Shown here: piece after piece, positions 1 to 64,000 of the stretch | Position numbering within the stretch: the stretch's first letter is position 1 | Layout of the letters: each line of letters begins with the position of its first letter | From: an uncultured Deinococcales bacterium | GTDB taxonomy: Bacteria > Deinococcota > Deinococci > Deinococcales > JAAFIG01 | NCBI GenBank assembly: GCA_964247135.1 | Contig: CAXTTL010000004.1 | Coordinates: 2,146-66,145 of the forward strand | DNA length: 64,000 bases | Direction of reading: 5' to 3' | Notes under the pieces: model-generated | The model's input: the letters and a program-made list of their open reading frames with translations, nothing else | The model's database searches: none | What the model was told of the DNA's origin: nothing | Program-made: the position numbers and the translations under genes

Positions 1-240
1 ATTGGTTTCGCCGCCAACGAACCATTTGACGAATGGTTCGTTCCATTCGCGCACGGTATCCCAGGTTTTAAACCAGGTCAGTTCATTCGCAATGCCCGAC
101 CAGAACCCGTCCGGTTGCTCGAGCGACTGCTTGTACATGCGCTCATACATGGCTTTGTCCATTTTGGCTTTTTTTGCAAAATCGGCTGGTGGCGGGAAAC
201 GGCGTTCTTCATGCAGCATGGCATCAATGTTTTGAGTCAC
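1..240 (-). CDS. acs: acetyl-CoA synthetase, N-terminal part (runs off window start)
   Basis: Minus-strand translation from GTG at 240 (SD AAGGAG upstream): MTQNIDAMLHEERRFPPPADF...SLEQPDGFWSGIANELTWFKTWD...KWFVGGETN, a typical Acs N-terminus. Confidence 0.85.
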   Translation of the reverse strand, partial: MTQNIDAMLHEERRFPPPADFAKKAKMDKAMYERMYKQSLEQPDGFWSGIANELTWFKTWDTVREWNEPFVKWFVGGETN

Positions 241-321
241 AAAAACTCCTTATGGGTTGGCTTTGTAGTCTAGTATGACGTTGCATGAAAAAGCCTGTCA
301 ATGTTCTGACTCGAGGGACAG

Positions 322-1200
322 GTGATCGTGTCAAACTTGGGTGTGCAAATTCGTGAAGCAACCCAAAATGACTTCAAAGCAATGCAACAAGTGCTCGAGC
401 GTGTTTGGTTGGTTGATTCGGAACGGGCTTATTTCAATTTGAAGGCGAATGGCATAACTTGGGTTGCCCTCGAGCAAGACCGTGCGGTTGGTTTTTCGGC
501 GTTGCAAAATCGTTTCTGGCATCCAGAGCGAAAATATTTGTCTGTTCACGTTGTTCCCGAATACCAACACCAAGGAATCGGGTACGCACTCTGGCAAGCA
601 CTTAAAATCTCGAGTGAACCTTTGCAAACCGCCACAAACAACGATGCGGCAATCAAGTTTCTCGAGCGCCAAGGTTTTCAGGAAGTCATGCAAACCTGGA
701 ATCCTGTTTTTGACCTGCGCAGCATCAACCTCGAGCCATTTCTGAATGCCAGTCAGCAAACTCTAACTTTGGGAATCGAAATCAAAACGCTTGCGGAAAT
801 GCCACAACTCGAGGATGAATTGGCAATCTTTCATCATCAGTTGTACGCGCAGTCACACGGCTTTAATCCGCCGCTTGAGGCAACCCTCGAGCAAACCAAA
901 AAAGCGTACTTGAGTGATGTGATCCCAGCAGGCATGTTTATGGCTTTAAGAAACGGCAAAATTTGCGGCATCTCGAGTTTGCGCGGTGAAGCCGATGGTT
1001 ACGAGTTGGTTTGGTCCGGAACGATTGGGCACGACACCACGACCACGCTGGCATTGGTGCATCGGGTTTTGGAATTTGCACTTGAGCAGCGCACCTATCG
1101 TATTTCTGGGGAATTTGATTCGCTCGACGAACACGCCATGAAGGTACTCGGGACGCTACAGGTTGAACGCGGAAATACTTGGTTGACCTTTCAGCGTTGA
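322..1200 (+). CDS. GNAT family N-acetyltransferase (probably tandem GNAT)
   Basis: VHVVPEYQHQGIGYAL acetyl-CoA binding motif and AIKFLERQGF. Confidence 0.75.
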   Translation: MIVSNLGVQIREATQNDFKAMQQVLERVWLVDSERAYFNLKANGITWVALEQDRAVGFSALQNRFWHPERKYLSVHVVPEYQHQGIGYALWQALKISSEPLQTATNNDAAIKFLERQGFQEVMQTWNPVFDLRSINLEPFLNASQQTLTLGIEIKTLAEMPQLEDELAIFHHQLYAQSHGFNPPLEATLEQTKKAYLSDVIPAGMFMALRNGKICGISSLRGEADGYELVWSGTIGHDTTTTLALVHRVLEFALEQRTYRISGEFDSLDEHAMKVLGTLQVERGNTWLTFQR

Positions 1201-1826
1201 GGCAAAAACTCGAGCACTTGACCCATCAATTTGATTTCATTCCCATTCACCACAATTCCGTCACCATCTCGGCAAGCGTACAAAGTGCGGTTTAACTCGA
1301 GCGCCAATTCTTGACAGCGAAGCTCGAGTTCGGGTGTGTAATGCGGCATAAACACAAATTCCACGAGTCCGAGTGATGTGTGATCGAAGGGTTCGGAAGG
1401 TCGGTCATCGCCACAATCGTAAGCCGTAAAAATATTCGCGGACATGATGATTGCGCCAGCGCTGATGCCGATCAGAACGCCACCTCGAGCCACATAATCG
1501 AGTAAACGCTCGAGCAAATGGTGTTCGCGCAGCAAAGTCAAGAATTGGGGCGTGTCGCCACCAGACAAGTGAATGGCATCAAACGCAAACAAGTTTTGCA
1601 ATTCAGACTCGAGCAATTGCGCACCAAACCGCACGGGTTCTTCGAGGATTGCGTCGTACCGGGCGTAATATTTTTTCTTGTCGTGAAACCAGGCGCTGTC
1701 GTTCACAAAGTCGCTGGGCATCCAGGCAATTCTGGGGTGTGGTTTGGCAATCAAACGTATTAGCTCGAGGTTAATTTTGTGATCTTCGGGAGTTTCTTGG
1801 GCGCTGTAGAGAAGAAGCTTTCTCAT
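1191..1826 (-). CDS. peptidase S51/peptidase E-like (class I glutamine amidotransferase-like fold)
   Basis: DAIHLSGGDT, GISAGA nucleophile motif, FMPHY. Confidence 0.8.
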   Translation of the reverse strand: MRKLLLYSAQETPEDHKINLELIRLIAKPHPRIAWMPSDFVNDSAWFHDKKKYYARYDAILEEPVRFGAQLLESELQNLFAFDAIHLSGGDTPQFLTLLREHHLLERLLDYVARGGVLIGISAGAIIMSANIFTAYDCGDDRPSEPFDHTSLGLVEFVFMPHYTPELELRCQELALELNRTLYACRDGDGIVVNGNEIKLMGQVLEFLPQR

Positions 1827-2950
1827 GGTTTTTTCAAAGCCACTCGAGCGTTCAAGGCGGCAGCTCGAGCCTCTTGAACCGTCTCCCCTAAAGTCGTGAT
1901 GTGTCCCATTTTTCTTCCCGCCCGAGCCTCGAGTTTGCCGTAAAGGTGCAGGTGCGTGTTTGGTATCTCGAGGGCGGCATTCCAGTTTGGCAGCGCATTC
2001 TGCCAGAGGTCACCGAGTAGGTTGACCATTGCGGCTGGACTGTGCGGTGTGACGTTGCCGAGCGGCAAACCACAGACTGCACGAATCGCCTGTTCAAATT
2101 GCGAGGTCGGGCAGGCTTCGATGGTTAAATGCCCCGAATTGTGCGGACGTGGCGCGAGTTCGTTCACCAACACTCGAGCATCGTTGGTCACAAACATTTC
2201 GATGGTCAGCAGACCAATCACCTCGAGTTTTGCGGCTATCTCGAGCGCCATTTTTTCGGCTTCTCGAGCAACACTTTCGGGGATGTTCGCGGGAATGGTG
2301 GTTACGTCCAAAATCCCGTTTGCGTGGGTGTTCTCGAAGGGTGAAAAAGTGCGAACCTCTCCCCTGCTCGAGCGGGCGACAATCACCGAAACCTCGAGTT
2401 CAAATGCAACCAAACCCTCTAAAACACAATCCATACCGAACCTCGAGAATGCGGCTTGCACTTCCTCGAGCGTGTTGACCTTGGCTTGCCCTTTGCCGTC
2501 ATAACCGAGTGTGGCGGTCTTGAGAATGGCGGGCAGCCTAACAAGCCCAATCGCTGGCTCGAGGTCGTCCATGACCCTCACAGCCGCCCAGGGCGCGGTT
2601 TGAATTCCAATGTCGTTCAAGAATTGCTTCTCGAGAATCCTGTTCCGCGCAACCTCGAGCACCAATGCACTTGGACGAAGCGGAACTTTGGCTTCGAGAA
2701 TGGCTAAACCGCTGGCGGGAACATTTTCAAACTCGAGCGTCACCACATCACAAAGACTGGCAAGTTTCTCGAGCGCCACGACATCATCAAAATTTGCGGC
2801 AATCACTTCATCGCACACGCTCGAGGCTGGACAATTTGGGTCTGGATCAAGCACAATCACTTTGTAACCCATTGGCTTTGCCGCCAGTGACAGCATTCGC
2901 GCCAATTGCCCACCACCTAAAATACCGATGCTCGATCCTGGAAGAATCAT
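1823..2950 (-). CDS. purK: N5-carboxyaminoimidazole ribonucleotide synthase
   Basis: Start [19 protein letters not shown] at 2950 (overlaps purE stop); GYDGKGQ and [12 protein letters not shown]. Confidence 0.95.
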
Positions 2951-3435
2951 CCAATCACGCTGTCCTCGAGCACTTTTTTGGTCTGGGCTTTGCGATACTC
3001 GAGGTACGCGGTCCGAATCACAGGGTATTTGTTCGCCAAAATGCTGGCGGCAAGCAGCGCGGCATTGACTGCGCCAGCACGTCCGATTGCCAGTGTACCA
3101 ACGGGAATTCCAGCGGGCATTTGCACAATCGACAGCAATGAATCCACACCCGAAAGCATTTTGGATTGCACAGGTACACCCAACACAGGAATGCTGGTTT
3201 TGCTGGCGCACATCCCAGGAAGATGCGCCGCACCACCTGCACCAGCAATAATCACTTCAAGACCGCGTTCCTCGGCGCGTTCGGCGTAAGCGAACAACAA
3301 ATCTGGCGTGCGATGGGCGCTCACAACTCGAGCTTCAAACGGAACACCCAACAACTCGAGCGTGTCAATTGCGCCCTGCATGGTTTCCAGGTCTGAACGT
3401 GACCCCATGATGATGCCGACGAGTGGTTCTTTCAC
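2947..3435 (-). CDS. purE: N5-CAIR mutase
   Basis: [38 protein letters not shown]. Confidence 0.97.
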
Positions 3436-3469
3436 CGAACAAGTTTAACCCGTGAAAACCCGAGCCAAC

Positions 3470-3934
3470 TTATTTTTTGTTTTGATGCTCGAGCACCGCA
3501 AACGCCAACGCTGCCGCGAGCGCCTTGATCTCGGGCGGCGCGGTCGTCTCGAGTTGAATGCTTTCACCCTCGAGCACACCACCAAAACGCCCGAGAATGG
3601 TGTTGTTGGAAATGTTTAAATTCACATCCTTACCCAGAATGCCGCCACCAAAACGCCCACCCACGGCATGGGGTTGAATCTCGAGTTTGATGTCATGCCC
3701 GAGCACATCGCCACCCGCACGAAGTTCGGCAGCTTCGGGGGTTAACGTGCCGTCGAGATCAAAACCGTGCAACAAACCGCCAGCCCGACCTTTGACTTGA
3801 TCTTCATTGATGTGCAAGAGCACGTCCACACCGACAGTATCGCCGCCGATGCGTCCGAAAAGTTGCTTGCCGTCAAAGTTCAGTTTGACATCCAAACCAT
3901 TGATTGCGCCGCCAACACGTCCAAGAATCAACAT
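3470..3934 (-). CDS. hypothetical protein with six ~23-aa glycine-rich repeats
   Basis: Repeated (G/L)R-x-GG units: GRVGG, GRIGG, GRAGG, LRAGG, GRFGG, GRFGG; start uncertain (3934 or 3949). Confidence 0.65.
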   Translation of the reverse strand: MLILGRVGGAINGLDVKLNFDGKQLFGRIGGDTVGVDVLLHINEDQVKGRAGGLLHGFDLDGTLTPEAAELRAGGDVLGHDIKLEIQPHAVGGRFGGGILGKDVNLNISNNTILGRFGGVLEGESIQLETTAPPEIKALAAALAFAVLEHQNKK

Positions 3935-3995
3935 ACCAGAAGTGTACAAGAAAATGACGCTTGAAGATCAAGATTGTTCTGAGGTTTGATAACCT

Positions 3996-5075
3996 ATGCC
4001 CATGACCGATTCGCACGCCATCGTCAAGCTCGAGATTCTCCGCAAAAACTTGGAATTGCTCAAAGGTTTTGCTGGACTTCCCGCACTTCCTGCGATCAAA
4101 GCCAACGCTTACGGTCACGGTGCAGTTCGTGTGGCGCAGCATCTCGAGCAGGATGTGGTGGGTTTTGCGGTGGCAACGCCATTTGAAGCGCTCGAGTTGC
4201 GAATTGCGGGAATCGGTACGGACATTGTGCTCTTAACGCCTGCGCCACCTGAAAAAGTCGAGGCATTGGTTGAAAACCAGATTTCATTTGTGGTGAGCAG
4301 TTTAGAGCAAATTCAGCAACTCTCGAGATTTGCGAAAAACATCAAAGTGCATTTGAAAATCAACACGGGCTTGAACCGTTTGGGCGCTCGAGCATCGGAC
4401 GCAGCCAAAATCTTGCTCGAGGTTGGGCGGTCAAAACTGGTGCTCGAGGGTGTGATGACGCATTTGGTGGATTCTGAAGATTTAGAACCTGAACATGCGG
4501 TGAAGCAAATGGATTCGCTGGTGGATTTTCTCGAGCTTCACAAACCCGCCGCTCGGTTTTTTCACGCGGCAAACACGGGCGGCATCATGAACAAATCTTT
4601 GCACCGTGAAGTTTTCAACCTGATTCGACCCGGCATTGGTTTGTACGGTTACGCCCCAGGTGAGGACATGCACGGCGTTTTAAAGCTCGAGCCAGCCATG
4701 ACGGTTATGGCTTGGGTGACGATGACCAAACGCGTTTTTGCGGGTGAGGTTGCCAGTTACAACGCCAAGTGGACGGCAACCAAAGAAACCACGCTTGCCA
4801 CGGTGCGGTTTGGCTATGCCGACGGCTATCCTCGAGCCGCAACGGGTAAAGCCCAAGTTGAAATCGCAGGACAGGTCTTCCCTGTCGTTGGACGGATTTG
4901 CATGGATCAAATTTTGGTCGATGTTGGTGAACTCGAGCTTCTTGTCGGAACTCCAGTCACCATTTTTGGAAACTCGAGCATCACCGCCGAGAATGTGGCG
5001 GGTTGGGCTGGCACGAACGCTTACGAGATTTTAACCAGCGTTGGCAATCGGCTCGAGCGGGTCTATCAAACTTGA
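3996..5075 (+). CDS. alr: alanine racemase
   Basis: IKANAYGHG PLP lysine, HLKINTGLNRLG, GYADG, GRICMDQ. Confidence 0.95.
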   Translation: MPMTDSHAIVKLEILRKNLELLKGFAGLPALPAIKANAYGHGAVRVAQHLEQDVVGFAVATPFEALELRIAGIGTDIVLLTPAPPEKVEALVENQISFVVSSLEQIQQLSRFAKNIKVHLKINTGLNRLGARASDAAKILLEVGRSKLVLEGVMTHLVDSEDLEPEHAVKQMDSLVDFLELHKPAARFFHAANTGGIMNKSLHREVFNLIRPGIGLYGYAPGEDMHGVLKLEPAMTVMAWVTMTKRVFAGEVASYNAKWTATKETTLATVRFGYADGYPRAATGKAQVEIAGQVFPVVGRICMDQILVDVGELELLVGTPVTIFGNSSITAENVAGWAGTNAYEILTSVGNRLERVYQT

Positions 5076-6745
5076 AAGACACCCAATTTCAGTTCCTCTC
5101 GGGTCGCATTTTGCGCACAAACCTCGAGCGTGCGAATCAAGCGTTCTCGCGTCTCGAGCGGCTCAATGATGGCATCCGCCCAAAGTCTGGACGCGCCGTA
5201 TCGCGGGTCGAGTTGATGGTTGTACTGGTCTGTGATTTCGGCTTGCAAAGCCTGTAAATCGGCATCATCTAATTTTTTGCCTTGACGCTCGAGTTGGGCT
5301 TTGCGCACGTCGGTTAAGGTTCTGGCAGCGGATTGTCCGCTCATCACGGCGTATTTGGCACTGCCCCAAAGGTAGAGGAATCTGGGTGCGAAGGCGCGTC
5401 CCGACATGGCGTAATTTCCAGCGCCATAAGAACCACCAGTGATGACCGTGATTTTGGGGACGATACTGTTGCTGACGGCATTCACCATTTTTGCGCCGCG
5501 CCGAATAATGCCCGTTTGTTCGCTGTCGCGTCCAACCATAAAACCAGTCACGTCGGACAGAAAAATCAGTGGGACGCCAGCTTGATTGGCGTTCAGGATG
5601 AACCTGGCGGCTTTGTCGGCAGACTCGCCGTAAATCACACCGCCCACTTCGATGCGGTTTTGTTTACGAATGATCTGGCGTTGATTTGCCACGATACCCA
5701 CTGGAAACCCACCCAAACGTGCAAAACCTGTCAACATTGTCTCGCCAAATGAAGCTTTGAACTCTTCAAAACTCGAGTTTCCAGTTTCACTGGCATCAAA
5801 AATTCGGGCGATGATTTCTCGAGCGTCGTAAGGTTTGCTGGCATCGGTGCTGACCAATCCCAGAATGTCGTTTGGGTTTAGGGTTGGCTCGAGGGTGGGG
5901 ATGCGGTTTTTTGCCCAAGCAGCAATTTCATTCGGGCTGTAACTGGCTGCCAGACTGCGAACGCGCTTTATTGCCGCATCATCGTCTGGCTCGTGGTAAT
6001 CGGCTGTCCCCGCGATGCTCGAGTGCATGGTCGCACCACCGAGTTCTTCGGAATCCACGGTTTGCCCTATCGCGGCTTTCACCAGCGCGGGTCCTGCGAG
6101 GTACAAGCCTGAGCCTTCGGTCATGACAAGCGTGTCGCACATCACGGGCAGGTACGCGCCGCCAGCCACGCACAAACCCATGATCGCGCCGATTTGCGGA
6201 ATGCCGAGCGCACTCATGCGGGCATTCAGGTAAAACACACGTCCAAAATCGTCTTGGTCGGGAAAAACCTCGTCTGCCATCGGCAAAAAAACCCCAGCCG
6301 AATCGACCAGGTAGACAATCGGCAAACGATTCTCGAGCGCAATCGTTTGGGCGCGAATCACTTTTTTGGCGGTGATTGGAAAAAACGCACCAGCTTTCAC
6401 GGTGGCATCGTTGGCAATCAGCATCCAATCGCGTCCGTTCAGTTTGCCAATGCCTGTGACCACGCCGCCAGACGGACAACCGCCCTCGTCGGGGTACATT
6501 TCAAAACCCGCAAACAGCATCAGTTCATCAAAACTCGAGTTGGGGTCGATCAGTTTCGCAATGCGTTCTCGAGCTGTGAGGCGTCCTTTGGCGTGTTGGC
6601 GCTCAGAGGCTTTTAAACCGCCTCCGAGTCGAACCTGGGCTTCGGAGTCCCGAATACCCTCGAGCAGGCTTTTCCAGGCATTCTGGTTGGCGAGAAAGGC
6701 AGTCTTTTGACGCTCGAGTTCGGTGATGCCGGTTTGAAACTTCAT
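5066..6745 (-). CDS. acyl-CoA carboxylase carboxyltransferase beta subunit (methylcrotonyl-CoA carboxylase-like)
   Basis: [46 protein letters not shown]; start MKFQTG at 6745. Confidence 0.9.
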
Positions 6746-7209
6746 GCGGACTCCAGAGGGCGGCGAAACACCAAAATGGTGCGGTTGCACTTGCAGACGA
6801 TTTCGCCCCGTTGATTGATGGCGCGATGCTCGAGTCCGACAATACCCGCATTCGGGCGCGAATTGGAGGCGCGGCTCGAGGTGACGGTACTTTCGGCGCG
6901 AATGGTGTCGCCGTGAAACACGGGTTTGGGAAACTCGATGCGTTCAAAGCCAAGGTTTGCCACCAGCGTTCCCAGCGTGATTTCGGGAACGCTCAAACCG
7001 ACCAGCAAGCTTAAAGTCAACATGCTGTTCACCAGCGGTTTGCCAAATTCCGAACGCGCCGCGAACTCTTGATCTAGGTGCAATGGTTGCGGGTTCATGG
7101 TCATGGTGCTGAAAAAAACATTGTCGCTTTCGGTGATCGTGCGCGTGGTGCGGTGATGAATCACCAAGCCAAGCTCGAGTTCTTCAAACCATTTTCCAGA
7201 CACGCTCAT
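6742..7209 (-). CDS. MaoC family dehydratase
   Basis: [33 protein letters not shown]. Confidence 0.9.
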
Positions 7210-8048
7210 TGCATCGCCTCTTCATCCGCCTCGAGCATCATTCGCGCCCGAGCAAGCATGGGTTCGTCCACCATCTGCCCTTCAAATTCAATCACGCCAG
7301 CGCCGTAAAACGCGGCTTTCTCAAAAGCATCCAAGAGTTTTTCGGCACGCTCGAGATCGGTTTTGGACGGGCTAAACACCTCGTTGGCAAGCGCAACCTG
7401 ATCGGGGTGAATGCACATTTTGCCCGTGAAACCCAGCGAACGACCCGTGATGGCACTGGCTCGGAACGCCTCGAGATCACGGAATTTTGCCTCAATAATG
7501 TCGAGCGCTTGCACCCCACGAACCCGAGCCGCCAGCACGACTTGCGACCTGGCGTACAAGACCTCGAGACTTTCAGTGGTGCGCACGCCGTTCATGTCGG
7601 CAACAAAATCTTCAGCACCAAAATACACAGCATTCACGGGCGGATGCAGCAATTCTCGGACGCGTTCGACGCCTCGAGCGGTTTCAATCCCGACGATCAA
7701 CTGCAAGTTCTTGCCCTCGAGCGCTTCGTCAACAACCTCGAGTTGTTCGGCACGCTCGAGTTTGGGAACGACGATGCCAGTTAAGCCAGCCGTCAATTCC
7801 ATGTCGGCTTGAAACCACTGGCTCGAGACGGCATTGACCCGCAGAAACACAGCACATTTCGGATTTGAAGCCAACAATTTCTCGATTGAAACTCGAGCCA
7901 TTTCCCTAGCCCCAGTTTTGGCGTGGTCATGGTTTGGAATGGCATCCTCGAGATCGATCACGACCGCATCAGGATTGGAACGCGGGAGTTTCTCAATCAA
8001 ATCGGCGCGATTGCCTGGTGCGAACAACAAGCTGCGAAAACGTGGCAT
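7206..8048 (-). CDS. CitE-like CoA-ester lyase
   Basis: [44 protein letters not shown]. Confidence 0.9.
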
Positions 8049-8050
8049 CC

Positions 8051-9223
8051 TTACAACCCCATTTGCTTGGCGACCACCTCGAGCATGATCTCGTCTGTAC
8101 CGCCGCCGATGCGTAAAATTCTGGCATCGCGGTAATGCAACGCAATTTTGGTTTCCTCGAGATAACCCATGCCGCCAAAAATTTGCATCGCGCGGTCAGC
8201 GATTTCGCAGGCAACACGGCAGCAATGGTATTTTGCCATGCTCACCACCTCGAGCGAATCGTGTGCGTTTGAATCGAGTTTTCGCGCCGCATCGAGCGCC
8301 AGCAGTCTCGAGGTTTTTAAATCAATCGCCATTTGCGCCAATTGATGCCGAATTGCCTGGAATTTCCCAATCGCCTGACCGAACGCCACCCGTTGTTTGG
8401 CGTACTCGAGCGACAAATCCAAACAGACTTGCGCGTGACCGAGCGCCATGCCGCACAAGACCAAACGCTCGGTTTGAAAGGCACTGGCAATCTGGTAAAA
8501 ACCGCGTCCGACCTCGCCCACCAGGCGGTCATCGGGCACGAAGCAATCGTCAAAGCGCAATTCCCTGGTGTCCGAGCTGTGCCAACCCATTTTCTCGAGC
8601 GGACGACCCACGCTGAAACCCGCGTCGGACGGCAAAACAATAAATTGAGAAATGCCTTTGTGACGCTCCGCTGGATCGGTTTTTGCCGCGACGATCAACC
8701 AATCGGCAATGCCGCCGTTGGTGATAAAAATTTTAGAACCACTGATGCGGTATCCGCCGTCCACCTTCCGCGCCACGCTCGAGATGCCCGCCACGTCCGA
8801 ACCCGCGCCAGGTTCGGTGATCGCAATGGCAGCCACCATCTTGCCCGCAATCATCGGCTCGAGGTAGGTTTTTTGCTGGCTTGGCGTGCCGAATTTTGCC
8901 AAATAAGGTCCACCCAAATACGAACTGGCAAGCGGCGTGATGGCAATGCCGCCAGAAGCTTTGGAAAGCTCCTCGGCGAAGATCATCATGGAGACCGAAT
9001 CGGCTTCACCCGTGCCGCCAGAATGTTCGGGCAACCCAATGCCCAGCACGCCCAAATCTGCCAGTTTCGCCCAAAGTTGCTTTGGGAAAAATTTGCCCTT
9101 TTCGCTTTCATCGACCAATGGCAGCACCTGTTCGCGCACAAACGCACGCAAGACGCTGCGAAATTCTTGATGAACACCATCAAGTTCCAAACTCGAGACT
9201 GGCGTTAAAGCCGATATCGTCAT
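8051..9223 (-). CDS. acyl-CoA dehydrogenase
   Basis: ITEPGAGSD, GSKIFITNG, QIFGGMGY, RIGGGTDEI. Confidence 0.95.
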   Translation of the reverse strand: MTISALTPVSSLELDGVHQEFRSVLRAFVREQVLPLVDESEKGKFFPKQLWAKLADLGVLGIGLPEHSGGTGEADSVSMMIFAEELSKASGGIAITPLASSYLGGPYLAKFGTPSQQKTYLEPMIAGKMVAAIAITEPGAGSDVAGISSVARKVDGGYRISGSKIFITNGGIADWLIVAAKTDPAERHKGISQFIVLPSDAGFSVGRPLEKMGWHSSDTRELRFDDCFVPDDRLVGEVGRGFYQIASAFQTERLVLCGMALGHAQVCLDLSLEYAKQRVAFGQAIGKFQAIRHQLAQMAIDLKTSRLLALDAARKLDSNAHDSLEVVSMAKYHCCRVACEIADRAMQIFGGMGYLEETKIALHYRDARILRIGGGTDEIMLEVVAKQMGL

Positions 9224-9298
9224 GATTCTGACCTCCTGCGGTGAGCTGAGGTTAACACGCTCGAGTGTTGGGAAAAGTGTCAGGACAATTGCAACTTT

Positions 9299-9853
9299 TT
9301 AGAATTCAACCCCTCGGTAAATGTCCTCGAGTGCCACCTCGAGGTTGAGACAAGGAATTTTGAGCTTGCTGCCCAGCTCGAGTTTTTCGTAACGCCAAGC
9401 CTCGCCCTCAAGGCGTTGAAACACTTCAGCCGTGACCTTGGTTTGATCGAGCAACACGTAAGTTTTGAGACTCTCGAGCTTCTGGTAATTCTGCCATTTT
9501 TCGCCGCGATCAATGTCGGCTGTGCTGCTAGAGAGCACTTCAATGATGGCGCAGGGCTGGGTTTTCTTATTTTGTTTTAAATCTACGTTAGAGCACGTCA
9601 CCATCACATCGGGGTAATAGAAAATCTCGCCGATTTGAAGTTTCATGTCACTGCTGTACGTGCGACAATTTTCGGTTTCAGCCTCAAGCAACATGGCTGC
9701 CAGTCTGAGCGCAATACGATTGTGCGCGTCGCTCGCCCCCGCCATCGCAAAAACCTGACCATCGACAAATTCGTGTTTGTCCGTCGCAGTTTCTTCAAAC
9801 TCGAGGTATTCAGTAACGGTCACAATTTTGGTTTGTTCGGCAACTCGAGGCAT
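9299..9853 (-). CDS. Uma2 family (DUF820) endonuclease-like protein
   Basis: EYLEFE..KHEFVDGQVFAMAGAS..H, YYPDVMV, IIEVLSSST, DRGEK..Y; start MPRVAEQ at 9853. Confidence 0.9.
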   Translation of the reverse strand: MPRVAEQTKIVTVTEYLEFEETATDKHEFVDGQVFAMAGASDAHNRIALRLAAMLLEAETENCRTYSSDMKLQIGEIFYYPDVMVTCSNVDLKQNKKTQPCAIIEVLSSSTADIDRGEKWQNYQKLESLKTYVLLDQTKVTAEVFQRLEGEAWRYEKLELGSKLKIPCLNLEVALEDIYRGVEF

Positions 9854-9975
9854 AATTGAGTACAGCCAAAAATTGGAAAAACGCCACATTTTGACTCGAG
9901 CTTGAGTCTTGAAAAGACAAATCACCTCAGCAGTTTGGATTTGTTTTTGATGCCCTCTACTCTCTGCCCACTGCC

Positions 9976-10986
9976 TCACTCCTCAGAATGCAGTGTTGAC
10001 GCACGTTCAACCAGGCGCGGTTCAAACCGTACTTTGCGCGGCACACCTTCATAACCCGAAAGCCTGTCCACCAACAATTCCGCCGCCGCTGCACCCATTG
10101 CCTCGACGGGTTGATGCACGCTGGTCAAACCTCGTTCCGCCGACCACGGGTGATCGTCAAAACCAATCACACGCACCTCGCGTCCAATCTCGAGCTTGAG
10201 TCGCGCGGCTTCCTCGAGTACCCCGAGCGCGACCAAATCGGCTGCGGCGAAAATATTGACGGGCATGGTGGCGTTCTCGAGAATTTCTCTGGCGGCGATT
10301 CTGGCGTTATCCAAATTGAACGACACGGTGCTGACATGAGACTCGAGCAGTGGTTTTCCAGCCTCCTCGAGCGCGGCTTTGAAGCCTTCGATGCGTTCGT
10401 CAAACACGGTTTTCGCAAAAACCTCGTCGATGTCTTGATGCACGCTGATTGCGTAAATCTCGCCCTCAAAACCCGACAAGGCTCGAGCCGCCAAAACTCC
10501 ACCAAAACGGTTGTCCAAGTACACGCTGTCGTAATTCTCGTTCATGCCGTCCACGATCACCACGGGTTGACGGGTTGGCAGTTTGCCGTCTGGGTACAAT
10601 TCGCCCAGGTTATGCGTTGCCATGACAATGCCGTCGGATTGGTACGCCAACGTGCTCGAGTTGAGGTAACGCTCGATCCGTTCGCGTCCGATCAGTGGGA
10701 ACAGGGCGCTGTCGTAACGGTGCGCCTCTAAGGTTTTCTCGAGACCGTTTAAGAGTCGCAAGTAAAACTCTGTACCGATGACTTGCAAAATAATGGAGAC
10801 CGTGTAACTTTTACCGCCTGCCACGCGCCTGGCGTGCGGGTTTGGGACAAAACCCATCTCGGTCATGGCAGACTGCACACGTTCTCGAGTTTCTGGACGC
10901 ACGCTTTTGTGGTTGTTTAAAACCCTCGAGACCGTTCCAACACCAACCCCTGCCTTTTCTGCCACCTCTTGAATCGTGAGCTTCAC
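9976..10986 (-). CDS. LacI family transcriptional regulator
   Basis: TIQEVAEKAGVGVGTVSRVLN HTH; GFDD, LTSVHQP. Confidence 0.95.
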   Translation of the reverse strand: MKLTIQEVAEKAGVGVGTVSRVLNNHKSVRPETRERVQSAMTEMGFVPNPHARRVAGGKSYTVSIILQVIGTEFYLRLLNGLEKTLEAHRYDSALFPLIGRERIERYLNSSTLAYQSDGIVMATHNLGELYPDGKLPTRQPVVIVDGMNENYDSVYLDNRFGGVLAARALSGFEGEIYAISVHQDIDEVFAKTVFDERIEGFKAALEEAGKPLLESHVSTVSFNLDNARIAAREILENATMPVNIFAAADLVALGVLEEAARLKLEIGREVRVIGFDDHPWSAERGLTSVHQPVEAMGAAAAELLVDRLSGYEGVPRKVRFEPRLVERASTLHSEE

Positions 10987-11011
10987 ACTGCTCCTTCGAC
11001 ATCACTGTTCT

Positions 11012-11027
11012 TTGGAAATATTTCCAA
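11012..11027. promoter_or_regulatory. palindromic candidate operator TTGGAAATATTTCCAA
   Basis: Perfect 16-bp palindrome 26 bp upstream of the LacI-family gene. Confidence 0.5.
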
Positions 11028-11212
11028 GCTGTGTTTCACAAGTTCAATTTCAAATCTCGAGCCATCAAAACGTTGAGTGTAGCGTAACACGAAACACAAT
11101 CTCGAGGGCTTGAAGGTTGTGAGCAGCCTCGAGCGGCTAAGTCCAGATTAAGTGCCTTTCTTCAAAGTGATCTCAACCTTCGCAAAGCGTTGGTTTGGGA
11201 ACAAAAGGAGGC

Positions 11213-11938
11213 ATGTTGAACATGCAAAGAATTTCATGGAAATTAAGTCTTTTGGTATTGGTTACAAGTTTTTCATTGGTGGCTTGCCCAAGCCCAGACC
11301 CACAACCACCAACACTTGGAGCATCGCCAAAAGCAGGTAATGTGCAACTGGTCAACTGGAACGAATTGCATCCAGAGATTGGAAGTTATCAAATCAAACC
11401 CCCAGGCAAAACCCCAATCACCTTTGGCTCGATTGATACCACTGGGCATCTCAGCTATAAATTGCCTGACACGCTGGGTTATGAAGCCGCAGCCTCTCAA
11501 CTTTTTGGTACAGCCTGCACCATCACCCCAGCCAACAGCACGTTTGTACCCGCGTATTTCTTTGTCAAATCACAAAATGATCCGTCAAATCATTTGTTGT
11601 TGAGTGCAAAATTACAGTCAGGCAGCACACCAACCGTCAATGACCAGTATTTGGACGGTTGGGTGTTTGCGCCCAAAGCCTTCAGCGTAAAAGGCGCAAA
11701 AGATTGCGCACCACTGTTAAAAAATTTCTCGTTCGACCTGCAATTTCAACAAGGTTGGAACAACATTTATGACACCGCTGTCAGTCTCAGCGCCGACGGC
11801 AAACAAGTCACCGAATGGCATACCACCGCCAGCAACAGCGCCATTCCAGCAGATTTTATCTGGAAACAAGACCCCAATGCAGCCAATGTATTTTCGACGC
11901 CTGGACTCACTTCCAGGCTGGTACAAATCTTGAAATAA
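11213..11938 (+). CDS. putative lipoprotein, hypothetical
   Basis: Signal peptide with LVAC lipobox; SD AGGAGG before ATG 11213. Confidence 0.7.
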   Translation: MLNMQRISWKLSLLVLVTSFSLVACPSPDPQPPTLGASPKAGNVQLVNWNELHPEIGSYQIKPPGKTPITFGSIDTTGHLSYKLPDTLGYEAAASQLFGTACTITPANSTFVPAYFFVKSQNDPSNHLLLSAKLQSGSTPTVNDQYLDGWVFAPKAFSVKGAKDCAPLLKNFSFDLQFQQGWNNIYDTAVSLSADGKQVTEWHTTASNSAIPADFIWKQDPNAANVFSTPGLTSRLVQILK

Positions 11939-11949
11939 AACCGCAACAA

Positions 11950-11987
11950 AACCCTCGAGCTTCGGCAACCACCAAAGCTCGAGGGTT
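11950..11987. terminator. bidirectional terminator-like hairpin with CTCGAG in both arms
   Basis: AACCCTCGAGCTT ... AAGCTCGAGGGTT between the convergent lipoprotein gene and valS. Confidence 0.7.
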
Positions 11988-11993
11988 AACAAT

Positions 11994-14594
11994 TTAAAAC
12001 TGTTCGAGCACCACCTTCAAGCGCTCGAGTTGTGCGGAAAAATCCGTCACGCGACGGTTTTCTTCTTCAATCACTTCCGCAGGTGCTCGAGCCACAAAAC
12101 CTTCGTTCGAGAGCTTCCCTGTGGCTTGCGCGATTTGTTTTTCAAATTCGATCATGCGCTTTTTGGCTTTCTCGAGCCAATCGTTTTCGTCCACCAGACC
12201 TTCAAATGCCACGCGCACTTCAAGCCCGGGCGCGACGCTGGCAAGGGTTTTTCCAGTCAAAGTACCAATTTCGGCTTTGGCGAGCGCTTTGAACGTCTCG
12301 AGATTGTTGTTGACCGCCTCGAGTCCCTCACCCGCCACGCCAACTTTGATGGTTTGCGCGGGTGAAAGGTTCAGTTCCGAACGCAAGCTTCGCACGAGCG
12401 AAATGGCTTCTTTGACATAACCGAACTCGCGCAACGCGCCAGGGTCTTCGTAACCCGCTTCGGGTGACGGAAACTCGAGTTTTGAAAGTTGTTCTGAATT
12501 TGGATTGAGTGCCGCGTAAATTTCCGAGGTGATGAACGGCATGAACGGCGCAAGCATTTTCAGAATACTCTCGAGCGTGTGCTTCAAAATTTCTTGGGTC
12601 GCAGGGTTGCCAACCTTCAACGATGGCTTGGCTGCCTCAATGTACCAATCGCAGAATTCATCCCAGGTGAACGCGTAAATCGTGCGAATCGCCGCCGCCA
12701 AATCAAACGCCTCGAGTTCACGCGTGGCTTGTTCGATCACCACGTTCAACCTCGAGACAATCCAGCGATCTGCCAGGGTTGGAATCGGATCGCCCGAAGC
12801 TGGAATCTCGAGGTTCATCATGGCAAAGCGACTGGCATTCCAGAGTTTATTGGCAAAATTCCGCCCTTGCTCGTAACGCCGCTCATCGTGCTTGATGTCC
12901 TGCCCACCCGTCGCCAAAAACGCCCAAGCAAAACGACACGCATCTGCCCCAAACTTGTCCATCAACTCGAGCGGGTCAATGCCGTTGTTCTTGGACTTCG
13001 ACATTTTCTGACCCTTGGCATCCAAGTACAAACCATGCAAGACAATCGTGTGAAACGGCGCTTTCCCCGTGAACTCGAGTCCTGACATTTGCATTCTGGC
13101 AACCCAGAAGAACAAAATGTCGTAACCCGTCACGAGCACGTCGTTTGGGTAAAACTTTTTGAAATCTGGGGTTATTTCAGGCCAGCCCAGCGTCGAAAAT
13201 GGCCACAACGCACTCGAGAACCAGGTGTCAAAAACATCGGTGTCTCGAGTCAAAACTTTGTCGGCATAACGCGGGTCTTGGTCGCAATCCAAATCAGGAT
13301 TCTCGAGGCTTGGCACGTACAAATTCCCAGCCTCATCGTACCAGGCTGGCAGTTGATGCCCCCACCAAATTTGCCGCCCAATCGCCCATTCCCGAATGTT
13401 CTCGAGCCAATCGCGGTTGACTTTCGCATGGCGTTCCGGCACGAGTTTCATCTCGCCCTTGTCCAGACTCTCGAGCACCTTCCGCGCGGGTTCTTGCATG
13501 TTGCACCACCACTGCGTCATCACGAGCGGCTCGACAGGTTCTTTGGTGCGTTCCGAAATGCCAAGACTTACCTTGTAATCTTTGGCTTCAAACAAGAATT
13601 CTTGCGCCTCGAGTTCCTTGACCACCAATTTTCTTGCTGCAAAACGCTCGAGTCCCCTGAAGGCTTCAGGCACAAGGTCACTGGTGAGTTTCGCGTTCTT
13701 GTCAATCACGCTTGGCATTCCCAGGTTGTGACGCTTGCCAATCTCGAAATCGGTTGGGTCGTGCGCTGGCGTGATCTTGAGGCAACCCGTACCAAAATCC
13801 ATTTCCACCGCTTCGTCCGCAATGATCGGCACAAAACGATTCGTCAGCGGAATTTGCACGCGTTTGCCGATCAAACTCGAGAAGCGTTCATCATTCGGAT
13901 GCACCGCCACCGCCTGATCCGCAAAAATCGTTTCGGGGCGCACCGTCGCCACCATCATCTCACCCGAACCATCTTCGAGCTTGTAAATGAGTGTGTACAT
14001 CTTTCCCTGACGTTCCTCACGATCCACCTCGAGATCGGACAGCACCGTTTGCGCCACAGGGTCCCAGTTGACGATGCGCTCACCACGGTACGCCATGCCC
14101 TTATGGAAGTATTGAACGAAGGTGTGCCGCACGGCTCGAGACAAGCCTTCATCCATCGTGAAGCGTTCCCGCGACCAATCCGCGCTGACCCCAAGGCGTT
14201 GCAACTGCTTTAAAATCGTGCCGCCGTTCCTGTCCTGAAACTCCCAAACGCGCTCGAGAAACTTTTCGCGCCCCAAATCGTGCCGTGTTTTCCCCTCGAG
14301 CGTCAATTCTTTCTCCACCAGCACTTGCGTACTGATGCCCGCGTGATCCGTTCCAGGCAAGTACAACGCCTCGAAACCCGCCATGCGTTTGAAACGCGTC
14401 AAAATATCAATGATCGTGTTGTCCAACGCATGACCCAAGTGCAAACTGCCCGTCACGTTCGGCGGAGGAATCACAATCGTAAACGCGGGTTTGCTCGAGG
14501 TTTCATCGGCGCGGAACGTGCCTGGTTTAGCCCATTGTTCAGCCCAGGTTGGTTCGACGGTGGCGGGATCGTAAGATTTATTCAGTTCATTCAT
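11994..14594 (-). CDS. valS: valine--tRNA ligase
   Basis: PPPNVTGSLHLGH, GTDHAGI, DTWFSSALWP, KMSKS, C-terminal coiled coil (FVARAPAEV); start MNELNKSY at 14594. Confidence 0.97.
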   Translation of the reverse strand: MNELNKSYDPATVEPTWAEQWAKPGTFRADETSSKPAFTIVIPPPNVTGSLHLGHALDNTIIDILTRFKRMAGFEALYLPGTDHAGISTQVLVEKELTLEGKTRHDLGREKFLERVWEFQDRNGGTILKQLQRLGVSADWSRERFTMDEGLSRAVRHTFVQYFHKGMAYRGERIVNWDPVAQTVLSDLEVDREERQGKMYTLIYKLEDGSGEMMVATVRPETIFADQAVAVHPNDERFSSLIGKRVQIPLTNRFVPIIADEAVEMDFGTGCLKITPAHDPTDFEIGKRHNLGMPSVIDKNAKLTSDLVPEAFRGLERFAARKLVVKELEAQEFLFEAKDYKVSLGISERTKEPVEPLVMTQWWCNMQEPARKVLESLDKGEMKLVPERHAKVNRDWLENIREWAIGRQIWWGHQLPAWYDEAGNLYVPSLENPDLDCDQDPRYADKVLTRDTDVFDTWFSSALWPFSTLGWPEITPDFKKFYPNDVLVTGYDILFFWVARMQMSGLEFTGKAPFHTIVLHGLYLDAKGQKMSKSKNNGIDPLELMDKFGADACRFAWAFLATGGQDIKHDERRYEQGRNFANKLWNASRFAMMNLEIPASGDPIPTLADRWIVSRLNVVIEQATRELEAFDLAAAIRTIYAFTWDEFCDWYIEAAKPSLKVGNPATQEILKHTLESILKMLAPFMPFITSEIYAALNPNSEQLSKLEFPSPEAGYEDPGALREFGYVKEAISLVRSLRSELNLSPAQTIKVGVAGEGLEAVNNNLETFKALAKAEIGTLTGKTLASVAPGLEVRVAFEGLVDENDWLEKAKKRMIEFEKQIAQATGKLSNEGFVARAPAEVIEEENRRVTDFSAQLERLKVVLEQF

Positions 14595-15429
14595 GGTGTT
14601 CACTTCTTTCATAGTATTCGCCAGCTTCTTCTTCAATTACCGAAATTTCAAATTTTCCTAACGGGTTACTTGAGTAAAACTCAACATCAAAAAACGGATG
14701 TCCGTAAATATTAGCTTCATTTTCAAAAGTATATTTCCAATTTTCACAAATTATTGAATCTTCTTTAATTTCTAATCTTCCTTCACAAATATCTTTATAG
14801 TTTTTGTATATACCTAGTCGATTATAATAGTCTATAAATCTAATTTTACAATATCTTCCCAAAATACTATAAATTGGATTATCATACTCAGAATATTTCC
14901 ATTTTGTTTTTTCATACTCAGTAGTTGATCCTAAATTTATATTTATTGCAAATCCGCATATTTCATACATTTTTTCAAAGTTCCTTCTTGATTTATTATC
15001 TAAAAATTCTAATTTCACTTCATTTAATATTTTATTTCGCAATTTTTCATCAATTTTTAAACGAATATACCTGATTTTTGGTTTTTTTATTAAAAAATAT
15101 GGAGTTTCAATATAAGAATAGTCGCCAAAAAGTATTGACTGTATTACTTCAAACGAAAACTTCTGAAAATCATGTTCTCTAACTAATTTTACGAAACCTA
15201 AATTCGACCATTGTTTCTCTTTTGCTATTTTAATAAGAGCAGAAAAAGATTCTTCCGTGATCTCTCCAGCCTTTCTTTTCTTTCCAAATATTTGAGTAAT
15301 CGATTTACTCATTAAATTTCGCATTTTCCTCTCTTCTAAAGGAATTTTAGCGGTTAACCAACTAACTTCAAAATAAAAAATAACTTTCATGTTCCATGAA
15401 TCAGGGATATCTCGAGTATCACCATTCAT
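14587..15429 (-). CDS. AT-rich hypothetical protein, divergent paralog of 16487-17293
   Basis: Long ORF in very AT-rich DNA; shares DxPxxW..WLT and SExDNP..S.xG..C..G(R/K)LEI..W..xFEN motifs with the upstream ORF. Confidence 0.7.
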   Translation of the reverse strand: MNGDTRDIPDSWNMKVIFYFEVSWLTAKIPLEERKMRNLMSKSITQIFGKKRKAGEITEESFSALIKIAKEKQWSNLGFVKLVREHDFQKFSFEVIQSILFGDYSYIETPYFLIKKPKIRYIRLKIDEKLRNKILNEVKLEFLDNKSRRNFEKMYEICGFAININLGSTTEYEKTKWKYSEYDNPIYSILGRYCKIRFIDYYNRLGIYKNYKDICEGRLEIKEDSIICENWKYTFENEANIYGHPFFDVEFYSSNPLGKFEISVIEEEAGEYYERSEHHE

Positions 15430-15571
15430 CGTTTCTTCCTTTCTCACTGTCTATTTTCAATTTAATCTCAAATTCTTGATTCTTGTATACGATTATGACC
15501 TGCTCGCCTGCCGCAACTCTATCCAATAAAACTTCCAGGTTCGCCTTGGCTTCTTCTATCGAAACTGTCAT
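15419..15571 (-). CDS. short Phd/YefM-like antitoxin (50 aa, not in ORF track)
   Basis: SD GGAGG then MTVSIEEAKANLEVLLDRVAAGEQVIIVYKNQEFEIKLKIDSEKGRNDEW*, a typical Phd N-terminal DNA-binding pattern. Confidence 0.65.
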   Translation of the reverse strand: MTVSIEEAKANLEVLLDRVAAGEQVIIVYKNQEFEIKLKIDSEKGRNDEW

Positions 15572-15609
15572 GCTCGAGCCTCCTATAGAAATGTCGGTTT
15601 TGCGCTAAA

Positions 15610-15670
15610 CATCATCCAATCGCGCCAATTCCGCCTCGAGTTGCGCGATGGTCGGCAAATCCGTCTCGAG
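15610..15670. repeat. 61-bp direct repeat, copy 1
   Basis: CATCATCCAATCGCGCCAATTCCGCCTCGAGTTGCGCGATGGTCGGCAAATCCGTCTCGAG; 2 mismatches to copy 2. Confidence 0.9.
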
Positions 15671-15723
15671 GTTTGTTGATTCGCCTGAAAATGTGCCGCA
15701 ACTTGTGACACAAATACCAATGG

Positions 15724-16104
15724 TCAAATTCGTGCATTAGTACCTTTTCGTTCTGCCAGTAACGTCGCAACCATTTGATTTAAACTCACGCCATTGCGTT
15801 CGGCTTCTTCGGCAAGGTGCTGATGCAAATTGCTGGGCAGCCGCACCACAAAACGCCCACTGTATTTTTTGGCAGCACTCGGAACAGGGATTGGATTCCC
15901 TAACTCGAGGTTGACTTTGATCCAAGCATATTTTGCGTCTTCTATCATCTCGAGCGCTTCTTCTAGGGTTTCGCCTTGCGTGATGCAGCCTGGTAAATCT
16001 TTGAGTTCGATGGTGTAACCACCTTCAACTTCGGGGTACAACGTGATTGGGTACACGAGCTTTTGGTAATCCTCGAGTTTCAAACTTTTGGTCTTGGTTT
16101 TCAT
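15724..16104 (-). CDS. hicB: HicB family antitoxin
   Basis: GGY...KDLPGCITQGETLEEALEMIEDA plus C-terminal RHH YSGRFVVRLPSNLHQHLAEEAERNGVSLNQ. Confidence 0.9.
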   Translation of the reverse strand: MKTKTKSLKLEDYQKLVYPITLYPEVEGGYTIELKDLPGCITQGETLEEALEMIEDAKYAWIKVNLELGNPIPVPSAAKKYSGRFVVRLPSNLHQHLAEEAERNGVSLNQMVATLLAERKGTNARI

Positions 16105-16355
16105 TGTGCCTCCAAGTATTCGCGCAAGCCTAAATCTTCGATCATGGTTTTAACGTAATGCGCCTTCACGTGTCTGCCGCTGATTGTTGGTACTGCCCTG
16201 GTTCTGGTTTGATCTGGTGAGACAAGAATGTTGGTGTGTTTGCCGCCTGTGCGAAGCGTCCAACCGAAAAACAAGTAAATTTTGATCACGTCTTCAATGT
16301 CGGTACTTGTCGGTAACAACAAAAGTTTTTCAATGAGTTTGCGGATTTTAGACAT
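16101..16355 (-). CDS. hicA: HicA family toxin
   Basis: Small basic protein with FGW...GGKH motif and VKAHYVK; ATGA-coupled to hicB. Confidence 0.8.
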   Translation of the reverse strand: MSKIRKLIEKLLLLPTSTDIEDVIKIYLFFGWTLRTGGKHTNILVSPDQTRTRAVPTISGRHVKAHYVKTMIEDLGLREYLEAQ

Positions 16356-16415
16356 TTAACGTTCCTTTGTGATACTACTCGTAGTGTCATTCGTGGTCAA
16401 ATTTGGGCAATCTCG

Positions 16416-16476
16416 CATCATCCAACCGCGCCAATTCCGCCTCGAGTTGCGCGATGGTCGGTAAATCCGTCTCGAG
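16416..16476. repeat. 61-bp direct repeat, copy 2
   Basis: CATCATCCAACCGCGCCAATTCCGCCTCGAGTTGCGCGATGGTCGGTAAATCCGTCTCGAG. Confidence 0.9.
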
Positions 16477-16486
16477 TTTTTGCATT

Positions 16487-17293
16487 TCAATCTTCATCAT
16501 CGTTTTCAATCGACGGATATGAAAGGTTAAAAAGATAAAAAGTGTCTTCTTGCTCGTCATGCACAGATGCTTCTTCAAAAGCGACACCCGAAACTTCATC
16601 CTGATTTTCAAATTCTTTAGACCAAGAACCTACCCGTACCATGTTTCCATCAATCTCGAGTTTGCCGCTGGCAACATCTTCCCAATCGTGTCCTTCTCCT
16701 TTGAAAACCTCACATTCAAGCCCAATCATGCTGCGAACTGGGTTGTCAACTTCAGAAAAAGTGGTTTCAAACTCGTCACGAAATGGCAATCCTTCAATCG
16801 AGGCATTCAAGGCGTATTCGCCAACTTCAACAAAGGCGTCACGAACAAAATCAAATTGACTGATGTTTACTTTGGGTGTCTCGAGTTGACGGATCAATTC
16901 GAGTCGTTGGGCTTTGAAAGGCTTTGCTGGAGCTTCAAAGTTGTCACTTTGCTCAAACAGAGAAAATGCCAAACGACCTACTGAACCGGCACTAAAATCC
17001 GAATTTTTAATCAATTTTCTGGCTTCGTTTAATATTTCCTCGAGCGAATCTGCAAACTTGGTGGCGACGTTAAAGTACATAAACCAACCTGGGTATCGCT
17101 CTGAAATACCACCTTTGGGCAATTCTGCAATTCTTTCATCCAGTTCTTGTTCTTCCAATGACTCGAGCATCTCAGGATCGGTTTTTTGTTGCTCTTTACT
17201 TTGGATTTTGGTTAACCAATGCACACGAAGGTTGTAATGTGGTTTTTCTTGCCAGTTTGGTGGCAAGTCTGGTGATTTTGGATCGATTTTCAT
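16487..17293 (-). CDS. hypothetical acidic protein, paralog of 14587-15429
   Basis: Start MKIDPKSPDLPPNW with SD GGAGGG, ATGA-coupled to the NUDIX gene. Confidence 0.75.
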   Translation of the reverse strand: MKIDPKSPDLPPNWQEKPHYNLRVHWLTKIQSKEQQKTDPEMLESLEEQELDERIAELPKGGISERYPGWFMYFNVATKFADSLEEILNEARKLIKNSDFSAGSVGRLAFSLFEQSDNFEAPAKPFKAQRLELIRQLETPKVNISQFDFVRDAFVEVGEYALNASIEGLPFRDEFETTFSEVDNPVRSMIGLECEVFKGEGHDWEDVASGKLEIDGNMVRVGSWSKEFENQDEVSGVAFEEASVHDEQEDTFYLFNLSYPSIENDDED

Positions 17294-18549
17294 AGACCCT
17301 CCTTCAATTTCTCGAGCATCAAATCCAACTTCCATGCCAGTTTGACATCCTCGAGTTTGACAAATTCTTGTCGGTACACTTCATTGGTATCTTCGCCGCC
17401 ACCTGTGACCACATGCTCCCAGGAATCTCGAGTTTCAAGGGTTTCAAACCAAAAATAATGCCAGAGTTGCGGGTTTGTGGCGCCCATAAAATTTGGTGGG
17501 GCTTGAATCAATTCCGAACCTAAAAAAACGGGTTTCTCGAGTTTCAACCCAGCTTCTTCCAGCGCCTCTCGGGTTGCGGCGTGCGCCAGGGTTTCACCGT
17601 CGTCAATGCCGCCAGCCACGACTTGAGCGCCAGCGGTCAGTTGCGGGTCGTTGTGGTCAAACACCAGCAGTTCTTTGCGGTTACGCGTGATGTAGCAGAC
17701 CACCCGCTCTCGAGATGCCATGCGTTTTTTGAGGGCTGGAATAAACGCGTCCATTTCCCAGTCAATGCCTGGTTGCTCGAGTGGCATAAATTCGTGGTGA
17801 AAGTTCATGCCAGCATCAAGTTTGCCTGAACTGACCTTATGCGTCCAAGCATCGGACGTGTTCGGATCGACCTCGAGCCAAAAGTAATGTTCTAATTGTG
17901 GTCCGTATTTTGAAGATTGCCGAACTCGAGCGCCTAAAAACACGGGCGTTTGGGTCAAACTCAAACCTGTTTCCTCGAGCACTTCACGCAGCACCCCAAG
18001 CTCGAGGGTTTCGTTTTCTTCGAGTCCGCCGCCTGGGACTTGCACGCCAGCGTCGGGGTAAAAGTGGTCATGTTTAAACACCAAAATTTCGTCTCGGTTG
18101 CGCGTTAAGTACGCCAGCACCCGAGGACGGGCGGTCAATGCCTCGAGCAATTTAGGAAGCCCAACCGCCATGTCCCACTCGAGTTTGACTTGCTCGAGCG
18201 GAATAAATTTGTGCTGGTAGGTTCTGGGTTGATCGAATTCGTTGCTCGAGCCATTGGTTGTCCAAGTGTCAGGAGTTTCAGGCTTGGCTTGAAACCAAAC
18301 GTAATGCACCAATTCGGCGTTGGTCTCCCCTTCCCAACTGAATTCCCAGATTTGAGAATCCAGCAAAATTGGAGGCTCGAGGCTTAAACCCGTCTCAAGT
18401 TGCAAAATTCGGCTGGCGGCATCCAATGGCGTTTCAGATGGCTCGAGTGCAGCTTTGACGACTTGCATGGCTGACCAACGCGGGTCGGGTTGCGTGAACA
18501 CCAGCAATTGTTGGTTTTTAGAAATGTAAAGAACGCATTGTTGTTTCAC
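17290..18549 (-). CDS. triple-domain NUDIX hydrolase
   Basis: Three repeats; Nudix boxes GGGLEENETLELGVLREVLEETGL and GGIDDGETLAHAATREALEEAGL, first box degenerate (AALEPSETPLDAASRILQLETGL); likely GTG start 18549. Confidence 0.85.
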   Translation of the reverse strand: MKQQCVLYISKNQQLLVFTQPDPRWSAMQVVKAALEPSETPLDAASRILQLETGLSLEPPILLDSQIWEFSWEGETNAELVHYVWFQAKPETPDTWTTNGSSNEFDQPRTYQHKFIPLEQVKLEWDMAVGLPKLLEALTARPRVLAYLTRNRDEILVFKHDHFYPDAGVQVPGGGLEENETLELGVLREVLEETGLSLTQTPVFLGARVRQSSKYGPQLEHYFWLEVDPNTSDAWTHKVSSGKLDAGMNFHHEFMPLEQPGIDWEMDAFIPALKKRMASRERVVCYITRNRKELLVFDHNDPQLTAGAQVVAGGIDDGETLAHAATREALEEAGLKLEKPVFLGSELIQAPPNFMGATNPQLWHYFWFETLETRDSWEHVVTGGGEDTNEVYRQEFVKLEDVKLAWKLDLMLEKLKEGL

Positions 18550-18559
18550 GGCTGCTCCA

Positions 18560-18800
18560 ATCAAAAAATCCCATCCGCCATTTCTTCATGCGGACGAGAC
18601 AGGAGTCCCGCGATACCACCGCTTTTCCCCAAAAGGGGCACTCAATCACGCTGTGACGGGCGTTCCCGAAGGGTTCTAATCTGGCAATGCCATTTCTTCC
18701 CTTGACCTGCTCGGGCGACGTTCGCTGGCTTCTGCTCAGGATTCCTTTCAGCCTCGAGAATCCCTCTCTTGGAGCGCAACACCAGGTACTGTTCCCGAGG
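18560..18800 (-). ncRNA. T-box riboswitch, Val (GUC) specifier
   Basis: Minus strand: GGGAACAGUA...AGAGAG...GCUGAAAG stem I motifs, GAAC-GUC-G-CCC specifier loop (18719-18717), T-box GCGGUGGUAUCGCG (18622-18609), then terminator CGUCCGC..GCGGAUG..UUUUUU. Confidence 0.85.
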
Positions 18801-18909
18801 TTTAGTATAGCTCGAGTTTGGTTTTTGCGAAAGTGCGTCAGCAATTTTGCGCATTCGGTAGGCTCGAGTTACAAATTTGAAAACCGAAAAACGTTAACAT
18901 GCGCACAAC

Positions 18910-20703
18910 ATGATAGACATTGCCGATAAACTTCCACATTGGAACACCATCACCCTCTTCCCAAGCCTGGCGTCACCAGAATTTGAAGCGGCGTTTAAAG
19001 AGGTATTCGGACATGTTCAAAACCTCGAGCAAATTTGTGATACGCACAACATCCAGAAGCTCGAGACGCCGCCCAGTACCGAAGCTGCACTGAAAGCCTT
19101 CGAGGAATATTTTCCAGAATCCGTGAAGTTCATGACCGCCTCGAAGCTGGTCAGCGCCTTTATTTCGTGCTTTACCAGCACCGACTCTAGGAACGATCTG
19201 GCGCAAGCCAAAGCCAGCGAGTTGCAACAGGCATATGTGCGCAGCAGCAAAGTCACGACGCGGTTTTACGCTTGGCTCGAGAACATTGATTTAAAACCAT
19301 TGCTCGAGCAGTCTAAGCTCGCCAAAGACCATCAATTTGTACTCAAGAAAATCCAATCCGACGCCAAGCATCAAATGTCACCGCTCGAGGAGGATTTGGC
19401 TGCCAGCCTCAACCCGAGCGGCTCGAGCGCCTGGGCGAAACTGCATGGCAACATCACCTCAAGGTTGATGGTCCAGGTCAGCGATGCGGTGCTGCCCATG
19501 AGCGCCGTGCGCGGCTTGGCGCGACATGTCGAGGCGACAACCAGGGAAGATGCCTTCAAAGCCGAACTCGAGGCTTGGGAGACGGTGAGCGTACCGCTCG
19601 CCGCTGCCCTCAATTCGATCAAGGGCGAGGTCAACGTGAAAAATGCTCGGCGCGGTTATATCGATTCGCTCGAGCCGAGTTTGAATACCGCCAACATTGA
19701 CCGCGAAACCCTGAGCGCCATGCAAGCCGCTTGCGTGGCATCGTTCTCAGATTTCAGGCGCTATTTTAAAGCCAAAGCGAAATTGTTGGGGCGCAAAAAC
19801 GGTTTGCTGTGGTGCGATTTGTTCGCGCCGGTCGGCACAAGCTCGAGCACCTGGACTTACGCCGAGAGTACCGAATTTGTCGCCAAGAATTTTGGCACGT
19901 ACTCGAAAAAACTCGAGGATTACGCCCGAGAGGCGTTTGACAAGAATTGGATCGACGCCGAACCGCGCAACGGCAAACGCGACGGCGCTTTCTGCATGGG
20001 CGTCCGTGAAGGCGAAAGCCGCATTTTAATGAACTTTGAACCGAGCTTGGATAGCGTTTCAACCTTAGCGCACGAACTCGGACACGGCTATCACAACCTC
20101 TGCCTCAAAGACCGCACGCCCTGGCAGCGTCAAACCCCGATGACCCTCGCCGAAACCGCCAGCATTTTTTGTGAAACCATCATCATGAAAGCCGCCCTCG
20201 CCAAAGCCACGGGCACGGAAAAACTCGGGATGCTCGAGAATGACATTCAAGGACATGGGCAAATTGTGGTGGACATTCATTCGAGGTTCTTGTTTGAATC
20301 CAAGCTGTTTAAAGCCAGAGAAAAACGCGAACTGAGCGTCGAAGAACTCAAAAACCTGATGCTCGAGGCACAACTCGAGACCTACGGTGATGGACTTGAC
20401 CCGAGTGCGCTTCACCCGTACATGTGGGCGGTCAAAGGGCATTATTATTCGGGCGGTTTGTCGTATTACAATTACCCGTACACCTTTGGTTTGTTGTTCG
20501 GGTTGGGCTTGTACGCCAAATACCTTCAAGACCCTGAAGCCTTCAAAACCAGTTACGACGATTTGCTCTCGAGCACGGGCATGGCGGATGCTGCAACCTT
20601 GGGTGCGCGGTTTGGAATCAATACTCGAGATACGGCGTTTTGGACCTCGAGCCTCGATCAGATTAGGGTCAACATCAACGAATTTGTGGCGTTGGTCGGG
20701 TAA
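18910..20703 (+). CDS. pepF: M3 family oligoendopeptidase F
   Basis: GKRDGAFC, TLAHELGHGYH, LAETASIFCE, YYNYPYTFG. Confidence 0.93.
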   Translation: MIDIADKLPHWNTITLFPSLASPEFEAAFKEVFGHVQNLEQICDTHNIQKLETPPSTEAALKAFEEYFPESVKFMTASKLVSAFISCFTSTDSRNDLAQAKASELQQAYVRSSKVTTRFYAWLENIDLKPLLEQSKLAKDHQFVLKKIQSDAKHQMSPLEEDLAASLNPSGSSAWAKLHGNITSRLMVQVSDAVLPMSAVRGLARHVEATTREDAFKAELEAWETVSVPLAAALNSIKGEVNVKNARRGYIDSLEPSLNTANIDRETLSAMQAACVASFSDFRRYFKAKAKLLGRKNGLLWCDLFAPVGTSSSTWTYAESTEFVAKNFGTYSKKLEDYAREAFDKNWIDAEPRNGKRDGAFCMGVREGESRILMNFEPSLDSVSTLAHELGHGYHNLCLKDRTPWQRQTPMTLAETASIFCETIIMKAALAKATGTEKLGMLENDIQGHGQIVVDIHSRFLFESKLFKAREKRELSVEELKNLMLEAQLETYGDGLDPSALHPYMWAVKGHYYSGGLSYYNYPYTFGLLFGLGLYAKYLQDPEAFKTSYDDLLSSTGMADAATLGARFGINTRDTAFWTSSLDQIRVNINEFVALVG

Positions 20704-20817
20704 CTACCACCACTCGAGCAGCACATGAAACTCGAGTGCTGAAACGCCTTGACCCGTTTTGTACTTGCGAACCAAGAGGTACTCTCGCCTCTACGGCATG
20801 AACAGGGGTACTACCAC

Positions 20818-21849
20818 ATGAACGAACTTGGCTCACAACCATCAGGGCAAGTCTACGCTCAACGGCTTGGTGCCCTGATGCCACGCCAATTCCAGACCGC
20901 ATTGACAAGGTTTGGTTTGGGCACGTTTGTGGACGCCACACCCGTCTCCCAAGGTCTTTTTGGTCAAAACGTTTTCGTCCGTAGTTCAAAGGGTGAATTC
21001 GTGCTTCGCGGTTCGCCGCATTATCCCTGGCAACTTCCCAAAGAACGTTTTGCTGCCACGCTCCTTCACGAGCGCACCACGATTCCTGTTGCCCATCCTT
21101 ACCTTCTTGACAGCTCGAGTGACATCTTCGGTTGGTCCTATCTGCTGATGCCTCGTCTGCACGGCACAAGCCCTGCTGACCAGCGTTTGACCAACGCCGA
21201 GCAGTTCGAGATTGCACAAACTTTGGGTTACAACTTGGTAAACCTGCATCAGTTGACCTATCCATTTGCAGGAGCGTATGACCTTGCATCAGATGGTATT
21301 GAGCCGTTCAGCCAAGGATTCGCGCAATGGATCGTTGCGGACATACGGCGCTGGTTGGTTGCAGCTCGAGCAAACGGGGTGGCGACCACAGAAGACGACA
21401 TCCTATGGGTCGAGCAGGTGATTGAGAAAGCAGATTCAGCCCTTGCGCATCCGTTCCAGCCCTGTTTTGTGATGAATGACTACAATCCTGGCAATGTACT
21501 CGTCAGTCATGAACACGGCTCATGGCAGGTCAGCGGTCTTTTTGATTTCATGGAATACTACTTTGGAGATGGGGAAGCTGACTTGATGCGCTTGATTGCC
21601 ATCTATCTCGAGCAGGGGAAGCAGCAGGGTTTGCGACTCGCTCAGGCTTTTATCGGTAGCTATCTGTCACAGAAACCGGCACGTGCGGGCTTTGCGGAAC
21701 GCTACGCCCTGTACATGCTGCGCGACCGCTTGATCATTTGGGAATATGGCACACGTCCAGGAAACAACTGGTTCGCTCAAGGTCAATCGTTTCGTGTCTA
21801 TGCCGAACCCTTTACCATCAGTTGGCGCTTGCTGGGCGTCGCAACCTGA
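20818..21849 (+). CDS. aminoglycoside phosphotransferase/kinase-like family protein
   Basis: GLFGQN..EFVLR N-lobe, NDYNPGNVLV Brenner-like motif, GLFDF; start 20818 or 20749. Confidence 0.75.
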   Translation: MNELGSQPSGQVYAQRLGALMPRQFQTALTRFGLGTFVDATPVSQGLFGQNVFVRSSKGEFVLRGSPHYPWQLPKERFAATLLHERTTIPVAHPYLLDSSSDIFGWSYLLMPRLHGTSPADQRLTNAEQFEIAQTLGYNLVNLHQLTYPFAGAYDLASDGIEPFSQGFAQWIVADIRRWLVAARANGVATTEDDILWVEQVIEKADSALAHPFQPCFVMNDYNPGNVLVSHEHGSWQVSGLFDFMEYYFGDGEADLMRLIAIYLEQGKQQGLRLAQAFIGSYLSQKPARAGFAERYALYMLRDRLIIWEYGTRPGNNWFAQGQSFRVYAEPFTISWRLLGVAT

Positions 21850-21935
21850 AGACCTGTTGCAGTAAAGGTTCTATCTCGAGCTTCTGAGCCTTGGGTAGAG
21901 TCGAAGTGCTCGATTGTATTCCGTGCCTTTGAAAT

Positions 21936-23294
21936 TTAATTCAAATCTTTTGCCAACCACCGCACCATGTTCACCGCAAGTTTGGCATTGTCCAAGTTCG
22001 CCCAATTGTTGTACTTGCTGCGCGTGCCATCCGAAAAACTGCCGTCAGAAAACATGCTCGAGTCGCCATAAGCCGCAACCCGACCATTTTGCACGGTGTT
22101 GCTGGCAAAATAGGTTTTGCCGTTCACGCCCATGAGCGCCGTCCCGCTCGAGACATCCACGCTTGTACCCACGTAAATTCCGGTTTTGTTGACCCCCTCG
22201 AGCATCGGGTTTTTGGTCAGTGGCGCGATGGTCAGCACTGGGTCTTGAAATGAACTTTGCAAGCTGAAACTCAAGCCAAAGATTTTGGCATCGAGGCTTT
22301 TTTGATACTCGAGCGGGACATTGGCAGGGGATTTTTGATCCCAACCGTCAAAGACTTCGGGCGAATCCCAACCGTCGTTGTCACGGTCACTGTCACGGTG
22401 GTCGGCAATCATCAGCAACCCACCACCGCCAGTCACAAAGCTCGAGATGGCATTGCGTTCGGCGTCCGAGAATGGATTTTGCGGTTCTGGAATCACCAGC
22501 ACGCCCGCGCCGTTCAGGTCGTTGCTCGAGATGCTTTTACCGGTCAAACTCGAGACTTCAAAGCCAAGTTTTTTCAGGGCGTCCGCCCAATCGCTGTACC
22601 CGCCGTCGATGCGCCAATCGCTGTTGCCTGCGGCTTCGTGTTTGGTCAGATCGAACAGAATGCGACGCTTGCCGCCGCTCGAGGTTTGGGTGGTCATCGG
22701 CGTTGAAGGTGCTGGTTTTAACGGGCTTGGACTGACAGAACTTAACGGAACGCTCGAGTCGTTTGCCACGCCTGGGCTGGGTTTGGAAATCTTGAAATCT
22801 GCGGCATTGTTGTCCGAATCCATTCCGTCGGGAACTCGCGCCAAGCTCGAGCCTGAAGGGGTGTCTTTTGCGGCTTGAGCTTCGCCTTTGGCTTTGCCGA
22901 CATTGCCATAAGCCACGGCATCCACAATACTCGAGCCATTAAGCAGTTGCACCGCTCCGCCTTTGTTGACCAAGTTTGCAGCTTCGTTGATTTGATTTGC
23001 GCCAGCCACCGTGTTGTCCTGAGCAACCACGAAATAACCCGATCTTGGAATGCTGCCCTCGAGTTTGATGCTGTTCGTGAGGTTGCCCTTGCCGTTCTGG
23101 GTTTGAATGCTAAAACCACTCAAACTGCTGCCAGCCGCACCTTTTAACTCGAGGAAACTGCCGTGATCTTCGCCAGGGCTGTCGTAATACATTTCGTTGA
23201 TGACAATTTTGCTGGTTTGCGCTTTCGCCGAAAGTGCGACCAGACCGATTGAGCCGAATGCCAAGGCGACGGCGAATTGAGAGGTGATTTTCAC
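21936..23294 (-). CDS. secreted protein: lamin-tail-like domain plus GATase-like/DUF4350-like domain
   Basis: Signal peptide; IVINEMYYD..FLEL, SLARVPDGMDSDNN..DF..PSPG; C-terminal LVIPEPQNPF, GGGLLMIADH, YGDSS. Confidence 0.7.
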   Translation of the reverse strand: MKITSQFAVALAFGSIGLVALSAKAQTSKIVINEMYYDSPGEDHGSFLELKGAAGSSLSGFSIQTQNGKGNLTNSIKLEGSIPRSGYFVVAQDNTVAGANQINEAANLVNKGGAVQLLNGSSIVDAVAYGNVGKAKGEAQAAKDTPSGSSLARVPDGMDSDNNAADFKISKPSPGVANDSSVPLSSVSPSPLKPAPSTPMTTQTSSGGKRRILFDLTKHEAAGNSDWRIDGGYSDWADALKKLGFEVSSLTGKSISSNDLNGAGVLVIPEPQNPFSDAERNAISSFVTGGGGLLMIADHRDSDRDNDGWDSPEVFDGWDQKSPANVPLEYQKSLDAKIFGLSFSLQSSFQDPVLTIAPLTKNPMLEGVNKTGIYVGTSVDVSSGTALMGVNGKTYFASNTVQNGRVAAYGDSSMFSDGSFSDGTRSKYNNWANLDNAKLAVNMVRWLAKDLN

Positions 23295-23339
23295 GGATTC
23301 AGATTACTCGAGATTGATGGAAGACATCTGAATCAAACC

Positions 23340-23669
23340 TTAAGCTCGAGGGTAATACGCACTGATCGCCGCGCCGATCAGTGCCAAACCCGCGCCAACC
23401 AAGCTGGGCATGTCAGGAACTCGAGCATCGATCAGCCAACTCCAAAGCAGCGCCAGCACGATAAACATGCCGCCGTATGCGGCATAGGTGCGTCCAAAGT
23501 CGAACGAGGCGGGTTGCAACGTGGGAATGATGCCGTAAAGCACCAAAATCAACGCACCGAACAGACCAAACCACCACGGGCGACTGAAACGCAACCACAA
23601 CCAGATCAGGTATCCGCCGCCGATTTCGGCAATGCCAGCCAGCACAAAGAGCGCAATCGAACGAATCAT
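23340..23669 (-). CDS. YnfA/UPF0060 membrane protein
   Basis: LAGIAEIGGGYL.W.W, FGRTYAAYGGMFI. Confidence 0.9.
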   Translation of the reverse strand: MIRSIALFVLAGIAEIGGGYLIWLWLRFSRPWWFGLFGALILVLYGIIPTLQPASFDFGRTYAAYGGMFIVLALLWSWLIDARVPDMPSLVGAGLALIGAAISAYYPRA

Positions 23670-23696
23670 GGGTTCAGTGTATTGCAGCCTCGAGCT

Positions 23697-24200
23697 TTAA
23701 AAGCTGACACCAATTTTTGCCAGGTCGGTTTTGAATTCTGCATCGCTGCTGATCCCGCCGCGCAAGGCTTTGGTGATGCCTTTGGCGTCGATAAAAAAAC
23801 TCCAAGGTTGTCCGTAAATGCCGTAGCGTTTGGTCACGGCGTCGATTGTGTCTGCCTTGCTCGAGCCTTGTGGTGGGTTGACCAGCACGTGCGAGAAGGT
23901 CCATTTTTTGGGTTTGACAAAGTCAATCACCTCTTGGGCGGCTTGCGTACCGTCACGGCTGACCGCCAAGAACACGAGTTTGTTTTTCAGTTTGGCAAAG
24001 CGTTTTGACAAGAGTGGCATTTCAACCGCGCAGACCTCGCACCAGGTTGCCCAGAAGGTCACGATCATGGGTTTGCCCAAAAAACTCGAGCGGGTCACAA
24101 GTTTTCCTGCGGTGTCGTACATCGTAAAATCTGGTGCGGCTTGATTTTGGGCGAAGCCAAAACCCAGTGTGAACACGAGCAGCAAGATCACAAATTTCAT
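23697..24200 (-). CDS. TlpA family thioredoxin-like protein
   Basis: Signal peptide, APDFT, FWATWCEVC..EMP. Confidence 0.9.
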   Translation of the reverse strand: MKFVILLLVFTLGFGFAQNQAAPDFTMYDTAGKLVTRSSFLGKPMIVTFWATWCEVCAVEMPLLSKRFAKLKNKLVFLAVSRDGTQAAQEVIDFVKPKKWTFSHVLVNPPQGSSKADTIDAVTKRYGIYGQPWSFFIDAKGITKALRGGISSDAEFKTDLAKIGVSF

Positions 24201-24204
24201 ACGG

Positions 24205-24639
24205 TTACCTCGAGTTTCGGAATTGCACAAGTTTATTTATGGGTCTGAGGCGCTTTTGAATTTCTGTCATTAAAGAGAACCTCGAGCGTCTGACCAGGCT
24301 TGATTTCTGGGTGGCATAACGCCATGCTAGAAAAAAACTGACGGCTGAAACCAAGGTCAATCCAGCATACAGCCAAGCCATGTGGCTTGCGAACCAAATC
24401 GCCAATGGTGTGCCTGCCAACACACCCAGAATGATCGGGGCGATCAATGGCACGCAACACGGGCTGGTCAGGCAGGCAACGCCGACCAAGACCGCACTCA
24501 AGACCGAATTGGGTTTTTGCGGCTGGAGATTGTTCGTTTGCTTGGTTTCACTCGAGCAACCACAACCCGCGTCGCTCGAGGTGGCAGGTTGGCAGGCGGC
24601 AAGTCCGTCTTTGGTGTTGCAGGTTTGTTCTGAGGTCAT
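24205..24639 (-). CDS. Cys-rich small membrane protein, MerE/MerT-like
   Basis: Hydrophobic helices with ACLTSPCCVP motif and N-terminal GCGC. Confidence 0.55.
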   Translation of the reverse strand: MTSEQTCNTKDGLAACQPATSSDAGCGCSSETKQTNNLQPQKPNSVLSAVLVGVACLTSPCCVPLIAPIILGVLAGTPLAIWFASHMAWLYAGLTLVSAVSFFLAWRYATQKSSLVRRSRFSLMTEIQKRLRPINKLVQFRNSR

Positions 24640-25067
24640 TCAGACACTTTCTTTAAAACTTGCGGAAAATCGAGCATTGCCCCGACCAATTTGGTTTTTA
24701 AGGCGGTGTCCCCAGCGGTTTCAAACATTTCCTCGAGCACTTCGGGTTTGGGTGCTCCAACCAAAACGGTTTTTAGCATTTCCTTGACGCCATTTCCCTC
24801 CAGACTCAGCCATAACACGCCGTTGTTGGCTTCAACCTCGAGTTTGAAATGGTAAAACGGGCAGCACAGGCGTTCGTGGTTGATAAAATTTGCCAAGTCC
24901 ATAAAGTAGTTTTTTTGGTTGGGCAGCCCAAAGGCGTAACCTGTGGGCAATTCCTTGACTTTTTGCACCGCCTGAAAAATCTGGGTTGAGTTTAAGATGT
25001 GCTCATCACGGTTTTCTGCCGGTATCGCCGAATAATTGCAGACCAGCGGTGATTCTTGAGGGTTCAT
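24636..25067 (-). CDS. hypothetical protein with ERLCCPF motif
   Basis: PLVC...GYAF...ERLCCPFYHFKL; SD GGAGG before ATG 25067. Confidence 0.7.
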   Translation of the reverse strand: MNPQESPLVCNYSAIPAENRDEHILNSTQIFQAVQKVKELPTGYAFGLPNQKNYFMDLANFINHERLCCPFYHFKLEVEANNGVLWLSLEGNGVKEMLKTVLVGAPKPEVLEEMFETAGDTALKTKLVGAMLDFPQVLKKVSE

Positions 25068-25108
25068 ATTGCCTCCTTCAAAAGTGTCTTTTGACACCTC
25101 AGGTTTTG

Positions 25109-25139
25109 ATCCTAAAACTTAAAGTGAACTTGAAGTCAA
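25109..25139 (-). promoter_or_regulatory. MerR-type promoter with 19-bp spacer and soxbox-like dyad
   Basis: Minus strand TTGACT-N19-TAGGAT overlapped by imperfect dyad CTTCAAGTTCACTTTAAG. Confidence 0.75.
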
Positions 25140-25148
25140 GGGGGCATT

Positions 25149-25535
25149 GTGGAAACAAGATTGAGCATTGGTGACGTGGCTCGAGCGGCGGGCATCGCAA
25201 CCTCGGCGGTGCGCTACTACGAAAGCATCGGTTTGCTGCCGGCTCCAGCCCGCCAGGGTGGTCAACGGCGTTACGAAACCAGCGTCATCAAAACCATTGG
25301 CTTTATTCAACTGGCGCAACACGCCGGATTTTCGATGCTCGAGATTGAAACCCTGCTGCATGGCTTCCCGACCCAAACATCTCCGAGCGCACGTTGGAAA
25401 GAACTGGCGGAGCATAAGCTTTTGGAAATTCAAATCCAACTTGAACGCATCCTCGAGATGAAACGCACGCTCGAGGAAGGGCTGAAATGCGGCTGTTTGA
25501 CGATTGACGAATGCAGTCCGAATTGTGCGTTTTGA
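25149..25535 (+). CDS. MerR family regulator, SoxR-like
   Basis: LSIGDVARAAGIATSAVRYYESIGLL, GGQRRY, C-terminal CGCLTIDEC. Confidence 0.85.
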   Translation: METRLSIGDVARAAGIATSAVRYYESIGLLPAPARQGGQRRYETSVIKTIGFIQLAQHAGFSMLEIETLLHGFPTQTSPSARWKELAEHKLLEIQIQLERILEMKRTLEEGLKCGCLTIDECSPNCAF

Positions 25536-25628
25536 ATTTGGCTTAATTCAGTGGACTTTTTCAACAAAATCAGTTGTCTTGAAAAAGATATGATTAGGCT
25601 ATTTCTGTGACAAAAAACAATGTCAATG

Positions 25629-26423
25629 TTACTCGAGGCGATTTTGGTAGGCTCTTAATTCCTCATCACTTAACTGGTTGGGTTGCACCAAGCGATATTG
25701 CCGTTCCTGTGTCAAACGCACACCGTCTTGGGTTTCTTGAAACCCGAACAATGCGATTTTACCCTCTGAAATAAATTGAGCACCAATGGAAAGACAGATT
25801 AAACCTGCAAACTTATGATTGCAAAGGGCTATGTCTTGCTCAATTTGCACAATGCTCAAGCGATCAGTACCACCCTTGGCTTGGACAGGAAAAACGTGGT
25901 GAGCACCTCTTCTATCCAGACCAACATAAATTTCATCAGTTTCAACTTGTCCCATACCTGGAACAGTGGTGCGAAGATGATTTTGCAAGCTGTATGAGGT
26001 TACACCTGTAAAAATATCAATCAGACGGTTGTACCGCAATTTTGCTAACAGTGCCTGCTCATCATTGCCACAATAACGCAAGACCAAACCTGGTGTCGAA
26101 TCGGGAATTTTGGTTTCAACAAGCAATGGATTGGGTACAATAGGCGCATCTGGAATTAATGCGAATTGATACTGCCCACGTCCAGCAGGACGAATCACCC
26201 AGACTTCACCTTCTGGGGCAGTCCTGGTAATACTGAGCGGGAAATTGGCTCGATAACGAAATGAATAGATCAGATCACCTAAATTTTTAGGTAAAGCAAT
26301 ACCAAGAATGGTAGCAACTCGAGTGAGTTCTTCACGTTCAAATGCAATGGTACGAGTACCATTTTGATAACGTTTTACAAAAATTTCTTCAATGATTTGT
26401 GCATAACGATTTTGTTTTGCCAT
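25629..26423 (-). CDS. putative type II restriction endonuclease
   Basis: PD-(D/E)xK-like ETDEIY..PVQAKG; directly downstream of a DNA methyltransferase; lower GC. Confidence 0.65.
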   Translation of the reverse strand: MAKQNRYAQIIEEIFVKRYQNGTRTIAFEREELTRVATILGIALPKNLGDLIYSFRYRANFPLSITRTAPEGEVWVIRPAGRGQYQFALIPDAPIVPNPLLVETKIPDSTPGLVLRYCGNDEQALLAKLRYNRLIDIFTGVTSYSLQNHLRTTVPGMGQVETDEIYVGLDRRGAHHVFPVQAKGGTDRLSIVQIEQDIALCNHKFAGLICLSIGAQFISEGKIALFGFQETQDGVRLTQERQYRLVQPNQLSDEELRAYQNRLE

Positions 26424-26431
26424 TATTTTTC

Positions 26432-27703
26432 TTACCCTCGCCAACGTAGCACAACAACTTCTTCGCGCAGTGATTCTTGGGTGGTCGTCGAAAATCGCGT
26501 GCGAAACAAATCAATGCTTACCAACTCGTAACCGAGTGACTGTGCGATTTCCGCAACAATTTGCCCTGTACGAATAAGAACACGCAGATACGAAGCCTGA
26601 TCGCCAACGACATAACCAAGGTACGCTCCTGGACGTAACACGGAACGTAGCGCCATGAGATGCCGAACAATTCCACCAAAATAAAGTTTAGTCACTCGAG
26701 CATAGAGTTTTTCAAAGCCACTGGTTTTCTCGAGTTCAATCCTGCGATTTTCTATTGCATTGGCAAGGCTGATGATGGAATCAAATTTTTGAACCCACTG
26801 GTCATCATCGTCGTTTTTGTAAACATTACGGGTGTTGGAACGTAAAAATTGTTGTTTCTGGTTTTTAAGATCGCTTTTTGTTTTCAAAAAATCCAGCAGC
26901 ACAGACTCTAAACGTGTTGTGCGCGTATAGTCTTTCTCGTTTGGGTATGGTGGCGAGGTAAACACAGCGTGAATGCTGTTCGGTTCAATAAGCGAATCAA
27001 TCACTCGAGCGTCAGCATGAAACACATGGCTTTCAAAAGTTTGAAGGTTTTGAACAGTTCGTAAATCTCCTGCCATGTCTTTAATATTGTTTAACCAAGC
27101 ACCAATAACGTCTACATCAAGCTTTTTCTTGGTACTCACCCCAACTTCTGGACCAAATCGTAAATTGCTGGCATCTGCAACAACAGTTTTTGCAAGTGCT
27201 AACAATTCGTGTGCCAGAAACCTTTCATTGTGCATTTCGAGCAGACATTCTTTTAAAACAAGGGCTTTATGCAGTGGTAATGGGCTGATCGAATCGGTTA
27301 AAAGTAACGATTGGGCTTCATTTGGCAACTCACGGTAAGGTTGGTCTTTGGTTTCAAGTAAATTTTTTGCAGCTTGAGCTACGATTCGCGCGTGTTGCAG
27401 CAAACCGTTTGGGTCAGGAGACCAGTCCGTTTTTGTGTGGGATGCAAAATGTGCCATTGCGTTCGCATCCACTCCAAAAGCTCTAAAACCAAGTTTTTTC
27501 GCCTCGAGGATGGTCGAACCTGTTCCGCAAAAAGGATCAAGAATGGTCTGACCCGCCTGTAAATCCCAGTGGTTCAAATAATCTCGTACCAGGTGTGCGG
27601 GAAAGGACAACACAAAACGATACCAGTCATGAATGCCACGATCCTCGAGCAGTAAACGATTGGAGGGATTGGAAATAATTGGAAGTTCAAAAAGTGATTG
27701 CAA
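26432..27703 (-). CDS. amino-DNA methyltransferase (SPPY, likely N4-cytosine)
   Basis: Motif I LDPFCGTGST precedes motif IV FTSPPY; likely TTG start 27703. Confidence 0.85.
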   Translation of the reverse strand: MQSLFELPIISNPSNRLLLEDRGIHDWYRFVLSFPAHLVRDYLNHWDLQAGQTILDPFCGTGSTILEAKKLGFRAFGVDANAMAHFASHTKTDWSPDPNGLLQHARIVAQAAKNLLETKDQPYRELPNEAQSLLLTDSISPLPLHKALVLKECLLEMHNERFLAHELLALAKTVVADASNLRFGPEVGVSTKKKLDVDVIGAWLNNIKDMAGDLRTVQNLQTFESHVFHADARVIDSLIEPNSIHAVFTSPPYPNEKDYTRTTRLESVLLDFLKTKSDLKNQKQQFLRSNTRNVYKNDDDDQWVQKFDSIISLANAIENRRIELEKTSGFEKLYARVTKLYFGGIVRHLMALRSVLRPGAYLGYVVGDQASYLRVLIRTGQIVAEIAQSLGYELVSIDLFRTRFSTTTQESLREEVVVLRWRG

Positions 27704-27897
27704 AGGATTTCCTCTTGGGTAACATGTTAAACCTCGAAATGCCAGGTTTGTATTTGCATTCACAGTACCACTTGCCAGAAACTCGAGTCGGATGCTACGG
27801 TAATCGGGTGATTGTCCTTTCCCCGCGACCAAGCCATAACGCCCACGGATTGCGGTGTCGCTGGGTGTAATTCAGGTTTGTCCCTCGAGAATTTTAT

Positions 27898-27925
27898 TCC
27901 GAACCCGCACGGTTCGGATTTTTTT
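27898..27925 (+). terminator. intrinsic terminator in proS leader
   Basis: TCCGAACC-CGCAC-GGTTCGGA followed by T7, ending 15 nt before the ATG. Confidence 0.65.
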
Positions 27926-27940
27926 ATGCCAAGGAGTGTT

Positions 27941-29635
27941 ATGCGCCGTTCACAACTGCACGCCCCAACCATTCGTGAAAACCCAACCGAAGCCGAAACC
28001 GTCTCGCACCGTTTGTTGTTGCGGGCTGGCTTTATCCGTCCACTCTCGAGCGGGATTTATTCGATGCTGCCCTTGGGTTTGCGCGTCAAACGAAAACTTG
28101 AGAATATTGTTCGTGAGGAATTAAACAACATTGGGGCGCTCGAGTTTGATTTGCCAAGCCTGCAACCAAGCGAAATCTGGAAAGAATCCGGGCGCTGGAA
28201 TGCGATAGGCACGGAAATGTTGCGGCTGCGCGACCGCTCTGGGCGCGAGATGTGCCTGGGCATGACGCACGAAGAAATTTTTACGGGGCTGGCAAAAGAG
28301 TTGCGCTCGTACCGCGAGCTGCCCAGCATTTGGTATCAGATCGCGCGAAAATTTCGGGACGAACCGCGCCCACGCGGTGGCATGATTCGCTTGCGCGAGT
28401 TCACGATGAAAGACAGTTATTCGTTTGCGATTGACGAGGCGGGTCTGGACGCGCAATTTGACGCGCACGAAAGCGCCTACCGAAAAATATTCGAGCGTTG
28501 CGGACTCGAGTTCGTGGTCGCCAGCGCCGACAACGGTTCGATGGGCGGCAGCGCCTCCAAAGAATTCGTGGCGCTCTGCGAGGCGGGCGAGGATTGGGTG
28601 GCGATCAGCGCGGGGGGTTACGCCGCGAACCTCGAGGTGGCAACCAGCATTTTAGAGCCTGTGAACGACGACCATGCCAGCACGGTGCTCGAGGAATTCG
28701 CCACGCCAGATGTTCACACGATTGATGACCTCGAGCGCTTTGGCGTGCCAGCAGTTCAGCAAATGAAAACGCTGGTCATGATGGCGCAGGGCGAACCGAT
28801 TGTGGTGATGCTACGCGGCGATCATCAGTTGAACGAAACCAAACTCGCTCGGGTTTTGGGGACAGACGATTTGCGCCCAGCCGAGGCGTTTGAAGCCCTC
28901 GAGATCATGGGCGCGAATTTCGGTAGCCTCGGACCGATTGGCGTGAAAGCCAGGATCATTGCCGATAAGGCACTCGAGGGAAGGCGCGGTATGGTCAGCG
29001 GGGCAAACAAAGACGGTTTTCATGTGCGCGGACTCGAGCCAGGACGGGATTTTCAGGCGCGTTTTGTCGATGTGCGCAGCGTCAAAGCGGGAGAACTCGC
29101 GCCCGGTGGCAGCGGAGTTCTCGAGGTGCGGCGCGGTTTGGAACTCGGGCATATTTTCAAGCTCGGGACAAAATACGCGGCGGCGCTGGGCGCGACCGTG
29201 CAAACCCAGGAGGGCAAATCTGCGCCGCTGGTGATGGGGTCTTACGGCATCGGCATTGAACGTCTGATGGCAGCCGTGATTGAGCGTCACCACGACGAGA
29301 AGGGTTTGAAATGGCTGCCGAACCTCGCGCCGTTTGAAATGATGTTGCTCGAGCTTGGCAACACGAACGGCGCGGCGACAGCGATTTACGAAGATTTAAG
29401 AAAAGCGGGTTTTGACGTGCTGTTTGACGACCGTGACGAACGTGCAGGCTCTAAATTTTCCGAAGCCGAATTGTTCGGCATTCCCATTGCCATCGTGGCG
29501 GGCGCAAAAAGTTTGGAACGTGGCGTGCTCGAGGTGCGAAACCGAATTTCAAATGAGGTCACTGAAGTCAAACTCGAGGATTTGAAACGTTTTTTGATGG
29601 ATTGGCGAACAGCAAACACGGGAATTCAATCGTGA
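27941..29635 (+). CDS. proS: proline--tRNA ligase, bacterial type with editing insertion domain
   Basis: SHRLLLRAGFIR, GMTHEE, KFRDEPRPRGG..R.REF.MKDSYSF, GHIFKLGTKY, MGSYGIG; SD AAGGAG before ATG 27941. Confidence 0.95.
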   Translation: MRRSQLHAPTIRENPTEAETVSHRLLLRAGFIRPLSSGIYSMLPLGLRVKRKLENIVREELNNIGALEFDLPSLQPSEIWKESGRWNAIGTEMLRLRDRSGREMCLGMTHEEIFTGLAKELRSYRELPSIWYQIARKFRDEPRPRGGMIRLREFTMKDSYSFAIDEAGLDAQFDAHESAYRKIFERCGLEFVVASADNGSMGGSASKEFVALCEAGEDWVAISAGGYAANLEVATSILEPVNDDHASTVLEEFATPDVHTIDDLERFGVPAVQQMKTLVMMAQGEPIVVMLRGDHQLNETKLARVLGTDDLRPAEAFEALEIMGANFGSLGPIGVKARIIADKALEGRRGMVSGANKDGFHVRGLEPGRDFQARFVDVRSVKAGELAPGGSGVLEVRRGLELGHIFKLGTKYAAALGATVQTQEGKSAPLVMGSYGIGIERLMAAVIERHHDEKGLKWLPNLAPFEMMLLELGNTNGAATAIYEDLRKAGFDVLFDDRDERAGSKFSEAELFGIPIAIVAGAKSLERGVLEVRNRISNEVTEVKLEDLKRFLMDWRTANTGIQS

Positions 29636-29877
29636 ACGTCTTGTTTCTCGAGGTGACGCTCGAGCGGCAAGATCAAAACGTGATTGAAATTTTGCAAGCG
29701 GTCAAAACCCAACTCGAGGCGCAATCGGGTTGCCAGCAAGCGCGATTGCTCCAAAACACCCAAGACCCGAATGTGTTGCTGCTCGAGAGCACTTGGGCGC
29801 TCGAGATGCCGGAAGTGATTGACGGTTTTCCGCTTGAAGGTTTGAAATGCCGCCGTTGGGCTTTTGAATCCATTTAA
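29632..29877 (+). CDS. antibiotic biosynthesis monooxygenase-like small protein
   Basis: GTG overlapping proS stop; QSGC..ARLLQN.QDPNVLLLESTW pattern. Confidence 0.6.
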   Translation: MNVLFLEVTLERQDQNVIEILQAVKTQLEAQSGCQQARLLQNTQDPNVLLLESTWALEMPEVIDGFPLEGLKCRRWAFESI

Positions 29878-29884
29878 ACAAATT

Positions 29885-30925
29885 TTAGTGCTGATGGCGC
29901 AAGAGGTTTTCCAAACGATCCACCAGGTTGAGTTTTGAGAGCGTCCTCATGCGGCGGTGAGCGCCCTCGGTGCGAACTTCGGCTTCGATTCGACCGGCTT
30001 GCTCGAGGTTTTGCAATGCGGCTTCAAAATGCCCCAAATTCTTGTTGGCTTGCGCCAAAGTGCGGCGCACCGTGGCTTCCAGAGCACGCATTTTGGTCTG
30101 CACGGCAAGCTCGAGCGCGGCGCCGGCAACCTCCTCGGCTTCTTGATCCTGACCCTGCGCCAATCGAATCTGAGCCAGAATCGACAAGCACTGGGCTTCG
30201 CCCTCATTAATGCCCTGCGCCCGAAGCAGCTCGAGCGCCTGGTTGACTTCCAGGAGGGCTTCCTCGAGCTTGTTCAGACCAATCAGGATTTCGGCGCGGT
30301 TGACGCGGTTGCGCAACTTTAAATCCTCGAGTTTGAGTTCATTGCACAGTTTTTGTGACCGTTCGATGGTGTTCAACCCCGCCTGAAACTGCGACAAACC
30401 GTTGCACGCCACCGCCGCGTTCGAGAGCGCGATGGCTTCACGCACGCGGTCACCCAGAGACACGGCGCGTTCGATGGCTTCCTGGGCGTACTCGAGCGAG
30501 GTTAAATTCTGACCCAATTGATGGTACATGACGCTGATGTTGTTCAGACAAGAACTGACCATCGCATGGTCTTGAAGCTCCAAGCTCAGCCTGTAGGCTT
30601 CGTTGACCAAACCCACCGCGCGTTCCATATCACCAAACCAGTTGTGAACCTGGGCAAGTAAATTCAAGCTGTCGCGCTCGAGCACCTGATTGAGGTTGTT
30701 GCGGGCGATCTCGAGGGCGCGGGTCAGCGGCTCTAGACTCTGTTCGGGTTGCCCTGACATCAAAAACGCGTGCGCCAATGAGCGCAAGGCTAAACCTTGT
30801 CCCAACTCGTCAGCGTTTGATTCGGCTAACTCCAAAGCTTGACGGCTTAAGGCTTCGCTGGCTTGACGGTCGGTGTACCGAGTCTGCCAGGCGCTTTGAT
30901 TGAGTTCCTGAACTGTTTTGCTCAT
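29885..30925 (-). CDS. tetratricopeptide repeat protein
   Basis: Repeated helical units (LNLLAQ, LNNIS, LSNAA, A...ALELA). Confidence 0.8.
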   Translation of the reverse strand: MSKTVQELNQSAWQTRYTDRQASEALSRQALELAESNADELGQGLALRSLAHAFLMSGQPEQSLEPLTRALEIARNNLNQVLERDSLNLLAQVHNWFGDMERAVGLVNEAYRLSLELQDHAMVSSCLNNISVMYHQLGQNLTSLEYAQEAIERAVSLGDRVREAIALSNAAVACNGLSQFQAGLNTIERSQKLCNELKLEDLKLRNRVNRAEILIGLNKLEEALLEVNQALELLRAQGINEGEAQCLSILAQIRLAQGQDQEAEEVAGAALELAVQTKMRALEATVRRTLAQANKNLGHFEAALQNLEQAGRIEAEVRTEGAHRRMRTLSKLNLVDRLENLLRHQH

Positions 30926-30995
30926 ACGTCACCGCCAATCAACAGCGCCAGAACCTGAGTGCAGCAAGTGTTGGAAAAAACGCAGAAGTGAGGCA

Positions 30996-32930
30996 TCAAT
31001 TTCCACTCACCGCCCAAGTGACGGCGGCATTGAACAACAGCCCACCAGCCCAATCGAGTTTTGAGGCACCGTTGTCACCCAGCATCAACGCCACGCGTCG
31101 TCCTGGCGCAGTCATGCCGACCATTGCTGCCCCTTTGTCGTAAGCAAAGATCGTTGACAGGCTCGAGTTTGAGCTGAGCGTGGCAATCTTGATGGCGGTG
31201 GTTGCAGGTATTCCGAATGACAGCATGTCAGGGCTGGTATAAGACGCATAAGTCCCAGAGTACAAGCCTGCCGTCAATGGATGCGTGCCTGAAACGTTGA
31301 TGTTGTTTTCTAAGGCATACGCACCGGTATTCGTCTGAAGATCAACCATACCCATATCGTCAAACAACAAACTTTCCCAGACAATCACTGGAGCACTGAC
31401 ATTGCGAAATTTGGTGTTGACATCGGTAGCAGTCACCGTTGAAGAAATCACAACCAAATCCTTTGCCGTTGCATCCGTCGTTTTTGATAGCAGTCCTGTC
31501 ACCAGGCTCACGGTGTATCCCATATGCTCGAGGATGTACTTGACGGCGGCATCGCCAGCGTTCAAGGTGGCTGAGCCAACCACCAACAAGGCTTTTTTGA
31601 ACGAAAAATCTGGCAGTTGCTGCATGGCATAAGCCATGCTGACCATGCTGTAACCACCTGGATAGACTGCTGCACTGTCGATCAGGTACTTTTGCAAATT
31701 GGGGCGATTAACTGCTGCGGTATCCATCATCATCAACGCCAACAATCCCGAAATCTGCGGTGCGGCAAACGAAGTCCCGCTCCCGTAACCACCCGCATTG
31801 CCAGGCAACGCACCATAAACCAGTTCTCCAGGAGCGGTAATCTCGAGCGCGGAGCTTTTGTTGGAAAAGATTGACAACAAACTGGTCGAAGCCACGCTGC
31901 CTACACTGATCAAATACTTCTCAAACGGAGCCGTTTTTGCGCGTTGTGCCGGATAGGTCAGTGTGGTGCTGCCATTGTTACCAGCCGAAACCACCACATA
32001 CACGCCACGACTAGTCGCATAATCAATTTCCGCCTCGAGCGCTGCATTGTCTGTGGTTGCCCCCAAACTGAGGTTGATGATCTGCGCACCTTTTTGAATC
32101 GCCCAGTCAATGCCTGAAACCACATCGGTTTCGCTGCCTGAACCATCGGGTTTCAGTACCCGAATCGGCAAGATCGTGGCTTTGGGCGCCATTTGCAGAA
32201 TTACGCTGGAAATAAACGTGCCGTGACCATAACCGTTGCCACCTGAAACTTCTTGAGGATTAAAGTCAAAATCAACAAAATCAAACCATTCGGTTGAAGG
32301 CGCCAAACGACCCGCAAACGCCGTATGTGTTAAATCGATACCACTGTCAATCACAGCAATTTTTGCGCCAGCACCAAAGTTTTTTGAAACAGCCTGAGCT
32401 GCGGGCAAACGGCTTAAATTCCAAAGATAACGGTTCTCGCTTGGCATGGTGGGCAGTGTTGTGGTGCTACCACTGCTCCAGGAAGACCAACCGCTGCCCC
32501 AACTGGTCCAACTACTGCCCCAAGTGCTCCAACTGCTACCCCAGGTGCTCCAGGCTTCACTGCCCACAACCCGAGGTAACTTCGTGGACTTGCTTTCTGG
32601 TAACTCGAGTGCTCCGGTGTTGGCTTCAAACGCAAGTACCTCCGCATTTGCTGCTGGCGCACTGTTCACCCCGAGCACGGCAAAACCTGCCTCTGGGTGA
32701 AAGACTTGCACCTTGCCAGAATATAAAGACTCGAGGGCTGCAATATTGTCAGTCGCAGCCACTTTTAAAGTCAGGACGTATGGATAGCCGCCCTGATCTA
32801 TGGAAATCTGTGTGGTACCGCAACCAGTCAGGAACATCAGGGCGCTCAAAAACGTTGGCGCCAACCAGTATGACCTAAGACGACCTTTCTGGTTTTGTAA
32901 GCCTTTGTCAATCAAAACTGAATGCTTCAT
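30996..32930 (-). CDS. S8 subtilisin-family serine protease, putative lipoprotein
   Basis: LTGC lipobox; IAVIDSG, GHGT, SAGN, GTSFAAP. Confidence 0.92.
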   Translation of the reverse strand: MKHSVLIDKGLQNQKGRLRSYWLAPTFLSALMFLTGCGTTQISIDQGGYPYVLTLKVAATDNIAALESLYSGKVQVFHPEAGFAVLGVNSAPAANAEVLAFEANTGALELPESKSTKLPRVVGSEAWSTWGSSWSTWGSSWTSWGSGWSSWSSGSTTTLPTMPSENRYLWNLSRLPAAQAVSKNFGAGAKIAVIDSGIDLTHTAFAGRLAPSTEWFDFVDFDFNPQEVSGGNGYGHGTFISSVILQMAPKATILPIRVLKPDGSGSETDVVSGIDWAIQKGAQIINLSLGATTDNAALEAEIDYATSRGVYVVVSAGNNGSTTLTYPAQRAKTAPFEKYLISVGSVASTSLLSIFSNKSSALEITAPGELVYGALPGNAGGYGSGTSFAAPQISGLLALMMMDTAAVNRPNLQKYLIDSAAVYPGGYSMVSMAYAMQQLPDFSFKKALLVVGSATLNAGDAAVKYILEHMGYTVSLVTGLLSKTTDATAKDLVVISSTVTATDVNTKFRNVSAPVIVWESLLFDDMGMVDLQTNTGAYALENNINVSGTHPLTAGLYSGTYASYTSPDMLSFGIPATTAIKIATLSSNSSLSTIFAYDKGAAMVGMTAPGRRVALMLGDNGASKLDWAGGLLFNAAVTWAVSGN

Positions 32931-33166
32931 GAAGTTAGATTACGAAAGGTTTATCACCGTTTTCTTACTCTGACCACATTATTTTTCTCGATTGGTGTAC
33001 GAGATAGAATACTTAATTTTGGTAAACTTCAAGACTTTAGATCACTTCAAAACACCCAAATCAATGTGCTCGGAATCGTTTCAAATCTCGAGAAGCCGCA
33101 GATCAGATCAGGATTCCAACCCGAGGCTTTGGCTTGTCGAACGTGATGGTTGGTCTTCCAAAACCA

Positions 33167-33200
33167 GAACCTCGAGCCTCAAAACACAGGCTCGAGGTTC
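33167..33200. terminator. hairpin downstream of prfB with CTCGAG in both arms
   Basis: GAACCTCGAGCCT ... AGGCTCGAGGTTC. Confidence 0.65.
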
Positions 33201-33221
33201 AAGGTTTAGCAGTTGACTTCC

Positions 33222-34326
33222 TCAATCGTCGTCATTGCTGGCGGCGGCGGTGGCACGGTTGCCCGCCTGCCACTCGAGTCCAGCCCAAATAAAATCGTCA
33301 ATGTCACCGTCGAGCACATTAAACGGATCGTGACGCATGACGCCCGTGCGGTGGTCTTTGACGTACTGCTTGTCGAGCACATAAGAGCGAATCTGACTGC
33401 CCCATTCAATCGATTTTTGCTGCCCGCGCAATTTATCTTCGAGGTCGCGGCGTTTTTTGTCTTGCTGCTCAAACAACCTCGAGCGCAAGACCGTGAAGGC
33501 TTTGTCTTTGTTTTTCAGTTGGCTGCGCCCGTCCTGGCAGACGACCACCAGCATTTCCGGTGTGCCTGCCTTGTAGGTTAATCGCACGGCGCTGTCGGTC
33601 GTGTTGACGCCCTGCCCGCCGTGACCGCCGCTGCGGAAGACATCGATGCGCACATCGGCAAGGTTGATTTCGACTTCAGACGCGTCCTCGATTTCGGGCA
33701 CGATTTCGATGTTGGAAAAACTGGTTTGACGTTTTCCTTGCGCGTTAAACGGCGAAACCCGCACCAGGCGGTGAACGCCCGCCTCGGCGCGAAGCAGACC
33801 GTAAGCCCGTTCGCCGCGCACGATAAATTCGGCTTCGGTGATGCCAGCCTGTTCGGCTGCCGCGACATCCAAAATCTCGACCGCAAAATCGTGACGCTCG
33901 GCAAAACGCCGCATCATGCGCAAGAGCATTTCCGCCCAGTCGTTGGATTCCGTGCCGCCCGCCCCAGGTTTGATGGTGATGATCGCCGCAGAATCGGCAT
34001 GACCGACGTTAAACAGCGTCTCGCGGTACAGGTTTTCAACCCGAGCCGTGGCTTCATCCACGTCCGGCTGCAAACCCGCAACCTCTTCGGGGTTTGCCAT
34101 CTCGAGCATTTCCGAAAGCCCCGTCACGTCCGACTCGAGCTTGGCAAAATCATCGACCACGCGTCGCGCCCGAGTGCTTTCTTGCGTGACCTTGCGGGCG
34201 TTTTCGGGGTCGTTCCAGAGGTTTTGGTCGTTCAGTTCGATGTCAAGTTGGCTTAAGCGTTTTTGTTTGCCAGGGATGTCAAAGATACCCCCGAAGGGCT
34301 TCAATTTTTTCTTGCAATTCGATCAT
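33222..34326 (-). CDS. prfB: peptide chain release factor 2 (programmed +1 frameshift)
   Basis: ATG 34326 gives MIELQEKIEALRGYL, then CTT-TGA-C (34284-34278) after an internal SD GGGGG; +1 frame continues DIPGKQ...SPF...GGQ. Confidence 0.96.
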
Positions 34327-34428
34327 GGTTTTTCTCCTTCAAATCTCTCGAGATCAAACTCGAGCACGAAGAGGAAGCTTATCACAGAGAAGGGAACGAT
34401 TTGAAACCCCATATCGTATTCTCGAGGT

Positions 34429-35196
34429 ATGACCAACGAAATCCCAGCCATCAAACTCGAGAATTTGCACAAACAATTTGGTGCGGTGACTGCCGTCTCG
34501 AGCATCAGTTTGAACATTGCGCAAGGGCAGTTGTACGGCTTATTGGGTCCAAACGGCGCGGGCAAAACCACAACCTTGCGTATGATCGCGGGCTTATTAA
34601 AACCTGACACCGGCGATGTGCAGATTCTGGGAAAGAGCGTGACCAAACAACCCAAACTGGCAAAGCAACCACTTGCATATTTACCAGACGATCCGCTCTT
34701 GTACGGCAAACTCCGCCCGCTCGAGTACCTGGAATTTGTGGCGGGACTCTGGGGCATTAACGCGGACACCGCTGCACCCAAAGCCGCCAGCTTGCTCGAG
34801 TTGATGGGTTTGTGGAACAACCGTTTTGAATTGATCGAGGGTTTCTCGAGGGGCATGAAACAAAAACTGGCGCTGGCTGGCGCGATGGTGCACGAACCCA
34901 AAATCATGATTCTGGACGAGCCGTTAACCGGTTTGGACGCTGCGGCAGCGCGGCAGGTCAAAGATTTGCTGGTCGATTACGTCAAAGCTGGCAACACCGT
35001 GGTCTTGACCACCCACATTCTCGAGGTGGCAGAACGACTGGCAGACCGCATCGGCATTATTGCAAGGGGCGCTTTGATCGCCGAGGGAACGCTCGAGGAA
35101 TTGCGCGGGCAAAGCCATGAGGTCGGGGCTTACGGCGCGAAAGCCTCACTCGAGGACGTCTTTCTCGAGTTGACCGGCGCGGGTGAAGCACAATGA
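34429..35196 (+). CDS. ABC transporter ATP-binding protein
   Basis: GPNGAGKTT, FSRGMKQK, ILDEP. Confidence 0.95.
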   Translation: MTNEIPAIKLENLHKQFGAVTAVSSISLNIAQGQLYGLLGPNGAGKTTTLRMIAGLLKPDTGDVQILGKSVTKQPKLAKQPLAYLPDDPLLYGKLRPLEYLEFVAGLWGINADTAAPKAASLLELMGLWNNRFELIEGFSRGMKQKLALAGAMVHEPKIMILDEPLTGLDAAAARQVKDLLVDYVKAGNTVVLTTHILEVAERLADRIGIIARGALIAEGTLEELRGQSHEVGAYGAKASLEDVFLELTGAGEAQ

Positions 35197-36749
35197 CCGC
35201 TGTCGGCAGCTTGCCGTGGTTGATTCGCAACGAATTGCGTTTGTCTTGGCGTGCCCTGACCGCCAAAACAAAACCCTGGGTCTGGGCGGTGCTGATCGTT
35301 TTGGGACTTGCGGCGGTGATCGTTCCCGTCTTTTTTTTGGCGCAGGATATTCGCGGAAAACTGGCATTTCAAGGCGCACCACCCACCATTGCCTTGGTCT
35401 TGGCGCAAGCTTTTAGCCTGGTCACCTTCACCTTGCTGCTTTCGGGCAGTATCGCCTCGAGCGTCGAAGCCTTGTTCGAACGCGGCGATCTGGATTTACT
35501 GGTCTCCAGCCCACTCGATTCCAAAGTGATTTTTGCCGCTCGAGCCTTGTCGGTCGCGTTAAAAACCTTCCTCGGCAGTCTGGCGTTTATCTTGCTGGCG
35601 GTGATTGCCGGACTGATTCTGGGCATCTGGCAAATTCTGGGGTTGATTCCGCTCCTCGCTGCCATTTCCCTGATCTCGAGCGCCTTTGGGATGTTGTTGA
35701 CCTTGGGTTTGGTGCGTTTGATCGGGGCGCGTCGCGCCAAAACCGTGGCGCAGGTTTTGAGCGCCGTGGTCGGTGCAGCCGTCTACATCGCATCGCAAAG
35801 TTTTAGATTTCTCGGCAACTCGAGCGCCACCAGCGGCATCACGGGTTGGATCGTGAACCTGCTGAGGGGCAACGTGGACACCTCGGGTTTTTGGTGGCTG
35901 CCCGCTCGAGCCGCGTTTCTGGACCCAATCGGTTCTGTTCTGATGCTGGCGCTCGGCGCGGTTTTATTGTGGTTCACGACCAATTTGGTGCACAACACCT
36001 TTATTCTTGGCACGCAAACCGCCACGATTGGCGGCGGCAAACGCCTGGTGGCAAGCAATTCAAGCTCGAGCAATAAACCTGTCAAATTCGCTTCGGGTTT
36101 GACCCGCGTCGTCATGAACAAAGAATGGCGTCTGATCGCCCGCGACCCGTACCTGATCTCGCAACTGGGTTTGCAAATGCTGTACCTGCTGCCCGCCGTT
36201 TTTGTCTTCTGGCAACCTGGTTCGACCAAATACAGTCCTTTCGGCTCGAGTTTTACCAGTTTTGCCGTCAACGTTTTTATCGTGCTGCTCGGCGGAACGC
36301 TGATCTCGAGGTTGACCCAAATTATTGTCGCTGGCGAGGAAGCCCCAGAGTTGCTCGCCATGAGTCCTGCGGGTGGCGAAAATTTACGCTGGATCAAATT
36401 CGCTGGCGTTTTGCTTCCCACGGTTTTACTCTTCTCGCCGCTGTTGGTCTTGGTCGTGGTCAGGAACATGCACCCATTGGTTGGCTTGCTGGCGTTTTTT
36501 GGCACTGTTCTATCACTTGGCATTTTGCAAGTCTGGATGGCAAAACCGCAACCTCGAGCCGACCTGATGAAACGAAACGGACGCAGCGATTTTCTGACGG
36601 GACTGATTCAAGCCCTGATTACCTTCGCCTGGCTTGCCGTGGTTTTGGGACTCGAGTCTGGGCAGTGGTGGGGCTGGCTTGGGCTGGGTGTTGGGTCGTT
36701 GCTGCCGTTGGTGTCGTTGTTGCGTCCACGCTCGAGTTTGGGGTATTAG
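35193..36749 (+). CDS. ABC-2 type permease
   Basis: Many TM helices, DLDLLVSSP, KEWRLIARDP; coupled to the ATPase. Confidence 0.85.
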   Translation: MTAVGSLPWLIRNELRLSWRALTAKTKPWVWAVLIVLGLAAVIVPVFFLAQDIRGKLAFQGAPPTIALVLAQAFSLVTFTLLLSGSIASSVEALFERGDLDLLVSSPLDSKVIFAARALSVALKTFLGSLAFILLAVIAGLILGIWQILGLIPLLAAISLISSAFGMLLTLGLVRLIGARRAKTVAQVLSAVVGAAVYIASQSFRFLGNSSATSGITGWIVNLLRGNVDTSGFWWLPARAAFLDPIGSVLMLALGAVLLWFTTNLVHNTFILGTQTATIGGGKRLVASNSSSSNKPVKFASGLTRVVMNKEWRLIARDPYLISQLGLQMLYLLPAVFVFWQPGSTKYSPFGSSFTSFAVNVFIVLLGGTLISRLTQIIVAGEEAPELLAMSPAGGENLRWIKFAGVLLPTVLLFSPLLVLVVVRNMHPLVGLLAFFGTVLSLGILQVWMAKPQPRADLMKRNGRSDFLTGLIQALITFAWLAVVLGLESGQWWGWLGLGVGSLLPLVSLLRPRSSLGY

Positions 36750-37291
36750 GTTTTTTGCGCCCGCTCGAGCAAATCCAACACACCAACTGCTCCTGCCCAT
36801 TTTTTTAGATATTCAACATCGAGATTTGCTTGGGTTCGTAAAATGCCAAGAATGTCATTCCACTGGCGCTCACTGGTTTCATCACCCAAGCGATACCACT
36901 CGAGTTTCCCAAGCAACACATCTTCGGCGGTCATGAACGACAAGCGCTCACCAGAGCGTCGGTCTAACGCCACACGGTCATACTCGCGGGGTTTTAAAAC
37001 AAAAAAATCCAATTTAGTCCCAGTCTCGAGGTGCAAAGCATTGAAGCTCGAGTGTTGGGTGATGGCTTCTGAAACCAGAATTTCATCAATGTAAAAATCT
37101 GGTCGCAATGCCGTGACCAAAGCTGATATCTGTGCTGGTTTTAAATCGATCACAACATCCACATCCATCGTGGCGCGGTGCAAACCAAAACGTGAACTTG
37201 CCACCGAACCAACGACGGCGTGGGGTATTTCGAGGGTACTTAAAATTTCGGCAACAAACTCGAGAACTTCAGAAAATTCTTGACTGCTCAA
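36746..37291 (-). CDS. nucleotidyltransferase-fold hypothetical protein
   Basis: VVGSVAS..G..RAT.DVD motif; TAEDVLLGKLEW; RQWNDI. Confidence 0.7.
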   Translation of the reverse strand: MSSQEFSEVLEFVAEILSTLEIPHAVVGSVASSRFGLHRATMDVDVVIDLKPAQISALVTALRPDFYIDEILVSEAITQHSSFNALHLETGTKLDFFVLKPREYDRVALDRRSGERLSFMTAEDVLLGKLEWYRLGDETSERQWNDILGILRTQANLDVEYLKKWAGAVGVLDLLERAQKT

Positions 37292-37530
37292 ACGTCATCC
37301 CCACGTTCTCGTAAAGCAATTCGGTATCGTTTCGCCAAATCCTCGCCGTAATTCAAACGCACCCATTCAATTCGCGCTTCAATTTTTGAAAATCGCTTCT
37401 CGAGTTCGGTGCGCGACAGGTTGATGATGTACGCCGAGTACGCGAACGCCAGCCGCATTCGTTCGTCGGGCGAACGTTTTCTCTGCAACTCGAGTTGCAA
37501 GGCTTCAATGCTGGGGTGCGTGTCGTTCAT
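37288..37530 (-). CDS. small hypothetical protein coupled to the nucleotidyltransferase-like gene
   Basis: MNDTHPSIEALQLELQRKRSPDERMR; overlapping stop/start. Confidence 0.6.
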   Translation of the reverse strand: MNDTHPSIEALQLELQRKRSPDERMRLAFAYSAYIINLSRTELEKRFSKIEARIEWVRLNYGEDLAKRYRIALRERGDDV

Positions 37531-38006
37531 GCAAGCGCCAACCCTCGAGTTTTGAGATAACTTTGCTTGACGGTTGGTTTGATCGGTTTGGTCAAGTTCA
37601 GTTTAAAAATTTTTTCAGTCCGGCTGACGCTGTTGCCCGTGTTTTTCTCGTGAACCAAATGCAGTTCGACATTCTCGAGCGGAATCCCTGCGGGTGCGTT
37701 GCGCCGAATCACGTCGCTGATTTGGTTGGCAACGTTTTGGGCTTGAGCGCCTTGGCTTGGGTCAAACGGCACCTTGACCGTGATCTTGACGGTGTTGACG
37801 CCGTTCACACGGCTCGAGTTGATGCTCAACCCACCACCTGGCACAATTTTTTCGATTTCCTTTTGCGCATTTCCCAAGGCGCTGATTCCACTTTGAATGG
37901 CTGGCGCGTACCGTTGATACAGCAAAAACCCGCCAACACCCAGGGCAACCAGCAGCAAGAAACCGACGGCGAACGAACCGAGCACAAATTTGAGGCATCC
38001 ATTCAT
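37527..38006 (-). CDS. membrane-anchored hypothetical protein
   Basis: N-terminal GC motif and TM helix. Confidence 0.6.
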   Translation of the reverse strand: MNGCLKFVLGSFAVGFLLLVALGVGGFLLYQRYAPAIQSGISALGNAQKEIEKIVPGGGLSINSSRVNGVNTVKITVKVPFDPSQGAQAQNVANQISDVIRRNAPAGIPLENVELHLVHEKNTGNSVSRTEKIFKLNLTKPIKPTVKQSYLKTRGLALA

Positions 38007-38139
38007 GGGTTTTATGCTACCCGAGAATCATGATTTTGAAGTCAAGGTTGAGGTGTAGCCTCGCTTGAAGTTTGAATCTTGCGCATTCAGGGCTTGCAGT
38101 GGACTGATTTAATCTTTGAAGATTACAATACTCCTCGAG

Positions 38140-40125
38140 ATGCCTAATTCTAACGATTTTCTTGCGATCAACACCTTACGCGCCCTGGCGATGGATGCCG
38201 TTTGCAAAGCCAAAGAGGGTCATCCTGGAGCGCCGCTCGGCATGGCGCCGATGGCGTATGCGCTGTTCACCAAAACATTGCGCTTTAACCCAAAGAATCC
38301 AAACTGGGCGAACCGCGACCGTTTTGTGCTCTCGGCGGGTCATGCCAGCATGGTGCAGTACGGCGTGCTGCACCTCACAGGTTATGACTTGACGCTCGAG
38401 GATTTAAAGCAGTTCAGGCAGTACGAGTCGCGGACGCCCGGGCATCCAGAGTTTGGTTTCACGCCTGGGGTCGAGGTCACCACGGGTCCGCTCGGGCAGG
38501 GTTTTGGCAACGCGGTCGGTTTGGCGCTGGGCGGTTCGCACTTGGCGGCGCGTTTCAACAAACCAGGGCATGAGGTGATTGATTACACGGTGTTCGGCAT
38601 TTGCTCGGACGGCGATTTGCAGGAGGGCATCTCGCACGAGGCGGCGAGTTTCGCTGGGCATCTTGGTTTGGGCAATTTGGTGATGCTGTACGACGACAAC
38701 AAGATTCAACTCGATGGTCCAACCTCATGGGCGTTCAGTGAAGACATCACCAAACGCTTTGAGGCTTACGGCTGGCACGTGCAAAGTGTGGCGGATGGCG
38801 ACACCGATCTGGCGGGACTCGAGAAGGCGATTGCGGTTGCCAAAGCCGATTCGCGCCCGAGCCTGATTCGGGTTCACACAACCATTGGTTACGGTCTGCC
38901 CAAGGCGGGTACGGCGGACGTTCACGGCAAAGCCCCCAGCGCCGCCGAGGTTGAGTCCGCCAAAACAAAACTCGAGTACCCGAATCTGGAACCGTTCTGG
39001 GTGTCCCCAGAGGGTGCAAAACCCTGGCAGGAGGCTGGATTGAAGGGTGCTAGCCTCGAGAGCGATTGGAACGCCCAATTTGCGGCGTACAAAACCGTAT
39101 TTCCTGACCTTGCCGCCGAACTCGAGGGCATCTTGAACGGGACGCCGGTGAATGTGCCGCTCGAGGTCTACCCGAAGTACGATCCGTATGGCAAACCCGT
39201 GCGGACGCGCAACGCCAGCCATGACAGCATCAATGCCCTCATGCCCGTTGTGCCAAGTCTGATCGGTGGCAGCGCCGACCTTTCAGGCTCGAACATGACC
39301 ACGTTTAAAGACGGTGGATTTATCGGCACGGGCGATTTTGCGGGGCGCAACATCCATTACGGCGTCCGTGAGCACGCGATGGCTGCCATCGCCAACGGTC
39401 TGGCTCGCACGGGACTGCGTCCATTCGTCTCGACATTTTTCACCTTCTCCGATTACATGAAAAACAGCATCCGCCTCTCGAGCCTGATGGGTCTGCCCGT
39501 GATTTACGTGTTCACGCACGACAGCATTGGCGTGGGTACAGACGGTCCAACGCATCAACCCGTCGAGCACCTGGCGGGCTTGCGTGCCATCCCAAACTTG
39601 AACGTGATCCGCCCGAGCGACGCGAACGAAACCAGCGTCGCCTGGAAACTCGCGCTCGAGCGCACCAACGGACCGACAGCGTTGGTGCTCTCCAGACAAG
39701 ACCTACCCGTGTTGATGCCGAACTGGGAGGGAACGCTGAAGGGCGGTTACGTCGTGCAAGACTCGAGCGGCACGCCAGACGTGATCTTGATTGCCACGGG
39801 TTCTGAGGTTGGGCTGGCGATGGATTCACAAAGCAAGCTCCTCGAGCAAAACATCAACGCTCGGGTCGTGGCGCTGCCGTGCTGGGATATTTTTGACGCA
39901 CAACCACTCGAGTACCGCGAAAGCGTTTTACCATCACACATCCGCACCAGGGTCGGTATTGAGGCGGCGGCAAGTTTCGGTTGGGAGCGTTATGTCGGTT
40001 TGGACGGCAAGACCGTGACCTTGGATCGTTTCGGCGCCAGTGCGCCCGATGCCGAGGTTTTTGAGAAACTCGGTTTTAACGTCGATAACGTGGTCAAGAC
40101 GGTGCTCGAGGTGGTCAAAAAATAA
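38140..40125 (+). CDS. tkt: transketolase
   Basis: [49 protein letters not shown]. Confidence 0.97.
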
Positions 40126-40510
40126 GTGAACATCACGATTGAGCAGCTTGATATTTTTTGGCTCGAGGAATCGATCTGGGCGCTTGCCACCCAGATCGAT
40201 TTGCCTATCGCAAACCATACAGATGTCCAAAAAAATTCAGAGCGCCAACGCTTCCAGCGATGACCTCCAGTGATCCAGGCAACTTGAGGTTAAGAAAATT
40301 TGTCGCACTCGAGATGCTCTGGGCTTGCATTTTACCCCACGATTGCTGGTATTGTGCTGCATGTCCCAGGTGCAAAAACTGTTATGTCCATGACTGCCGC
40401 CTTACCTCCGCCGTCAATTCTTTTTTGGCATTGACTTCGGTTAAATTGCTCGCGTCTCTCCGCCCCGAAATCAAGTTTTTTGGGGATGGTCAGGTATTAA
40501 AAAGGAAATC

Positions 40511-41560
40511 ATGAAAGCGAAACTTGTTTCTCTGGCGGCTGGTTCGGTGCTGGTTTTGGGTTTACTGGCGGGTCAACCGCAAGCCCAACAAAATGTTTTA
40601 AACATTTTCAACTGGTCCGAATACATTGACCCAGGCATTGTCAAAGACTTCGAGAAAAAATTTAATGTCAAAGTCAATTACAGCCTTTACGAGTCCAACG
40701 AAGATTTAATTTCTAAGCTCGAGGTGGGCGGCAAAGAACAGTACGATGTGGTCGTGCCAGGGCAGTACGCCGTGCCGATCATGGTCAAAAAGGGCTTGCT
40801 GTTGAAACTCGATAAAACCCAAATCCCAAATTTTAAAAACCTCTCCAAAAAGTTTGTCAACACCAGTTACGACCCCAACAATGCTTACAGCATCGCGTAT
40901 CAGTGGGGAACGGTGGGCATTGTTTATGACAAGAAAAAACTGAAAAACCCAGAACAAACTTGGGGTTTGTTATTTGACAAATCCAAGCAAAAAGGCGCGT
41001 TTGTCATGATGGACAGCGTCCGGGAAATGATCGGACCCGCTTTGATGTACCTGGGCAAAAGCTTAAACTCGACCAAGCCCGAGGATTTAAAACAGGCGCT
41101 CGATATCATGGTCGAAGCCAAAGGTCGCAGTTTGGGCTTTGACGGCGGCGTTGGCGCCCGCAATAAGGTCGCGGCAGGGCAAGCCGTGTACGGCGTGGCT
41201 TACAACGGCGACTGTGTGAAGATGCAGGATGAAAACCCAAACATTGGTTATTTTGTGCCCAAAGAAGGCACGGTTGTGTTCGTGGACAACATGTCGATTT
41301 CGGCTGGCGCGAGAAACCCGAAAATGGCGCACGCCTTTATCAATTACATGCTCGACCCAAAAGTTGGCGCGAGGTTAAGCAATTACAACCGTTACGCCAC
41401 ACCCAACGAAGCCGCCAAACCGTACATCAATCCCAAAGACGTCAAGAATCCTGGCGTTTACCCACCCGAAAGCATCATGAAAAAACTCGAGTTCATTCTC
41501 GATTTGGGCGCAGGCAACAAGCTTTACGACGCGGTGTGGACCAAATTGAAAGCGCGGTAA
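40511..41560 (+). CDS. spermidine/putrescine ABC transporter substrate-binding protein (PotD-like)
   Basis: LNIFNWSEYID, YESNE, YQWGT.GI, PKEGT...DN, AHAFINY. Confidence 0.88.
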   Translation: MKAKLVSLAAGSVLVLGLLAGQPQAQQNVLNIFNWSEYIDPGIVKDFEKKFNVKVNYSLYESNEDLISKLEVGGKEQYDVVVPGQYAVPIMVKKGLLLKLDKTQIPNFKNLSKKFVNTSYDPNNAYSIAYQWGTVGIVYDKKKLKNPEQTWGLLFDKSKQKGAFVMMDSVREMIGPALMYLGKSLNSTKPEDLKQALDIMVEAKGRSLGFDGGVGARNKVAAGQAVYGVAYNGDCVKMQDENPNIGYFVPKEGTVVFVDNMSISAGARNPKMAHAFINYMLDPKVGARLSNYNRYATPNEAAKPYINPKDVKNPGVYPPESIMKKLEFILDLGAGNKLYDAVWTKLKAR

Positions 41561-42913
41561 TTGGTGATTGACCGCGAAAGGTTACACGCGCTGCTCGAGA
41601 GTGAAGAGCAAACATTTATTGAGCAACACCCAAAATCCAGGGCTTTGTTTGAACGAGCAAAAAAGCATCTTTTGGGTGGTGTGCCGATGCACTGGATGGT
41701 GCGTTGGGCGGGCGCATTTCCCGTTTTTGTGGATCGCGCCCAAGGCTCGAGGTTCTGGGATGTGGACGGTCATGGGTACCTCGATTTTTGCTTGGGTGAC
41801 ACCGGCGCAATGACCGGTCACGCGCCGGTCCCCAGCGTAGCCGCCATCTCGAGTCAAGTCGCCAAGGGCAGCACGACCATGCTGCCCAGCCTTGATGGTG
41901 TGCTGGCAGCCGAGTTGCTGTCTGCACGTTTTGGACTGCCGTATTGGCAGTTTGCCGTCGCCGCCACCGATGCCAACCGCTTCTCGATTCGGCTGGCGCG
42001 GCACATCACCAAACGCCCGAAAATTCTGGTTTTTAACTGGTGTTATCACGGCACGGTGGACGAAACTTTTGCCACCCTCGAGCATGGAAAAGTCGTCCCG
42101 AGGGTCGGGCATATCGGCGCACCCGTCAACCCAGACCTGACCACCAAAGTTGTCGAATGGAACGACGTGGACGCCTTACGCGCCGCCCTCGAGCCAGGGG
42201 ATGTCGCCTGCGTGCTGGCAGAACCCGTTATGACCAACATCGGCATCATCCATCCAAACCCAGGCTTTCATGATGCGCTGCGCAAGTTAACTCGAGAGAC
42301 AGGCACGATCTTGATTCTCGACGAAACCCACACCATCTGCACTGGCGTTGGCGGGTACACCAGGGAACACCAACTCGAGCCTGACATTCTGACCATCGGC
42401 AAACCGATTGCGGGCGGCATTCCCGCCGCCGCCTACGGCTTTAGCGAAGCACTGGCTGAACGCGTGAACTCGAGCATCGAACGCGATCTGTCCGACACTG
42501 GCGGCATTGGTGGCACGCTCGCAGGCAACGTGCTCGCCGCCGCCGCCATGCGAGCCACACTCGAGGAAGTGCTCACGCCCGAAGCCTATGCGCAGATGAT
42601 TCCAGTCGCAACGCATTTTACCAGCGGTGTCCAAGCCGTGATCGACGAATTCAAACTGCCCTGGGTGGTCAACCAACTCGGTTGCCGCGCCGAATACTGG
42701 TTCCGCGCGACCCTCCCGCAAAACGGTGGTGAAGCCGCCGCCTCGAGCGACGCCGACCTTGACCGGTTCATGCACCTTTGGGCATTAAATCGCGGAATCC
42801 TGATGACCCCATTTCACAACATGGCATTGATGGGTCCACAAACGACCACAAGCGACGTGGACGTGCACACTCGGGTTTTCCGTGAAGGGGTTGTGGCGTT
42901 GCTCGAGGGGTAA
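41561..42913 (+). CDS. class III aminotransferase (GSA-like fold)
   Basis: WDVDG..YLDF, YHG, LAEP, ILDETH, TIGKPIAGG. Confidence 0.85.
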   Translation: MVIDRERLHALLESEEQTFIEQHPKSRALFERAKKHLLGGVPMHWMVRWAGAFPVFVDRAQGSRFWDVDGHGYLDFCLGDTGAMTGHAPVPSVAAISSQVAKGSTTMLPSLDGVLAAELLSARFGLPYWQFAVAATDANRFSIRLARHITKRPKILVFNWCYHGTVDETFATLEHGKVVPRVGHIGAPVNPDLTTKVVEWNDVDALRAALEPGDVACVLAEPVMTNIGIIHPNPGFHDALRKLTRETGTILILDETHTICTGVGGYTREHQLEPDILTIGKPIAGGIPAAAYGFSEALAERVNSSIERDLSDTGGIGGTLAGNVLAAAAMRATLEEVLTPEAYAQMIPVATHFTSGVQAVIDEFKLPWVVNQLGCRAEYWFRATLPQNGGEAAASSDADLDRFMHLWALNRGILMTPFHNMALMGPQTTTSDVDVHTRVFREGVVALLEG

Positions 42914-42940
42914 ATAAAGCAATAATTGCTCCCTGCACCA

Positions 42941-43118
42941 CCCTCATCCCCGACCCACCTTGCCCCTGAAAGCAGCACCTTCTTGATTCCAAGACGCACC
43001 TTCTTGACCATAAAATGCACCTAACGGGCATGGTCGCTAACGGGCGGAATCGCTGACGGGCTTGGGGCGCTTCTCCCACCTGTGGGAGAAGGTGGCGAGC
43101 CTGCTCGCCGGATGAGGG
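42941..43118. repeat. REP-like palindromic element
   Basis: CCCTCATCCCCGACCC... and TTCTCCCACCTGTGGGAGAAGG...GGATGAGGG; related copies at 55590 and 56979. Confidence 0.6.
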
Positions 43119-43184
43119 CTTCAGGTGCGTTCTTTTGACCCACGACAAAACACCGTTACGCACGAAAATCATTTTTGGATTGAG

Positions 43185-43225
43185 AAAAACCCTGTAGTCC
43201 CAAACTCGAGCAACTACAGGGTTTT
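43185..43225. terminator. terminator-like hairpin
   Basis: AAAACCCTGTAGT ... ACTACAGGGTTTT with CTCGAG in the loop. Confidence 0.6.
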
Positions 43226-43389
43226 CTGGATGCGCAAATCAGAATTTCTGGCTAATCTGAGCGAAGTTTAAAAGTGAACGCCAGCCCTTCAAATACAGCG
43301 TTCAATTTCAACATATTTTTCTGGTCAACATCCGTTCTTGCCGCGCTCGAGACCACCGAGCGCGAGACGAAGTATTGCCGGAGGTTTTT

Positions 43390-44751
43390 ATGAAACACGC
43401 CATCGTCATCGGCTCGAGCATGGCTGGCTTGCTCGCGGCTCGCGCCCTGTCCACACGCTTTGAGCAGGTCACGGTGCTCGAGCGTGACCGTTTGCCCGAA
43501 AACGCCCAGACCCGCAAGGGGGTGCCGCAGGGTCAGCACGCGCACGCCTTGCTGGCGGCGGGTTTGAACAGCCTCGAGACGCTGTTTCCTGGGTTGACCA
43601 AGGATTTGATCGAGGCGGGCGCGATGCCTGGCGATGCCGCCGAGAGCATTCGATGGTTTCAATTTGGAGCCTACAAAATTCGTTCGCACAGTGGCATCAC
43701 GGGGTTGTTCATGAGCCGTCCACTGATCGAACAAAAGGTCTACGCCGCCGTGAAAAGCTTGCCCAACGTCAGTTTTGTCGAAACCTGCTCGGTGATTGAC
43801 CTGACCTCGAGCCAGGACAAGTCGCGGGTCACGGGCGTTCAACTGAGTTTGGACGATTACGCGATTTTCGAGAACCTCGAGGCTGATCTGGTGGTGGACG
43901 CCAGCGGGCGCGGTTCGCAAGCCCCAACTTGGCTCGCGGCTTTGGGTTATGCCAAACCCGAGCAAAGCATCATCAAGATCAACGTTGGTTACACCAGCCG
44001 CGTATATCGTCGCAAACCGAGCGACCTCGGAGGCGATTTGGCAGCCATTCTGGTGCCCAAAGCCCCAGTGCAAAAACAGGCTGGCGTGCTGCTGGCGATG
44101 GAGGGCGAACGCTGGATGCTGACGATTGCGGGAACACTCGGCGCTCACGCGCCAAGCGACGAGGCGGGTTTTCTCGAGGCGGTCAAGAAGCTGCCCGCGC
44201 CTGACATTTACAACGTCATCAAGAACGCCGAAGCACTCTCGAGCATCATCAGTTTCAAGTACCCGCACAATCAACGCCGCCATTATGAAAAGCTGAACCA
44301 TTTCCCAGAGGGTTTTCTGGTCTTTGGCGATGCGCTGTGCAGTTTCAACCCGATCTACGGGCAGGGCATGACGGTTGCCGCACTCGAGGCGCTGGCGTTG
44401 CTGGAAGAAACCCAATTTGGTCTGGACGGTCTTGCCAAGCGCTTTTTTGCCAAGGCTGCCAAGGTGATCGAGACCCCGTGGACCATCGCGGTCGGCGAAG
44501 ACCTGCGTTACCCCGAAGTCGAAGCCCCGCGCAGTTTGGGGGTGAAATTCATCAACTGGTACGTCGCCAAGGTGCATCTTGCCGCCAGAACCGACAGCCT
44601 GGTCTGCAACGCCTTCCACAAGGTTTCCAACCTGCTCGAGCCGCCACCGAGCTTGTTCGCGCCAAAGATTGTGGCTCGGGTGATACGCGCCAATTTGGTT
44701 CAGGCAAAACCACAAACCAACCCGTTACAAGCCGCTCGAGTCTCCCATTAA
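43390..44751 (+). CDS. FAD-dependent oxidoreductase/monooxygenase
   Basis: AIVIGSSMAGL, R.GVPQG.H.H, VVDASGRGS, GDALCSFNPIYGQGM. Confidence 0.9.
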   Translation: MKHAIVIGSSMAGLLAARALSTRFEQVTVLERDRLPENAQTRKGVPQGQHAHALLAAGLNSLETLFPGLTKDLIEAGAMPGDAAESIRWFQFGAYKIRSHSGITGLFMSRPLIEQKVYAAVKSLPNVSFVETCSVIDLTSSQDKSRVTGVQLSLDDYAIFENLEADLVVDASGRGSQAPTWLAALGYAKPEQSIIKINVGYTSRVYRRKPSDLGGDLAAILVPKAPVQKQAGVLLAMEGERWMLTIAGTLGAHAPSDEAGFLEAVKKLPAPDIYNVIKNAEALSSIISFKYPHNQRRHYEKLNHFPEGFLVFGDALCSFNPIYGQGMTVAALEALALLEETQFGLDGLAKRFFAKAAKVIETPWTIAVGEDLRYPEVEAPRSLGVKFINWYVAKVHLAARTDSLVCNAFHKVSNLLEPPPSLFAPKIVARVIRANLVQAKPQTNPLQAARVSH

Positions 44752-44777
44752 ACCCTCGAGTACGGAAAGGAAATCTG

Positions 44778-45373
44778 ATGAAAAAACTGGTTTTGATCGC
44801 TCTTGTTGCCGCACTCGGTCTGGTTGTCTCGAGTCGCGCCCAACAAAACCCAAACGCCCTGCCCGCCGGTGAATACGCCTGGACAATTGACTTACGCTGT
44901 GTGACCGAAGAACGCTGCAAAGCCGCCTTCGGTGGCGAGTCGCCGATTCCAGCCTGGTGGGAATGTTTTAGCTTTGCGGGTCACATCAATTCTGACGGCA
45001 AGCCATGACCTACGCGGGTTCGGATGTCTTCCGTGGTCGCGCCGGAATGGGAACCGAGGGCGCGTGCGACGCCCCGTTCGAGACGCCATTTTCAGGCATT
45101 TGCATTTACGGCGAGAAGGGCGAGGCGTTCATCAAAACCTCTGCGCTGCCCTCGCCCGTTCTGAACGGCAAAGCCACCATCTGGATCAAAAACGCCCTGC
45201 TCTACAGCCCACGCTCGAGCGGTGAGAATTACATCACCCCCTGCCCTTGCGGCGCCGAAGGCGAGGACGAACAGACGCCCGCCACGCCAGGAACGTACAC
45301 GACCAAAGATTTTTTTGGCGGCAAGAAACCTGTGGGCGTCAGCCTCAACGTTCAACTCGTGAAACTGCCCTGA
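44778..45373 (+). pseudogene. secreted Cys-containing protein split into two ORFs (44778-45008, 45005-45373), possible frameshift
   Basis: Signal peptide MKKLVLIAL... ends after 76 aa at GGC AAG CCA TGA; one extra A would read GKAMTY into the second ORF. Confidence 0.45.
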
Positions 45374-45417
45374 GCCTTCCCCACTCGAGCCGCTCGAGAA
45401 ACATTAAGGAGCACACC

Positions 45418-46122
45418 ATGAACCTGATTCGTTACGTTGCCGCCCTCGTTCCCGCCGTTATTCTGGTCGCCTGCGGGCAGACCGCCGCACCCGCAAAAAT
45501 CACCTACCCGAGCGCCAGTTTTGCCGCCTCGGGCGACACCCAAGCCAAAACCGCTGTCAAACTTTGGAACTTTCAGGGGGCGCAAACGGGCTTGACCGTG
45601 ACCGGCGCAGACTCGAGCGACAAGGCGTATCAGGTCTTGCGCGTGACGGGTGAGGACGCCAGCACGTTCAAAATCTCGCAAGATTTTAAGAATGCGGCTG
45701 GAGAATTGCTGGCGTCCGTTTCGGTGTTGACCCACAACGACGGCACGTACTCGGTTGCCAAAACGGGCGATCCGACCGACGCGGCGCTCTGCCCAAACTG
45801 CATGGGCAACGATTTCGCGGCAGCCAACCCGAGCGCGAGCGACACGGTAAAACCAAGCTTTACAGGTCCGATCAACCCCGTCCCGCCCGTGGTGAATCCC
45901 ACCGACCCATCCGATCCCGTGCTGATTTCTGCCGCCTGCGACAAAGCCTTGAAACACCTCGCCAAAGCCGCCATGAATGTTGCACTCCAATGTGGAGCGC
46001 ACCCAACGGGACCCGGCAGTTTTATTGGCGATGCCTGTCAGACCGCCACCTTCGCCTATCAACTGACTTACGCCTACGAGGTTGTGGCTGCCTGTGGACC
46101 GATTCTTGGTTCAGGTTTTTAA
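45418..46122 (+). CDS. putative lipoprotein, Cys-rich C-terminus
   Basis: SD AAGGAG, MNLIRYV...LVAC lipobox. Confidence 0.7.
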   Translation: MNLIRYVAALVPAVILVACGQTAAPAKITYPSASFAASGDTQAKTAVKLWNFQGAQTGLTVTGADSSDKAYQVLRVTGEDASTFKISQDFKNAAGELLASVSVLTHNDGTYSVAKTGDPTDAALCPNCMGNDFAAANPSASDTVKPSFTGPINPVPPVVNPTDPSDPVLISAACDKALKHLAKAAMNVALQCGAHPTGPGSFIGDACQTATFAYQLTYAYEVVAACGPILGSGF

Positions 46123-46177
46123 ATCTTCTACAAATCCAGCCGAGCGGATCAAAGCTCGAGGTTTTCAAAGGAACAAC

Positions 46178-47005
46178 ATGAACATCGATCCAGTTTCACA
46201 AGGTTTTGCCCAGCAAATCGAACAGACCGAGATTCAAACCTGGCTTGACCTGTACGCCGCCATGAATGAGGGTTTTGGCAAGGAATTCAATGCCGAAATT
46301 CTCGAGCTTGGGCAGATCGTATTGACGCGCTGTCCGAGCATTGCCTTCGGCGAATTCAACCGCGTCATGGGCTTGGGTGTGTTTGAAACCGCCACGGAAT
46401 CAGACCTCGAGCATGTTTTTGACAAGTACCGTGAGGTTGGCGTCAAACGTTTCTTGATTCACCACATTCCATCCTGTCAACCAACGGTTTTAACAAACTG
46501 GCTCGAGGCGCGTCAACCCGCAGTGCTGGCAGGTTGGGAACGGATCGTGCGCGATGATGCGGCACTCGAGGCTATTCCAAATGAACCCGCGATTGAACGC
46601 GTCACAAGCCGCAACGCGCACGAATGGGCAGATTTTATTGATGCCGCTTATCACATGACCACCAAACCCTGGCTGCTCGAGTTGGTGGGTCGCCCAGGCT
46701 GGCATCATTACTTGCTGCGCGAAAATGCCAAGGTGGTGGCGGTGCGTTCAATGTGCATCAACTCCGATGGCACAGTTTGGTTTGGCATCGAAGCGCCCGT
46801 TCCTGGGATCATGGCTCCAAGTTTTGCCCTCGACGCTCGGTTGTGCCAAGTGATGGTACAAGACGGTCTGAAGATGGGCGGGAAATTGTTTGTGGCAGAC
46901 ATTGAAAAGCCCAATCCTCAAATGGACACACCTGCTTATGCCGACTTTGCACGCTTGGGATTCACCCGACCATACTTCAGAACCAATTACGTGTTCGCGC
47001 TGTAA
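46178..47005 (+). CDS. hypothetical protein, GNAT-like
   Basis: FNRVMGLG, LVGRPGWHHY, ARLGF...Y.R.N. Confidence 0.55.
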   Translation: MNIDPVSQGFAQQIEQTEIQTWLDLYAAMNEGFGKEFNAEILELGQIVLTRCPSIAFGEFNRVMGLGVFETATESDLEHVFDKYREVGVKRFLIHHIPSCQPTVLTNWLEARQPAVLAGWERIVRDDAALEAIPNEPAIERVTSRNAHEWADFIDAAYHMTTKPWLLELVGRPGWHHYLLRENAKVVAVRSMCINSDGTVWFGIEAPVPGIMAPSFALDARLCQVMVQDGLKMGGKLFVADIEKPNPQMDTPAYADFARLGFTRPYFRTNYVFAL

Positions 47006-47064
47006 AAACCAAAAACCCCATTTCTCGAGAAGAGAAACAGGGTTTGATGGATTTGAAAAGCGCT

Positions 47065-48831
47065 TTAGTAACGCTTGCGTTGTGGTTTGTACGGTCCACG
47101 GTTGGCATCTCGAGGAGCGCCACCTTCACGCGGTGCGCCGCCAGAACTTTGCGATGTGCTCGAGTTGGAATCGCGGTTGCCGCGATACCCACCACGACTT
47201 CCGCCGCTTTGATAGCCGCCTTCCCTTGGACGACGATCACCCGAGCCACGGTCTTGGTAGGCACGGTCATTGCGCGGCGCGAGGTCAATCAATTCGGGCA
47301 ATGTTTCCGCACGTTCGATTTCGATTTGACCCTCGAGCGGATTTTGCGCCAAGAGTGCTTCGACTGCGGCGGTTGGAACGTCAGCCGCCACACCGTCTTT
47401 GAACGGTTTGATTTTGCCCAGCGCTTTAGACGGTAAGTTCATGACTTGCGCCAAAACCGCCACCGCCCTTGGAATGCCCAAACGCGGCGCACGCATCAAA
47501 ATCGTGGTCATGCCCTCTTCGCCAGTGATGAGACTGGCTGGTTTTGGTGCTTGGTGAATACCCGCAATCCAAGCCAATGCGCGAGCCAAAGCGTCAATGT
47601 CGAACTCTTCAGCCAAGGCTTCGGCTTCGGCACGGAATTGTGCAATCACGGCTTCAGGCACGCCACGCACGACTTTTGCAGCGTTCTTGGCGGCGCTGGC
47701 AGCAACCTCGGTTGGCTTGGGTGGGTCTTTGCGCTCGAAAAACACGCCCGCCTCATGCTCGAGGGTCTTGAGTTGGCGTTGCTCGCGGTCGGTGTACAAA
47801 ACCACTGCGGTTCCAGAACGCCCAGCGCGACCTGTACGACCCGAACGATGGACGTATGCCTCGGAATCGTTGGGGAAGTGATGCTGAACCACAAGCTCGA
47901 CATCAGGAATATCAATGCCCCTGGCGGCGACATCTGTCGCCACCAAGACTCGAGTGCGACCCGCACGGAAACCCTCGAGCGCCCGTTCGCGTTGGCTTTG
48001 CGCCAAATCGCCGTGAATCGCTTCGGCTTCCAGACCACGGTGAATCAACTCGAGCGCCAGTTCGTCGCAATCTTTTTTGGTGCGCGTGAAAATGATCGCC
48101 CGTTCTGGCGCGAGCACCGTCAGCAAATCTGCCAGCGTTTTGGTTCGCGCCGCAGGATTCACCCGAATGGCAATGTGCTGCGTGGTGCTGGCTTGCGCCG
48201 CGCTTTCCTCGCCAACCAGATCGACTTTTTTGGGGTTGTTCAAATACCCTTTTGCCAGTTTGTCCACCCAACGCGGAATGGTCGCCGAGAACAACATCGT
48301 CTGGCGTTCCTTGGGCGTGCTTTTCAGCACCCGTTCGACCGCATCTTGAAAACCCATCGAGAGCATCTCGTCGGCTTCGTCGAGCACCGCAATCTCAACC
48401 TCAGACAAATCGAGCGTGCCGCGATCAAGATGGTCAATGACACGACCAGGCGTGCCAACCACAACGTCCACACCGCGTTGCAAATCGCGCTCTTGAGGAC
48501 CGTAACTGGTGCCGCCGTAAATGGTGGTCACCGCCAAATGCGCCGCACACAACTCGAGTTCCTTGGCGACCTGTTTTGCCAGTTCTCGGGTTGGCGCTAA
48601 AATAATGGCGCGGGTCTTGCGACCACGTTCACGGCTTGCTTCCAGGCGCATCGAAATTGGCAGCCCGAATGCCAGCGTTTTGCCTGTACCAGTGCGGGCA
48701 CGACCCAGCACGTCACGACCCTCGAGCGTGAACGGCAGACTCTCTTCTTGAATGGGGGACGGAACGGTGATGCCTCGGGCAGTCAGCCCTGAGACAACGC
48801 GCTCGGAGAGCGCGAAATCAGAAAAAACCAT
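47065..48831 (-). CDS. DEAD-box RNA helicase (Hera-like)
   Basis: ARTGTGKT, PTRELA, DEAD, SAT, HRSGRTGR; RG-rich tail. Confidence 0.95.
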   Translation of the reverse strand: MVFSDFALSERVVSGLTARGITVPSPIQEESLPFTLEGRDVLGRARTGTGKTLAFGLPISMRLEASRERGRKTRAIILAPTRELAKQVAKELELCAAHLAVTTIYGGTSYGPQERDLQRGVDVVVGTPGRVIDHLDRGTLDLSEVEIAVLDEADEMLSMGFQDAVERVLKSTPKERQTMLFSATIPRWVDKLAKGYLNNPKKVDLVGEESAAQASTTQHIAIRVNPAARTKTLADLLTVLAPERAIIFTRTKKDCDELALELIHRGLEAEAIHGDLAQSQRERALEGFRAGRTRVLVATDVAARGIDIPDVELVVQHHFPNDSEAYVHRSGRTGRAGRSGTAVVLYTDREQRQLKTLEHEAGVFFERKDPPKPTEVAASAAKNAAKVVRGVPEAVIAQFRAEAEALAEEFDIDALARALAWIAGIHQAPKPASLITGEEGMTTILMRAPRLGIPRAVAVLAQVMNLPSKALGKIKPFKDGVAADVPTAAVEALLAQNPLEGQIEIERAETLPELIDLAPRNDRAYQDRGSGDRRPREGGYQSGGSRGGYRGNRDSNSSTSQSSGGAPREGGAPRDANRGPYKPQRKRY

Positions 48832-49063
48832 GTTTTAATCCTTTCCAGGCGATTAATGCCACCCGAAAAGAACGCTTGATTCCCCCAGATAATGTGGCAG
48901 CGAAAACGCCTGACCGTCACATCGGGACGGCACGAAGAAAGACTATACACGAAAAAATGAAACACAAATGGCATTTTGTCCCACTTTTCCCGAAAGTCAG
49001 GGTTTTGGTAAAACTCGAGACACTTGCAAAAGTTTTGATGTCATGCAACAATCCTCGAGCTAT

Positions 49064-49138
<75 letters not shown>

Positions 49139-49143
49139 TTTCA

Positions 49144-49178
49144 GGGACGCAAATCTTCAGGTTTGCGTCCCCGTTTTT
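49144..49178 (+). terminator. intrinsic terminator after tRNA-Val
   Basis: GGGACGCAAAT..GTTTGCGTCCC then GTTTTT. Confidence 0.8.
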
Positions 49179-49313
49179 CATTCGAGTATCATCAAGCGTT
49201 CCAAAGTTTTTGCGCGAGTAATGACATAGACGTGAATTATAAAATTATCGAAATTATTCAGTAAAACGTAACCTCGTGATAAACTTCGTGTTGTGGGTAA
49301 AGCCCATGTGCTA

Positions 49314-49454
49314 CTGGGGAAGATCACAAATTAAATTCCACTGTCTATCAGCGGTGGCACACGTGTAGTTAGTTCAGATCTCGAGGTATCCGCTTTACCT
49401 ATTATTTGTAGCTTTAAGCGGTATGTTTAAAAGAGAAATATTGATCTTCCCCAG
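49314..49454 (+). ncRNA. putative retron msr-msd ncRNA
   Basis: Perfect 13-bp inverted repeat CTGGGGAAGATCA (49314-49326)/TGATCTTCCCCAG (49442-49454) enclosing hairpins at 49338-49357 and 49390-49421, directly upstream of a retron RT. Confidence 0.75.
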
Positions 49455-49460
49455 AAAAGC

Positions 49461-51089
49461 ATGAAAGAAAAATTTCTCAAAATCTACGATCATAACGACT
49501 TGTCTAATTTTTTTGGCATGAGCTACAAAGAACTTTCTGCAATTATTTATCCATATAATGAAGCCAGAAAGTATCATAGCTTCTCAATTCAAAAACGAAA
49601 CGGTGGTATTCGGACTATAAAAGAACCTAAGAAAAAACTGAAAGATATTCAGTTTCTTTTGAAAAATGTTTTGTCGGAGATTTACGTTGCAAAAACGCCT
49701 GTACATGGTTTTTGTTATGGTAAAAGTATTGTCACAAACGCAAAAATGCACCTAAATAAAAAATTCATTTTGAATATTGATCTAAGTGACTTTTTTGGAA
49801 CAATTTATTTTGGGCGCGTAAAACGACTTTTCATGGCAAAACCGTTTGGATTTATGGAAAATGTTGCCACCATTCTTGCTCATATATGCTGCTTTGAGAA
49901 TAGCCTGCCACAAGGAGCACCTACATCACCAATCATCTCAAACATGATCGCTTTCAAAATGGATGCCCAACTGCGAGATTTGGCAATGCAGTGCCAAGCA
50001 ACCTACACACGATATGCAGATGACATAACTTTCTCGTTTACCTGTTCTAAAAGACGTTTACCTCCGAAAATTGTGGCTATTGATCAAGGAATCATTAGAT
50101 TGGGCGAAGTGCTTGAGAAAATTATTCGTGACAATGGTTTTAAGATAAACTTAGAAAAATTAAGATTAGCTGGAATAACTCAAAGATTAGAAGTAACTGG
50201 GATTACAGTTAATAAGTTCACAAATATGCCACGGAAATACGTGCAGCAAATCAAATCTATGTTATACGCATGGGAAAGATTTGAATATGAAGCTGCCGAA
50301 AAAGAATATTTAGAAAAGTATAAAATCACAAAGCGAATATACGAAAGTGAAGAGCCATTTAAGTATGTTGTTAGAGGTAAAATCGCTTTTTTAAAAAGTG
50401 TGCTTGGTGAATCAAGTCGCATTTTTAATGAACTGGCATTACGATTTAATAAGCTTGTCGAAGAAGAGTTTCTAAAATTTTATATTCCTAATAATTTTAA
50501 ACCAAGAGTCGATGTAATATCCTCACTTTGGATTATTGAAACTGAAAATTTTCAAGGAACTGGATTTGATTTAGATGGTTTTGGAGTTATTACTTGCGCA
50601 CATGTAATTGGGGATTTAAAAGACAAAAATATAATTTATGAGAATATTGAAGCTTACAAAATTACCGACCCAACGAAAATATACAAAGTAACAGTTATCC
50701 AGCACGACATCAACCTTGATCTTGCCACCTGCACGCTTCAAACTGATTCAGGAGGCTCTGCTCCACATACCCCAATGCGAATTTCTGAAATAGAACCTTA
50801 CCCCTTTCAAGAGGTAATTCTTTATGGTTTTCCCAATTATGCCCCTGGGAAAAAGCTATTCCAGGCTGATTTTAAAATAACTTCCACTAATCAAACAAAA
50901 TCTAATTTTAATTTTCAACGATTTGAGGTGGATAAGACGATACGTGCTGGTAATAGTGGAGGACCTTTAATTGATGTTCACGGCGATGTTATTGGAATCG
51001 CTGTTGAGGGTCAAGAAGGACTTTCAGGACAGAATGCGGCTGTGTATGCTAGCGAGTTAGTTAAAGTGTTCAGATCAAATTCGGAATAA
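49461..51089 (+). CDS. retron reverse transcriptase fused to a C-terminal trypsin-like serine protease
   Basis: RT: KRNGGIRTI, NAKMH (NAxxH), IDLSDFF, LPQGAPTSP, YTRYADD, VTG. Protease: GTGF, TCAHV, DLA, GNSGGP. Confidence 0.92.
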   Translation: MKEKFLKIYDHNDLSNFFGMSYKELSAIIYPYNEARKYHSFSIQKRNGGIRTIKEPKKKLKDIQFLLKNVLSEIYVAKTPVHGFCYGKSIVTNAKMHLNKKFILNIDLSDFFGTIYFGRVKRLFMAKPFGFMENVATILAHICCFENSLPQGAPTSPIISNMIAFKMDAQLRDLAMQCQATYTRYADDITFSFTCSKRRLPPKIVAIDQGIIRLGEVLEKIIRDNGFKINLEKLRLAGITQRLEVTGITVNKFTNMPRKYVQQIKSMLYAWERFEYEAAEKEYLEKYKITKRIYESEEPFKYVVRGKIAFLKSVLGESSRIFNELALRFNKLVEEEFLKFYIPNNFKPRVDVISSLWIIETENFQGTGFDLDGFGVITCAHVIGDLKDKNIIYENIEAYKITDPTKIYKVTVIQHDINLDLATCTLQTDSGGSAPHTPMRISEIEPYPFQEVILYGFPNYAPGKKLFQADFKITSTNQTKSNFNFQRFEVDKTIRAGNSGGPLIDVHGDVIGIAVEGQEGLSGQNAAVYASELVKVFRSNSE

Positions 51090-51181
51090 TTTGACACATT
51101 CGCTTTAGTGTAGAGCAACATCCCAAATGTTAAAAATCCGACTCATATTGTACACATGAAATGAGAATGTTATCTGAGCAA

Positions 51182-51346
51182 TCAATTGGCTGGATAATTT
51201 GGCTTTTTGGGCAATTTATTATCTTCAATTTTGCAAGTTGTTACGCGCCCTTGCGACTCACCTTTTGCAATCACAAGGGCTTGATTGGCACTCTCGAGCA
51301 GCATCTTTTCAAGTTTCGGTTTCATCAACTTTTTCTTGGGCATCAT
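51182..51346 (-). CDS. small hypothetical protein, possible antitoxin-like remnant
   Basis: SD AGGAGG, MMPKKKLMKPKLEKMLLESANQALVIAKGE; no HTH seen. Confidence 0.4.
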   Translation of the reverse strand: MMPKKKLMKPKLEKMLLESANQALVIAKGESQGRVTTCKIEDNKLPKKPNYPAN

Positions 51347-51401
51347 GCACCTCCTGACTATTTTACATCCCAAACTTTAACCACCGTTTTCGCCGCCGTA
51401 T

Positions 51402-52712
51402 TCAACGCATCCTCGGAATCTCGAGTACCCCCCTCAATCCGCCCTCTTCAGCTCGAGACAATTCCAACCGTCCATTGTGGCTTTCCATCACGGCATTCAC
51501 CAGCGTTAACCCCAAGCCCGAACCTGGCAGGTGTTGCACCGCCAAACCGCGTTGAAAGGGTTGCCGTAGCCGCTCGAGTTCGAGGGTTGGAATGCCAAGA
51601 CCATCATCTGAAACCTCGAGCCAAGCCTGAAGCTGCGTCGCCCCCGTCCGAATCCAGACGTGACCGCCCTCGCGTCCGTATTTGATGGCATTCTCGAGCA
51701 GGTTGCTGATGGCAAGCCGCAAACCCGAAGGGTCGCCGTGAAGTGCGGCAGGCTCGAGCGTGGATTCGATGCTGATGTGGTGCGCTTGGGCTTTAGGCTC
51801 GAGGAGTTGAATGGCGTCAAACGCCAGTTCGGACAGGTCGAGGGCTTGATGGTTCGCGGCTTGGTCAGCTCTCGCCAGGGTCAGCAGTGAATCCACGGTG
51901 GCGGTCATCTGACGGGCAATCTCATCCGCCTCGAGCAGCGCGGCACGGTAGGTGTCATCGTTGCGGGTTCGCTCGAGGGTCAGGCTGGTGCGTCCAATCA
52001 AGGCTGCCAGTGGCGTGCGGAGTTCGTGCGCTGCGCCCAGCGTGAAGGCTCGTTCGCGTTCGATGGTGTACTCGAGCCGCTCGAGCATGGCGTTGACGGT
52101 GCGGGTCAGGTGTGCCATTTCGTCGTTGCCTGGGGCATTAGGCACGCGATCCGCGTAATGTCCAGACGCCGCAATCTGCGCCGCGAGGGTACTAACCTGA
52201 TCGACGGGACGCAAGGCGCGATCTGCCAGCACATAACCTGCCGCAAAACCGATCAGCAGCAACACGGGCAGCACCACCAACACCACTTGCCCCGCTCGAG
52301 CGATGGTTTTTGCCAACTCGAGTTGTGAACGGGCGGCTTGAATAAAAATATTGCCTGGCAAGGCTTTGGTGAACGTGCGAATCTCAGCGACGGTTTGAAA
52401 TCCTGGCTCGAGTTTGACTTGAACTTTAAAATCGCCAAAACGGTCTAAGAGTTGCCCGTGTTGATCGAAGACCGCCAGCGAGGTCGCCCCCGCTTGACTC
52501 GGTTGGAAACGCTGTCCTTCAGTCTCGAGGCGCGGGTTGCTCTCCTGCCCTCCGAGTTGACTGATGGCAAGATCGGCGGCTTCGCGGAGGGCATCGTCGA
52601 AAGATTGGTACAGGCTTTGGCGCAGCGCAACGAACAAGACCGCCGTGCCGAGCGCCAAGATCAATGCCGAAATCAGCGCGTAAAACAGCGTCAGTTTCAA
52701 ACGCAAACTCAA
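51402..52712 (-). CDS. sensor histidine kinase
   Basis: Two TMs, HAMP, AAHELRTP, NLLENAIKY, DDGLG, GSGLGL. Confidence 0.93.
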   Translation of the reverse strand: MSLRLKLTLFYALISALILALGTAVLFVALRQSLYQSFDDALREAADLAISQLGGQESNPRLETEGQRFQPSQAGATSLAVFDQHGQLLDRFGDFKVQVKLEPGFQTVAEIRTFTKALPGNIFIQAARSQLELAKTIARAGQVVLVVLPVLLLIGFAAGYVLADRALRPVDQVSTLAAQIAASGHYADRVPNAPGNDEMAHLTRTVNAMLERLEYTIERERAFTLGAAHELRTPLAALIGRTSLTLERTRNDDTYRAALLEADEIARQMTATVDSLLTLARADQAANHQALDLSELAFDAIQLLEPKAQAHHISIESTLEPAALHGDPSGLRLAISNLLENAIKYGREGGHVWIRTGATQLQAWLEVSDDGLGIPTLELERLRQPFQRGLAVQHLPGSGLGLTLVNAVMESHNGRLELSRAEEGGLRGVLEIPRMR

Positions 52713-53398
52713 GGTTGCTTCCCAAGCTCGAGCCGTCCGAGGCGATAACCGATGCCGCGCACGGTTTCGATCACATCCGCGCCAAGTTTGCGGCGGAGCG
52801 TCGAGACAAAAACATCGACGGCTTTAAAATCGACCTCGCTGCCCTCAGACCAGACCCGTTCAATCAGGCTCGAGCGGCTGTACGCCCGTCCTGGGGTCAG
52901 TGCCAGACACTCGAGCAGGGTGTACTCGCGTGGTGTCAGCGGGGCGCGTTCGCCATCGCGGGTAACTTCGTGCGCCTCGAGATCAAGCATTAAACCTTGA
53001 GGCAGGTTGACCAAGTTGCTGGCTTCGCCTTTGGAGCGCCTTACAAGAGCGCGAACTCGAGCACGCAATTCTCTGAAGTCAAAAGGTTTGGTCAGGTAAT
53101 CGTCGCCGCCCGTGTCCAATCCCTCGAGTTTGGAATCCATGTCGCTGCGGGCGGTCAAAAAGAGAATCGGGGTTTTGTCAGTGCGGTTTCGCAAAGCGCG
53201 AGCCAGCTCAAAACCCGCCTCACGACCTTCGGGCAGCATCACGTCCAAAATCAGCAAATCATAGTTCTCGAGCCGTGCCATGCCATCACCGACGCTGGCG
53301 TTTGGGGCGTGATCGATCAGCAAGCCATCTTCGCTCAAGCCCTCGAGCATTAAACGGCTCAAGCGTGGGTCATCTTCGACGAGCAGCAATCGCATCAT
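52709..53398 (-). CDS. OmpR family response regulator
   Basis: LLVEDD, ILDVMLP, DDYLTKPF, ETVRGIGY. Confidence 0.95.
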   Translation of the reverse strand: MMRLLLVEDDPRLSRLMLEGLSEDGLLIDHAPNASVGDGMARLENYDLLILDVMLPEGREAGFELARALRNRTDKTPILFLTARSDMDSKLEGLDTGGDDYLTKPFDFRELRARVRALVRRSKGEASNLVNLPQGLMLDLEAHEVTRDGERAPLTPREYTLLECLALTPGRAYSRSSLIERVWSEGSEVDFKAVDVFVSTLRRKLGADVIETVRGIGYRLGRLELGKQP

Positions 53399-53587
53399 GC
53401 CTCCGTTTCTCGAGCTTTGCTCATGCTAAGGCACTTGGGTTTGGAAAGCGTAAAGATGATCGGTCTTTACTTTTCCAAACCAAAACCCAACCTTTCCAGA
53501 CTGAAACCAAACTTTCAAGGTTCAGATTGAACGTCATCAGGCAAGTGTTGAAGCTCGAGCCAACACCACCCGATTTGGAGGTAAACC

Positions 53588-54295
53588 ATGAAACCCATCC
53601 GCGCTTTAAGCATTGTGATTGGTTGTTGCGGCATTGCGTTCTCGGCACAAAACACCCAAACGTATGCGCCCAAGATTGATCCCGCCAATTTTGTCACCAC
53701 AATAGACAACCCGTACTTTCCACTCACTCCAGGCACGACCAAAATTTTTGAGGGCAAGACCGATGCGGGTTTTGAACACGAAGAAATGAAAGTCACAAGT
53801 GACACCAAAGTCATCATGGGCGTGACTTGCGTGACCGTGATCGACACCGTGACGCTGGCAGGCAAGCTCGAGGAAGCCACCACCGATTGGTACGCCCAGG
53901 ACAAGCAAGGCAACGTCTGGTACTTTGGCGAGGATTCCAAAGCCTACAAAGATGGCAAGGTTGTCAGTACCAAAGGATCGTGGACGGCGGGAGTGAACGG
54001 GGCGCTGCCTGGTTACATCATGAAAACCCAACCCGCACTGAACGAAACCTACCGTCAGGAATACCAAAAAGGCGAAGCCGAAGACTGGGCAACGATCCTC
54101 AGTCTCAACGAATCCGCCACCGTTCCAGTGGGTGCCTACAAAAATGTTCGGATGACCAAAGAATGGTCGGCGCTCGAGAATCCACCAGTTTTTGAATACA
54201 AATACTACGCCAAAGGCATCGGGCAGATCATGACCAAGGGCGGCATGGGCAAGAACAGTTGGAAAGTATCACTGCTCGAGATTCAGAACAAATAA
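53588..54295 (+). CDS. secreted hypothetical protein
   Basis: Signal peptide; IDNPYFPL.PG, DWYAQDK.GNVWYFGE, YYAKGIG; divergent from the two-component system. Confidence 0.7.
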   Translation: MKPIRALSIVIGCCGIAFSAQNTQTYAPKIDPANFVTTIDNPYFPLTPGTTKIFEGKTDAGFEHEEMKVTSDTKVIMGVTCVTVIDTVTLAGKLEEATTDWYAQDKQGNVWYFGEDSKAYKDGKVVSTKGSWTAGVNGALPGYIMKTQPALNETYRQEYQKGEAEDWATILSLNESATVPVGAYKNVRMTKEWSALENPPVFEYKYYAKGIGQIMTKGGMGKNSWKVSLLEIQNK

Positions 54296-54310
54296 ATCTC
54301 GAGCTTCATC

Positions 54311-54343
54311 AAGACGCAAGCCCAAAACCTTGCGTCTTTTTTT
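54311..54343 (+). terminator. intrinsic terminator
   Basis: AAGACGCAAG..CTTGCGTCTT followed by T-run. Confidence 0.75.
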
Positions 54344-54453
54344 GTGGTTCAGGCTCGAGAAATGCGCTTTGGTGCGTTATCAACAACTCGAGTTGACCTC
54401 TAGACACCTGAATACCCCGTCATCACACTCGGGTGCTATCATCCAAACGTTAA

Positions 54454-55536
<1,083 letters not shown>

Positions 55537-55589
55537 GCATTAACTCGTCTGGGGATAAGAAAATGTTCCTCGAGAATCAACAATTGCTA

Positions 55590-55630
55590 CCCTCATCCCC
55601 AACCCTTCTCCCAACATCAGGAGAAGGGAG
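55590..55630. repeat. REP-like palindromic element
   Basis: CCCTCATCCCCAACCCTTCTCCC..GGAGAAGGGAG. Confidence 0.6.
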
Positions 55631-55762
55631 TTTTATTCCCTAGCACAGCTAGGCTCGAGGGTTTGTCCTTCTCCCTTCAACGAAGCTGACTGATGGAGGG
55701 CTTCAGATGAAGTACAGAGCGTTATTCTCGAGATCGCCAAAAAAGCTTTTTGGAGGTTAATT

Positions 55763-56926
55763 ATGAAAAACCTAGAATCTTTAGATGTTGCAGGCAAACG
55801 AGTGCTTGTGCGCGTGGATTACAACGTGCCAATCGAAAACGGTGTGATCGAAGACGACACCCGCATCACCGCCAGCTTGCCAACTGTCAATTATCTTCTC
55901 GAGCACGGCGCGAGCGTGATTTTGATGTCGCACCTGGGGCGACCAAAGGGTGTGGATGACAAATTCCGTCTCGCGCCTGTGGCGGCGCAACTCGAGAAAG
56001 TCCTGGGCAAACCCGTCAAATATATTTCTTCAAAACCCGCCAGCCTCGAGACGGCAAAAGCACTTGAAGGCATCAAACCAGGCGAGGTGGCGTTGCTCGA
56101 GAACGTGCGTTTTGAAGCTGGCGAGGAGAAAAACGATCCTGAACTCAACCGTGCTTTGGCTGCCTTGGGCGATGCGTTCGTGCTCGATGCCTTCGGAAGT
56201 GCTCACCGTGCGCACTCGAGCGTGTCGGGCGTGGCTGGATTGCTCCCGCACGCGGGCGGCATTCTGCTCGAGGCTGAAGTCAAAGCGCTGGGCAAGCTGA
56301 CCGAAAACCCTGTCGCGCCGTACATTGTGATTATCGGCGGGGCGAAAGTTTCAGACAAACTCAAAGTCATCGAAAACCTGCTGCCCAAAGTGGATCGGAT
56401 GCTGATCGGTGGCGGCATGGCGTACACGTTCGTCAAAGCCACGGGCGGCAAGATCGGCAAGAGCATTCACGAAGACGATTATTTGGACACCGCCAAACGC
56501 TTGCTCGAGCAATACCCAGGCAAGATCGTGCTGCCCTCCGATTCTCTGGCGGGCGATGCGTTTAGCAACGACGCGAACACCAAAGTCTTCCCCACCAACG
56601 ACATTCCCGACGACTGGGAAGGCATGGACATTGGACCCGACAGCATCAAAGCCTTCTCGAGTGCGCTCGAGGGTGCAAAGACCGTTTTTTGGAACGGACC
56701 GATGGGCGTCTTTGAATTCGAGAAATTCGCCACAGGCACAAACGCCATCGCCAAAGTCGTCGCCGAACTTCAAGGCGCGTACACCGTCATTGGCGGTGGT
56801 GACAGCGTCAGCGCGATTCATCAAAGTGGACAAGCCGACAAGATCAGCCACATTTCCACCGGTGGCGGCGCGAGCCTCGAGCTTCTGGAAGGCAAGATTT
56901 TGCCTGGTGTTGCAGCACTCGATTAA
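55763..56926 (+). CDS. pgk: phosphoglycerate kinase
   Basis: [39 protein letters not shown]. Confidence 0.97.
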
Positions 56927-56978
56927 GTTTTACTCTCTTCAGAACGCTGTATATTAGCTTCTCGAGAAACGACTTGAA

Positions 56979-57019
56979 CTCCCTTCTCTCCACGGAGAGA
57001 AGGGCTGGGGATGAGAGGG
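56979..57019. repeat. REP-like palindromic element (opposite orientation)
   Basis: CTCCCTTCTCTCCACGGAGAGAAGGGCTGGGGATGAGAGGG. Confidence 0.6.
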
Positions 57020-57025
57020 AAAAGC

Positions 57026-57331
57026 ATGGTCACTTGTTATCTCGAGTATGAAATCGACCCGTACAAGCTCGAGGATTTCGAGCGTTACGCGAAACTCTGG
57101 ATTCCGTTGGTGAACGCGATGGGCGGCAAGCATCACGGTTATTTTCTGCCGTTTGAGAGCGGCAACACCATTGCTTACGCGCTGTTCAGTTTCCCGAGTT
57201 TGGCGGCTTACGAAACCTACCGGCTGAAAATCCCCTTCGACCCGCATTGCCAAGCCGCGATCAAACTTGCCGAGGACACGCGCTGCATCGTGAAGTACGA
57301 ACGGCGTTTCATGCGACCCGTGCTCGAGTAA
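57026..57331 (+). CDS. NIPSNAP family protein
   Basis: Y.IDP.K...FE.YA..W, HHGYFLP.E, FSFPSLAAYE.YR. Confidence 0.85.
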   Translation: MVTCYLEYEIDPYKLEDFERYAKLWIPLVNAMGGKHHGYFLPFESGNTIAYALFSFPSLAAYETYRLKIPFDPHCQAAIKLAEDTRCIVKYERRFMRPVLE

Positions 57332-57351
57332 GGGTTCGAGAAAGGTTTGAA

Positions 57352-57702
57352 ATGGGCGAATCTGTTGTTGTTGAAAACCTGAACGAATACCAACGCCTCT
57401 CGAGGAAAACCGCACAATTGGTCAAAACCGATCACCCAATTGTCTACCCGACGCTTGGCTTAACCAACGAAGCAGGCGAATTTGCGGGCAAAGTCAAAAA
57501 GATTTTCCGCGACAAAAACGGCGTGATCGACGATGCCGACCGCGAGGCTTTAAAGCAAGAATTGGGCGATGTGCTCTGGTATTTGGCGCAAATCGCCACC
57601 GAACTTGGGGTGACGCTCGAGGATGTGGCGAGCAGCAATTTGACCAAATTGTTTGACCGACTCGAGCGGGATCAGATTAAAGGTTCGGGGGACAATCGGT
57701 AG
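57352..57702 (+). CDS. MazG-like nucleoside triphosphate pyrophosphohydrolase
   Basis: LNEYQ, LGLTNEAGE..KVKK, ELGDVLWY, N..KL..R. Confidence 0.88.
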   Translation: MGESVVVENLNEYQRLSRKTAQLVKTDHPIVYPTLGLTNEAGEFAGKVKKIFRDKNGVIDDADREALKQELGDVLWYLAQIATELGVTLEDVASSNLTKLFDRLERDQIKGSGDNR

Positions 57703-57706
57703 AGCA

Positions 57707-58348
57707 TTAGTCGTATTGTAGACAGCCATAAAACCAATTGTGCGCAATTGAATCAAAACCGAATTGGATTTCCTGAGCACCCGTATAAATCACTTTTGGC
57801 AGTTTATTTTTTGAACTGTAAAGATAGCCGCATCTTCCAAACAAGAATCCAGAGTTCCAAAAAAAGACCAGTATATTTTCATCAGTTCCCATCAATTGAA
57901 CTCGCTCACTTTGGACACCACCAAGATAAAAGAACTGTACAGGTAAACTCACTTCAGCAAACGCATCTGACTGAGAATCACTTGGGAATTCCTGATTTGC
58001 AACGCGCCTAGCAACCTCTGCAAATGATCCTTGGAAAGTCTTAAACCTAATGGTGACCGCTTTTTGGTTCAAAAACAGAAGCGGAAAGGCGGTCACGATC
58101 AAAAACAAAACTGGGATAAAAACAAGCCATCTCTTCAAACGAAATCCCAAAAATCCGCGCACCACAAAAACAAAAACTGCAACAACATGGACAAGAAATG
58201 CCAATCCAAGCAAGATAAATCGAACGATCCAACCCAAAACAAAATCCCCAATAAATATCCAAGTAACAATCATCAGGAACTCGAAGGCTATCAATCCAAG
58301 AACGCCAAACATATCACTTCGAGAACCAAAAGCACTTTCCCATTTCAT
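57707..58348 (-). CDS. AT-rich hypothetical membrane protein
   Basis: Three hydrophobic helices then a soluble domain; start 58348 or 58372. Confidence 0.6.
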   Translation of the reverse strand: MKWESAFGSRSDMFGVLGLIAFEFLMIVTWIFIGDFVLGWIVRFILLGLAFLVHVVAVFVFVVRGFLGFRLKRWLVFIPVLFLIVTAFPLLFLNQKAVTIRFKTFQGSFAEVARRVANQEFPSDSQSDAFAEVSLPVQFFYLGGVQSERVQLMGTDENILVFFWNSGFLFGRCGYLYSSKNKLPKVIYTGAQEIQFGFDSIAHNWFYGCLQYD

Positions 58349-58478
58349 TCTCGAACCTCGAGCCTCTTGCATGACCCCAGCTTAACGGGCAATTATGACG
58401 CCGCACTCATCAAAAGTCTGTTTTTAGAGCTTCTCCTCGATTCGTCAGTTAAAATACTTTCACTCGAGGAGGAATTTT

Positions 58479-59216
58479 GTGGCTAAACTTTTGATCGTCG
58501 AAGACGAACCAGAATTGGGTTCGCTTTTACAGCAACACCTGCAAGGCGAGGGACACACGGTGCAACTCGAGCGTGATGGCAGAAACGCCCTCGAATCGTG
58601 CCGGTTTACAACGTTTGACCTGATTATTCTGGATTTGATGCTGCCAGGATTGGACGGCTTGGAGGTCGCACGGCGCATTCGGCAACCTCGAGTGCCATTG
58701 AACAACGTCTCGTTTGAAAGCGCGGGTTTGGAGCACGCCACGAGCGCCACCGTGCCGATTTTGATGCTGACGGCTCGAGCCGAAGAGTCAGACCGCGTGC
58801 TGGGTTTTGAAGTTGGCGCGGATGATTACATTGCCAAACCGTTCAGCTTGCGTGAAATGCTGGCTCGGGTGCGTGCGATGTTGCGCCGTTCGCAAATCAC
58901 CAAAGAAGCCACCGCCGCCAGCGTCGAGGTGATTCGGCTGGGCAAACTCGAGATTGATCTGGCGGCACGGTCTGTGAAAATAGGCAGCACCGTAACCGAC
59001 TTGACACCTCGAGAGTACGATTTGCTGCTCATGCTGGCGCATCATCCTGGGCGCACCTTCTCACGGGATTATTTGCTCGAACGGATTTGGGGAACAAGTT
59101 TTGAAGGCTCTGACCGTGTGGTGGACACGACTGTGGTTCGGTTGCGCCGCAAGTTGCTCGAGGAGGGCGAGCGCGTGGTCAGCGTTTGGGGTGTCGGATA
59201 CCGTCTGGACTCTTGA
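58479..59216 (+). CDS. OmpR family response regulator
   Basis: LLIVEDE, LDLMLPG.DG, GADDY..KPF, SVWGVGY; ~20-aa insertion in the receiver domain. Confidence 0.92.
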   Translation: MAKLLIVEDEPELGSLLQQHLQGEGHTVQLERDGRNALESCRFTTFDLIILDLMLPGLDGLEVARRIRQPRVPLNNVSFESAGLEHATSATVPILMLTARAEESDRVLGFEVGADDYIAKPFSLREMLARVRAMLRRSQITKEATAASVEVIRLGKLEIDLAARSVKIGSTVTDLTPREYDLLLMLAHHPGRTFSRDYLLERIWGTSFEGSDRVVDTTVVRLRRKLLEEGERVVSVWGVGYRLDS

Positions 59217-59273
59217 ACTACACTTGCTACCCTACAACTCGAGTAGACTCGAGGCGAATAGAGGAGGCTCGAG

Positions 59274-59468
59274 ATGATCAACACTGTTCGCAACGTGATC
59301 GGTTTTGTTTGCGTGTTTATAGGCTTTATTTGGATTTTTCAAGGTCTGGGTGTCATCAAAGGTAGTTTCATGACTGGCTCGAGTTTTTGGGGGATCGTGG
59401 GCGTGATTGTAGGGTTAATTGGTGGAGGCTTGCTCTCGAAGATTGGGCGCTCGAAAAACGACCCGTAA
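59274..59468 (+). CDS. small two-TM membrane protein
   Basis: SD GGAGG; G.IWI.QG.G.I.GSFMTG. Confidence 0.65.
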   Translation: MINTVRNVIGFVCVFIGFIWIFQGLGVIKGSFMTGSSFWGIVGVIVGLIGGGLLSKIGRSKNDP

Positions 59469-59491
59469 ATTCGTAGGTCTGAGACCATCCC

Positions 59492-60268
59492 CTACACCAT
59501 CCCCATCGCAGTTTCGGTCAACAATGTGTCAAAACCCGAGGCTTTTCTCAAGACGCTCGAGTTCAATTTCGCGGCTTTGTTTTGGGTTTCCAGATTCGGC
59601 TCGAGCATCGTGATGATGGCGGGTATTTTCAGGTTTGAAGCTCGCATTTCGGCAATCAATCCTAGACCGTCCACGCCACCAGGCTCGAGGGTTGTGACAA
59701 CCAGTTGCACGCCACCATCACCCAAACGCTCTAAAGTCAAATCCAAACTCGAGAAGACCTCGACCCTAAAACCAGCCCGCTCGAGTTGCTGGCGTTGCAC
59801 GAGTTGCCCGGTTTGCGAAGGCTCGAGTAGCAACACCAGTTTTTGAGGTTTGAGGCTGGGTGTTTGAACAACTGGAACACTGGCAATCACCCCACTGGCA
59901 CGACTGCGCAAGGCATCCAACAACGACTGAATTTCGGCACTTGGGTTCTCGAGCGTCGGTTCGGTTCTGACAATCTGACGCAAGGTATCCACGGCTTTTA
60001 ACAACAACGATGTCGTGTTCGCCTCGAGCGTTTCGCCACCGTCACGCAGTCGCCCCAACACATCCTCGAGCGCGTGCGTGATTTGCTTCATGACTTTCAA
60101 CTCGAGCATTCCCGCGCCGCCCTTGATGGTGTGCGCGTTCAAGAACAAACCCCGTACCAAGTTGGCATCACTGGGGTCACGCTCGAGCGCCAGCAAACCC
60201 TGATCTAGATGCTCGAGGTTTTCTTCGGTCTCGATTCGGAATTCCTCGAGAAAGGCGGAAATGTCCAT
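59492..60268 (-). CDS. Hpt (CheA P1-like) plus degenerate receiver domain protein
   Basis: AHTIKGGAGML..H.LED; C-terminal REC-like region lacking canonical Asp residues. Confidence 0.75.
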   Translation of the reverse strand: MDISAFLEEFRIETEENLEHLDQGLLALERDPSDANLVRGLFLNAHTIKGGAGMLELKVMKQITHALEDVLGRLRDGGETLEANTTSLLLKAVDTLRQIVRTEPTLENPSAEIQSLLDALRSRASGVIASVPVVQTPSLKPQKLVLLLEPSQTGQLVQRQQLERAGFRVEVFSSLDLTLERLGDGGVQLVVTTLEPGGVDGLGLIAEMRASNLKIPAIITMLEPNLETQNKAAKLNSSVLRKASGFDTLLTETAMGMV

Positions 60269-60342
60269 TGGCTTATTGTGGCATGAAAAAGATGCTTAGA
60301 AGAGGAAAAAGCTCGAGCTTTTGAAAACTCGAGCATCAAAAA

Positions 60343-61866
<1,524 letters not shown>

Positions 61867-61964
61867 TCATCGTGAACCCCGCACATCGGCAACGGGTACA
61901 CTCGAGCCTCAATTCGAGTTGAACCAGACGTAACAAACGCAAATGAACTTTTCAAACCCCGAGT

Positions 61965-62312
61965 TTGTTGCATACTGAAGGTGTGGTTGTCCTCGAGAAT
62001 TACCAAGTCCGTTCCGCAGGTGTGTCATTTGAAGTCATCGCTGGACGCATCAAAACGCTCGACCTTGCCAACAACGAGGTCAGCGGCTATTTTGAACTGG
62101 TGGACGGTGTGCAAATCCCACGCGGTTTACCAGGCTTAAGAATTGAAGGTGAACTCAAACTCGAGGTGAAATCGCTCTCGAGCGTGATCGCTTCCAGTGG
62201 TAAACGCCGGTATCGTTTTGTGGCGACCTGTGCGCCCGAGGTGGTCAGTTTGTTGGATTTGATGATGAATTCGGCGAAGCATCCGACGGTACTCGATGAC
62301 ATGATGCGTTAA
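61965..62312 (+). CDS. hypothetical protein
   Basis: ORF with genome-typical composition ending at the terminator; start uncertain. Confidence 0.5.
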   Translation: MLHTEGVVVLENYQVRSAGVSFEVIAGRIKTLDLANNEVSGYFELVDGVQIPRGLPGLRIEGELKLEVKSLSSVIASSGKRRYRFVATCAPEVVSLLDLMMNSAKHPTVLDDMMR

Positions 62313-62324
62313 ATTTTTGAAATC

Positions 62325-62360
62325 AAGAGACCCTCGAGTTTTAAAGCTCGAGGGTCTCTT
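62325..62360. terminator. bidirectional terminator with CTCGAG in both arms
   Basis: AAGAGACCCTCGAG ... CTCGAGGGTCTCTT between the convergent ORF and tRNA-Glu. Confidence 0.75.
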
Positions 62361-62387
62361 TGTGGTCGCGTTTTTCATCACGCGGGT

Positions 62388-62462
62388 TGGTGACCCCAAC
62401 GGGATTCGAACCCGTGTCGCCGCCTTGAAAGGGCGGTGACCTAACCGCTAGTCGATGGGGCC
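62388..62462 (-). tRNA. tRNA-Glu(TTC)
   Basis: Reverse complement GGCCCCATCGACTAGCGGTTAGG.., CCGCC-CTTTCAA-GGCGG, GGTTCGAATCC, CCA. Confidence 0.95.
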
Positions 62463-62606
62463 AGTGTCCTCTGACCGACTGCGAACTATAACAGGCTAGA
62501 TGAAAGAACTCAAGTCTTTGTGACCTGGGCTGATTTGAATGTTTAAGATTTCTCGAGCAGCACGACATAAGCATTTGATATAACCTGAGTTAAAAACTCG
62601 AGTTTG

Positions 62607-62637
62607 ATTCGTTAAAAACAGATTTCTATGCTATAAT
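62607..62637 (+). promoter_or_regulatory. promoter with extended -10 (TGcTATAAT) and RDRM-like dyad
   Basis: ATTCGTTAAAAACAGAT (62607-62623); TATAAT at 62632-62637. Confidence 0.45.
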
Positions 62638-62650
62638 ATGTTTTAAGCCA

Positions 62651-63739
62651 ATGAATGACCCTTCACATCATCCCACCATTCACGGGCGCGGCACGGCTTT
62701 CAATCCCAAGACCCGTTTTGAAAAACTCGAGATTACCCTCGAGCCTGACAGCATCGATGCTGGGGATTATGAGCCAGACCTCGAGTACCGCCCAAAAACC
62801 GAATTCTTGATCGACCATTCCAGAAGTTTTATCACCTACAACAAAAGTCCAGACGTTCCGTTTGAGGCGGGCATCAACCCTTATCGTGGCTGCGAACATG
62901 GTTGCGTGTACTGCTTCGCCCGTCCGACGCACGAGTATTTGGGTTTTGGTTCGGGCATCGATTTTGAAACCAAAATCATGGTCAAACTTTCCGCGCCCGA
63001 ACTCTTGTGCCGTGAACTGAGCGCCAAAAAGTATGTGCCTCAAGCCTTAACCCTCAGCGCGATCACCGACGTGTACCAACCGCTCGAGCGTCAACTCAAA
63101 CTCACTCGCCAAGTGCTCGAGGTGCTGCTGGAATTTCGCAACCCTGTCGCCATCATCACCAAAAATCATTTGGTGACTCGAGATGTGGATATTCTTTCAG
63201 AATTGGCAAAACTGAACGCGGCATGGGTGGCAATTTCGCTGACCAGTTTGGATGAAGATTTACGGCGCAAGCTCGAGCCTCGAACCAGCACCGCCAAGCG
63301 ACGCTTGCACGCCATTGAAACCCTGGCGAACGCTGGCGTCCATGTTGGGGTCATGACCGCGCCAATCATTCCAGGTTTGACCGACCACGAGATACCAGCG
63401 CTGGTTAAAGCTGCCGTGGACGCTGGCGCAAGCTTCGCGCATTACGGCTTGTTGCGCCTCCCTCACAGCAACACCACACTTTTTACCGACTGGTTGGCGC
63501 GTCATTACCCAGACCGCAAAGAAAAAATCCTCAACCGCCTGAGAGCCATGCACAATGGCGAATTAAACGACTCGAGGTTCGGGCATCGAATGCGCGGCGA
63601 AGGGGTTTTTGCCGAACAAATCAAACAACTCTTCCGCGCCGCCTGCCGTCAAGCCAAACTCGAGACAACAAACTTTAAACTCGAGACCAAGCATTTTCGT
63701 GTGCCTCGAGATCAAGCCCAAGCTTCATTGTTCGATTAA
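62651..63739 (+). CDS. radical SAM protein, PA0069/spore photoproduct lyase-like family
   Basis: NPYRGCEHGCVYCFARP, TD.YQP.E, LEPR. Confidence 0.9.
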   Translation: MNDPSHHPTIHGRGTAFNPKTRFEKLEITLEPDSIDAGDYEPDLEYRPKTEFLIDHSRSFITYNKSPDVPFEAGINPYRGCEHGCVYCFARPTHEYLGFGSGIDFETKIMVKLSAPELLCRELSAKKYVPQALTLSAITDVYQPLERQLKLTRQVLEVLLEFRNPVAIITKNHLVTRDVDILSELAKLNAAWVAISLTSLDEDLRRKLEPRTSTAKRRLHAIETLANAGVHVGVMTAPIIPGLTDHEIPALVKAAVDAGASFAHYGLLRLPHSNTTLFTDWLARHYPDRKEKILNRLRAMHNGELNDSRFGHRMRGEGVFAEQIKQLFRAACRQAKLETTNFKLETKHFRVPRDQAQASLFD

Positions 63740-64000
63740 TGGCGCTTGAGAAAATCCACAATGTCAGGCACAACACGCGGGTCAAGCGAAGCTTCAGCCG
63801 CCAAAGACACCGCCCCGATCAGTTCTTCATGCTCGAGTTTCGGATAGGTTTTGAGTTCGACCTGTCCGCCTTTTGCCAGAATTTTTTCTTCTAGCATGAT
63901 GCTTTGGTGGTAATCCACGGTGCTGTCACGCAAACCGTGCTGAAGCAACATTGGCGGGTTTGTGCCATCCACAAAATTGAGCGGTTGCGTTGCCGCCCAA
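63736..64000 (-). CDS. alpha/beta hydrolase, C-terminal part (gene starts beyond window end)
   Basis: PPMLLQHG..D..V, catalytic His region YPKLEH. Confidence 0.75.
   Translation of the reverse strand, partial: WAATQPLNFVDGTNPPMLLQHGLRDSTVDYHQSIMLEEKILAKGGQVELKTYPKLEHEELIGAVSLAAEASLDPRVVPDIVDFLKRH

Follow-up and report, generated by a model that had tools for sequence, protein, structure and literature searches.

A type XI retron from an uncultured Deinococcales bacterium with adenosine at the predicted priming position of its RNA

A cassette of ~2.05 kb in the genome of an uncultured Deinococcales bacterium encodes a reverse transcriptase (RT) fused to a trypsin-like protease, preceded by a structured RNA. 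The protein is an ordinary member of a catalogued class, the type XI retrons. The RNA, judged from its sequence, departs from canonical retrons in lacking the branching guanosine and keeps all the other features of the Eco2 retron RNA. Because adenosine stands where retrons normally carry the guanosine from which DNA synthesis starts, the RNA likely primes in a way for which the papers searched gave us no description. Our main reading, to which we give a probability of roughly 55%, is that msDNA primed from this adenosine keeps the fused protease off until a phage attacks the DNA. All coordinates are those of the window, the whole 64,000-nt stretch analysed (assembly GCA_964247135.1, contig CAXTTL010000004.1, positions 2,146 to 66,145 of the forward strand), and all features are on its forward strand unless stated otherwise.

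RT and protease are encoded by a single ORF of 542 aa (49461–51089). The motifs diagnostic of retron RTs lie where the initial annotation, made from the letters alone, had placed or implied them (NAKMH at 49737, LPQGAPTSP at 49905, YADD at 50013 and VTG at 50193), as do those of the protease (TCAHV at 50592, DLA, which contains D420, at 50718 and GNSGGP at 50949), and the triad H381/D420/S499 is complete. The retron-type RT domain (about aa 1–335; 49461–50465) is recognized by Pfam RVT_1, PADLOC, Foldseek and motif conservation. The C-terminal domain, which with the stop codon occupies 50508–51089, is identified by Pfam and Foldseek as a trypsin-like serine protease of the HtrA/DegS fold, with Pfam Trypsin_2 covering aa 366–513. 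Searching with an AlphaFold model of the product (pLDDT 92.1, pTM 0.71), Foldseek placed retron Eco2 first (E 8e-27), followed by other retron RTs and then by the proteases Rv3671c and DegS. Of 8000 candidates scored in a search for homologues, at least 3224 qualified, with a best identity of ~52%. In an alignment of 84 homologues, taken from 120 matches listed, D187, D188, H97, H381 and S499 are present in all 84 and D420 in 83, and the retron RT motifs NAxxH, YxDD and VTG, all present in the window, are conserved; both protease motifs occur in 113 of the 115 listed homologues of at least 480 aa. Conservation of the two active sites shows that both activities are under selection.

Assignment to type XI, the class named in the initial annotation, is supported by PADLOC, Pfam, the fold search and the definition of Mestre 2020; RT and Trypsin_2 lie here in a single ORF. 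The top PADLOC class, RT-Protease_XI (PDLC02959/02960), scores 572.9 bits across aa 2–537; the next classes, XII and I-C, reach at most 391 bits and match the RT part only. Membership of type I-C (Eco2, with a TOPRIM domain) or type XII (with a TIR domain) was rejected, as their models match only aa 3–342, no TOPRIM or TIR domain is found at the C-terminus, and the NCBIfam scores for I-C and XII (308 and 341) are below the cut-offs of 450 and 600. Group II intron RTs were rejected at 46.6 bits, far under the curated cut-off of 300, and DRT2 RTs at 36.8 bits against a cut-off of 390. Placement in clade 8, together with types I-C and XII, is taken from the PADLOC classes, the Eco2 fold match and our own trees with clade 8 loci.

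Immediately upstream of the ORF a perfect 13-bp inverted repeat (49314–49326 and 49442–49454) encloses two hairpins, as first described; an extended version covers 22 nt at 82%. The folding energy of the region is -52.4 kcal/mol (z = -4.65), a stability that none of 200 shuffled sequences reaches. This, with stems that covary in 16 relatives, bears out the earlier claim of a structured non-coding RNA at this place. Canonical retrons have an adjacent RNA that is closed by a1/a2 repeats and carries msr and msd hairpins, and all of these parts can be recognized. The 5' arm of the a1/a2 stem (49314–49332) consists of the perfect 13 bp and a predicted inner extension of 3 bp, in which 49330–49332 pairs with 49437–49439. 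The register of the extension is taken from covariation in the 16 relatives; the extension is absent from the window's own minimum-energy fold, in which 49327–49337 stays single-stranded and A49436 is base-paired within the msd hairpin. Next comes the msr hairpin (49338–49357), whose loop contains ATC and which, from covariation and its likeness to Eco2, is the predicted RT-recognition element. The predicted stop site for reverse transcription (49365–49369) contains G49368, the equivalent of Eco2 G52 and invariant in alignment A2. From the msd (49368–49435), which holds a long hairpin, the RT is predicted to copy an RT-DNA of 68 nt, starting at 49435 and ending at 49368. The remainder (49436–49454) comprises A49436, which opposes the priming position, and the 3' arm of the stem with its perfect part at 49442–49454, ending 7 nt before the start codon.

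Repeats of this kind are common in the family. Inverted repeats with 10 or more perfectly matched bp precede 37 of the 67 RT–protease loci that have enough flank, the window included, compared with 6 of 201 shuffled sequences; for related loci without a protease the figures are 49 of 87 and 8 of 261. In an alignment of sixteen loci of the window's own lineage, 5' and 3' motifs are conserved. Across these loci, 91.7% of the cells of the msr hairpin and the four innermost a1/a2 pairs can pair, compared with 76.3% in shuffles (0 of 500 reach the observed value) and 38–56% in slid controls, a score that is favoured because the structure was derived from the same related sequences. Compensatory changes are seen in six of the nine pairs; for the msr hairpin by itself 93.8% of cells are paired, and four of its five pairs show changes on both sides. 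When the covariance model of the 16 loci (R1) was tried on L318, a relative that had played no part in its construction, the RNA was picked up with 63.5 bits, and here too A faces A. L318 was the strong match outside the training set, where L009 and L125 had E-values of 0.66 and 0.32. In the genome that contains the window the model matches a single place, 150 of the 367 candidates having been scored. The model gave no match to the Eco2-type loci, so homology with the Eco2 RNA rests on the spacing of motifs and not on a model score. Rfam reported nothing but the tRNA above threshold. From the sequence alignment RNAalifold retrieved the msr hairpin alone; the outer stem is missed because it shifts in register.

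The departure from canonical retrons lies at the inner end of the a1/a2 stem, where a branching guanosine is expected. The nucleotide equivalent to the branching G15 of Eco2, and hence the predicted priming nucleotide, is A49333, with A49334 as the alternative. It lies 19 nt ahead of the C that closes the hairpin loop (19–21 nt in Eco2-type loci) and faces A49436. The same measuring rule was applied to locus L196, whose protein carries the Eco2 residues of PMC12405507 at their published numbers. For its RNA the rule gives G15, a loop at 30–32, a stop G at 52 and a template of 67 nt; for the window it gives A49333 opposite A49436, the stop G at 49368 and 68 nt of template. A first rule-based scan likewise recovered G15 of Eco2 and called the window A facing A. 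Between -2 and +6 relative to the branch position, none of the 17 loci of the lineage has a G; the base at the position itself is A in 16 and C in one, and in all 17 it faces A. A stretch of 9 nt without G would arise by chance with a probability of 0.13 in a single locus, and the 17 are relatives of one another. Counted from the loop, the stop G falls at +16 or +17 in 16 of them and at +18 in the other; in Eco2 it is at +17. A change in the protein that would covary with the branch base was sought and not found: Eco2 R184, which contacts G15, corresponds to Q170 in the window, and Q is also present in G-type loci, so the protein has no change matching the A at this residue. The initial annotation was silent on the missing guanosine.

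Priming could nevertheless be canonical if the register were wrong and another guanosine were used, for example G49322 in the long stem or G49343, which closes the hairpin. The window's inner stem is imperfect, and L002, L097 and L237 have a G 3–5 nt further out in the stem, as this explanation would have it. The outer G is not conserved, however, being absent from L161, L163 and the window, and where present it is often paired with C; G49322 sits within the perfect 13-bp stem, and the interval from -2 to +6 is free of G throughout the lineage. We consider this explanation very unlikely.

The base pair at the priming site was also surveyed more widely. When 134 distinct loci were scanned with a stricter rule, the pair was G·G in 60, A·A in 28, T·G in 13, T·C in seven and T·T in six, the rest being A·G (five), C·A (five), G·A (four), A·C (three), C·C (two) and G·T (one). 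These rows are not all reliable, because the scan mis-registered the window itself as T facing T. The survey bears on a second explanation, in which the defence system is the same and priming is not an adenosine-specific 2'-OH branch: the RT of this part of clade 8 would accept any base where the stem ends, or a free 3'-OH left by RNA processing would be extended to give unbranched DNA, as reported for Retron-Sen1. A pyrimidine is called at the branch position in 37 of the 134 loci, some of them mis-registered, and pyrimidines appear in sister taxa, as in L088 (T) against L095 (G), and as C in L097. An RNA with no apparent priming guanosine also has a precedent among retrons in Retron-Sen1 (Se72), for which no 2'–5' link was reported and the product is double-stranded (PMC6868368), although Sen1 differs from the window in being of type V and clade 3 and in having no fused effector. 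Against indifference to the base, G·G and A·A together account for 88 loci and mixed purine pairs for only nine, which suggests a constrained site, and in hand-checked loci with a pyrimidine the next base is A. Priming from any base, or from a 3'-OH, therefore seems rather unlikely.

Plotted on a tree of the RTs with 88 tips (58 G·G and 30 A·A), the two states require 10 parsimony changes, compared with an average of 25 and a minimum of 19 in 500 shuffles. Loci L108, L113, L024 and L175, mis-registered by eye, were dropped from this tree and the fragment L237 was left out; the window, L318, L161, L089 and L266 were added from the hand-measured set. Support is 1.0 for the sister pair L100 (A·A) and L101 (G·G) and weak for the deep branches. 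The G·G and A·A versions thus alternate about ten times on the clade 8 RT tree. Repeated, concerted change of both facing bases fits a functioning site better than a decayed one. Adenosine is the branch nucleotide of group II introns and of the spliceosome. It is possible, at slightly less than even odds, that a widespread lineage of protease-fused retrons likewise primes from an adenosine 2'-OH instead of the guanosine regarded as the retron hallmark, that G·G and A·A have been swapped repeatedly in clade 8, and that the DNA gates a stand-alone protease.

Eco2 (Ec67, type I-C1, RT–TOPRIM) is the closest structural match and, like the window's protein, a clade 8 fusion of RT and effector. The two RNAs share a single msr hairpin with a similar loop, the spacing of the stop G and the template length (67 nt in Eco2, 68 nt in the window). 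The differences are in the effector, an RNase in Eco2 and a protease here, and in priming, Eco2 having G15 facing G and arginine at 184 where the window has A facing A and glutamine at 170. Contacts between the loop of the single Eco2 stem–loop and the RT have been described (PMC12405507). According to PMC12916289, Eco2 msDNA builds a trimer and keeps the fused nuclease caged; once phage DenB has cut it, the msDNA is degraded and the nuclease released. The authors of that paper consider such regulation plausible for type XI and state that no other RT–effector fusion has a documented mechanism.

By analogy, the RT of the window would bind the msr hairpin at 49338–49357 and start DNA synthesis at the 2'-OH of A49333 (or A49334), and copying from 49435 back to 49368 would yield a DNA of ~68 nt. 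The RT–protease would then assemble into an oligomer bridged by msDNA, with the msDNA restraining the protease. A phage nuclease or DNA-binding protein that damaged or displaced the DNA would release the protease, which would arrest the infected cell by cleaving a host protein. The gene for this substrate is placed elsewhere in the genome because no partner gene is conserved beside the element.

Substitutions around the priming G of Eco1 lower msDNA (PMC11754653), so an A at this position could mean little or no product. This leads to a third explanation, in which little or no DNA is made until infection, or none at all, and the RNA-bound RT acts as a sensor whose phage-triggered synthesis switches the protease on. 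The missing priming G would suit it, and there are parallels in the type VI retrons, described as departing from constitutive msDNA production (10.1101/2025.10.22.683967), and in fused sensors reported to switch on other defence proteases (PMC12799240). It is opposed by the stop motif and the template length, both kept as in Eco2, a constitutive maker of msDNA, and by a type XI retron that was prioritized as a producer in a recent census, though the RNA of that retron may not be of the A type. Synthesis induced by infection is, on balance, unlikely, and restraint by pre-formed, adenosine-primed msDNA is the reading that we prefer.

The surroundings of the element are those of a variable slot. 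On its left are a host tRNA-Val(CAC) gene (49064–49138; ARAGORN, Rfam 67.4 bits), which is common to the congeners, and a terminator-like hairpin (49144–49171), as the initial annotation had noted; homology to the congeners stops at about 49150–49186. The flanks of the slot are common to all five congeners. The slot is empty in one (G137), where about 200 bp connect the tRNA terminator with the right flank and an HTH antitoxin-like ORF is intact, and holds other genes in four: a Panacea-domain gene in G140; PemK, HTH plus M78 peptidase and PIN genes in G141; PemK adjoining the tRNA in G139; and, in G138, a methylase and a restriction enzyme of the ScaI type at the right flank, the two flanks being on separate contigs in both G139 and G138. 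Comparison with G137 also identifies what is left of a resident antitoxin gene (HTH, MqsA/HigA-like), which lies on the reverse strand at 51182–51373 and is truncated where the cassette ends on the right. The region 51226–51411 matches G137 DNA at 82%, and the remnant shares ~30 codons with the 96-aa HTH ORF of G137, then diverges and stops. The retron is therefore a cassette in a slot that turns over toxin–antitoxin and restriction genes, and its presence in a slot of this defence type makes an anti-phage role likely.

Horizontal acquisition, proposed earlier from composition and position, is upheld by these empty and alternative slots and by a survey of 364 genomes of the phylum, in which the window's own gives the single full-length match and two more match in the RT only. 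The AT-richness of the gene is real (34.9% GC against 52.7% for the genome). The reported absence of CTCGAG holds for the ORF, with no site against 10.9 predicted at the genome rate, but not for the non-coding RNA, which has one at 49380; it is not independent evidence, since random sequence at 35% GC would be expected to give only 0.16 sites over the ORF. A self-encoded integrative element was considered and rejected, because the flanks of the cassette contain no duplicated tRNA 3' end and no integrase gene. Nor is the element an assembly artefact, since contigs from all four public runs compared (two studies) match pieces of the ORF at ~98–100% and one of them, spanning 49419–49861, joins the 3' arm to the gene; base 49333 is outside these contigs. 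At E <= 1e-60 the RT–protease was found in none of 133 genomes of one order and, as an RT-only match, in one of 277 of one family. The related loci in genome contigs came from an alignment-based scan, a single-protein scan having given no match. A scan of viral contigs with P0049 gave none either, and a hairpin-pattern scan of viral contigs returned 20 loci, three with an RT, the other 17 being taken as chance. Promoter-like sites are fewer than in shuffles (five against 7.7), and no promoter is claimed.

No neighbouring gene family recurs in more than four of 77 RT–protease loci, the largest shared cluster comprising four loci of which two are near-duplicates, so the element appears to work as one gene plus its RNA. 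This sets it apart from the protease-activated modules (nuclease–protease and MBL–protease; PMC12799240, 10.1101/2025.11.14.688446), described as trypsin-like proteases fused to defence sensors, RTs among them, with a dedicated pro-effector gene alongside. Such a module was rejected here, as an effector gene of that kind is neither present in the window nor conserved among the 77 loci. The example of those systems, whose proteases activate a dedicated pro-enzyme, gives some substance to a fourth explanation, that the protease is not a toxin and instead processes the RT or activates a latent effector encoded elsewhere; alternatively the cassette might be a decaying remnant, and some relatives (L058, L085) are indeed broken. 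The window's own ORF, active sites and RNA stems are all intact, and with no recurring neighbour family either version is hardly probable. A protease that acts on the host under the control of msDNA remains the preferred reading.

Type XI retrons were defined by Mestre 2020 (PMC7736814) as 'lacking recognizable ncRNA', and in Toro 2026 (PMC13712802) RNAs are described as modelled only for protease-less XI-like lineages. Here, by contrast with the 2020 definition, the RNA is delimited, has covarying stems and lacks the priming G. The census of Khan et al. (PMC10849725) includes five type XI retrons (1122, 1143, 1163, 1165 and 1168), which like the window have an RNA upstream of an untruncated RT–protease, and according to its Discussion type XI ncRNAs were validated in that 2024 work. 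One of the five, 1163, entered recombineering tests in which higher producers of RT-DNA had priority. The same paper states that the branch is 'most frequently a guanine' and gives a priming guanine as one criterion for selecting ncRNAs; the census RNAs were thus chosen partly by the feature that the window lacks, and the census did not deal with defence. Its maps of RT-DNA could already contain an A-type case. Among the titles and opening lines of abstracts searched, mostly without subscription papers, we found no report of adenosine priming in a retron, and the literature searched, with the same bias, yielded no defence phenotype, mechanism or protease substrate for type XI.

With the type XI class and some of its ncRNAs already in print, the element is in one respect one more intact copy. 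What it adds is the priming position. A single-gene cassette of 2 kb is directly testable, since the limits of the RNA, the branch base, the stop site and the product length are all defined or predicted. If adenosine can prime, annotation of retron RNAs that relies on guanosine would miss or misassign a sizeable part of clade 8 (28 of the 134 loci are A·A), and the present view of priming specificity, and with it the design of RNAs for retron editing, would change. If the proposed gating is also true, a stand-alone protease restrained by msDNA would be an effector chemistry for which the searched literature holds no retron mechanism.

The retron sits in a slot with tRNA-Val(CAC) on one side and the two-component genes on the other (49140-51410 in the window). 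Judged by the corresponding loci (L312-L317), this slot is a hotspot in the genus. It is empty in one congener (G137), while the other four carry a Panacea-domain gene (G140), PemK (G139), PemK with HTH-M78 peptidase and PIN genes (G141), or a ScaI-type restriction-modification system (G138). In G141 the 3' half of the tRNA is repeated, the second copy lying ~770 bp downstream. Across the whole host genome (G000) we counted 33,925 CTCGAG sites, or 6.7 per kb; the motif is thus extremely common, so stretches that lack it are a marker of recently acquired DNA.

The fusion of RT to protease is split or broken by stops in three relatives (L040, L058 and L085). Four other RT-protease loci (L080, L125, L135 and L137) have an upstream neighbour in common, a putative prokaryotic Argonaute judging by its N-terminus. 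Clade 8, the retron RT clade that includes the protease type, also contains short RTs of 338-369 aa with no fused effector (L001, L003, L004, L009, L011, L013, L087, L099 and L111). Several of these are of cyanobacterial origin, and five (L001, L003, L004, L009 and L099) have the same RNA architecture. Protease-less clade 8 retron RTs are found in two further genomes of the host's phylum (L242 in G019 and L243 in G311), and the RNA of L243 is of the Eco2 type, with G facing G.

The RNA base equivalent to the branching G15 of retron Eco2 varies within the clade. In one branch of RT fusions (L030, L032, L033, L050, L116, L150 and L173-L175), taken for TIR (type XII) retrons, this position holds a pyrimidine followed by A, and in most of these loci a G lies 2-3 nt beyond; either this shifted G or the A may serve in priming. 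Close sister retrons are unlike at this base, with T in L088 versus G in L095, A in L100 versus G in L101, and C, A and G in L006, L010 and L105, respectively. These sister sets are natural pairs with which to probe the specificity of priming.
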